Below are positions 1 through 23,725 of a DNA stretch of 23,725 bases, piece after piece (the stretch's first letter is position 1; the number at the start of each line of letters is the position of its first letter). The notes beneath the pieces were generated by a model. The model worked only from the letters and a program-made list of their open reading frames with translations, searched no databases and was not told where the DNA came from. The stretch comes from Planctomycetota bacterium (lineage in GTDB: Bacteria > Planctomycetota > Phycisphaerae > Phycisphaerales > Phycisphaeraceae): contig JAPLMQ010000190.1 in the NCBI GenBank assembly GCA_026386955.1, positions 1 through 23,725 on the forward strand, written 5' to 3'. Made by a program: the position numbers and the translations under genes.

Positions 1-129
1 GGCCGACGGCCCGGTGGCGGGCTGCGACGCCGCGGGCTCGTCGGCCCGCACGGCGGGCGCGGCGGCCGCGAGCGACAGCGCGAGCATCGCTGCGGCGAGG
101 TCGGTGGGCTGGCGGCGATGGATCGTCAT
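1..129 (-). CDS. 5' part of an ORF that continues beyond the window. The N-terminus has a signal-peptide-like sequence (MTIHRRQPTDLAAAMLALSLAAAAPAVRA|DEP). It is the next gene downstream of exbD on the same strand and could be a TonB-like or periplasmic partner.
   Basis: Minus-strand ATG at 129-127 gives an open frame to the window edge. The n/h/c-region signal peptide was read by eye. The frame differs from the listed 126..581 ORF. Too short to classify. Confidence 0.3.
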   Translation of the reverse strand, partial: MTIHRRQPTDLAAAMLALSLAAAAPAVRADEPAASQPATGPSA

Positions 130-148
130 GCGCGGGTTCCGGACGATT

Positions 149-574
149 TCAAAGCTCGCTGCGGGGCTTGGTCGTGGCGATGAAGACGTTGCGGAGCTTC
201 GCGGCGTAGCAGAGGTCCATCACCCGGATGACCGTGCCCAGGTCGCTCTTGCGGTCGCCGCGGATCAGGACCGACTCGTCGGGGAACTGCTCCGCCAGCT
301 CGTGCAGCGTGGCGGTGAGCGACTCCATCGTGTGGGCCCGCTCGCCCATGTAGAGCGTGCCGTCGGAGCGGACGGTGATGACGATCTGCGTCGCGGGGCC
401 GACGCTGGCCTTGGCCGACTGCGTCTCCTGCAGCGAGACGTCGATTTGGCGGTCGGTGTCGCGGTAGGCGGCGATGGTGATGAAGAACGTGAGGATCAGG
501 AAGAGGACGTCGACGTAGGTCGTCGGCGGCCTCCATCCGTAGTCCGTCGCGCTGGGCGGGGCGGAGAAGCTCAA
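149..574 (-). CDS. exbD: Biopolymer transport protein ExbD/TolR, 141 aa.
   Basis: One N-terminal TM helix (VDVLFLILTFFITIAAY) followed by a periplasmic domain typical of ExbD/TolR. TTG start preceded by GAGGTGAGG. The start overlaps the exbB stop as TTGA, which suggests translational coupling. Confidence 0.8.
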   Translation of the reverse strand: MSFSAPPSATDYGWRPPTTYVDVLFLILTFFITIAAYRDTDRQIDVSLQETQSAKASVGPATQIVITVRSDGTLYMGERAHTMESLTATLHELAEQFPDESVLIRGDRKSDLGTVIRVMDLCYAAKLRNVFIATTKPRSEL

Positions 575-1398
575 GCCTCACCTCGCTTCATGTGGTCGGC
601 GATCTGGTGGACGACGCGCTCGACCTCGGAGAGGGCCTTGGTCGTGCGGGTCTTGATGACGCTGTAGAAGACCACGCAGAGGATCGCGACCCCCAGGCCG
701 AAGAAGGTCGCGCTCATCGCCCCGCCGATCGACTGGGCGAGCAGCTTGCTGTGCAGCCCGGTCGACTGCGAGGGGCTGACCTCGAAGGCCTGGATCATCC
801 CCAGCACGGTGCCCAGCAGCCCGAGCATCGGGGCGATGTTGGAGAGGTCGAGCAGGTAGCTCACGCGGTTCCAGACCAGCTCGGCGCGGCGCTTGCCCTC
901 GGCGTCGATGATGTTGAGCAGCGTGGCGTGGCTCTTGTCGGAGTTCTCCACGCAGCGCTGGATGATGCTCGCGGCGAAGATCCGCCGGTGCCGGCGGCAA
1001 TACTCCGCGGCGTCGGCGTAGCGCCTCGAGGCGACCAGCCGCGTCACGTCGTCGCCGAAGTCCGAGGGCATCATTCGTCCGGTGTGGAGCGTGAAGAGGA
1101 AGACCAGGAAGAAGGCGACCGCGATGACCGAGAGGCCCGCGATGATCGAGTTGATGATCGGGTTGGTCTTGAAGAACTCCTCGAAGGTCGGAAGCTGGCC
1201 GGTGTCGGGGTTGATGCCGGCAGGGCCGGGCGCGGGCGCGACGGTGCGCGGGGCGGGGGTGGCCGAGACGGGGGCCGGAGCCGGGGCGGGCGGAGCGGAT
1301 TGGGCCCACAGGGTCGTGGAGACCAGGACGGCGGCGAGGGCGGCTGTGACGCCGAGCCGGCCGAAGTGTCGGAAGAAGCCGAGATGACCTGTGGGCAC
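571..1398 (-). CDS. exbB: MotA/TolQ/ExbB proton-channel family protein with an N-terminal signal-peptide-like segment and a Pro/Ala-rich linker.
   Basis: C-terminal TM helices and the MotA/TolQ/ExbB signature region (APMLGLLGTVLGMIQAF...GLHSKLLAQSIGGAMSATFFGLGVAIL). The listed ORF starts at 1407 with a GTG that overlaps the AGGAG. I prefer the GTG at 1398, which is the 4th codon and sits 8 nt after the AGGAG. Confidence 0.8.
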   Translation of the reverse strand: MPTGHLGFFRHFGRLGVTAALAAVLVSTTLWAQSAPPAPAPAPVSATPAPRTVAPAPGPAGINPDTGQLPTFEEFFKTNPIINSIIAGLSVIAVAFFLVFLFTLHTGRMMPSDFGDDVTRLVASRRYADAAEYCRRHRRIFAASIIQRCVENSDKSHATLLNIIDAEGKRRAELVWNRVSYLLDLSNIAPMLGLLGTVLGMIQAFEVSPSQSTGLHSKLLAQSIGGAMSATFFGLGVAILCVVFYSVIKTRTTKALSEVERVVHQIADHMKRGEA

Positions 1399-1717
1399 GA
1401 GAGGCACTCCTGATCGGGAGGTTGGGATTGTGCGAGGCGCCGGAAGCGGGCTGGGGGCGGGCGGGCGGAGGCGTCTGGGGCGAAGGCGGGCGTCGAGCGG
1501 GGCGGCCCGGATCGTCCGGGCATTCTAACCAATCACTCGTCGGCTGTTCATCCGCGCGGCGACCTCGCCTGGAACATCCGACCTCGTGCCCGCGCTCCTC
1601 GGCGGGCGTGGCATAGCCTAGGCTGAGCAATGATCAATGGCCAGCGGCGGCCAGCCGCTAGTGTTGCGTTGCGGACCGGAAATATCGGACGTAGCGGCTG
1701 GGAAAAGTTTCACTCAG

Positions 1718-1736
1718 GCCCGCCAGGCGGGTTTTT
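1718..1736 (+). terminator. GC hairpin (GCCCGCC-A-GGCGGG) followed by TTTTT. It resembles an intrinsic terminator and lies in the divergent intergenic region about 130 bp upstream of the phosphatase gene.
   Basis: Read directly: cccgcc a ggcggg tttttc. It only looks like a terminator on the + strand, where it has no upstream + gene. It may be a leader attenuator or the 3' end of a small RNA. Confidence 0.3.
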
Positions 1737-1865
1737 CATGCGAGTCGGACGCGCCAGTGACGGAGTCTTGTCCCCCACGCCCCGCGCGAGTACTCTCCCG
1801 GGCGGTGCTCGGCAGGCCTCCTGGGCCGCCGAAGGTCTGCGCGACCCCGTCGTCGCCTCTCATCG

Positions 1866-4148
1866 GTGTGGGCCATGGCCGACTCTTCATCTCGTGAGCT
1901 TGATCGCGCGACCTCCGCGCCTTCCCCCATGCCTTCGCCCAAGCTCCACCATCGCCTCCTCGCCCGGCTCTCCATCCGCTTCACCATCCCCGCGCTGCTC
2001 GCCACGCCCACCATCCTCGCCTGCATCCTCCTGATCTACCTCAGCGTCAGCCGGGCCCGCACCGCGGTCGACCGGCTCGTGGTCGACACCTTCGACGCCA
2101 CGCACGACCGCGTCGCCGAGCGCATCAACGAGATCGTCGGCATGCCCCAGCGGCTCAACGAGCTCAACCTCCGCCTGTTGCGCCTGGGCAAGCTCGATGC
2201 GGCCGACCTCGCCTCCTGGCGGCCTCTGCTCCACCAACAAGCCCGCGTCTTCGACTTCATCAGCTGCATGAGCTGGGACGGCGCCGACGGCCGGCACGCC
2301 TGGATCACCCGCTACCCCGGCGGGCCCGACCTCTACTTCGCGGTCAACAACCAGGCCGGCTCGCGGCAGGTCGTCGAACGCCGCTGCCTGCCCGACGGCT
2401 CGCTCGAGGAGGGCGCCCCGCGCACCTACGACATCGACCCGCGCGAGTTCGCCCCGTTTAAGGCCGGCGCCAAGGCCGACTCCTTCGCGTGGTCCGAGCC
2501 GTTTGACTGGGTCAGCGAGGACGGCTCGATCCTCACCCGCGCGCTCGCCAACGTCGTGCCTGTGCGCGACGAAGCGGGCAAGCTCGAGGGCGTGCTCACC
2601 GCCCAGTTCACCTTGCACGACATCAGCACGTTCCTCAGCGGCCAGGGCCTCAGCCCGGGCGGGCGGATCTTCATCCTCGACACGCAGGGGCATCTCCTGG
2701 CCGACTCCCGGCTCTACCCCGCGCTCGACCTCAACCGCAAGCCGGTGCTCGCCACCGAGGCGAAGGACGGCGTGATCGTCGCCGCGACGGCCGCCGCCAA
2801 GCTCGACCCCGCCAACCCCACCTCCTTCCTCGTCCGCCAGCAGAAGATCTTCTCCTTCGAGGGCAAGCCGTGGATCCTCGTCGCCACGCCCTTCCACCAC
2901 CCCTCGGGCCTGCGCTGGATCACCGTCACCGCAGCCCCGGAGAGCGATTTCCTGGGCGACGTGAACAAGACCCGCCGCGACGGCGCGCTGATCGCTCTGG
3001 CGATCGCACTGGGCACGATCCTCTTCGGCATCCTTCTGGCCTTCTTCGTCCTGCGCCCGATGATCGCGCTGACCAACTACCTCCGCCTCCTGGGCGAGGG
3101 CGAGCTCGACGCCCGCATCGACCTGCCCTACGCCCGCGAGTTCCGCCAGATCGCCGACGCGCTCAACCGCACCGCCGCGAGCTTGAAGGAGCACCTCAAG
3201 CTCACGCACGACGTCAACATCGCCGACGAGATCCAGCGGAGCCTGCTGCCCGCCTCGACGCCCGACTTCCCCGGGCTGGAGCTGGCCGCGTTCGGGCGGT
3301 TCTGCGACAAGACCGGCGGCGACTACTACGACTTCTTCCTCCGCCGCGAGGGCGACGCGCATGAGATGGTGATCGCCATCGGCGACGTGGTCGGGCACGG
3401 GCTCCCCTCGGCGATGATGATGGCGACCACGCGCGGGCTGCTCCGCTCTCGCTCGGAGGTGACCAACTCCGTCGCCGACATGCTCATCCACGCCAACCGC
3501 CACCTGCTCGGCGAGGGCGAGATGACCACCGGGCGCTTCATGACGCTGCTGCTGCTCCACATCGACGCAGGGGCGCGCACGCTCCGCTTCGCCTCCGCCG
3601 GGCACGACAGCCCCATCGCCTACGACGCCGCAACGAAGACCTTCCCCGAGATCGACGGCGGCGACCTCCCGCTGGGCATCCTCGCGAACACGAAATACCT
3701 CGACCACCCGATGCCCGAGCTCTCGCCCGGCTCGGTCCTGCTCCTGGGGACCGACGGGCTCTGGGAGGCCCGCAGCCCCGCGGGGCAGATGCTCGGGAAG
3801 GAGCGGCTGCGCGAGGTGATCGCCGCGAACGCCTCGCGCCCCGCGAAGGAGATCGTCGCCGCGCTGTGGGAGCTCTCGGAGCGCCACCGCGGGGGGATCC
3901 CGCTCAAGGACGACCTGACGATCGTGCTGGCGAAGTTGAGTTTATTGGGAACGAAATCGGTGGATTTGCCGTGCCACACCGCAGCCGAAGGCTGCTGTGG
4001 GAGAAGACCTGTCCCGGTTTCTTCCTTGGTAGAATCCTTCCCGATTAGGCCGCCATGGACATACTTTGGGATATCGATATGGATCATCCTGCATTGCAAA
4101 GGCTCGCCGGCTTCTGGTCCAAATTGGCCCAATGGGAAGCCGGCATGA
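1866..4148 (+). CDS. Membrane-anchored sensor PP2C-type (SpoIIE/RsbU-like) Ser/Thr phosphatase. Domain order: N-terminal TM, an extracytoplasmic sensor region, a second TM, a HAMP-like linker, then the PP2C domain.
   Basis: PP2C/SpoIIE motifs are present (GDYYDF...AIGDVVGHGLPSAMMMA...LLGTDGLWEA...DDLTIVLAKL). There is a TM helix at the N-terminus and a second one (LIALAIALGTILFGILLAFFVL) before a HAMP-like segment. The ORF formally runs to 4148, but the last ~70 codons lie in a low-GC insert and read through a repeat hairpin. The native end is probably near 3945. Confidence 0.8.
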   Translation: MWAMADSSSRELDRATSAPSPMPSPKLHHRLLARLSIRFTIPALLATPTILACILLIYLSVSRARTAVDRLVVDTFDATHDRVAERINEIVGMPQRLNELNLRLLRLGKLDAADLASWRPLLHQQARVFDFISCMSWDGADGRHAWITRYPGGPDLYFAVNNQAGSRQVVERRCLPDGSLEEGAPRTYDIDPREFAPFKAGAKADSFAWSEPFDWVSEDGSILTRALANVVPVRDEAGKLEGVLTAQFTLHDISTFLSGQGLSPGGRIFILDTQGHLLADSRLYPALDLNRKPVLATEAKDGVIVAATAAAKLDPANPTSFLVRQQKIFSFEGKPWILVATPFHHPSGLRWITVTAAPESDFLGDVNKTRRDGALIALAIALGTILFGILLAFFVLRPMIALTNYLRLLGEGELDARIDLPYAREFRQIADALNRTAASLKEHLKLTHDVNIADEIQRSLLPASTPDFPGLELAAFGRFCDKTGGDYYDFFLRREGDAHEMVIAIGDVVGHGLPSAMMMATTRGLLRSRSEVTNSVADMLIHANRHLLGEGEMTTGRFMTLLLLHIDAGARTLRFASAGHDSPIAYDAATKTFPEIDGGDLPLGILANTKYLDHPMPELSPGSVLLLGTDGLWEARSPAGQMLGKERLREVIAANASRPAKEIVAALWELSERHRGGIPLKDDLTIVLAKLSLLGTKSVDLPCHTAAEGCCGRRPVPVSSLVESFPIRPPWTYFGISIWIILHCKGSPASGPNWPNGKPA
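3966..3997. repeat. Solo copy of the hairpin repeat GTGCCACACCGCAGCC-GAA-GGCTGCTGTGGG. It has a 12-bp stem and belongs to the same family as the terminal inverted repeats of the 164-bp elements at 20079 and 21880.
   Basis: The match to the left ends of the elements at 20079-20108 and 21880-21909 is near-identical. The palindrome was verified by hand. Confidence 0.6.
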
Positions 4149-4516
4149 TTGAATTGTCAAAGCGCTTGGAAGACGGTCTGGTCGATGAGGCCGCTTACCG
4201 AAACCGTGTCGTTGCGGGAAAAAATGACCTGATGGCAATATACGCCACATTCTGCGACGCCGGGGAAAAAGCGTCAAGATTCAAAGACCAAGGGCTTAGC
4301 TGGCTTGGCGAAATAGAGCATGCGCCCGGCGGTGAAGTTGTAGAATCCTGCAAACTCGTTCGCCATAAGATGGTAATTGAAACGCGGCAGACGATAGCTC
4401 TTATGCATAGGCGAAGATACGAGGTGATTGAGCGTGATGGAGTGTGGAAACTGCGAGATGTCTTGTACTACTCGACCTTGGGCAATCCTGAAAAACGGCG
4501 CAAAGAGATGCTGTGA
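4055..4516 (+). CDS. Hypothetical small protein of 153 aa, possibly with an NTF2-like/SnoaL-like fold, encoded entirely within the low-GC island.
   Basis: ATG-start ORF with codon usage unlike its neighbours. The C-terminal ...RYEVIERDGVWKLRDVLY resembles the terminal beta-strands of NTF2-like domains. I recognise no family, and no SD is evident. Confidence 0.45.
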   Translation: MDILWDIDMDHPALQRLAGFWSKLAQWEAGMIELSKRLEDGLVDEAAYRNRVVAGKNDLMAIYATFCDAGEKASRFKDQGLSWLGEIEHAPGGEVVESCKLVRHKMVIETRQTIALMHRRRYEVIERDGVWKLRDVLYYSTLGNPEKRRKEML

Positions 4517-4554
4517 AGAAGAAAAAATGGTGGCGGAATCAAGTTTGAGCCCGC

Positions 4555-5517
4555 CTACCGCCCGTTCCCCGGCCCCATGTCGGGTTTGGGAGGCTCGGCC
4601 TTGGGCTGCGACCGGGCGATCACGAAGTCGACCAGCTCCTGGCAGTGGAAGAAGCCTTCCCAGACGTTGTGCCCCTGCCCCGGGGCGATATTGAGCGTCA
4701 TCGTCCCGCCGAAGGTTTTGTATCGCTTCGCGACCTCGCCCGCGTTCTTCTCCAGCGGGACGAGCTTGTCGGCGTCGCCCTGGATGAAGTAGATCGGCAC
4801 GCCCGCCTTGGCGAGGGGCTCGAGGCGCTCGATGGGGTTTTGCTTCGACTCCTGGGCGGCGAGCTCCCGGTCGGTCATCTCGTAGGCGCGCGAGGCTCCG
4901 CCCAGCCCGGGGTAGCTGCGCAGGTCGCAGACGGGGTAGATGCCCGCGATGCCCGCGACGCGCGCGGGGTTGTCGGCCGCCCAGTTGAGGATCTGCAGCC
5001 CGCCCCGGCTGCGCCCCAGGACGCAGGGCGTCTGCGACATGCCGCGGTGGTCGACCAGCTCGTTGTAGAGGGCAGTGAAGAGCGCGCGCCCGCGCGGGCT
5101 GCCGTACGACTCGCCGACGTCGATGCCGGCGATGGCGATGCCCGCGTCGAGCCATTGCTTGAACATCCAATCCTCGCCGCCGGGCAGGCCCGGGAGCGTC
5201 GGAGCGTAGATGACCCAGGGCGTGCGCGGGCTGGGGGCGGCCTTGGGGAGGTTCTTGGGGAGCATGAGGAAGGCGACATGCCCCTGCACGAGGAATACCT
5301 CGCCGGGGAAGGGGAGCTTCTTCGCGAGCGGGTTCGGGGCGGGCTGCGTCGTGGCGGGCTTGGTGGCCGGTTTGGTGGCCGGCGCAGCGGCGGGCTTCGT
5401 GGCGGTGGGGGGCGGAGCGTCCTCCGCGCGGGCGGGCGGCGTCGGGCCCGTCGAGAGGATCAGGGCGGAGGCCATCGCCACGATCGTGATCCCGCGCCGC
5501 GTGAGGTGGTGTTTCAT
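4555..5517 (-). CDS. Secreted alpha/beta-hydrolase (esterase/peptidase-like) with a signal peptide and a Pro/Ala/Thr/Lys-rich linker.
   Basis: Start chosen at the internal Met (MKHHLTRRGITIVAMASALILS..., a signal peptide). The upstream part of the listed 373-aa ORF is Arg-rich junk. There is a GxSxG-like nucleophile elbow (LGRSRGG). The C-terminal DADKLVP...GQGHN is typical of the catalytic Asp/His region of this fold. Confidence 0.6.
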   Translation of the reverse strand: MKHHLTRRGITIVAMASALILSTGPTPPARAEDAPPPTATKPAAAPATKPATKPATTQPAPNPLAKKLPFPGEVFLVQGHVAFLMLPKNLPKAAPSPRTPWVIYAPTLPGLPGGEDWMFKQWLDAGIAIAGIDVGESYGSPRGRALFTALYNELVDHRGMSQTPCVLGRSRGGLQILNWAADNPARVAGIAGIYPVCDLRSYPGLGGASRAYEMTDRELAAQESKQNPIERLEPLAKAGVPIYFIQGDADKLVPLEKNAGEVAKRYKTFGGTMTLNIAPGQGHNVWEGFFHCQELVDFVIARSQPKAEPPKPDMGPGNGR

Positions 5518-5584
5518 GGTGCCATGATCTTCGCATATCGGCGCGAAGACGCGGCAAGGCGGCACTTGGCTCGTAGTTCCGCCT

Positions 5585-6043
5585 TCAGGCGGTCTTCGTT
5601 TTTTCTGCCGCGGGCCTGAGCAGTGTCGACGTCGAAGTTGGCGTCGATCGCGACGACTTCGGGCTCGCCGCCGCAACCCGCTCGGGCGGGACCGGCACGG
5701 GGGCGAAGGCGTCGGTGGGCACGAAGAGCAGGATCACCAGCAGCGGGAGGCTGGTCCCGGGGATGGAGGCGGCGACGACGGAGACGAGCATGAACGGGCC
5801 GTGGACGCCGGTGTCGCGCAGGCGGGGGAAGAGGATGCTGCCGTACTGGAGGATGACGAAGGGGGCGATGAGGATGAACCAGGGGATCCGCGCGAGGAAG
5901 AGCAGGGCGTTGTTGGGCGAATCGCCCTGCACGAAGAGCCAGAGGGCGATGACGAAGGTCGCGGCCATGAACGCGGCGAGGCGGATGGCGTAGCTCCTCC
6001 GGCCGAGGCGTTTGGGGAAGAGGAGGCGGAGTGCGGCGAGCAT
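5585..6043 (-). CDS. Small integral membrane protein, DUF805-like, about 152 aa.
   Basis: Start taken at the internal Met (MLAALRLLFPKRLGRRSYAIRLAAFMAATFVIALWLF...) because the upstream listed residues are low-complexity. There are three or more hydrophobic helices. The RLGRRSY motif resembles DUF805. Confidence 0.45.
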   Translation of the reverse strand: MLAALRLLFPKRLGRRSYAIRLAAFMAATFVIALWLFVQGDSPNNALLFLARIPWFILIAPFVILQYGSILFPRLRDTGVHGPFMLVSVVAASIPGTSLPLLVILLFVPTDAFAPVPVPPERVAAASPKSSRSTPTSTSTLLRPAAEKTKTA

Positions 6044-6292
6044 GGGGAGTTCCCGGCGGGCGAGGTGCGTGATACGCCTTGGGGTTATCGGCGGGCGGAC
6101 GGCACGTCGCGCGGCGGAGTCGGGCGATGGGGCTGGATTCCCGGCCGGCGCGTGATGCGCATGGCGGCTGGACCGGTTGGGAGGGCCGGTGCCTCGATTC
6201 GTCACGGCCCCGGTCTACCCACTATGATTTTGTTCCCTCCCGCGGGTTGATGTTCCCGATCCCGCGATGCCGCCGACGGAGACTGGATTCCC

Positions 6293-7129
6293 ATGCGATA
6301 CGCGATGATGACCTGCAGCCTGGTCCGCGCCTTTCCCAAGGGCGGGCCGATCGACATGAAGGCGGTCCTCGACCTCGTCGCCGACATGAAACTCGCGGGG
6401 CTCGAGCAGGACACGCTCCACGGCTACGCCCCGCGCGACCTGAAGGCCATGGCCCACGACCGCGGCGTGACGATCTTCAACTACACCGAGAACGCCCCCT
6501 TCGCCTGCCCGCCGGGCGAGCGGCGCACCGCGGCGATGGACCGCTTCAAGCAGGTGCTCGACGACGCGCTGGCGCTCGGCTCGCCGCGGCTGATGCTCCC
6601 CGTCCCCGGCCACGCCGACGTGCCCCGCGCCCAGTCGCGGGCCTGGGCGATCGAGTGTCTCGCGGAGGCCGTCCCGCTCGGATTGGCCGCGGGCGTGGCG
6701 GTGAGCACCGAGCACTTCGCCGCGCACACCTCGCCCTTCATCGTCTCGGACGACATCGAGGAGGCCGTGCGGGCGATCCCCGACCTGCGCGTGACTTTCG
6801 ACAACGGGAACGTCTTCACCGCGGGCGAGGACCCGGTGCACGCGTTCAATCGGCACAAGGAGCGGATCGACATCGTCCACCTCAAGGACTGGGACCGCAC
6901 GGAGCAAGGCTGGGTGCAGGGCCTGAGCGGCAAGTCGTTCCGCCCCGCGCTGATCGGGCAGGGCGTCATCGACTACCCCGCGATGATGCGGGCCCTGCTC
7001 GACGCGAAATTCGCCGGCTACGTCAACCTCGAATACGAGGACTCGCGCATCCCGCCGATGCAGGCGGTCCGCCAAGCCCATGCGTTCCTGCTCAACCTCG
7101 AACAAGAGCTCGCCGCCGCGCGGGCCTGA
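6293..7129 (+). CDS. Sugar phosphate isomerase/epimerase (xylose-isomerase-like TIM barrel) family protein.
   Basis: Length and motif pattern fit the AP-endonuclease-2/xylose-isomerase-like TIM barrel family (...HLKDWD...GQGVIDYPAMMRAL...). It is in the same orientation as the next gene, 60 bp upstream of it. Confidence 0.7.
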   Translation: MRYAMMTCSLVRAFPKGGPIDMKAVLDLVADMKLAGLEQDTLHGYAPRDLKAMAHDRGVTIFNYTENAPFACPPGERRTAAMDRFKQVLDDALALGSPRLMLPVPGHADVPRAQSRAWAIECLAEAVPLGLAAGVAVSTEHFAAHTSPFIVSDDIEEAVRAIPDLRVTFDNGNVFTAGEDPVHAFNRHKERIDIVHLKDWDRTEQGWVQGLSGKSFRPALIGQGVIDYPAMMRALLDAKFAGYVNLEYEDSRIPPMQAVRQAHAFLLNLEQELAAARA

Positions 7130-7189
7130 GCCGCCGGCCGCCGCCGACGCATCCTGTTCATTCGCCGCAGACCGAAGGAGAAGTCCACG

Positions 7190-7975
7190 ATGGCATTCAC
7201 GCTCGACGACTCGATGATCAACCACTATTGGAGCCAAGGCTACCTGATCTTCCGCGGGATCGTTCCGCCGACGCTGCTGCGCGACTTGCGAGCCGAGTCC
7301 GACAAGGCCCGCGAACTGGTCCGGGCCCGCTCGGGCCCACAGGTGCTGCGCACGCCGCTGGTCAAGACCCTCGACGGGCAGATCAGCATGAAGCCGTTCC
7401 AGGACTACCTCGACCTGCCCGAACTGGTCGGGGCGCTGGAACGCCTGTTCGGGCCGGGGTCGAGGCCCGGGAGCTTCGACCTCCTGCAGGTGCTGCTCGA
7501 GCCCAAGAACCGCCCGGTGATGGGCGGATGGCACCGCGACGGCGTGGTGGGCCTGCCGATGAGCGAGCAGCACAAGCCCGAGCAACTCGCCAAGCGGGCC
7601 GAGGTGTGGCACCGCCCGCGTTCGGGGAACCAGGTGAACTGCGCGATCTACTCCGACTCGTGCCTCTGGTACGTCCCGGGGAGCCACCTGCGGATGCGCG
7701 ACCTCGCGGGCGAGCGGCAGAGCTGGTGCTTCATGACGGAGAAGTATCCGTACGCCGATTCGAAGCTGAGCGACGTGGAACTGGAACGGACGTTCATCGA
7801 CATCTGCCGGGCGTTCCCGGGGGCGATGCAGGCGCACCTCGCGCCGGGGGACTACATGGTCTACCGCAGCCAGGCGTGGCACACGGGGGTCTACGCGCCG
7901 ACGCAGCCCCGGGCGACGATCCACGACATCCCGACGTACGACTGGTCGGAGGGGCGCGGGCTGGGGGCGCCGTGA
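7190..7975 (+). CDS. Phytanoyl-CoA dioxygenase (PhyH)-family Fe(II)/2-oxoglutarate oxygenase.
   Basis: N-terminal HYWSQGYLIFRGIV with a WHRD (HxD) motif and a distal His (WHTGVY). A GAAGGAGAAG RBS lies 8 nt upstream of the ATG. It is likely an operon with 6293-7129. Confidence 0.65.
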   Translation: MAFTLDDSMINHYWSQGYLIFRGIVPPTLLRDLRAESDKARELVRARSGPQVLRTPLVKTLDGQISMKPFQDYLDLPELVGALERLFGPGSRPGSFDLLQVLLEPKNRPVMGGWHRDGVVGLPMSEQHKPEQLAKRAEVWHRPRSGNQVNCAIYSDSCLWYVPGSHLRMRDLAGERQSWCFMTEKYPYADSKLSDVELERTFIDICRAFPGAMQAHLAPGDYMVYRSQAWHTGVYAPTQPRATIHDIPTYDWSEGRGLGAP

Positions 7976-8002
7976 GGGCGGCGGAAAGCTGGGTGACACG
8001 CG

Positions 8003-8031
8003 CTGATCCGAGCCGGACAGGCTCTGATCAG
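8003..8031. terminator. Imperfect 11-bp-stem hairpin (CTGATCcGAGCC-GGACA-GGCTCtGATCAG) between the convergent genes. It is a candidate bidirectional terminator.
   Basis: The palindrome was read directly from sequence. No U-tract is present. Confidence 0.3.
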
Positions 8032-8057
8032 CCGTGCCGTTGCCCGCCGCCCGCCAT

Positions 8058-11000
8058 TCACTTCTTCAACCGATCCACCTCCGCTTGCGCCGCGGCATGG
8101 AGCGCGGAGTCTGCCGCCGTGTCCTCCAGTGCGGTGGTGAAGAGCCGCCGGGCGTCGGCGGTCTGGCCGAGCTTGAGCAGGCGGAAACCCAGCGCGTAGG
8201 CCGCGGGGGCGCGGAGGTCGGGAGGAAGGCCTCTCGCCGCGCCGTCCCAGCCCAGGCTGTTGGTCAGCCCCTTCCACGTCATGAGGAACTGCATCGGGTT
8301 CGCGGCCGAGAAGCGGTTGTCCAGCCAGGCGCCCAGGAGCGTGTGGGAGGCGGCGGCGAGCTGGTCGTCGCGCTGGGGCGTGACGTCGGCGGGGTCGATG
8401 CTGAGCAGGAAGAGCCCGTCGAGCAGCGTGGCGAGCGGTCGGCGGTTGGCGTCGATGTATGAGCAGTCGCCCATGACGACCTGGCGCGCGACCTCGTGCC
8501 CGCGCGGGGACTGGAACGCGCGCCGGATCACCGTCGCGGCGACTCCGTTGAACGCCGAGGCGCCAAGAGCCAGAGGCGTGACTCCCTTCCCATACGCCTC
8601 CGCCTGATGCAGCAGGTGTCTCGCATGGTCGTCGGTTAGGTCATCGCTCAACACGCCGGCGATGCCGACGTTGAGCAGGCCCAAGGCGGCGCTCTGGAGA
8701 TGCAGTTCGTCGTCCCCCCCCTCGGGCTTCGCGAATTGCGAGGCGGCGATCGCGTAGCTCGCCCGCCAAGCCGCGCGGGCACCGGCAGGATCTCCCCTCT
8801 TCTCGAACACGAACCCGCGGATGAGGCCCGCCTCGATGCGGTCCCGCATGGACGTGCCGCTGCGGGCCTCCACGGCGTCGAGGTCGCGCAGGGCGTCGTC
8901 CAGCCGGCCCATCGCCGCCCAATCGCGGGCGCGCTCGACGAGCAGGGACTCGAGGCCGGGGCGATAGGTCTCGCTGGGCTCGCGGCTGGTTTGGTTCTTG
9001 GGCGGTTTTTCGAGAAGGTGCTGGTTCACGCGGGCCAGCGCCTGCTCGGGCTTGCCCGCGACGCGCAGCACACGGCCAAGGTGGCGGTTGGCGTCGAGGA
9101 CGAGCGCGTTGTAGGCGGGGCCTTCGCAGAGCTTGAAGACCTGCTCAGCCATGTCCACGGCCTCGGTGGGCCGGTTCGCCAACTGGTAGGCCCGCAACAG
9201 CCACTGCCGGGTCATGATCCGGCGCATCAGGTTGTCGTCGAAGAGGTCCTCGATCTGCAAAAGGTTCTCGAACGCCGGGATCTTCACGCCCGCCCCGCCC
9301 CCGAAGAGCAGCCCAACGCCCATGCCCGTCGAGGCCAGGCTGTCGAAGATCTGCGTGTGGACGTATTGAGGGACGATGCGGGAGAAGTCTTGGCGGGAGA
9401 AACGGGTGCGGAAGGCGGTGACGACGGCCTCGGTCTCGACCATGCGGCGCTCGGGCTGGTAGATGAGCCAGAGCTGGCAGCCCGCGAGGAGGGACCAACG
9501 GTCGCTCGAGTCGATGAACACGGCCTCAAGGCGCGGGACCGCCTCCGAGGCGCGGTTGAGGCGCAGGAGGCAAATTCCCTGCTTGTATCCCGCGGCCCGC
9601 GCCGCCGCCGGATCCTTGGAGCCCACCGCCTGCGCCGCATAGAGCGGAAGCGCCTCCTCGTATTGTCCGCGAGAGAGGAGGTCGTCGGCCCGCTCAAGCG
9701 GCGAAGGGGCCCGCGCGAGCGTCTGCCGCTGGGCCGTCAGCCTCAGCATCCTGCTCCGCGGGAGCGAGATGTCGAAGCACCCGCGCGGCGGAAGCGGGAG
9801 CACATCGGTGATCTCGATCGGCTCCAGGTCATTGACCTGGAGCTCCAGCCGGTCGTCCTGCCGCGTGGCGCGCAGGCGCAGGCCGTCGGAGGGCAGGTCG
9901 GCGAGGGCGACGACGCGGCTGCGCATGAGGCCCTGCGGACCGTCGACGTAGAGGCGGGCGGAGCCGCCCGCGGTTCGGGCTCCGGCGAAGGTCGTGGCCG
10001 GGGCGCCCTGCGGCTGTACAACCTCAAGAATGAATCGGTAGCAGTGCACGGCGCCGTCAAGGACCCGGCCGGTGGGCCGATTGAGGTAAAGCACCAGGAT
10101 CGTGTCCTCGTCCCAGCCGGGTCCCAGTCGGGCCTCGATCTGTACGGAACCGTTGCAGGGACCACCGTCCGCCACCGGAAGAGGCTTCGACGAGACAGGC
10201 TCGGCAACGGGCGAGGTCGCGGTCGGCACCTCTCCGACGGGCGGGCCTCCAAGGGCGGCCTCCAACCCGGCGAAGGGCGGCTTCAAGTCAAAGATCGGCT
10301 GCCAGGCGCGGGAGCGCTCCGCCAAGGCCTGCCTCAGTGCGGGGACCTGCGCCTTGTCCCGCGTCTCGAGGCCCGCGAGCAGCGCCTCGACGCGCATCAT
10401 GTCGGCGGGCGTGAGCTGCGGCACGCGCAGGGCCTCGGCGATCGCGCCCGCCAGCGCGGCGGCGACCTGCTGCCGCCCGGCCTTGCCCAGCGCGGGGTCG
10501 ATCGCGGCGATGTCGTCGACCTGCGCGTCGAGCGCCTTCAAGTCCGCGGCCGACCATGTGGTGGTCTTGAGGTCCTCCTGCAGCGTCCGTGTGGCCTCGC
10601 GCTTCCGCTCCGAGCGCAGGGCCTCGGCGCGGAAGTGGCTCGCGGCCGCGAGCAGCGAAACGACGGTGAGCAGGATCGCGCCGGTGAGGAGGATCGCGCG
10701 GCGGTGCTTGCGGCTCTTGCGGGCCAGGATGTAGCGCAGCGTCGGCGCACGGGCGGCGAGCGGGTTGCCCGCGAGGTAATTCTCCAGGTCTTGGGCCATC
10801 TCGGCGGCGGAGGGGTAGCGCTGCGCGGGGTCGTGGGCGAGGGCCTTGCCCAGCAGCGCGTCGAGCTCGTGGTCGATCGCGGGGCAGACGCGGCGGGCGC
10901 GGGGCGCCTCCTCCTTGGCGATCCGGCTGAGGATCTCCAGGTGCGAGCCGGTCATCGCGTGCGGGAGGCAGCCGGCGAGGAGTTCGAAGAGGATCACGCC

Positions 11001-12023
11001 CAGCGAGTAGACGTCGGAGCGGGTGTCGATCTGGTCCTTCTTCCCGGCCGCCTGCTCGGGCGACATGTAGGCGAGCGTGCCGGCGACCTCGCCCTCGATG
11101 GAGATGGTGTTGCCGCGGTCGGATTCGAGCAGCGTCTTGGCGAGCCCGAAGTCGAGCACATGCGGCTGGGCGCTGAGTGGGTCGTCGCCTCCCCCCGGCG
11201 CGGTTCCGGGGGTGACGAGGATGTTGGAGGGCTTGAGGTCGCGGTGGATCACGCCCTTTTGGTGGGCGTGCTGCACGGCCCGGCAGACCAGGGCGAGGAT
11301 GCGGACGATCTCGCGCTGCGGGAGGCGGTGGCGGAGGATGAACTCGTCGAGGCGCAGGCCCGGGACAAGTTCCATGGCGTAGTACGGGATTCCGCGGTGC
11401 GAGCCGCTGGCGTAGACACGGGCGATGTTGGGGTGCTCGAGGCGGGCGCAGAGCTCGATCTCCCGCTGGAAGCGCGAGCGGGCCCGCTCGCTGCTGAACC
11501 GGCCGGAGGTCATGAGCTTGAGGGCGACGAGCCGGCGGGCGCTGACCTGCTCGGCCCGCCAGACCACGCCCATGCCGCCCTCGCCGAGTTGGTCGAGCAG
11601 GCGGTAGCCGTCGATCTCCGCGGGCCCGGCGTCGCGCGAGCCGGGTTGGTTGTCGAGCGGGCCGAGACCATCGGAATCGGAGAGGTGGCCGAGGCTGGGC
11701 GCAGGGGAGGAGGGCGTGCGCGAGGAGGGCGTCCGCTCGACGGTCATGCTGGAGAAGTGCGGCGGATTCGCGGGCGGGGGCGTGGCGGGCGGTTTGGGCG
11801 CCGGCGAGGTCGGCGCGCCGCCTTGCGTGATCGACTCGCCGCTGAGCCGGGAGAGTTCGTGCGTGAGCCGCGGGGCGAGCTGCGGGTGGAGGGCGAGGAT
11901 CGAGGAATCGGGCAGGTATTCGCCGGACTGCCTGCGGCGCACGACGTCGTCGAGCACGCCGCGAAGCTGGGCGTCGAGCTTCGCGTGGTCGTCGGCGTCG
12001 GGCTTGTCGGGCGTCGATTTCAC
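8058..12023 (-). CDS. Membrane-anchored Ser/Thr protein kinase of about 1320 aa. It has an N-terminal disordered region, a Hanks kinase domain, one TM helix, and a roughly 850-aa TPR-like/alpha-solenoid C-terminal region.
   Basis: All catalytic motifs are present (GEGGMGVVWRA, VALKLM, HRDLKPSNIL, DFGLAK, YMSPEQ). A TM helix (AILLTGAILLTVVSLLAAA) follows the kinase domain. GTG start as listed. The other long ORFs on this span are antisense or off-frame artefacts of GC-rich DNA. Confidence 0.85.
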   Translation of the reverse strand: MKSTPDKPDADDHAKLDAQLRGVLDDVVRRRQSGEYLPDSSILALHPQLAPRLTHELSRLSGESITQGGAPTSPAPKPPATPPPANPPHFSSMTVERTPSSRTPSSPAPSLGHLSDSDGLGPLDNQPGSRDAGPAEIDGYRLLDQLGEGGMGVVWRAEQVSARRLVALKLMTSGRFSSERARSRFQREIELCARLEHPNIARVYASGSHRGIPYYAMELVPGLRLDEFILRHRLPQREIVRILALVCRAVQHAHQKGVIHRDLKPSNILVTPGTAPGGGDDPLSAQPHVLDFGLAKTLLESDRGNTISIEGEVAGTLAYMSPEQAAGKKDQIDTRSDVYSLGVILFELLAGCLPHAMTGSHLEILSRIAKEEAPRARRVCPAIDHELDALLGKALAHDPAQRYPSAAEMAQDLENYLAGNPLAARAPTLRYILARKSRKHRRAILLTGAILLTVVSLLAAASHFRAEALRSERKREATRTLQEDLKTTTWSAADLKALDAQVDDIAAIDPALGKAGRQQVAAALAGAIAEALRVPQLTPADMMRVEALLAGLETRDKAQVPALRQALAERSRAWQPIFDLKPPFAGLEAALGGPPVGEVPTATSPVAEPVSSKPLPVADGGPCNGSVQIEARLGPGWDEDTILVLYLNRPTGRVLDGAVHCYRFILEVVQPQGAPATTFAGARTAGGSARLYVDGPQGLMRSRVVALADLPSDGLRLRATRQDDRLELQVNDLEPIEITDVLPLPPRGCFDISLPRSRMLRLTAQRQTLARAPSPLERADDLLSRGQYEEALPLYAAQAVGSKDPAAARAAGYKQGICLLRLNRASEAVPRLEAVFIDSSDRWSLLAGCQLWLIYQPERRMVETEAVVTAFRTRFSRQDFSRIVPQYVHTQIFDSLASTGMGVGLLFGGGAGVKIPAFENLLQIEDLFDDNLMRRIMTRQWLLRAYQLANRPTEAVDMAEQVFKLCEGPAYNALVLDANRHLGRVLRVAGKPEQALARVNQHLLEKPPKNQTSREPSETYRPGLESLLVERARDWAAMGRLDDALRDLDAVEARSGTSMRDRIEAGLIRGFVFEKRGDPAGARAAWRASYAIAASQFAKPEGGDDELHLQSAALGLLNVGIAGVLSDDLTDDHARHLLHQAEAYGKGVTPLALGASAFNGVAATVIRRAFQSPRGHEVARQVVMGDCSYIDANRRPLATLLDGLFLLSIDPADVTPQRDDQLAAASHTLLGAWLDNRFSAANPMQFLMTWKGLTNSLGWDGAARGLPPDLRAPAAYALGFRLLKLGQTADARRLFTTALEDTAADSALHAAAQAEVDRLKK

Positions 12024-12137
12024 GAGAGGCCCCGGGGATTGTCGCGGATGGAATCGATGACCGGCCCATTGTACCGGCGCACGCCGGCGCGGAGTGCGCG
12101 AGGCGAGGGGCTATAATCCGCGCCGCGAAGCGCTGAA

Positions 12138-12659
12138 ATGCCGCGCAGGGATCATGCCATGCCCGTGGACACGAAAAACGTCGCGAACCGCCGCGAACTC
12201 GCCTTCGCCGACTTCGACGCGCTGCTGGCCGACGTCGACCGTGTCGAGCTCGCGGCCCGCGGGGGCAAGGCCCGGACGCTGGGCAACTGGAGCGTCGCGG
12301 AGATCCTCGACCACTTGGCGATCGCGATGGAATTCGCCTACGCCGCGCCACCCTTCAAGATCGCGCTGCCGTTCAAGGTCGTCGGGCGCGTGGGCAAGAC
12401 GCTCTTTTTCCGCGGGTTCGTGCGGAGCATGCTCAAGCCGGGCTTCAAGCTCCCGAAGGCCGCGCGGGCCATGGAGCCCGCGCCGGGGACGGACCTCGAC
12501 AAGTCCGCCGCCCGCTTCCGCGCCGCGGCCAAGCGCCTGCGCGACCGCGAGCCCACAAGCGTCCCCAACCAGATGCTCGGCCGGCTGACCATGGACCAAC
12601 TCCATTTCCTCCACCTCCGCCACGCGGAGATGCACCTGGGCTTCGTCCGGCTGGACTGA
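12138..12659 (+). CDS. DUF1569/DinB-like four-helix-bundle family protein, about 170 aa.
   Basis: GNWSVAEILDHLAIAMEF...HAEMHLGFV resembles DUF1569. An alternative start at 12159 (MPVDTKN) has AGGGA 8 nt upstream. It is divergent from the kinase gene. Confidence 0.5.
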   Translation: MPRRDHAMPVDTKNVANRRELAFADFDALLADVDRVELAARGGKARTLGNWSVAEILDHLAIAMEFAYAAPPFKIALPFKVVGRVGKTLFFRGFVRSMLKPGFKLPKAARAMEPAPGTDLDKSAARFRAAAKRLRDREPTSVPNQMLGRLTMDQLHFLHLRHAEMHLGFVRLD

Positions 12660-12704
12660 CGCGGGGATGCTTCCGGCATCTTTCCGGCGGGCGACCATCA
12701 ACCC

Positions 12705-14308
12705 ATGCAACTCACCGCGGCCGAGATCACGTGGACCGGGCCCGTCCGTCCGGACAACCAGGACGCCGTGGGCTTCTGGATCCCCGAGTCGCCCGAAGAG
12801 CGCCGCGAGCGCGGCATCATCGCCGCCATCGCCGACGGCGTGGGCGGCCAGGCCCGCGGCGACCTCGCCAGCCACGTCGCGGTCGAGATCGCGCTGCGCT
12901 CCTTCCGCCTCGCCCGCCCCGGGCTCGCCCCGGCGGCCGTCATGCGCCAGGTCTTCAGCGCCGCCATCCACGCCGTCCACCACGCCTCCGTCGACCCCTC
13001 CGCCGCCGGCACCGCCACCACCCTGAGCATCTGCATCCTCCACCAAGACCAGCTCACCGTCGGCCACATCGGCGACGCCCGGATCTACCTCCTCCGCGCC
13101 GGCTCGCTCCGCCGCCTCACCGCCGACCACAACTACGCCGGCGTCCAGCTCCAGATGGGCCTGATCAACGACGAGGAGGCCGCCCGCAGCCCGATGCGCC
13201 ATGTGCTCACGCGCTCGCTGGGGCGCGACGCCCACGTCAGCCCCGACATCCGCCAGATGACCTTCGTCGAGGGCGACCGGATCATCCTTTGCACCGACGG
13301 CCTGCACGCCTGCGTCTCCGAGGCCGACATGATCGACGTCGTCGGCCGGCTCGAGCCCCAGGACGCCTGCGAAGAACTGATCGACCTCACCTCCCGGGCC
13401 GACCCGCAGGACAACGCCTCCGCCGTGGTCCTGCGCGTCGACGTCATCGAGCGGCTGGGCATGTATCGCGGCGTGCCGATCTTCCACGACACGCCCTCCG
13501 CCGCCATGAGCGACGAGATCGAGCCCGGGCAGACGCTCGACGAGCGCTTCGCCGTCTCCGAGCTCATCGCCCGCTCGGGCATGGCCTCGATCTACCGCGC
13601 GATCGACCTCGCCAACGACACGCCCGTCGCGATCAAGGTGCCGTTCCTCCAGTTCCAGAACGATCCCGCCTTCCTCCGCCGCTTCCAGCAGGAGGAGCTG
13701 ATCGGGCGCTCGCTCAACCACCCCTCGATCCTCCGCGTCCTGCCCGTCGACGGCCCCAAGAGCCGGCCGTACGTCGTGATGGAATTCCTCGAATCGCCTC
13801 CGAGGCGCCCGCGCGCCCGGCCGTCCGGCGGGCCGAGAGCGCGACGATCATGGGCACGCCCGACTACATCGCCCCCGAGCAGGTCCGCGGCTCGCCCGGC
13901 GACGAGCGGACCGACATCTACAGCCTCGGCGCGATGCTCTACGAGATGGCGGTGGGGCGGCCGCCCTTCGAGGGGCCCACCGCCTTCAAGATCATGCAGG
14001 CCCGCCTGCGCTCCGATCCGCCCGCGCCGCGGAAGATGAACCCCGAGGTCTCGCCCCAGGTCGAGGAGATCATCCTCCGGGCCATGGCCTTCGAGGCGAA
14101 GGACCGCTACCCCTCCGCCGCGGCGCTCGCGGCCGACCTCGACAACTCCCAGCGCGTCCCCGTGACGGGGCGCGCCGCCCGCCTGCGCCGGCGCGGCCCC
14201 CTGCGCCTCCACTCGCTGCACAGCCGCCCCATGCGGGCCGCGGTCGTGCTGCTGATCCTCCTGGCGGTGACGGCGGTCCTCATGCTGCGGGCGATGCGGA
14301 AAATCTGA
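12705..14308 (+). pseudogene. Disrupted PP2C phosphatase–Ser/Thr kinase fusion gene. The PP2C domain and kinase subdomains I-V are intact in one frame. Subdomains VIb-VII (HRD and DFG) are missing, and the remaining APE/C-lobe continues in a different frame.
   Basis: Frame 1 ends at ...YVVMEFLES (end of subdomain V) and becomes Arg/Pro junk. The frame offset by 2 (ORF 12731..) resumes about 45 bp later with ...ESATIMGTPDYIAPEQ...SLGAMLYEM. So about 85-95 codons are missing and there is a frameshift. Confidence 0.6.
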
Positions 14309-14556
14309 CTGAAAACGCGGTTTTTCAAAGATATGCACCGTCCCCGGCGCCCTTGATTTGCGGTGGGGGGCCGGAGTGATACGCTGATTCCCGTCGGTGG
14401 GACCTTCGCGACTCCGCGACGTCTCTGCCGCTACCCCAAACAACTTGTTCCCTTCCCCCGGGAGATGGGCCGAGGACCGTTCAGGTCGCTCGGCACGCGG
14501 CCCTGCGCAGTCCCGGTCCCCCCTGTTCAAGGCGATCCATCGCCTGAGGAGTCTCC

Positions 14557-16719
14557 ATGCCTCCGTTTGAAGTGATCCTGGTCCTGTTCATCGCCGTGGT
14601 TTTCCTGCCGCTGGGGCTCTGGATGGTCAAGGAGATCATCGGCATCCAGTACATCGCCAACGACCGCGTGGGCGTGGTCGAGAAGCTCTGGGGCGGGTCG
14701 ATCAAGGACGGGCGCATCATCGCGCTCGACAACGAGGCCGGCTTCCAGTGCGACATCAAGCGCGGCGGGCTTCACTTCGGGCTCCCGCGCTGGAAATACC
14801 GCATCCACCGCGTGCCGCTCGTGACGATCTCCCAAGGCGAGATCGGCTACGTCTACGCCCGCGACGGCGACTCGCTCTCGCCGATGCAGACCCTCGCCCG
14901 CTTCGTCTTCTGCGACAACTTCCAGAACGCCCGCGGGTTCCTCATCGGCGCCAACGCCGTCAGCGGGAAGCTCTCCAACCGCGGGCAGCGAGGCCGGCAA
15001 CGCGCGATCCTGCGCGAAGGCGTCTACGCCATCAACCTCGCGCTCTTCGTGGTCATCACCAAGGGCCGCGTCTACGGCCTCCGCGCCTCGCGCGAGGAGG
15101 AGGTGCAGTACGCCATCTGGCAGAAGGAGCTCGCCGACATCCGCGCCTACGCCCCGATCGTCATCGGCGGCGCGCACGACGACATCGGCATCGTCACCGT
15201 GCAGGACGGCCCGCCGCTGCCCACCGGGGAGATCATCGCCCCCGAGGCCAAGGGGCACAGCAACTTCCAGGACCCCGAGACCTTCCTCGCCAACGACGGT
15301 TTCCGCGGCAAGCAGTACGCCGTGCTCACCGACGGCACCTACTTCATCAACCGCTGGTTCGCCACCGTCGAGTCGGTCCCCAAGATCGTCGTGCCCATCG
15401 GCAGCGTCGGCGTGGTCATCAGCTACTACGGCAAGAAGGGCACCGACATCTCGGGCAGCGCCTTCCGCCACGGCGAGCGCGTCGCCCAGGGCGAGCGCGG
15501 CGTGTGGGACCAGGCCCTGCCCCCGGGCAAGTACGCCTTCAACACCTACGCGGGCGTCATCGTTCAGGTGCCCACCACCAACTTCGTGCTCCACTGGATC
15601 ACCGGGCGCTCGGAGAGCCACCACTACGACGACAACTTGAAGAGCATCGACCTGGTCACCCGCGATGCCTACGAGCCCGAGCTCCCGCTCTCGCTGGTGG
15701 TCCACATCGACTACCAGAAGGCTCCGGGCGTCATCCAGCGCTTCGGCGACGTCAAGCGCCTGATCACGCAGACCATCGACCCGATGCTCTCGGCCTACTT
15801 CCGCGACGTCTCCCACAAGCGCTCGATGCTCGAGCTGCTGCAGAGCCGCGACGAGATCCAGGCCGAGGCGCGCAAGAACCTCCGCGAGCGCTTCACCGAG
15901 TTCGACATCGAGTGCGTCGACGTGCTGATCGGCAAGCCCGAGTCGGGCCCGAACGACGGCGGGAAGATCGAGACCTTGCTCGAACAGCTCCGCCAGCGGC
16001 AGCTCTCCGTCGAGCAGGTGCAGACGTTCGAGCAGCAGCGCATCGCCGCCGACAAGCGCCGCACGCTTGAGGAGGCGACGGCGGTGGCGAACAAGCAGAA
16101 GGATTTGACCAACTCGTCGGTCGACATCCGCATCGTCGAGAACCAGGCCAACGCGCAGCTCGCCAAGGCCGAGATGGGCAAGAAGCAGACGATCGTCGAG
16201 GCCGAGGCGGCCCTGGAGCAGGCCCGCCGGCAAGCGGAGCAGACGGTCGTGAAGGCCGAGGCCGAGGGCAAGCGCATGGTCATCGCCGCCAAGGCCCAGA
16301 GCGAGCAGGAGCAGTTGCTCGGCAAGGGCGAGGGCATCAAGGCCCTGCAGGTCGGCTTGGCCCAGGCGGAGGCCCTGCGCAAGCAGGTCATGGCCTACGG
16401 CGACCCGCGGCTGTACGCGCTGGTCATGGCGTCGCAGGCCTTGTCGAAGAGCGAGCAGCCCCTCGTCCCCGAGCGCGTCTTCGTGACGGGCGGCGGGGCG
16501 AATGGCGACGGGAAGGCCGGCGGCGGCGCCGACAACCCGCTGCAGACGCTGCTCAACCTCCTGCTCGCGAAGGAGACCGCCTTCGCCGCGAAGAATGCTG
16601 AGGAAGGCTCGCAGATGCAGGCGATGTCCGACCGCGTGGTGAAGGACCTGATGGATGGCATGGCGGGCGTGGTTTCGGCGACGCCCGCCGCGCCGCCTCC
16701 GGCGGCGCCGAAGAAATGA
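14557..16719 (+). CDS. Flotillin/SPFH (band-7, YqiK-like) family protein with an N-terminal TM helix and a long C-terminal coiled coil.
   Basis: N-terminal TM (VILVLFIAVVFLPLGLWMV), an SPFH-like core, then Ala/Glu/Gln/Lys-rich heptad-like repeats. A GAGGAG RBS lies 7 nt upstream of the ATG. Confidence 0.7.
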   Translation: MPPFEVILVLFIAVVFLPLGLWMVKEIIGIQYIANDRVGVVEKLWGGSIKDGRIIALDNEAGFQCDIKRGGLHFGLPRWKYRIHRVPLVTISQGEIGYVYARDGDSLSPMQTLARFVFCDNFQNARGFLIGANAVSGKLSNRGQRGRQRAILREGVYAINLALFVVITKGRVYGLRASREEEVQYAIWQKELADIRAYAPIVIGGAHDDIGIVTVQDGPPLPTGEIIAPEAKGHSNFQDPETFLANDGFRGKQYAVLTDGTYFINRWFATVESVPKIVVPIGSVGVVISYYGKKGTDISGSAFRHGERVAQGERGVWDQALPPGKYAFNTYAGVIVQVPTTNFVLHWITGRSESHHYDDNLKSIDLVTRDAYEPELPLSLVVHIDYQKAPGVIQRFGDVKRLITQTIDPMLSAYFRDVSHKRSMLELLQSRDEIQAEARKNLRERFTEFDIECVDVLIGKPESGPNDGGKIETLLEQLRQRQLSVEQVQTFEQQRIAADKRRTLEEATAVANKQKDLTNSSVDIRIVENQANAQLAKAEMGKKQTIVEAEAALEQARRQAEQTVVKAEAEGKRMVIAAKAQSEQEQLLGKGEGIKALQVGLAQAEALRKQVMAYGDPRLYALVMASQALSKSEQPLVPERVFVTGGGANGDGKAGGGADNPLQTLLNLLLAKETAFAAKNAEEGSQMQAMSDRVVKDLMDGMAGVVSATPAAPPPAAPKK

Positions 16720-16779
16720 GTGAACCGCAGGAATCGCTGGCGCGTCCGGCCAACAAGACCCGGGCGCGCCAGCGGGATT

Positions 16780-16796
16780 GCAGGGTCGCTCCCTGC
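16780..16796. terminator. Short hairpin GCAGGG-TCGCT-CCCTGC in the 96-bp gap between convergent genes.
   Basis: Read from sequence. The stem is weak at 6 bp and there is no U-tract. Confidence 0.25.
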
Positions 16797-16815
16797 CCAC
16801 CCGGGCGAAGGCGGG

Positions 16816-18222
16816 TCACGCCTTGCCTTCGTAGCGCAGGAAGACGCCGCAGGCGCGGCCGCCGTTGGTGTCGAGGGCGATGGCGACGCGGTTGTGCCCG
16901 TGTTGGAACTCCACGGGGATCGAGGTCTGGTCGACCTTCGCGGGGTTGGTGCCCGGGCCGGCGAAGACCTCGCGGCCGTTGAGCCAGATCCGCACCGGGC
17001 CGTCATAGCCCACATGCATCGCCCCGCGCCCCGTCGGGCCGAGCTCGAGGTCGGTCACGAAGTAGAGCACGCCTGGCTTGTTGGCGATCCACTTGGTCGC
17101 GTCGACGAAGCCGGTCTCGCCGCGTTGCTCCTTGGGGCGGGCCTGCATCGCCTGCCAGCGCAGCGGCGAATTCCCCGGGTCGGGCGGCTGGGCGGCGCTG
17201 AGCCCGCCGACTAGGGGCGTGACCTCCGAGACTTGCCAGTCGCGCACGAAGGGGCGTTCGTAGAGCGCGTCGACGAGGTAGATCGCCGGGTGCGACCATT
17301 GGTCGACCTTCGGGTCGTCGGGCGCGGTGTGGTTGGAGTAGTACGAGAGGGCGAAGCGCGAGGAGTTGAGTGGGTGGCGGGCGACGCCCATGTAGCTGAA
17401 GTCGAAGCCCGGGCCGGCGGGGAGGACCATCTGCAAAACAGGCTTCCCCCCGGAATTGCCAGCCTCGAGGCGAAAGACGCCCATCTGCGCGACGCTGGGC
17501 TTCAAGAACCATCGCCCGGCGAACCAGATCTCGTCGCCGACCAGCCACATCGCGAGGCCGACGATGGGGACTTCGATCTCCTGCGTGGTCCACTCGCGGT
17601 AGGGGGGCTTGCTGGTCATGAGGAGGGGCCACATCTGGCCGCCCTCGCGGCGGACGAGGAGGAGGGCCTCGCCGTTGTCGCGGAAGACGAGATTGGTCTC
17701 GCTGGGGATTTCGCTGCCTTGGCGGAGGATGGCGATTTTTCTCCAGGCGATGCCGTCGTCGCTCTCGAACCAGGCGATGGCGTCGATGCCCAAGCCGTTG
17801 GTGGAGCTGGCCCAGGTGTAGCCGACGGCGTAGTGCTTGCCGTCGCGGCATTCGGGGTGCCAGAGCCACCAGCCGTCGGCGCCGGTGTAGCGTGTGTAGG
17901 GGGACCAGGTCAGGCCGTCCTCGGTCCAGGCGGTGCCGGTGATGCAGGTGGGGACGGTCTCGAAGCAGACGCAGTGGAGGTGCTTCTCGCCGACCTTGTA
18001 GAGGTGTGCGTCGCGCGTGTCGACCTGGCCGCGGAGGAGCGCGACGTGCTCGAAGCTGACGCCTTCGTCGCGGCTGCGCAGGACGATGACCTTGCCGTTG
18101 GGCGAGACGTGGGCGTCGCCCTGGCGGAAGCCGACGAAGAGGGCGCCGGCGAACCAGGCGGCGCCGGTGCACATGTTGTGGTTGGAGTCGGCGTAGATCC
18201 GGCGGATCGAGCGGACGATCAT
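16816..18222 (-). CDS. BNR/sialidase-like beta-propeller protein (glycoside-hydrolase or lectin-like), 468 aa.
   Basis: Trp/Tyr/Gly-rich repeats (e.g. WTEDGLTWSP, SDDGIAWRK) resemble the Asp-box/BNR pattern of exo-alpha-sialidase-like folds. ATG start with AAGGA 9 nt upstream. The alternative listed ORF 17003..18244 is an off-frame Arg-rich artefact. Confidence 0.5.
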   Translation of the reverse strand: MIVRSIRRIYADSNHNMCTGAAWFAGALFVGFRQGDAHVSPNGKVIVLRSRDEGVSFEHVALLRGQVDTRDAHLYKVGEKHLHCVCFETVPTCITGTAWTEDGLTWSPYTRYTGADGWWLWHPECRDGKHYAVGYTWASSTNGLGIDAIAWFESDDGIAWRKIAILRQGSEIPSETNLVFRDNGEALLLVRREGGQMWPLLMTSKPPYREWTTQEIEVPIVGLAMWLVGDEIWFAGRWFLKPSVAQMGVFRLEAGNSGGKPVLQMVLPAGPGFDFSYMGVARHPLNSSRFALSYYSNHTAPDDPKVDQWSHPAIYLVDALYERPFVRDWQVSEVTPLVGGLSAAQPPDPGNSPLRWQAMQARPKEQRGETGFVDATKWIANKPGVLYFVTDLELGPTGRGAMHVGYDGPVRIWLNGREVFAGPGTNPAKVDQTSIPVEFQHGHNRVAIALDTNGGRACGVFLRYEGKA

Positions 18223-18282
18223 CGGGAGTCCTTGGGCGCGTCAAGGGCGTGGTGCGCGCGACGGGATTGTACCGGACACACA

Positions 18283-18309
18283 GTCGCCGGCTGATCAGGC
18301 GAAGCTCGG
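18283..18309 (-). terminator. Hairpin GCTGATC-(12 nt)-GATCAGC immediately 3' of the ThuA-like ORF.
   Basis: A 7-bp perfect inverted repeat read from sequence, followed on the minus strand by a direct repeat AGCTCGGAT x2. Confidence 0.3.
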
Positions 18310-18323
18310 ATCAGCTCGGATGG

Positions 18324-19106
18324 TCAAAGCCCCCACGCCGCCCGCTGTTCGAGTCGCGGGCCTGCGAGCCAGTGCATGATGTTCGACATCATGTCGCCGC
18401 GCATCGAGGGGTGGTGGCCGACTTCGTTCCAGTTCAGGAGGCCGACCATGGCGACCCGCCCCTTGCCGAATTGGCCGGCGGTGACGACGGGCATGCGTCC
18501 GGGGCGGAGCGGGGTGTTGAGCGGGAGGATGGGCATGACCAGGTCGTCCTTGGCGACGAGGACCTGTGCCTTGGCGGGGTCGGGCCAGAAGACCATGCCG
18601 CAGCCGCTGACGGGCATGGCGTCGCCGGGCGCGAGGCCGGGGATGATCGGGTGGGCGCGGAGGACGGAGGCGCCCATCGGCCGGCCGCAGACGCCGGGGG
18701 TGTGGTACTCGGAGATCGCGTCGGTGAGCAGGAGGCGACAGACGCGCGGGTCGCGCCGGCCGGGGGACTGCGCGCCGACGACGCCCTTGTGGAACAGGCC
18801 CACGCCGGAGGCGACGGCCTGGGCGACGGCGTCGAGCACGGAGTTGGGGAGGCAGGCGATGGTGCCGCAGTAGATCACGTCGAGCGTCTGCAGGGCGCGG
18901 GCGTCGGTGGCGTCGATCATGCCGGCGAGGAGGTTGTGCTTTCGGACGGCGGCCTCGACGGGGCCGAGCTCGCCGCTGCCGGGCTCGACGACGCTCAGGA
19001 GGCGGAAGGCGGGGTCGAGCATCAGGGGCGTGCCGATGAGCTGGTGCTCGGCGGGGAGGTAGAGGCCCTGGAAATTGGGCGTGGTGAGCGTGAGGTAGCT
19101 GATCAT
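18324..19106 (-). CDS. ThuA-like / class-I glutamine-amidotransferase-like domain protein. The start is uncertain because the frame is open all the way up into the sigma-factor region-4 coding sequence.
   Basis: The C-terminal GQFGKGRVAMVGLLNWNEVGHHP resembles the ThuA motif (...GKGRVFY..LGH). Start placed at the first ATG (MISYLTL...). No stop codon separates it from the upstream sigma region 4. Confidence 0.4.
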   Translation of the reverse strand: MISYLTLTTPNFQGLYLPAEHQLIGTPLMLDPAFRLLSVVEPGSGELGPVEAAVRKHNLLAGMIDATDARALQTLDVIYCGTIACLPNSVLDAVAQAVASGVGLFHKGVVGAQSPGRRDPRVCRLLLTDAISEYHTPGVCGRPMGASVLRAHPIIPGLAPGDAMPVSGCGMVFWPDPAKAQVLVAKDDLVMPILPLNTPLRPGRMPVVTAGQFGKGRVAMVGLLNWNEVGHHPSMRGDMMSNIMHWLAGPRLEQRAAWGL

Positions 19107-19306
19107 CACGCCGATGCGGATGGGGCGGCGGCCCGCGTGGAGGAGGTGGCCGTTACTGCCACGGGCGGCCTGCTGTTCCCAGAGGATGCCCGATTCGGCG
19201 GCTGCTTCGGCTGCGACTGCGGCGCCCAGGCCCGGACGGCCGAGCCCGCCGGGGCGGTCGAGGTCGCGCGCGGCGGCGGCGGCGTCCTCGGGACGCTCGA
19301 AGCCCA

Positions 19307-19830
19307 GGTCGGCGAGCCGGTCGCGCAGGCGGGCGAGGGCTTGGCGCACGCGCCGGCAGGCGGTGGGCGTGGAGACGCCCATGTCGGCGGCGATCTCCTG
19401 CAGGGGCGTCTGGCTGAGGAACCGCGCGGCGATCAGGTTGCGCGTCGGCGCGTCGAGCCCCGCCAGGGCCTCGGCGAGGCAGGCGTCGATCGCCTCCCAC
19501 GGCACGCCCGGCCCGCGCCGCGGAGGACTGCGTCGCCCAGGCCCGGCTGTGCTTGCGCTGCGCGAGCGTCCGTCGGGCGGAGTCGATCGCGGCGTGGGTC
19601 GCGGTGGATTTCAGCCAGGAGGTCAGCCCCGTGTCGATCGCGGGGGCCTCGCGGGCGAGCTTGACGAAGGTCTCCTGCACCACGTCGTCGAGGCTGCCGG
19701 GGTCGACCATGTGGCGCCGGCAGGCGGCGGTGACCATCGCTCGGTAGCGCGAGACCAGCTCGGCGAAAGCGCCGGCGTCGTCTTGCCGGTGGAACCGTTC
19801 GAGGAGCGTGAACTCGTGGGATAGCGTCAA
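19307..19830 (-). pseudogene. ECF (sigma-70 family) sigma factor whose region 2 and region 4 are in different reading frames. It is either a frameshifted pseudogene or a sequencing error.
   Basis: Region 2 (FAELVSRYRAMVTAACRRHMVDPGSLDDVVQETFVKL...TSWLKSTATHAAIDSARR) is in the frame that starts at the 19830 TTG. Region 4 (LAGLDAPTRNLIAARFLSQTPLQEIAADMGVSTPTACRRVRQALARLRDRL) is in the -1/+1 frame. The shift lies near 19510-19545. No stop follows region 4. Confidence 0.5.
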
Positions 19831-20078
19831 GGCATGCCTCGCGGGGACTCACGCGTCGGGGGCGAAACGAACCGGCGCCGGCCGGGGGTTTGGCCATTAT
19901 CGCGGCGCGCAACGCGCGTACCAATACCCCTGGCCGGAGAACCGTCCCCGGAATGGACGCTTGAGGAGCGGAAGGTTTTCAGGAATTCCGCGCCGGGGGG
20001 CGAAATTTTCGTCGATGGTCGCCGCGGCGATCGTCGAGGGCACGTCGGCTTTGTCGCGACCCTTGAAGGAATCCGGAC

Positions 20079-20242
20079 GTGCCACACCGCAGCCGCAGGC
20101 TGCTGTGTGCCGGTCAACCGGAGGCGCGGGGACTGCGCGACGTTGATGTCCACGCGCGTCGATGGGGGAGGAAAGAGGTCTCCCGCGAATCCTGGGCTTT
20201 TTGTTGACTCGCACATAGCAGCCTTCGGCTGCGATGTGGCAC
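20079..20242. repeat. 164-bp element, copy 1. It has an about 85-bp core flanked by about 40-bp terminal inverted repeats, each of which is a 12-bp-stem hairpin (GTGCCACAYCGCAGCC-GNA-GGCTGCTRTGTGCSRGTCAAC). It resembles a REP/BIME or MITE.
   Basis: The left end (20079-20118) and the reverse complement of the right end (20203-20242) align over about 40 bp. The whole element is about 85% identical to the copy at 21880-22043. It lies immediately 3' of the His-rich gene at 20267-20827. Confidence 0.65.
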
Positions 20243-20266
20243 GCCTCTTGTGATGTTTCGCGCGGC

Positions 20267-20827
20267 TCAGGCGACGGTGTCGACCGCGGAGCCGGGCGGG
20301 ATGGTCTCGGCGAGGCTGGCGTCGCTGCCGCCCTTGACCTGCTTGAGGGCGGCGAGGAAGTCGGCGCGGAACTGCGAGTCGTCGACGCCGAAGGACTTGA
20401 GCAGCGACTGGAAAGCCTCGCGCGAGGATGAGGCGTTCGCGCCTTGGGCGGAGGGATCGCCCGCCCCCGGAGGCGGCGTGGAGCCGTCTGCGGGGGGCTG
20501 GCCGCCGGGGCCGTCCTTGAGGACCTTGGCGATGGCGTCCTGGATCACCTTGTTAGGGTCGGCCGAGGGATCGTTGGAGGAGTCCTGCAGCGCGCTGGTG
20601 ACGGCCGCCTCGATCTTCTTGAAGAGCCCGCCGCCGTGGTGGCCGTGATGCCCGTGGGCGCGGCCGGCGCCTTGGGCCTCACTGGACGCATCACTGTCGC
20701 CGTCGCTGTCCGCGCCTTGGACGCCGCCGGTCTGCGGAGTCTGCGGGGCGGAGGCCTGCTGGCCCGCGACCTGTCGGAGGAACTGGTAGAGGCCCGAATC
20801 GCCGCTGGTTGAACTGATGCTGGACAT
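20267..20827 (-). CDS. Histidine-rich low-complexity protein, paralog 1, 186 aa. It has no signal peptide and ends in ...AVDTVA.
   Basis: ATG with AAGGAG 8 nt upstream. Contains HGHHGHHGGGLFKKIEAAVTSAL, DPNKVIQDAI and FQSLLKSFGVDDSQFRADFLAALKQV modules, all shared with 22149-23204. The listed 671-aa ORF on this span is a read-through artefact. Confidence 0.6.
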   Translation of the reverse strand: MSSISSTSGDSGLYQFLRQVAGQQASAPQTPQTGGVQGADSDGDSDASSEAQGAGRAHGHHGHHGGGLFKKIEAAVTSALQDSSNDPSADPNKVIQDAIAKVLKDGPGGQPPADGSTPPPGAGDPSAQGANASSSREAFQSLLKSFGVDDSQFRADFLAALKQVKGGSDASLAETIPPGSAVDTVA

Positions 20828-20983
20828 GGGTGCAACTCCTTGGGGAGAAAAGAGGACATCTCTGTCCCCGGAGCACCGAGTCCACTGAACCACCGTGGAA
20901 GGGGAGATCGGCGATTTATTCCCACGGACTTGGGTAATTCGTTTTGGACTCGAACAGGCGCGAAATTTATCGGACGCGGTGGT
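20828..20983. promoter_or_regulatory. AT-richer divergent intergenic region between His-rich paralog 1 on the minus strand and the + strand gene at 20984. It probably carries both promoters.
   Basis: Local GC drops here (ATAAAT and AAATTTAT stretches). The 5' leader next to the minus-strand ATG is homologous to the leader of paralog 2. Confidence 0.3.
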
Positions 20984-21835
20984 ATGGTTTCCCGCGCGTT
21001 CCGGCATTTCGGCCGCACTTCCCGGATCAATCCCATGTACGCCAAATCGACCACACCCGGGCAACGCGTCTTCACCTGTGCCCACAGCTTCCATGAATTC
21101 GTGCCGGGGATCCTCGACGAGATCGCTGCGGCTGCGGGCATCGCGGGGCACGCGACCGTCGGGCTCTCCTCGATCGGCGGGTCGCGCGTCGTCCAGCATT
21201 GGGACGTGCCCGACGATCAAAACGAGGCGAAGCGGTTGCTGCGCGCGGGCGGCGTCGATGTGCTGACCCTCTCGCCGATCTGGCTGCCCGACGCGGGTAT
21301 GGAGAAGTTCGCCGCCCTCGCGGCGGAGCACAACCCCAACGTGCGCGTGACGCTCCAGGAATATTGGCTGCCCAACGACGAGTACGAGCCGGCCTACCCG
21401 CTGAACACCGGCAAGCAGGTCGACCACGACGCCGCGACGGGGGCGGGGCTGCGGCGGCATCACGAGGCCTATTTCCGCGACTTCGACGGTGTCGCCCGCG
21501 GCATCAACAAGGCGATCGGGCGCGAGGTGGTCTTCATCGCGCCGGTGGGGCAGGCCGTGATCCCGCTGCGCGAGATGATCATCCGCGGCGAGGCGCCGGG
21601 GCTGAAGACGCAGGCGGAGCTGTTCACCGATTCGTGGGGGCACGTGACGCAGCCGATCCAGGTCCTCGCGGCCTACTGCCACTTCGCGGTGATCTACCGC
21701 CGCAGCCCGACGGGGTTGCCGGCGCCGTCGATGCTGGCGAACGCGGGCCGGCCGGGGTGGGACCGGCTCAACCGCGTGCTGCAGGACCTGGCGTGGGAGG
21801 CGGCGAAGGGGCACGCGCTGAGCGGGGTGGGGTGA
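20984..21835 (+). CDS. Hypothetical protein of about 280 aa with a possible alpha/beta or TIM-barrel-like strand pattern. It is transcribed divergently from His-rich paralog 1 and lies between the two paralogs.
   Basis: The ORF has consistent GC3-rich coding composition. There is an alternative start at 21035 (MYAKST...). I recognise no family. Confidence 0.45.
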   Translation: MVSRAFRHFGRTSRINPMYAKSTTPGQRVFTCAHSFHEFVPGILDEIAAAAGIAGHATVGLSSIGGSRVVQHWDVPDDQNEAKRLLRAGGVDVLTLSPIWLPDAGMEKFAALAAEHNPNVRVTLQEYWLPNDEYEPAYPLNTGKQVDHDAATGAGLRRHHEAYFRDFDGVARGINKAIGREVVFIAPVGQAVIPLREMIIRGEAPGLKTQAELFTDSWGHVTQPIQVLAAYCHFAVIYRRSPTGLPAPSMLANAGRPGWDRLNRVLQDLAWEAAKGHALSGVG

Positions 21836-21879
21836 GCGAGGGCGCAAGCTCTGTTGCGATCCGCGAAAGATCTTGGATC

Positions 21880-22043
21880 GTGCCACACCGCAGCCGGAGG
21901 CTGCTGTGTGCCGGTCAACTGGGAACGCGGAGATTGCGCGACGTCGAGTTCCACGCGCGCCGACGCGTGAGAGGAAATGTCTCTGGCGAATCCTGAGTCT
22001 CTTGTTGACTCGCACATAGCAGCCTTCGGCTGCGATGTGGCAC
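21880..22043. repeat. 164-bp inverted-repeat element, copy 2, of the same family as 20079-20242. It lies 3' of His-rich paralog 2.
   Basis: The terminal hairpins are identical in position and nearly identical in sequence to copy 1. Its 3' flank differs by an extra ~95-bp insert at about 22055-22125. Confidence 0.65.
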
Positions 22044-22148
22044 GGGTCATGTGATGCCTCGCGTGGATTTGGCTTCGCCTGATGAGAAAGCGAACCTCCG
22101 TCGCTGGCGCGTCCGGCTAACAAATCAAATGCGGCGACGCCGCGCGGC

Positions 22149-23204
22149 TCAGGCGACGGTGTCGACCGACGCGGTGGTCGGGACGGGCTGCGGGGTGGGC
22201 GTGGGGGTTGCGGTCGGCGCAGGTGTGGAACTTGCGGCGGGCGTCGCGGAACTGTTGCCGAAGACTTCGCGGAGGGCGGCAAGGAAGTCGGCGCGGAACT
22301 GCTGGGCGTCGACGCCGACGGATTTCAGCAGGCGCTGGAACTCGTGCGGGCGGGAGTGCGACGAGGCGTGCGACGATTCGTCGGAATGGTGGTGATGCCC
22401 GTGATGGCGATGGCGCCGGCGGCCGACAGGGGCGGCGTCGTCATCATCATCGGTGGCGGCGGGGGCGTCGGTGGGGATCGACGGGGTGGTCGTCGTCGTG
22501 GGCGTGGTGGTCTGCGTAGGCGTCGGGGGCTGCGCGGACGACTCGGTCGGGGTCGTGTTGGTGGTGGTCGTCGTAGTCGGGGTGGTCGTCGTCGCGTCGC
22601 CCGTGGTGGCGGGCGTCGTGCCGGCGGGAGTCGTCGCCGTGGGGGTCGTGCCGCCGGTGGCCGCGGGCGTGCTTGAGGTGTTCGTGGGGGTCGGCGTCGT
22701 GGTGGCGGCGGGGGTCGTGGAAGTCGGAGTCGTGGTCGTGGGAGTCGTCGGCGTGGTAGGCGTCGTCGGCGCGGGGAGGTTGAAGCGCTGGCGCAGCACG
22801 GCGACGATCGCGTCCTGGATCACCTTGTTGGGGTCGGAGATGGGATTGGCGTTGGAGTCGGAGGAGGCGTCGTTGCCGGGGTTTTGTTTCGCGGCCTTGA
22901 GGGCCTCCGTCACGGCCGACGCGATCTGCTTGAAGAGCCCGCCGAAGCCGTCGCCGCCGTCATGGTGATGGTGGTGGCCGTGGGCGCGATGGCTGCCGAA
23001 GTGGTGGCCGCGTTCGAAGCGGTCGCCGTCGGGGGAGGTGGTCGTCGGGGTGTTCGTGTTGGTGTTGGTGTTGGTGTTGGTGTTGGTCGGGGTCGTGCCG
23101 TCGGTCGGCGTGGGCGACTGCTGCGTGCCCTGCTGCTGAACGGTCACGCGGGTGTAGGAGAAGCTGAAGCTCTGATAGGTGTACGAGGTGTTGACGGTGG
23201 ACAT
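22149..23204 (-). CDS. Histidine-rich low-complexity protein, paralog 2, 351 aa. It has an added Thr/Pro-rich mucin-like segment and a (TN)6 repeat, and ends in ...ASVDTVA.
   Basis: ATG with AAGGAAG about 9 nt upstream. Contains HGHHHHHDGGDGFGGLFKQIASAVTEAL, DPNKVIQDAI, RRRHRHHGHHHH and FQRLLKSVGVDAQQFRADFLAALREV, which are homologous to paralog 1. The Thr/Pro linker is about 100 aa. Confidence 0.6.
   Translation of the reverse strand: MSTVNTSYTYQSFSFSYTRVTVQQQGTQQSPTPTDGTTPTNTNTNTNTNTNTPTTTSPDGDRFERGHHFGSHRAHGHHHHHDGGDGFGGLFKQIASAVTEALKAAKQNPGNDASSDSNANPISDPNKVIQDAIVAVLRQRFNLPAPTTPTTPTTPTTTTPTSTTPAATTTPTPTNTSSTPAATGGTTPTATTPAGTTPATTGDATTTTPTTTTTTNTTPTESSAQPPTPTQTTTPTTTTTPSIPTDAPAATDDDDDAAPVGRRRHRHHGHHHHSDESSHASSHSRPHEFQRLLKSVGVDAQQFRADFLAALREVFGNSSATPAASSTPAPTATPTPTPQPVPTTASVDTVA
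23051..23086. repeat. Hexanucleotide microsatellite TGTTCG(TGTTGG)5 inside paralog 2. It encodes TNTNTNTNTNTNT on the minus strand.
   Basis: Tandem units were counted by hand. Unit-number changes would preserve the reading frame. Confidence 0.7.
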
Positions 23205-23475
23205 TGCAACAGCTTCCTTTGGAGGGACTTAAGTTCTCCTGCAAAGGGTGCCATCGGACGATTGCCCCGCGGTCTCGCCAGAATCCGGAGGTCTCTCCGC
23301 AAGGTTTTTTTATAGGGCGGGGGAAAGGGCGATGGAGGGGCTGGGAGGAGGGGTGGGGGTTCGAATCGATGGACTTGGCTTTGGTGATGCGGCGGTTCGT
23401 GCGGACTCAAATGGATTCCCACGCGGCGGCGACAGTTCCATCTGAATCAGAGCCGGCGACTGTGTCGCCGAAGAT

Positions 23476-23635
23476 CGGGCGAGGCGGTACTCCGCCCGCG
23501 CGACGTGCCGGCGTCGATGACGCCACCAAGAGGGGGGAGACGTTCGGCAACAAGCCTTTTGGCGCAGGCCTCGCGTGAAGCCAAGCAGTTCATGGCGGCC
23601 GGCGATTCGCGCGGGCGGGGTACCGCCTCGCCCGG
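23476..23635. repeat. Pair of 25-bp quasi-palindromic motifs (CGGGCGAGGCGGTACYCCGCCCGCG at 23476-23500, and its inverse at 23609-23635) separated by 108 bp. Each is centred on GGTACC.
   Basis: The two arms match 24/25 as reverse complements and each arm is also self-complementary. They lie 270-430 bp upstream of paralog 2 or upstream of an unseen + gene. They could be operator sites or REP-like elements. Confidence 0.5.
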
Positions 23636-23725
23636 TCTTCGGACACACAGTGTCCGTCTCGGATCAGGCTGCGCCTGATGGGAGAAAGCGAACGTTTCAA
23701 CAAAGCACTTGGCCCCGGACCACGG

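Follow-up and report, generated by a model that had tools for sequence, protein, structure and literature searches.

A REP/REPIN-like palindromic repeat in an uncultured planctomycete

Introduction

What kind of sequence is a 166-bp palindromic element that stands twice near gene ends in one planctomycete contig, and of which one terminal hairpin recurs alone some distance away? An earlier note on this DNA had offered two readings, a REP/BIME-type repeat of 3' untranslated regions that might also end transcription, and a non-autonomous mobile element (MITE). Here the element is examined across the whole 23.7-kb stretch of DNA that was analysed (the window), in sequence databases and against the repeat families that it resembles.

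Several properties of REP sequences and their dimers bear on the question. REP dimers with the tags on the outside (HH dimers) have spacers of 20–100 bp, may be heterodimers and are located near the 3' ends of ORFs (Di Nocera et al. 2013, PMC3733652). In REPINs, conserved ends enclose a less conserved spacer that carries compensatory changes (Bertels and Rainey 2011, PMC3116915).

Results

The repeat itself is real and beyond chance. The two full copies, whose extents are 166 bp each (Table 1), align without gaps and differ at 25–26 positions per 164–166 nt (84–85 per cent identity), much as had been described. Their ends are indeed inverted repeats of about 40 bp: the 41-nt left end matches the reverse complement of the right end at 36 positions. 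Folded whole, as the earlier note had proposed, the element reaches a minimum free energy of -111 kcal/mol (z = -8.3), and it has no coding capacity. A 22-nt pattern, CCACAYCGCAGCCNNNGGCTGC, occurs exactly five times in the window, where chance alone would give 0.03 sites with as many as three mismatches allowed, and an nhmmer model built from the two full copies alone recovers the solo hairpin at E = 5.6e-6. The window holds five units at three loci, comprising two inverted dimers and one singleton.

Each 30-nt unit starts with an unpaired 5' tag, CGTGC, followed by a hairpin whose 12-bp stem contains a conserved C·T mismatch and is closed by a GNA triloop. Tag, stem, mismatch position (stem position 6 in H1) and G-N-A loop are common to all five units, and the loop varies at N alone. 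Stem length and loop size agree with the earlier description, to which the one internal mismatch has to be added. In the right unit H4 a C-G pair of the H1 stem is replaced by T-A, a compensatory change, and the C·T mismatch is the same. The tails of the units read GCCGGUCAAC, GCGAGUCAAC and GGAGAAGACC. When both strands of each unit were folded as ssDNA, nearest-neighbour energies gave no clear strand preference. Within the spacer core of copy 1, two internal hairpins are predicted.

Table 1. Coordinates of the repeat units and associated features in the window
Feature	Coordinates	Strand	Description
Solo unit H3	3970..3999	+	CGTGC tag, hairpin, GAA loop; 29/30 positions match the left units
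Low-GC block	3937..4550	.	~50% GC vs 70% elsewhere; contains H3 and, at 4055-4516, an orphan Imm-NTF2 immunity gene
Full element, copy 1	20078..20243	.	166 bp; left unit and inverted right unit around a 102-nt spacer
Left unit H1	20078..20109	+	tag CGTGC at 20078-20082, arm CACACCGCAGCC, loop GCA, arm GGCTGCTGTGTG
Spacer/core, copy 1	20110..20211	.	outer ~9 nt complementary, CCGGTCAAC / GTTGACTCG
Right unit H4, inverted	20212..20243	-	CGTGC-CACATCGCAGCC-GAA-GGCTGCTATGTG on the minus strand
Gene A1	20267..20827	-	186 aa, NCBI MCX5660479.1, conserved hypothetical of Phycisphaerae; in duplicated block with copy 1
Full element, copy 2	21879..22044	.	166 bp; between convergent genes B and A2
Left unit H2	21879..21910	+	as H1 apart from the loop, GGA vs GCA
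Right unit H5	22013..22044	-	same as H4 across 41 nt
Gene A2	22149..23204	-	351 aa, diverged A1 paralog; in duplicated block with copy 2

The solo unit is exactly tag plus hairpin (30 nt) and not the 41-nt end. Its presence is borne out by the nhmmer match, at coordinates that replace the 3966-3997 first given. It had also been placed exactly on the boundary of the low-GC block, which does not hold: the block starts at about 3937 and the hairpin lies 33 nt inside it, 33 nt past the conserved end of a SpoIIE-type gene and 56 nt ahead of the Imm-NTF2 start codon. The SpoIIE-type ORF formally runs through the solo hairpin to 4148; its more than 100 homologs all stop at about residue 691, equivalent to nt 3938, where the low-GC block starts. 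A homolog search with the Imm-NTF2 protein, in which an 'empty site' of the block was sought, returned only the protein itself. The compositional context that had been taken to favour mobility does agree with it: the place of the solo unit in low-GC acquired DNA fits copying or mobility.

The two full copies have a different history. Copy 1 has its boundary 24 nt beyond the stop codon of A1, a minus-strand gene, with the promoter region of an ECF sigma gene downstream, and copy 2 lies between gene B, which ends at 21835 on the plus strand, and A2, which ends at 22149 on the minus strand. The flanks of both copies are homologous (P = 0.004 upstream and P = 0.001 downstream, with 60–70 per cent identity), and the coding DNA of A1 and A2 is about 75 per cent identical. 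Because the flanks are homologous on both sides and the adjacent genes are diverged paralogs, the full copies trace to one old local duplication, which shows that they represent a single ancestral event, duplicated along with gene A, rather than two independent insertions.

Divergence since that duplication is unevenly placed. Of 26 differences, one falls in the 80 terminal nt (in a hairpin loop) and 24–25 fall in the 84-nt core, a distribution to which our own binomial estimate under uniform spread gives a probability of about 1e-6. The core is 30 per cent diverged with zero indels between copies. The units have stayed nearly invariant while spacer, flanks and genes diverged. Taken with the compensatory stem change and the place of the solo unit in acquired low-GC DNA, this points to a hairpin module that is constrained in its sequence and gets copied. 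The C-G to T-A change preserves the local hairpins and adds mismatches to the long end-to-end pairing, so that selection appears to act on the individual hairpins.

In an RNAalifold consensus, all ten changed positions still pair on the plus strand, including two double changes, and G-U pairs also favour that strand. Substitution simulations, for two sequences only, gave P = 0.002–0.17 and P = 0.01–0.15, in weak support of a retained core structure on the plus strand. The element is lineage-specific, being absent beside the gene-A orthologs: downstream of these (L131-L141; 47–72 per cent amino-acid identity) neither element nor hairpin was found.

Database searches returned little. Rfam 15 gave no match in the window at gathering thresholds and none overlapping the elements at E <= 5. 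The exact hairpin core had 85 pattern matches in 241 million metagenome records and 2 in IMG/VR, none of them with the tag or the outer stem. A blastn search of the element against plasmids and phages yielded no matches, and its six-frame concatenated translation, meant to pick up ORFs annotated over further copies, found nothing at E <= 1 among 5.8 billion proteins, where hairpin-only matches are too short to score.

Several other identities were considered and dropped. The motifs GGTCAAC and GTTGAC resemble the R'' and R' boxes of an integron attC site, but integrase and cassette array are both lacking, and the Imm gene leaves no space for attC after it. For a sigma-54 promoter TGGCAC is present, but no copy has GC at -12. 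A hammerhead-like motif (CTGATGAG...GAAAGCGAA) in a neighbouring 74-nt insertion has no Rfam hit and no stem II. CRISPR array, retron and dif site were likewise set aside.

Discussion

REP/REPIN palindromic repeats are well known in bacteria, and the element looks like a new, fairly ordinary family of them from an uncultured planctomycete. More specifically, we read the unit as a REP-like imperfect palindrome and the 166-bp element as a head-to-head heterodimer of REPIN/BIME type, belonging to a new sequence family in a Phycisphaerae-like MAG, and we hold the chances that this is correct to be about even. All five units are short imperfect palindromes (within 20–40 nt) with an unpaired terminal tag, and both head-to-head dimers combine inverted pairing, the capacity to form a long hairpin and ends more conserved than the spacer. 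The REP/BIME-type reading of the earlier note therefore stands in its architecture (a tagged palindrome as inverted dimer and as singleton) and in its position near gene 3' ends; the two full copies, with their homologous flanks, count as one event and not as two insertions.

A mechanism can be sketched for such a REPIN-like dimer. Two slightly different versions of the unit, tags outward, are separated by the 102-nt spacer, and since the spacer ends are complementary the whole element can fold as one long hairpin. A sequence-specific ssDNA enzyme encoded elsewhere in the genome may recognise the tag and irregular hairpin, and this recognition would cause units to be retained and occasionally copied; the likeliest candidate would be a RAYT-like HUH tyrosine transposase. 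In transcripts, the same hairpins would also serve as 3'-end barriers, through termination or exonuclease protection, for genes running into them.

What defines REPs is a high copy number, with units dispersed over extragenic space, and a cognate RAYT (Y1 HUH transposase) gene that has the same REPs at its flanks. Three loci are known here, all of them in the window, and two of these stem from one duplication event. Pfam scans of 20 ORFs found no RAYT/Y1 or any other transposase in the 23.7-kb contig. Further, if the copies have been in place since an old duplication, ends that are still near-identical need host-level selection or gene conversion, not transposon-level selection alone.

A close organizational parallel is found in the REPINs of Pseudomonas fluorescens SBW25 and their RAYT (Bertels and Rainey 2011, PMC3116915), which likewise have two inverted, conserved, REP-containing ends around a less conserved and length-constrained spacer. 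These REPINs also share the long-hairpin fold, compensatory changes, occurrence as singlets and doublets (two doublets and one singlet here) and extragenic location, whereas sequence and tag are unrelated. Their spacers measure 71–110 bp (PMC3116915); that of the element is longer, at 102 nt, with the starts of the two units about 134 nt apart. The GTAG and CGTC superfamilies, which form HH dimers (Di Nocera et al. 2013, PMC3733652), and the Escherichia coli BIMEs have in common with the element a tagged stem-loop, HH dimers and heterodimers; in the same superfamilies spacer ends can be complementary, and members lie near ORF 3' ends and between convergent ORFs, as here. However, CGTC families have stems of 8–9 bp that start with A-T pairs and loops of 4–5 nt (PMC3733652), as opposed to the 12-bp stem that starts with C-G, its internal mismatch and its 3-nt loop in the element, and the published tags are GTAG or CGTC/TGTC/CCTC (PMC3733652) as opposed to CGTGC. 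Because tag, stem and loop differ from the GTAG/CGTC descriptions, the element is outside all 28 described families, and its tag is unlike that of either published superfamily.

Genome-wide confirmation would make this a new REP/REPIN family whose tag belongs to neither the GTAG nor the CGTC class, from a Phycisphaerae-like lineage that has been poorly sampled. REP elements would then be known from a wider range of bacteria, and there would be a handle for finding the transposase. The finding is no surprise to specialists, because REP-like repeats have already been reported in Planctomycetes, with families in R. baltica (PMC3733652). The behaviour of REP units that kept their sequence in place after a segmental duplication, with all their surroundings diverging, also bears on whether such units are maintained by the host or by the element.

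Host maintenance is central to a second explanation, unlikely in our estimation but deserving of a hearing, by which the element is a non-mobile, host-selected 3'-end module. Its hairpins would be bidirectional transcription barriers or sites for a host RNA- or DNA-binding protein, the dimer would serve convergent or tandem genes and would have spread by local duplication alone, and the solo unit would have arrived via recombination. In four of the five units the orientation is such that transcription from the nearest upstream gene (SpoIIE-type, B, A1 or A2) meets the tag first and the hairpin next, other convergent gene pairs in the window have unique hairpins of their own (e.g. at 8002-8032), and host-level purifying selection predicts that copies left in place by an old duplication hardly change. 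However, a plain terminator constrains structure, and not 30 nt of sequence together with a fixed mismatch and an unpaired 5' tag. The U-tract that directly follows the GC-rich hairpin of an intrinsic (Rho-independent) terminator is lacking in all five units, and a terminator scan called none of them. In addition, a terminator-like hairpin already stands between the A2 stop codon and the element, the gene-A orthologs do without the element, and the solo unit sits in foreign low-GC DNA.

We consider it improbable that the element is a MITE, in which case it would derive by internal deletion from a DDE-type insertion sequence, would be mobilised in trans and would have 41-bp terminal inverted repeats with the ends TG...CA. 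The terminal inverted repeats (36/41), the size and the non-coding sequence agree with this, and Correia elements of Neisseria and ERIC/IRU MITEs are comparable in being 100–170 bp long, intergenic, non-coding and RNA-foldable with terminal inverted repeats. Taken as running from TG to CA, the element is flanked by CG on both sides in both copies, but CG...CG is self-complementary and can equally be an extension of the inverted repeat; no duplication longer than this exists, and the two copies share one ancestral insertion and so document a single event. Because no target-site duplication can be demonstrated beyond this ambiguous palindromic CG, the MITE reading put forward earlier is left without positive support. 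The element also differs from Correia and ERIC elements in that its ends are self-hairpins that occur alone, and no related insertion sequence is known. The solo copy is a self-folding unit of exactly 30 nt and not a 41-nt terminal repeat, the compensatory change preserves hairpins within the ends for which a DDE transposase would have no use at its site, and no transposase lies in the window. For a parent insertion sequence with these termini, plasmids, phages and viral contigs gave no matches.

A slim chance may be granted to a mixed alternative. The element may be no selfish repeat but a lineage-specific module maintained by the host, in which two protein-recognised tagged hairpins surround a three-way-junction core of conserved length and, as RNA or ssDNA, regulate the ECF sigma gene downstream as well as the gene A paralogs. 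Alternatively, it could represent REPs whose new tag is recognised by HUH enzymes of a new clade in Phycisphaerae.

It is also possible, if very improbable, that the element encodes or forms a structured RNA, either an sRNA or part of a 3'-UTR, with a functional link to the gene A paralogs, the ends serving as closing helix and the core as three-way junction. Its great stability, the absence of indels, the retained plus-strand pairing and the G-U pairs would suit such an RNA, though the statistical support for that pairing is marginal and comes from two sequences only. With the threshold relaxed to E <= 5, Rfam still has no match; nor was a promoter-like site found, and the element is not conserved beside gene-A orthologs. 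Moreover, a solo unit unrelated to gene A is left unexplained, and the compensatory change favours the local end hairpins over a closing helix.

That nothing functional is present, the element being the by-product of a local segmental duplication with a chance hairpin at 3970, is barely credible: the full copies do share one duplicated block with homologous flanks and paralogous genes, but the solo match is significant (0.03 expected; E = 5.6e-6), and neutral decay cannot leave 79/80 terminal positions identical beside a 30 per cent diverged core.

Exact-protein look-up of four other proteins of the window gave no record. The only exact copy of A1 elsewhere is in a 1.3-kb Logan contig, L043 (SRR20698640).

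Genomic context

The NCBI label of the MAG is 'Planctomycetota bacterium', and genes related to its own carry Phycisphaerales or Tepidisphaeraceae annotations. The window covers one whole contig of 23,725 nt with a GC content of ∼70 per cent, the sole exception being a low-GC block at ∼50 per cent.

Coordinates of the repeats and neighboring features
Feature	Position	Strand	Basis or remark
Cache-HAMP-SpoIIE phosphatase ORF	1866-4148
Low-GC block	3937-4550
Solo unit	3970-3999
Orphan Imm-NTF2 immunity gene	4055-4516		Pfam
ECF sigma gene	18324-19830	minus	third-position GC and Pfam; 5' part ends at 19830
Intergenic region, 436 nt	between ECF sigma gene and gene A1		holds copy 1
Copy 1	20078-20243
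Gene A1 (MCX5660479.1, NTW19_12260)	20267-20827	minus	third-position GC and Pfam
Gene B	end at 21835	plus	copy 2 comes next
Copy 2	21879-22044
74-nt insertion	22067-22140
Terminator-like hairpin	22143-22131	minus
Gene A2	22149-23204	minus	third-position GC and Pfam
Second palindromic element	23446-23664
Recurrence of 33-nt segment	23660-23692

Genes A1 (186 aa) and A2 (351 aa), which lie beside copies 1 and 2, are tandem, strongly diverged paralogs of a His-rich conserved hypothetical family without a Pfam domain, the 63 homologs of which seem limited to Phycisphaerae-like planctomycetes; A2 is enlarged by Thr/Pro-rich low-complexity repeats. The ECF sigma factor gene is apparently frameshifted, with region 2 in the frame of ORF 19153-19830, region 4 in the frame of ORF 18324-19505 and the switch near 19530-19570; either the gene is a pseudogene or the assembly is wrong here. 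The downstream ∼330 codons may represent a fused anti-sigma-like extension.

A repeated element built from tagged hairpins

The repeated element described in the earlier note is real: its two copies align over 166 bp with 25–26 differences and no gaps. Each full copy folds as a single long hairpin (−111 kcal/mol, z = −8.3 on the plus strand; −101 kcal/mol, z = −8.6 on the minus strand), and both ends of each copy also fold as separate hairpins. Together with the solo unit these ends make up five units, which in a common orientation read CGTGC-CACA[C/T]CGCAGCC-G[C/G/A]A-GGCTGCT[G/A]TGTG, that is, a CGTGC tag followed by a hairpin whose G-N-A loop occurs in three variants that differ in the middle base alone. 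A C·T mismatch in the stem is common to all five, and left-type and right-type units are distinguished by a compensatory C-G to T-A stem change. Five sites in the window match the core pattern exactly, against 0.03 expected even with three mismatches allowed, and a profile built from the two full copies found no additional diverged copies there.

The differences between the copies are far from evenly spread. Out of 26, 24–25 fall within the central 84 nt and one in the left-hairpin loop, which is the only change among 80 terminal positions (∼1e-6 under a uniform distribution, binomial estimate). Because the C-G to T-A change preserves the local hairpins while placing mismatches in the long end-to-end pairing, the constrained object would appear to be the individual tagged hairpin. 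The core is 30 per cent diverged and yet has no indels; the flanks show one 74-nt insertion as well as a small gap. Support for a conserved core structure is weak, with no broken pairs in the plus-strand RNAalifold consensus, P = 0.002–0.17 and P = 0.01–0.15 in plus-strand substitution simulations, and no significance in the same simulations on the minus strand.

One duplicated locus and one solo unit

Reading the two full copies as independent is wrong. Beyond the inverted repeats, the adjoining DNA of the two copies is homologous at either end (upstream P = 0.004, downstream P = 0.001, local alignment against shuffles), and A1 and A2 share 49–72 per cent identity in conserved protein segments and ∼75 per cent in DNA. 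Both copies are therefore products of a single old duplication of a block comprising flank, element and gene A, and not of two insertions.

The solo unit shares 29 of its 30 positions with the left units and is recovered by the profile from the two full copies alone (E = 5.6e-6). It lies 33 nt inside the low-GC block, with low-GC DNA on either side, and not exactly at the boundary as first described. The boundary itself is sharp: the upstream Cache-HAMP-SpoIIE protein has >100 homologs, all of which end at query residues 690–695 (nt ∼3938), exactly where GC drops from ∼73 to ∼50 per cent. The native stop codon of this ORF has been lost, and 69 extra codons continue through the hairpin. For the Imm-NTF2 protein encoded in the block, a search of 5.8 billion proteins returned no homolog but itself. 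Given that the solo unit is 97 per cent identical to units 16 kb away in native DNA despite its low-GC surroundings, it is the strongest indication in these data that the unit is copied or moved as a module, and the one observation from which mobility would be argued.

A proposed relationship to REP sequences

In its anatomy the element agrees with REP dimers and REPINs as described in the literature. Outward tags define head-to-head dimers, spacers of 20–100 bp (some with complementary ends) and heterodimers with stem differences are known, and dimers are found near ORF 3' ends (PMC3733652); REPINs have conserved ends and a less conserved, length-constrained spacer with compensatory changes (PMC3116915). 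REP families and tyrosine transposases have been reported in the planctomycete R. baltica (PMC3733652). The REP/BIME-type reading proposed earlier is the best supported of those considered, favored by anatomy and weakened by the non-independence of the full copies, and we give it about an even chance of being correct. Neither the tag nor the dimensions of stem and loop match any described GTAG or CGTC family, so the element would constitute a new one. The alternative of a MITE is without positive support, as no target-site duplication is readable at either copy (both are flanked only by self-complementary CG). Pfam identified no transposase gene in the window.

The element had no match in Rfam, in plasmids and phages or in a six-frame peptide search, and was absent downstream of orthologs of gene A in the closest relatives to hand (47–72 per cent amino-acid identity). 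Pattern scans of metagenomes and viruses gave chance pattern-level matches only, all lacking the tag and outer stem.

In four of five units the nearest upstream gene would transcribe the tag first and then the hairpin, and it is thus possible that the units act at RNA 3' ends. They are without U-tracts, none of the five was called by a terminator scan, and a separate terminator-like hairpin of A2 lies between the A2 stop codon and copy 2.

Other repeats and assembly breaks

A Logan contig assembled independently from the same sample (SRR20698640_463115, window ∼20219-21537) breaks in the right-hand hairpin of copy 1, which is compatible with, but not diagnostic of, a repeat or a coverage drop at the hairpin. 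A second long palindromic element, unrelated to the 166-bp element, lies upstream of A2 near the contig end (75-nt arms, 81 per cent complementary, 69 nt between arms; −162 kcal/mol, z = −9.6); a small hairpin within each arm gives it the same architecture. The 74-nt insertion, present in the flank of copy 2 only, is bounded by the direct repeat CGCGTGG/CGCGCGG and carries the terminator-like hairpin. A 33-nt segment within it (GGATnnGGCTnCGCCTGATG..AGAAAGCGAAC) recurs just before the contig end. Another small mobile repeat may be present here, and it possibly caused the assembly to break.

Follow-up and report, generated by a model that had tools for sequence, protein, structure and literature searches.

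Two paralogous genes and their 3' flanks

The window, by which we mean the whole stretch of 23,725 nucleotides that was analysed, carries two minus-strand genes for proteins of 186 and 351 aa, which are present as open reading frames just as originally predicted and are called here paralog 1 and paralog 2. The features of the locus are the following.

20267..20827, minus strand: paralog 1, an open reading frame of 186 aa matching the family HMM over its full length (E ~1e-59)
20627..20656, minus strand: the single His block of paralog 1, HGHHGHHGGG (aa 58-67), placed by alignment directly N-terminal to the helix LFKKIEAAVTSAL
20836..20841, minus strand: Shine-Dalgarno AAGGAG of paralog 1, a strong site of the kind found family-wide
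20902..20935, minus strand: promoter-like motif of paralog 1, with the -10-like GCCGATCT; CCGATC at 20906-20911, -84 from the ATG
20048..20262, minus strand: duplicated 3' block of paralog 1, with a REPIN-like hairpin (arms 20078-20118 and 20203-20243)
22149..23204, minus strand: paralog 2, an open reading frame of 351 aa, divergent and expanded (family HMM match, E ~1e-20)
23049..23087, minus strand: (TN)6 repeat of paralog 2 (6-nt unit, 6.5 copies, 93% matches)
22962..22982, minus strand: His block 1 of paralog 2, HGHHHHH (aa 75-81), counterpart of the family cluster
22419..22787, minus strand: Thr/Pro-rich linker of paralog 2 (~aa 140-262), made of degenerate 9-21-nt tandem units
22386..22418, minus strand: His block 2 of paralog 2, RRHRHHGHHHH (aa 263-273), absent from other family members
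23215..23219, minus strand: Shine-Dalgarno AAGGA of paralog 2
23248..23281, minus strand: promoter-like motif of paralog 2, with the -10-like TCCGATGG; CCGATG at 23252-23257, -53 from the ATG
22064..22140, minus strand: insertion of 78 nt between the stop codon of paralog 2 and the hairpin block
22131-22143: small terminator-like hairpin, GCGGCGTCGCCGC and ATTTGATTTG, which starts in the insertion and overruns its upper end by 3 nt
21848..22063, minus strand: duplicated 3' block of paralog 2, with the matching hairpin (arms 21879-21919 and 22004-22044)
3969..3999, plus strand: solo REP-like arm (93-97% identical), far from the paralogs, at the edge of a low-GC island

Paralog 1 is a typical full-length member of the family described below, and a cluster look-up identifies it with the NCBI entry MCX5660479.1, named 'hypothetical protein'. 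Paralog 2 retains modules 1-2 and 3-4 of the family, the MST.. N-terminus and the VDTVA end, which was correctly recognised at the close of both proteins. The sharing of modules is borne out by two BLASTP blocks between the paralogs, LFKxI...DPNKVIQDAI (E 3e-10) and FQxLLKS.GVD..QFRADFLAAL (72% identity, E 1e-10), and by the family HMM match of paralog 2. Since the DNA identity of these modules is just 75-88% and GC3 is 0.90 in both frames (0.55/0.65/0.90 by codon position in paralog 2), the two genes are real diverged paralogs and not an assembly artefact. Absence of the pair elsewhere had been named as a sign of assembly duplication; paired copies do occur only in this window, with a single copy at every other locus (~50 loci), yet the divergence of the copies speaks against such a duplication.

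A poly-His block had been predicted before every module, which is incorrect. Paralog 1 has one such block and paralog 2 has two, totalling 19 His, and module 2 is preceded by none in either protein. The predicted gain of a Thr/Pro linker and a TN repeat by paralog 2 was found in the form of the (TN)6 repeat and the degenerate tandem units, and growth of this protein through low-complexity expansion is supported.

The inserts of paralog 2 are tandem expansions of short units, the dN/dS between the paralogs is ~0.67 over 68 aligned codons of the shared modules, and the pairing is unique among ~50 loci. These observations would fit a pair that is not a functional two-gene system, paralog 2 being a decaying or fast-diverging redundant copy whose extra His block and mucin-like linker arose as side effects of slippage. 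The exact sequence of paralog 2 was also not found in the protein collection, and it was therefore probably left uncalled by annotators; a search restricted to paralog 2 matched no homolog of the long form, being swamped by low-complexity candidates. On the other hand, the 351-codon frame is intact at the GC3 given above, the promoter-like motif, the Shine-Dalgarno, both helix modules and the VDTVA end are all kept, and the gene has its own terminator-like hairpin. We regard such a decay as quite possible, somewhat short of an even chance.

The 3' flanks of the paralogs are homologous over 219 nt (82% identity) and include the hairpin, as originally predicted, but the hairpin of paralog 2 is offset by the 78-nt insertion. 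A 28-nt stretch spanning the stop codon is 100% identical between the copies and the shared blocks are colinear, which upholds the proposed segmental duplication; the gene and its 3' flank were duplicated together in a lineage-specific event. The 3' end of a convergent ORF (20840-21835) directly adjoins the 3' block of paralog 2, and no synteny was found between the intervening ORF and the gene preceding the closest homolog. Neither Rfam nor tRNA scans of the window gave a hit. A conserved 3' hairpin was rejected as a family-wide feature: the other family loci have neither such a hairpin nor the paired arrangement, whose conservation in relatives the original prediction had proposed to check.

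The hairpin spans ~166 nt and consists of 41-nt inverted arms, 88% complementary and 84 nt apart, each arm being itself a small palindrome (CACAT-C-GCAGCC-GAA-GGCTGC-T-ATGTG); the RNA folds of the two copies have z = -6.7 and -7.3. Its location directly after the gene in matching orientation in both copies, and the continuation of the homology 20-30 nt past the arms, would suit a transcription terminator that is private to the pair and travelled with the duplication, as opposed to a dispersed repeat. We consider this explanation quite improbable, given that an arm recurs at 3969-3999, 16 kb off, and that another contig, from Lac Pavin, ends in a 100% identical arm that follows an unrelated gene. 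The hairpin is not confined to the duplication, and six arms are counted in total, five in 23.7 kb and one on the other contig. Moreover, the 84-nt spacer and the coding sequence have diverged but the arms have stayed 96-100% identical, there is no U-tract behind the hairpin, and the other family loci do without it. The 3' hairpin appears to be a dispersed, REP/REPIN-like palindrome that was duplicated with the gene.

Family architecture and the histidine cluster

The two proteins belong to a family that is undescribed and unnamed and that was seen only in Phycisphaerae. It comprises at least 379 clusters at 50% identity (E <= 1e-3), nearly all of ~170-215 aa and matched end to end, and the clusters are named only from Phycisphaerae MAGs. 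Paralog 1 retrieved 63 homologs whose source names are limited to Planctomycetota, Phycisphaerales and Tepidisphaeraceae, to which a broader alignment of 118 homologs adds Humisphaera; most come from metagenome assemblies of JGI, ENA and Logan. Both paralogs and 31 members were scanned against Pfam, NCBIfam, PADLOC and PHROGs without any meaningful match, the strongest of the weak profile hits being SurA_N_3 (E = 1e-3 in 4 members) and DpdH (13.5 bits). The PDB profile search gave no significant match, several of the weak ones being His-tagged constructs such as thioredoxin, and no relatives were found on viral contigs. The original prediction could place the proteins in no familiar family, and the profile searches likewise leave the family without known relatives. 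The family is new in a weak sense only, in that no known family or fold can be assigned to it; uncharacterised lineage-specific families are common, and the surprise is therefore moderate.

The members, about 150-215 aa long and typically ~190 aa, are acidic (pI 4.7), contain 0 Cys and 0 Trp and consist for 64% of the residues STAGPQ. They have no hydrophobic or membrane segment and no signal peptide, in agreement with the prediction made for the two paralogs, which have no hydrophobic N-terminal segment. The conserved parts are an N-terminal tip, M-S-x-I-S...L.QF.Q (MSSIS start), two helix-turn-helix (helix-hairpin) modules, LFxxIxxAVTSALQ...DPN(K/Q)VIxDAIA and AFxxxLxSxG(V/I)xPxQFxxDFxAA, and a C-terminal tail, PPGSxVDTTA. 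The AF2 model has five helices, with pLDDT ~80 on four core helices and <50 elsewhere, and is poor overall (pTM 0.38); the proteins are predicted to be largely disordered.

What is the role of the histidines in such a protein? A cluster of this type would very probably bind Ni or Zn in vitro, and most members have 3-6 His within a 10-aa window. In the closer homologs H59 and H61 vary little or not at all, a DxDGD(G)-like acidic stretch is present in the linker of many members, and paralog 2 has its two His blocks. These features would suit a function in metal binding, storage or metallochaperoning, in which the His cluster, perhaps with the Asp-rich D.DGD linker, binds Ni, Zn, Co or Cu. However, 42 of 220 members (~19%) have at most one His in any 10-aa window and nevertheless retain every helical module, the two termini and the promoter motif; the broad alignment contains no invariant His column, and paralog 1 has no D.DGD stretch. 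The His content is ~3% (median 6 per 190 aa, mostly in one cluster), far under that of Hpn-type proteins, and no recurrent hyp, ure, nik or znu neighbours were found in ~50 loci. The label 'histidine-rich' does not hold for the family, and the metal reading of the original prediction is very doubtful. Because typical members have just one His cluster and ~19% have none, metal storage or metallochaperoning is unlikely as the core function, and the cluster is a clade-variable accessory.

Upstream motif and genomic neighbourhood

Expectation-maximisation (EM) on the upstream regions of the family yielded a two-block motif, T.AT-N17-(G)CCGAT(A/G), located ~75-100 nt 5' of the ATG. This promoter-like motif is specific to the family and new in this analysis. 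Of 36 distinct family genes, 28 have CCGAT[AG] at -130..-30, vs 5 of 96 other genes of the same loci (Fisher p = 1.4e-16), against a background rate of 0.08 per 100 nt, and the motif is also present, as ACCGATAA, ACCGATAT or TCCGATAA, at four loci left out of its derivation. Paralog 1 has a C at the R position. The information-rich part is the -10 block gGCCGAT(A/G), and 37 of 39 promoters agree with the sigma-28 -10 consensus GCCGATAA at no fewer than 6 of its 8 positions. The TAAA expected 15 nt upstream of this -10 element was not found, EM giving instead a weak -35-like block T.AT (0.3-0.6 bits) 17 nt upstream of GCCGAT. A scan of all loci examined with the promoter model revealed no convincing targets outside the family. 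Alternatively, the motif could serve as an operator or be recognised by a different class of sigma factor.

The homology claimed for the 5' leaders of the two paralogs is weak and reduces to the family-wide Shine-Dalgarno and the start codon region. A strong Shine-Dalgarno precedes 24 of 36 family genes and, among the controls, 18 of 97 (p = 4e-7). The leaders were also examined for a CsrA-type arrangement, in which GGA sits in a hairpin loop 5' of the Shine-Dalgarno; 9 of 39 leaders carry it vs 6.5 ± 2.3 in shuffles, which is not significant, and this reading was rejected.

Each family gene is a stand-alone transcription unit, and no recurrent neighbours exist in ~50 loci. Cpn10 lies within several kb at three loci, but two of these are syntenic relatives, and a conserved gene neighbourhood was rejected. 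The only flagellar gene near a family gene in ~50 loci is fliM: at one locus (L066), the family gene is divergent from a STAS gene, which is followed by FliM, fliM being 1.2 kb from the family gene. No flagellin, rod/hook or FliA signatures turned up in a motif scan of the loci examined before this one. The ECF sigma gene reported downstream of the pair is present, but it spans two reading frames, with the break near 19,500, and is not conserved as a neighbour elsewhere; ECF sigma genes lie near the family gene in this window and at two further loci (L003 and L010).

These ECF genes, the disorder-prone composition (10.6% Gly and the acidic pI), the metagenomic origin of most homologs and a motif that is family-specific yet differs in its -35 part and spacing from canonical sigma-28 promoters could indicate a disordered stress or stationary-phase protein (hydrophilin/chaperone-like), controlled by another sigma factor (ECF or group 3) or by a CCGATA-binding factor and having no link with motility. 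We judge this rather unlikely. The usual ECF promoter spacing is shorter than that of the family motif, which exceeds even it, and the ECF neighbours are not conserved. A LEA protein or hydrophilin is recognised by Gly >6% together with a mean hydrophilicity >1, or by a LEA Pfam match; despite the Gly content, the GRAVY of -0.41 is well below the hydrophilin criterion, and no LEA or hydrophilin Pfam family is matched. Furthermore, sigma-28-type -10 elements are characterised by the core CCGAT (PMC12784957).

A possible motile-phase role and known systems

The model that we propose as our best guess, tentatively and with more doubt than confidence, is that of a motile-phase protein under sigma-28-type control which acts through protein contacts. 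The Tepidisphaeraceae are flagellated and their motility was observed only in young liquid cultures (PMC13514998), and fliA is present in Planctomycetes (PMC11958385). The family motif would be the promoter for an alternative sigma factor of the sigma-28/FliA type, and these flagellated bacteria would therefore express the family together with their late flagellar or motile-phase regulon. The short conserved helices and the termini would mediate protein-protein contacts, so that the protein could be a regulator folding upon binding, or else serve the flagellar export apparatus as a substrate or accessory. In some clades, sensitivity to metal or pH would be added by the His cluster, and paralog 2 would be a relaxed or neofunctionalising copy inflated by repeat slippage. 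The sigma-28-like motif shared by the family points to a role in the motility phase and not to metal storage. A more specific version, in which the gene is a Phycisphaerae-specific member of the late-flagellar sigma-28 regulon encoding a non-homologous FlgM analogue or an export substrate or accessory, with the His cluster as a metal- or pH-responsive switch in most clades, is unlikely.

Soil and water harbour abundant Phycisphaerae, whose cell biology has in large part yet to be characterised. The family, with hundreds of members of constant architecture, is conserved across the class and can therefore be expected to serve a real purpose. The motif that its genes share upstream indicates one defined alternative sigma factor, FliA being the probable one, and the family would be a first candidate member of an alternative-sigma regulon in Phycisphaerae. 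Since the eye-catching His runs are not a conserved feature, experiments are redirected away from metal storage. Overall, the observations of the original prediction are confirmed in part, and its interpretation is partly supported.

Among the known systems, Hpn, Hpn-like proteins and the His tails of HypB, UreE, SlyD and CooJ also contain a short consecutive His/Gly run with expected Ni/Zn binding. The present family differs from them in its single cluster of 3-6 His in ~190 aa, missing in ~19% of members, in its conserved core, which is helical and His-free, and in the absence of a hydrogenase, urease or nickel gene context. Like REP/REPIN elements, the 3' element is composed of inverted imperfect palindromes (~35-41 nt) forming a long hairpin, with the arms arranged as a doublet, is extragenic at gene 3' ends and has further copies elsewhere; its 84-nt spacer exceeds those of classical REPINs, which are shorter, and it is seen as only six arms, from 23.7 kb and one other contig.

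The sigma-28 consensus has GCCGATAA as -10 and TCTAAAG as -35 (PMC12784957). The likeness of the family motif to sigma-28/FliA promoters (TAAA-N15-GCCGATAA) resides in its information-rich -10, whereas its -35 reads T.AT and not TAAA, is weak and lies 17 nt and not 15 upstream; the motif is documented here for genes of the family.

In the case of FlgM, homology was rejected: none of 31 members matches PF04316 at E <= 5, and the hhalign probability is 0.1%, while two canonical FlgMs scored E = 2e-9 and 4e-18 with the same library. The PDB profile search returned no FlgM chain at E <= 10, and the family has no similarity to any flagellar Pfam family. FlgM, with which the family has no sequence or profile similarity, is also about half the length of its members, and the family gene never adjoins flgN or flgA. 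Nevertheless, both are small proteins without signal peptide, largely disordered and with short conserved helices, and both genes have a sigma-28-like -10 element on their 5' side; with the flagellar export substrates, the family has in common a conserved N-terminus.

The duplicated pair and its flanks

The original prediction described two minus-strand genes of 186 and 351 aa, paralogous through shared modules and a common ending, duplicated as a unit together with homologous 3' flanks. The observation is real and the paralogy sound. Both ORFs were found on the 23.7-kb contig (GC roughly 70%) from a Planctomycetota MAG, which probably comes from a Lac Pavin sample.

Features of the window
20267-20827, minus strand: paralog 1, ORF of 186 aa (NCBI MCX5660479.1, locus tag NTW19_12260)
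22149-23204, minus strand: paralog 2, ORF of 351 aa
Between the paralog 2 stop codon and its large hairpin: 78-nt insertion containing a small terminator-like hairpin
20902-20935: promoter-like motif of paralog 1, GCCGATCT
23248-23281: promoter-like motif of paralog 2, TCCGATGG
3969-3999: solo REP-like arm
19896-19924: sigma-70-like promoter TTGGTA-17-GATAAT at the ECF sigma gene

The BLASTP alignment of the two proteins consists of two blocks, LFK(K/Q)I..AVT.AL...DPNKVIQDAI (E = 3e-10) and FQ.LLKS.GVD..QFRADFLAAL (72% identity, E = 1e-10), and both proteins terminate in VDTVA. The shared DNA blocks are colinear and 75-88% identical, and the 3' block extends over 219 nt at 82% identity. The GC content by codon position (0.69/0.55/0.89 in paralog 1, 0.55/0.65/0.90 in paralog 2) and the DNA divergence show real reading frames and truly diverged copies, not an assembly duplicate. 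The two genes form a duplicate pair specific to this lineage, within a family that is undescribed. A run of 28 nt is 100% identical (22141-22168 vs 20259-20286); it comprises the final six codons, the stop and 7 nt past it, next to coding DNA of 75-88% identity; this pattern suggests gene conversion or constraint at the gene/repeat junction. Two details of the prediction did not hold: the 5' leaders, thought to be homologous, have little in common beyond the ribosome-binding site, and the His block supposed to precede each module occurs once in paralog 1 and twice in paralog 2, module 2 having none in either.

Paralog 2 matches the family HMM (E about 1e-20) via modules 1-2 and 3-4, and both its C-terminal module and its DNA are closest to paralog 1. 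Its extra length corresponds to the predicted gain of a TN repeat, (TN)6, and of a Thr/Pro linker, made of degenerate 9-21-nt tandem units; these inserts result from slippage. No homologs of the long form were found, and the exact 351-aa product is absent from a collection of 15 billion proteins in which paralog 1, from the same contig, is present; probably the annotators did not call paralog 2 or used another start. The integration of these observations with a dN/dS of about 0.67 suggests relaxed constraint or neofunctionalisation of paralog 2.

Each 3' element pairs two inverted arms of 41 nt (88% complementarity) across an 84-nt spacer, and the folds score z = -6.7 and -7.3. Every arm in turn forms a small palindrome, CACAT-C-GCAGCC-GAA-GGCTGC-T-ATGTG. 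Between the element copies the arms show 96-100% identity, while the spacer has diverged. The other family loci carry no such 3' hairpin. Our reading is that the ancestral gene had a REP/REPIN-like dispersed palindrome on its downstream side, which was duplicated with it and forms no part of the family's own apparatus. An arm identical to 20203-20243 stands at 2730-2775 of L015, the very end of a 2.8-kb Lac Pavin contig binned as Verrucomicrobia, which breaks at the repeat. The ORF before it has no relation to the family and, from its translated sequence, looks like a discoidin/F5-8 type C domain; L015 is either a mis-binned contig of the same planctomycete or a case of an element shared between organisms.

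The solo arm at 3969-3999 lies exactly at the start of a low-GC island (3969-4520, GC about 0.59 vs 0.70) carrying a gene for an NTF2-fold immunity protein (4055-4516; Pfam Imm-NTF2, E = 9e-10). Since a Cache-HAMP-SpoIIE phosphatase ORF (1866-4148) crosses the arm and continues into the island, an insertion of foreign DNA at a REP site may have replaced the original 3' end. A second, unrelated large hairpin is located 240-460 nt upstream of paralog 2 (23446-23664; 75-nt arms, 81% complementarity, 69-nt loop), and beside it the 23-nt segment 22065-22087 recurs at 23661-23683 with 83% identity (GGATTTGGCTTCGCCTGATGAGA vs GGATCAGGCTGCGCCTGATGGGA); the intergenic DNA around this hairpin seems rich in palindromic repeat families.

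The ECF sigma gene predicted directly downstream of the pair is present (18324-19830, minus strand) but split, region 2 being in frame with 19830, whereas region 4 and the roughly 330 aa that extend it C-terminally are read in a different frame. The frame changes in a GC-rich run around 19,500-19,510, which may reflect either a genuine frameshift or a mistake in the assembly. This neighbour is not conserved across the family loci. The ORF between the paralogs lies at 20840-21835 (plus strand), although its true start is probably near 20984. Scans against Pfam, NCBIfam, PADLOC and PHROGs returned no match for it, and it shares no synteny with the gene that precedes the closest homolog in the family.

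The family: small, acidic proteins predicted to be largely disordered

For paralog 1, 63 homologs were identified; all carry the label 'hypothetical' and lack any Pfam domain, in agreement with the earlier view that the proteins fall outside any known family; the family is new in the sense of unassigned. The named sources of these homologs are Planctomycetota, Phycisphaerales or Tepidisphaeraceae. A search with a broader alignment raised the number to 118 and added Humisphaera, and an exhaustive profile search returned 379 clusters at 50% identity (E <= 1e-3; 142 of them below 1e-30), nearly all about 170-215 aa long and matched from the first residue to the last. No member was found on viral contigs.

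The members are small, acidic and, by prediction, largely disordered (median length 190 aa, median pI 4.7), devoid of Cys and Trp, and about 64% of their residues are S/T/A/G/P/Q. They contain no hydrophobic segment. AF2, run with 31 sequences, returned exactly the helices of the alignment (pLDDT about 80), the remainder scoring <50, with a pTM of 0.38.

Conserved architecture in the family alignment, N- to C-terminus
Conserved N-terminal tip: MS(S/A)IS then L.QF.Q
Conserved helix: LFxxIxxAVTSALQ
Conserved turn and helix: DPN(K/Q)VIxDAIAxV
Linker: variable, acidic
Conserved helix-turn-helix: AFxQxLQSxG(V/I)xPxQFxxDFxAAV
Conserved tail: FPPGSxVDTTA

In a typical member, 3-6 His form a single cluster and about one more His lies outside it; the cluster would very likely bind Ni or Zn in vitro. 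That metal binding is the core function of the family, as the original reading of a His-rich metal protein implied, is nevertheless improbable and that reading mostly unsupported: the cluster is missing from 42 of 220 members, among them a subfamily of 150-160 aa in which all helical modules, the two termini and the promoter motif are retained; none of the invariant columns of the broad alignment (I4, V76, L80, N92, F139, L143, G147, F153, D156, A160, G179, D183) is His; and no metal-related neighbour recurs in about 50 distinct loci. Together these observations speak against the family functioning in metal storage or as a metallochaperone. The His-less subfamily (MLAIPSIS...QKTKQAAAKA...TLDVTG) is represented at loci L038, L042, L046, L054, L056-L058 and L067.

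Inspection of the gene tables of about 50 distinct loci, and of 48 further metagenome loci, shows that the family gene always stands alone among neighbours unrelated between loci. It is present in one copy at every locus but the window, which has two; the paired arrangement is thereby unique to the window among these loci. The family genes are monocistronic with a strong SD, GAAAGGA(T/G)T, found in 24 of 36 family genes vs 18 of 97 other genes (p = 4e-7).

Upstream signals and a proposed role

The most informative feature of the family is a sigma-28-like promoter motif. CCGAT(A/G) precedes 28 of 36 distinct family genes vs 5 of 96 other genes of the same loci (Fisher p = 1.4e-16), usually 74-99 nt before the ATG, against a background of 0.08 per 100 nt. 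EM resolved it into the two-block motif ggT.At-N17-gGCCGAT(G/A), and four later loci that played no part in building it have ACCGATAA, ACCGATAT or TCCGATAA equally far from the ATG. These comparisons show a new, family-specific motif of putative alternative-sigma type. Two CCGATA motifs occur in L038, L042, L057, L058 and L067, all of the His-less subfamily; in L067, where no SD is present, only 14 nt separate the second from the ATG, a hint of a leaderless transcript made from this second promoter.

The -10 block equals the sigma-28/FliA consensus GCCGATAA (PMC12784957), matched at at least 6 of 8 positions in 37 of 39 promoters; the -35 block is weak, with T.AT and not TAAA, and stands 17 nt upstream and not 15. 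We infer the sigma-28 assignment from a comparison of the family promoters with the published consensus. Planctomycetes encode fliA (PMC11958385), and Tepidisphaeraceae possess one flagellum, motile cells being observed in young liquid cultures only (PMC13514998). The sole flagellar gene seen near any family member is fliM in L066, a locus from a 1.68-Mb contig. There, at 7795-10609 of L066, 240 nt separate the family gene from a divergent STAS-domain gene, which is followed by fliM and a gene for an Rce1-like protease. A signature scan of a set of family loci, L066 not among them, was negative for genes of flagellin, the rod/hook and FliA. The rival view of a stress protein outside the flagellar system, under the control of another sigma factor or of a transcription factor, appears unlikely to us.

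The model we tentatively propose combines three elements. The family genes would belong to a sigma-28-type, motile-phase regulon; the protein would work by way of its conserved helices and termini, and be either a regulator that folds upon binding or a substrate or accessory of export; and the His cluster would be a clade-variable, metal- or pH-sensitive add-on. Uncharacterised lineage-specific families are common, and a testable regulatory hypothesis sets the present one apart. Membership of the family in FlgM was rejected; as a functional analogy, FlgM is the nearest known system.
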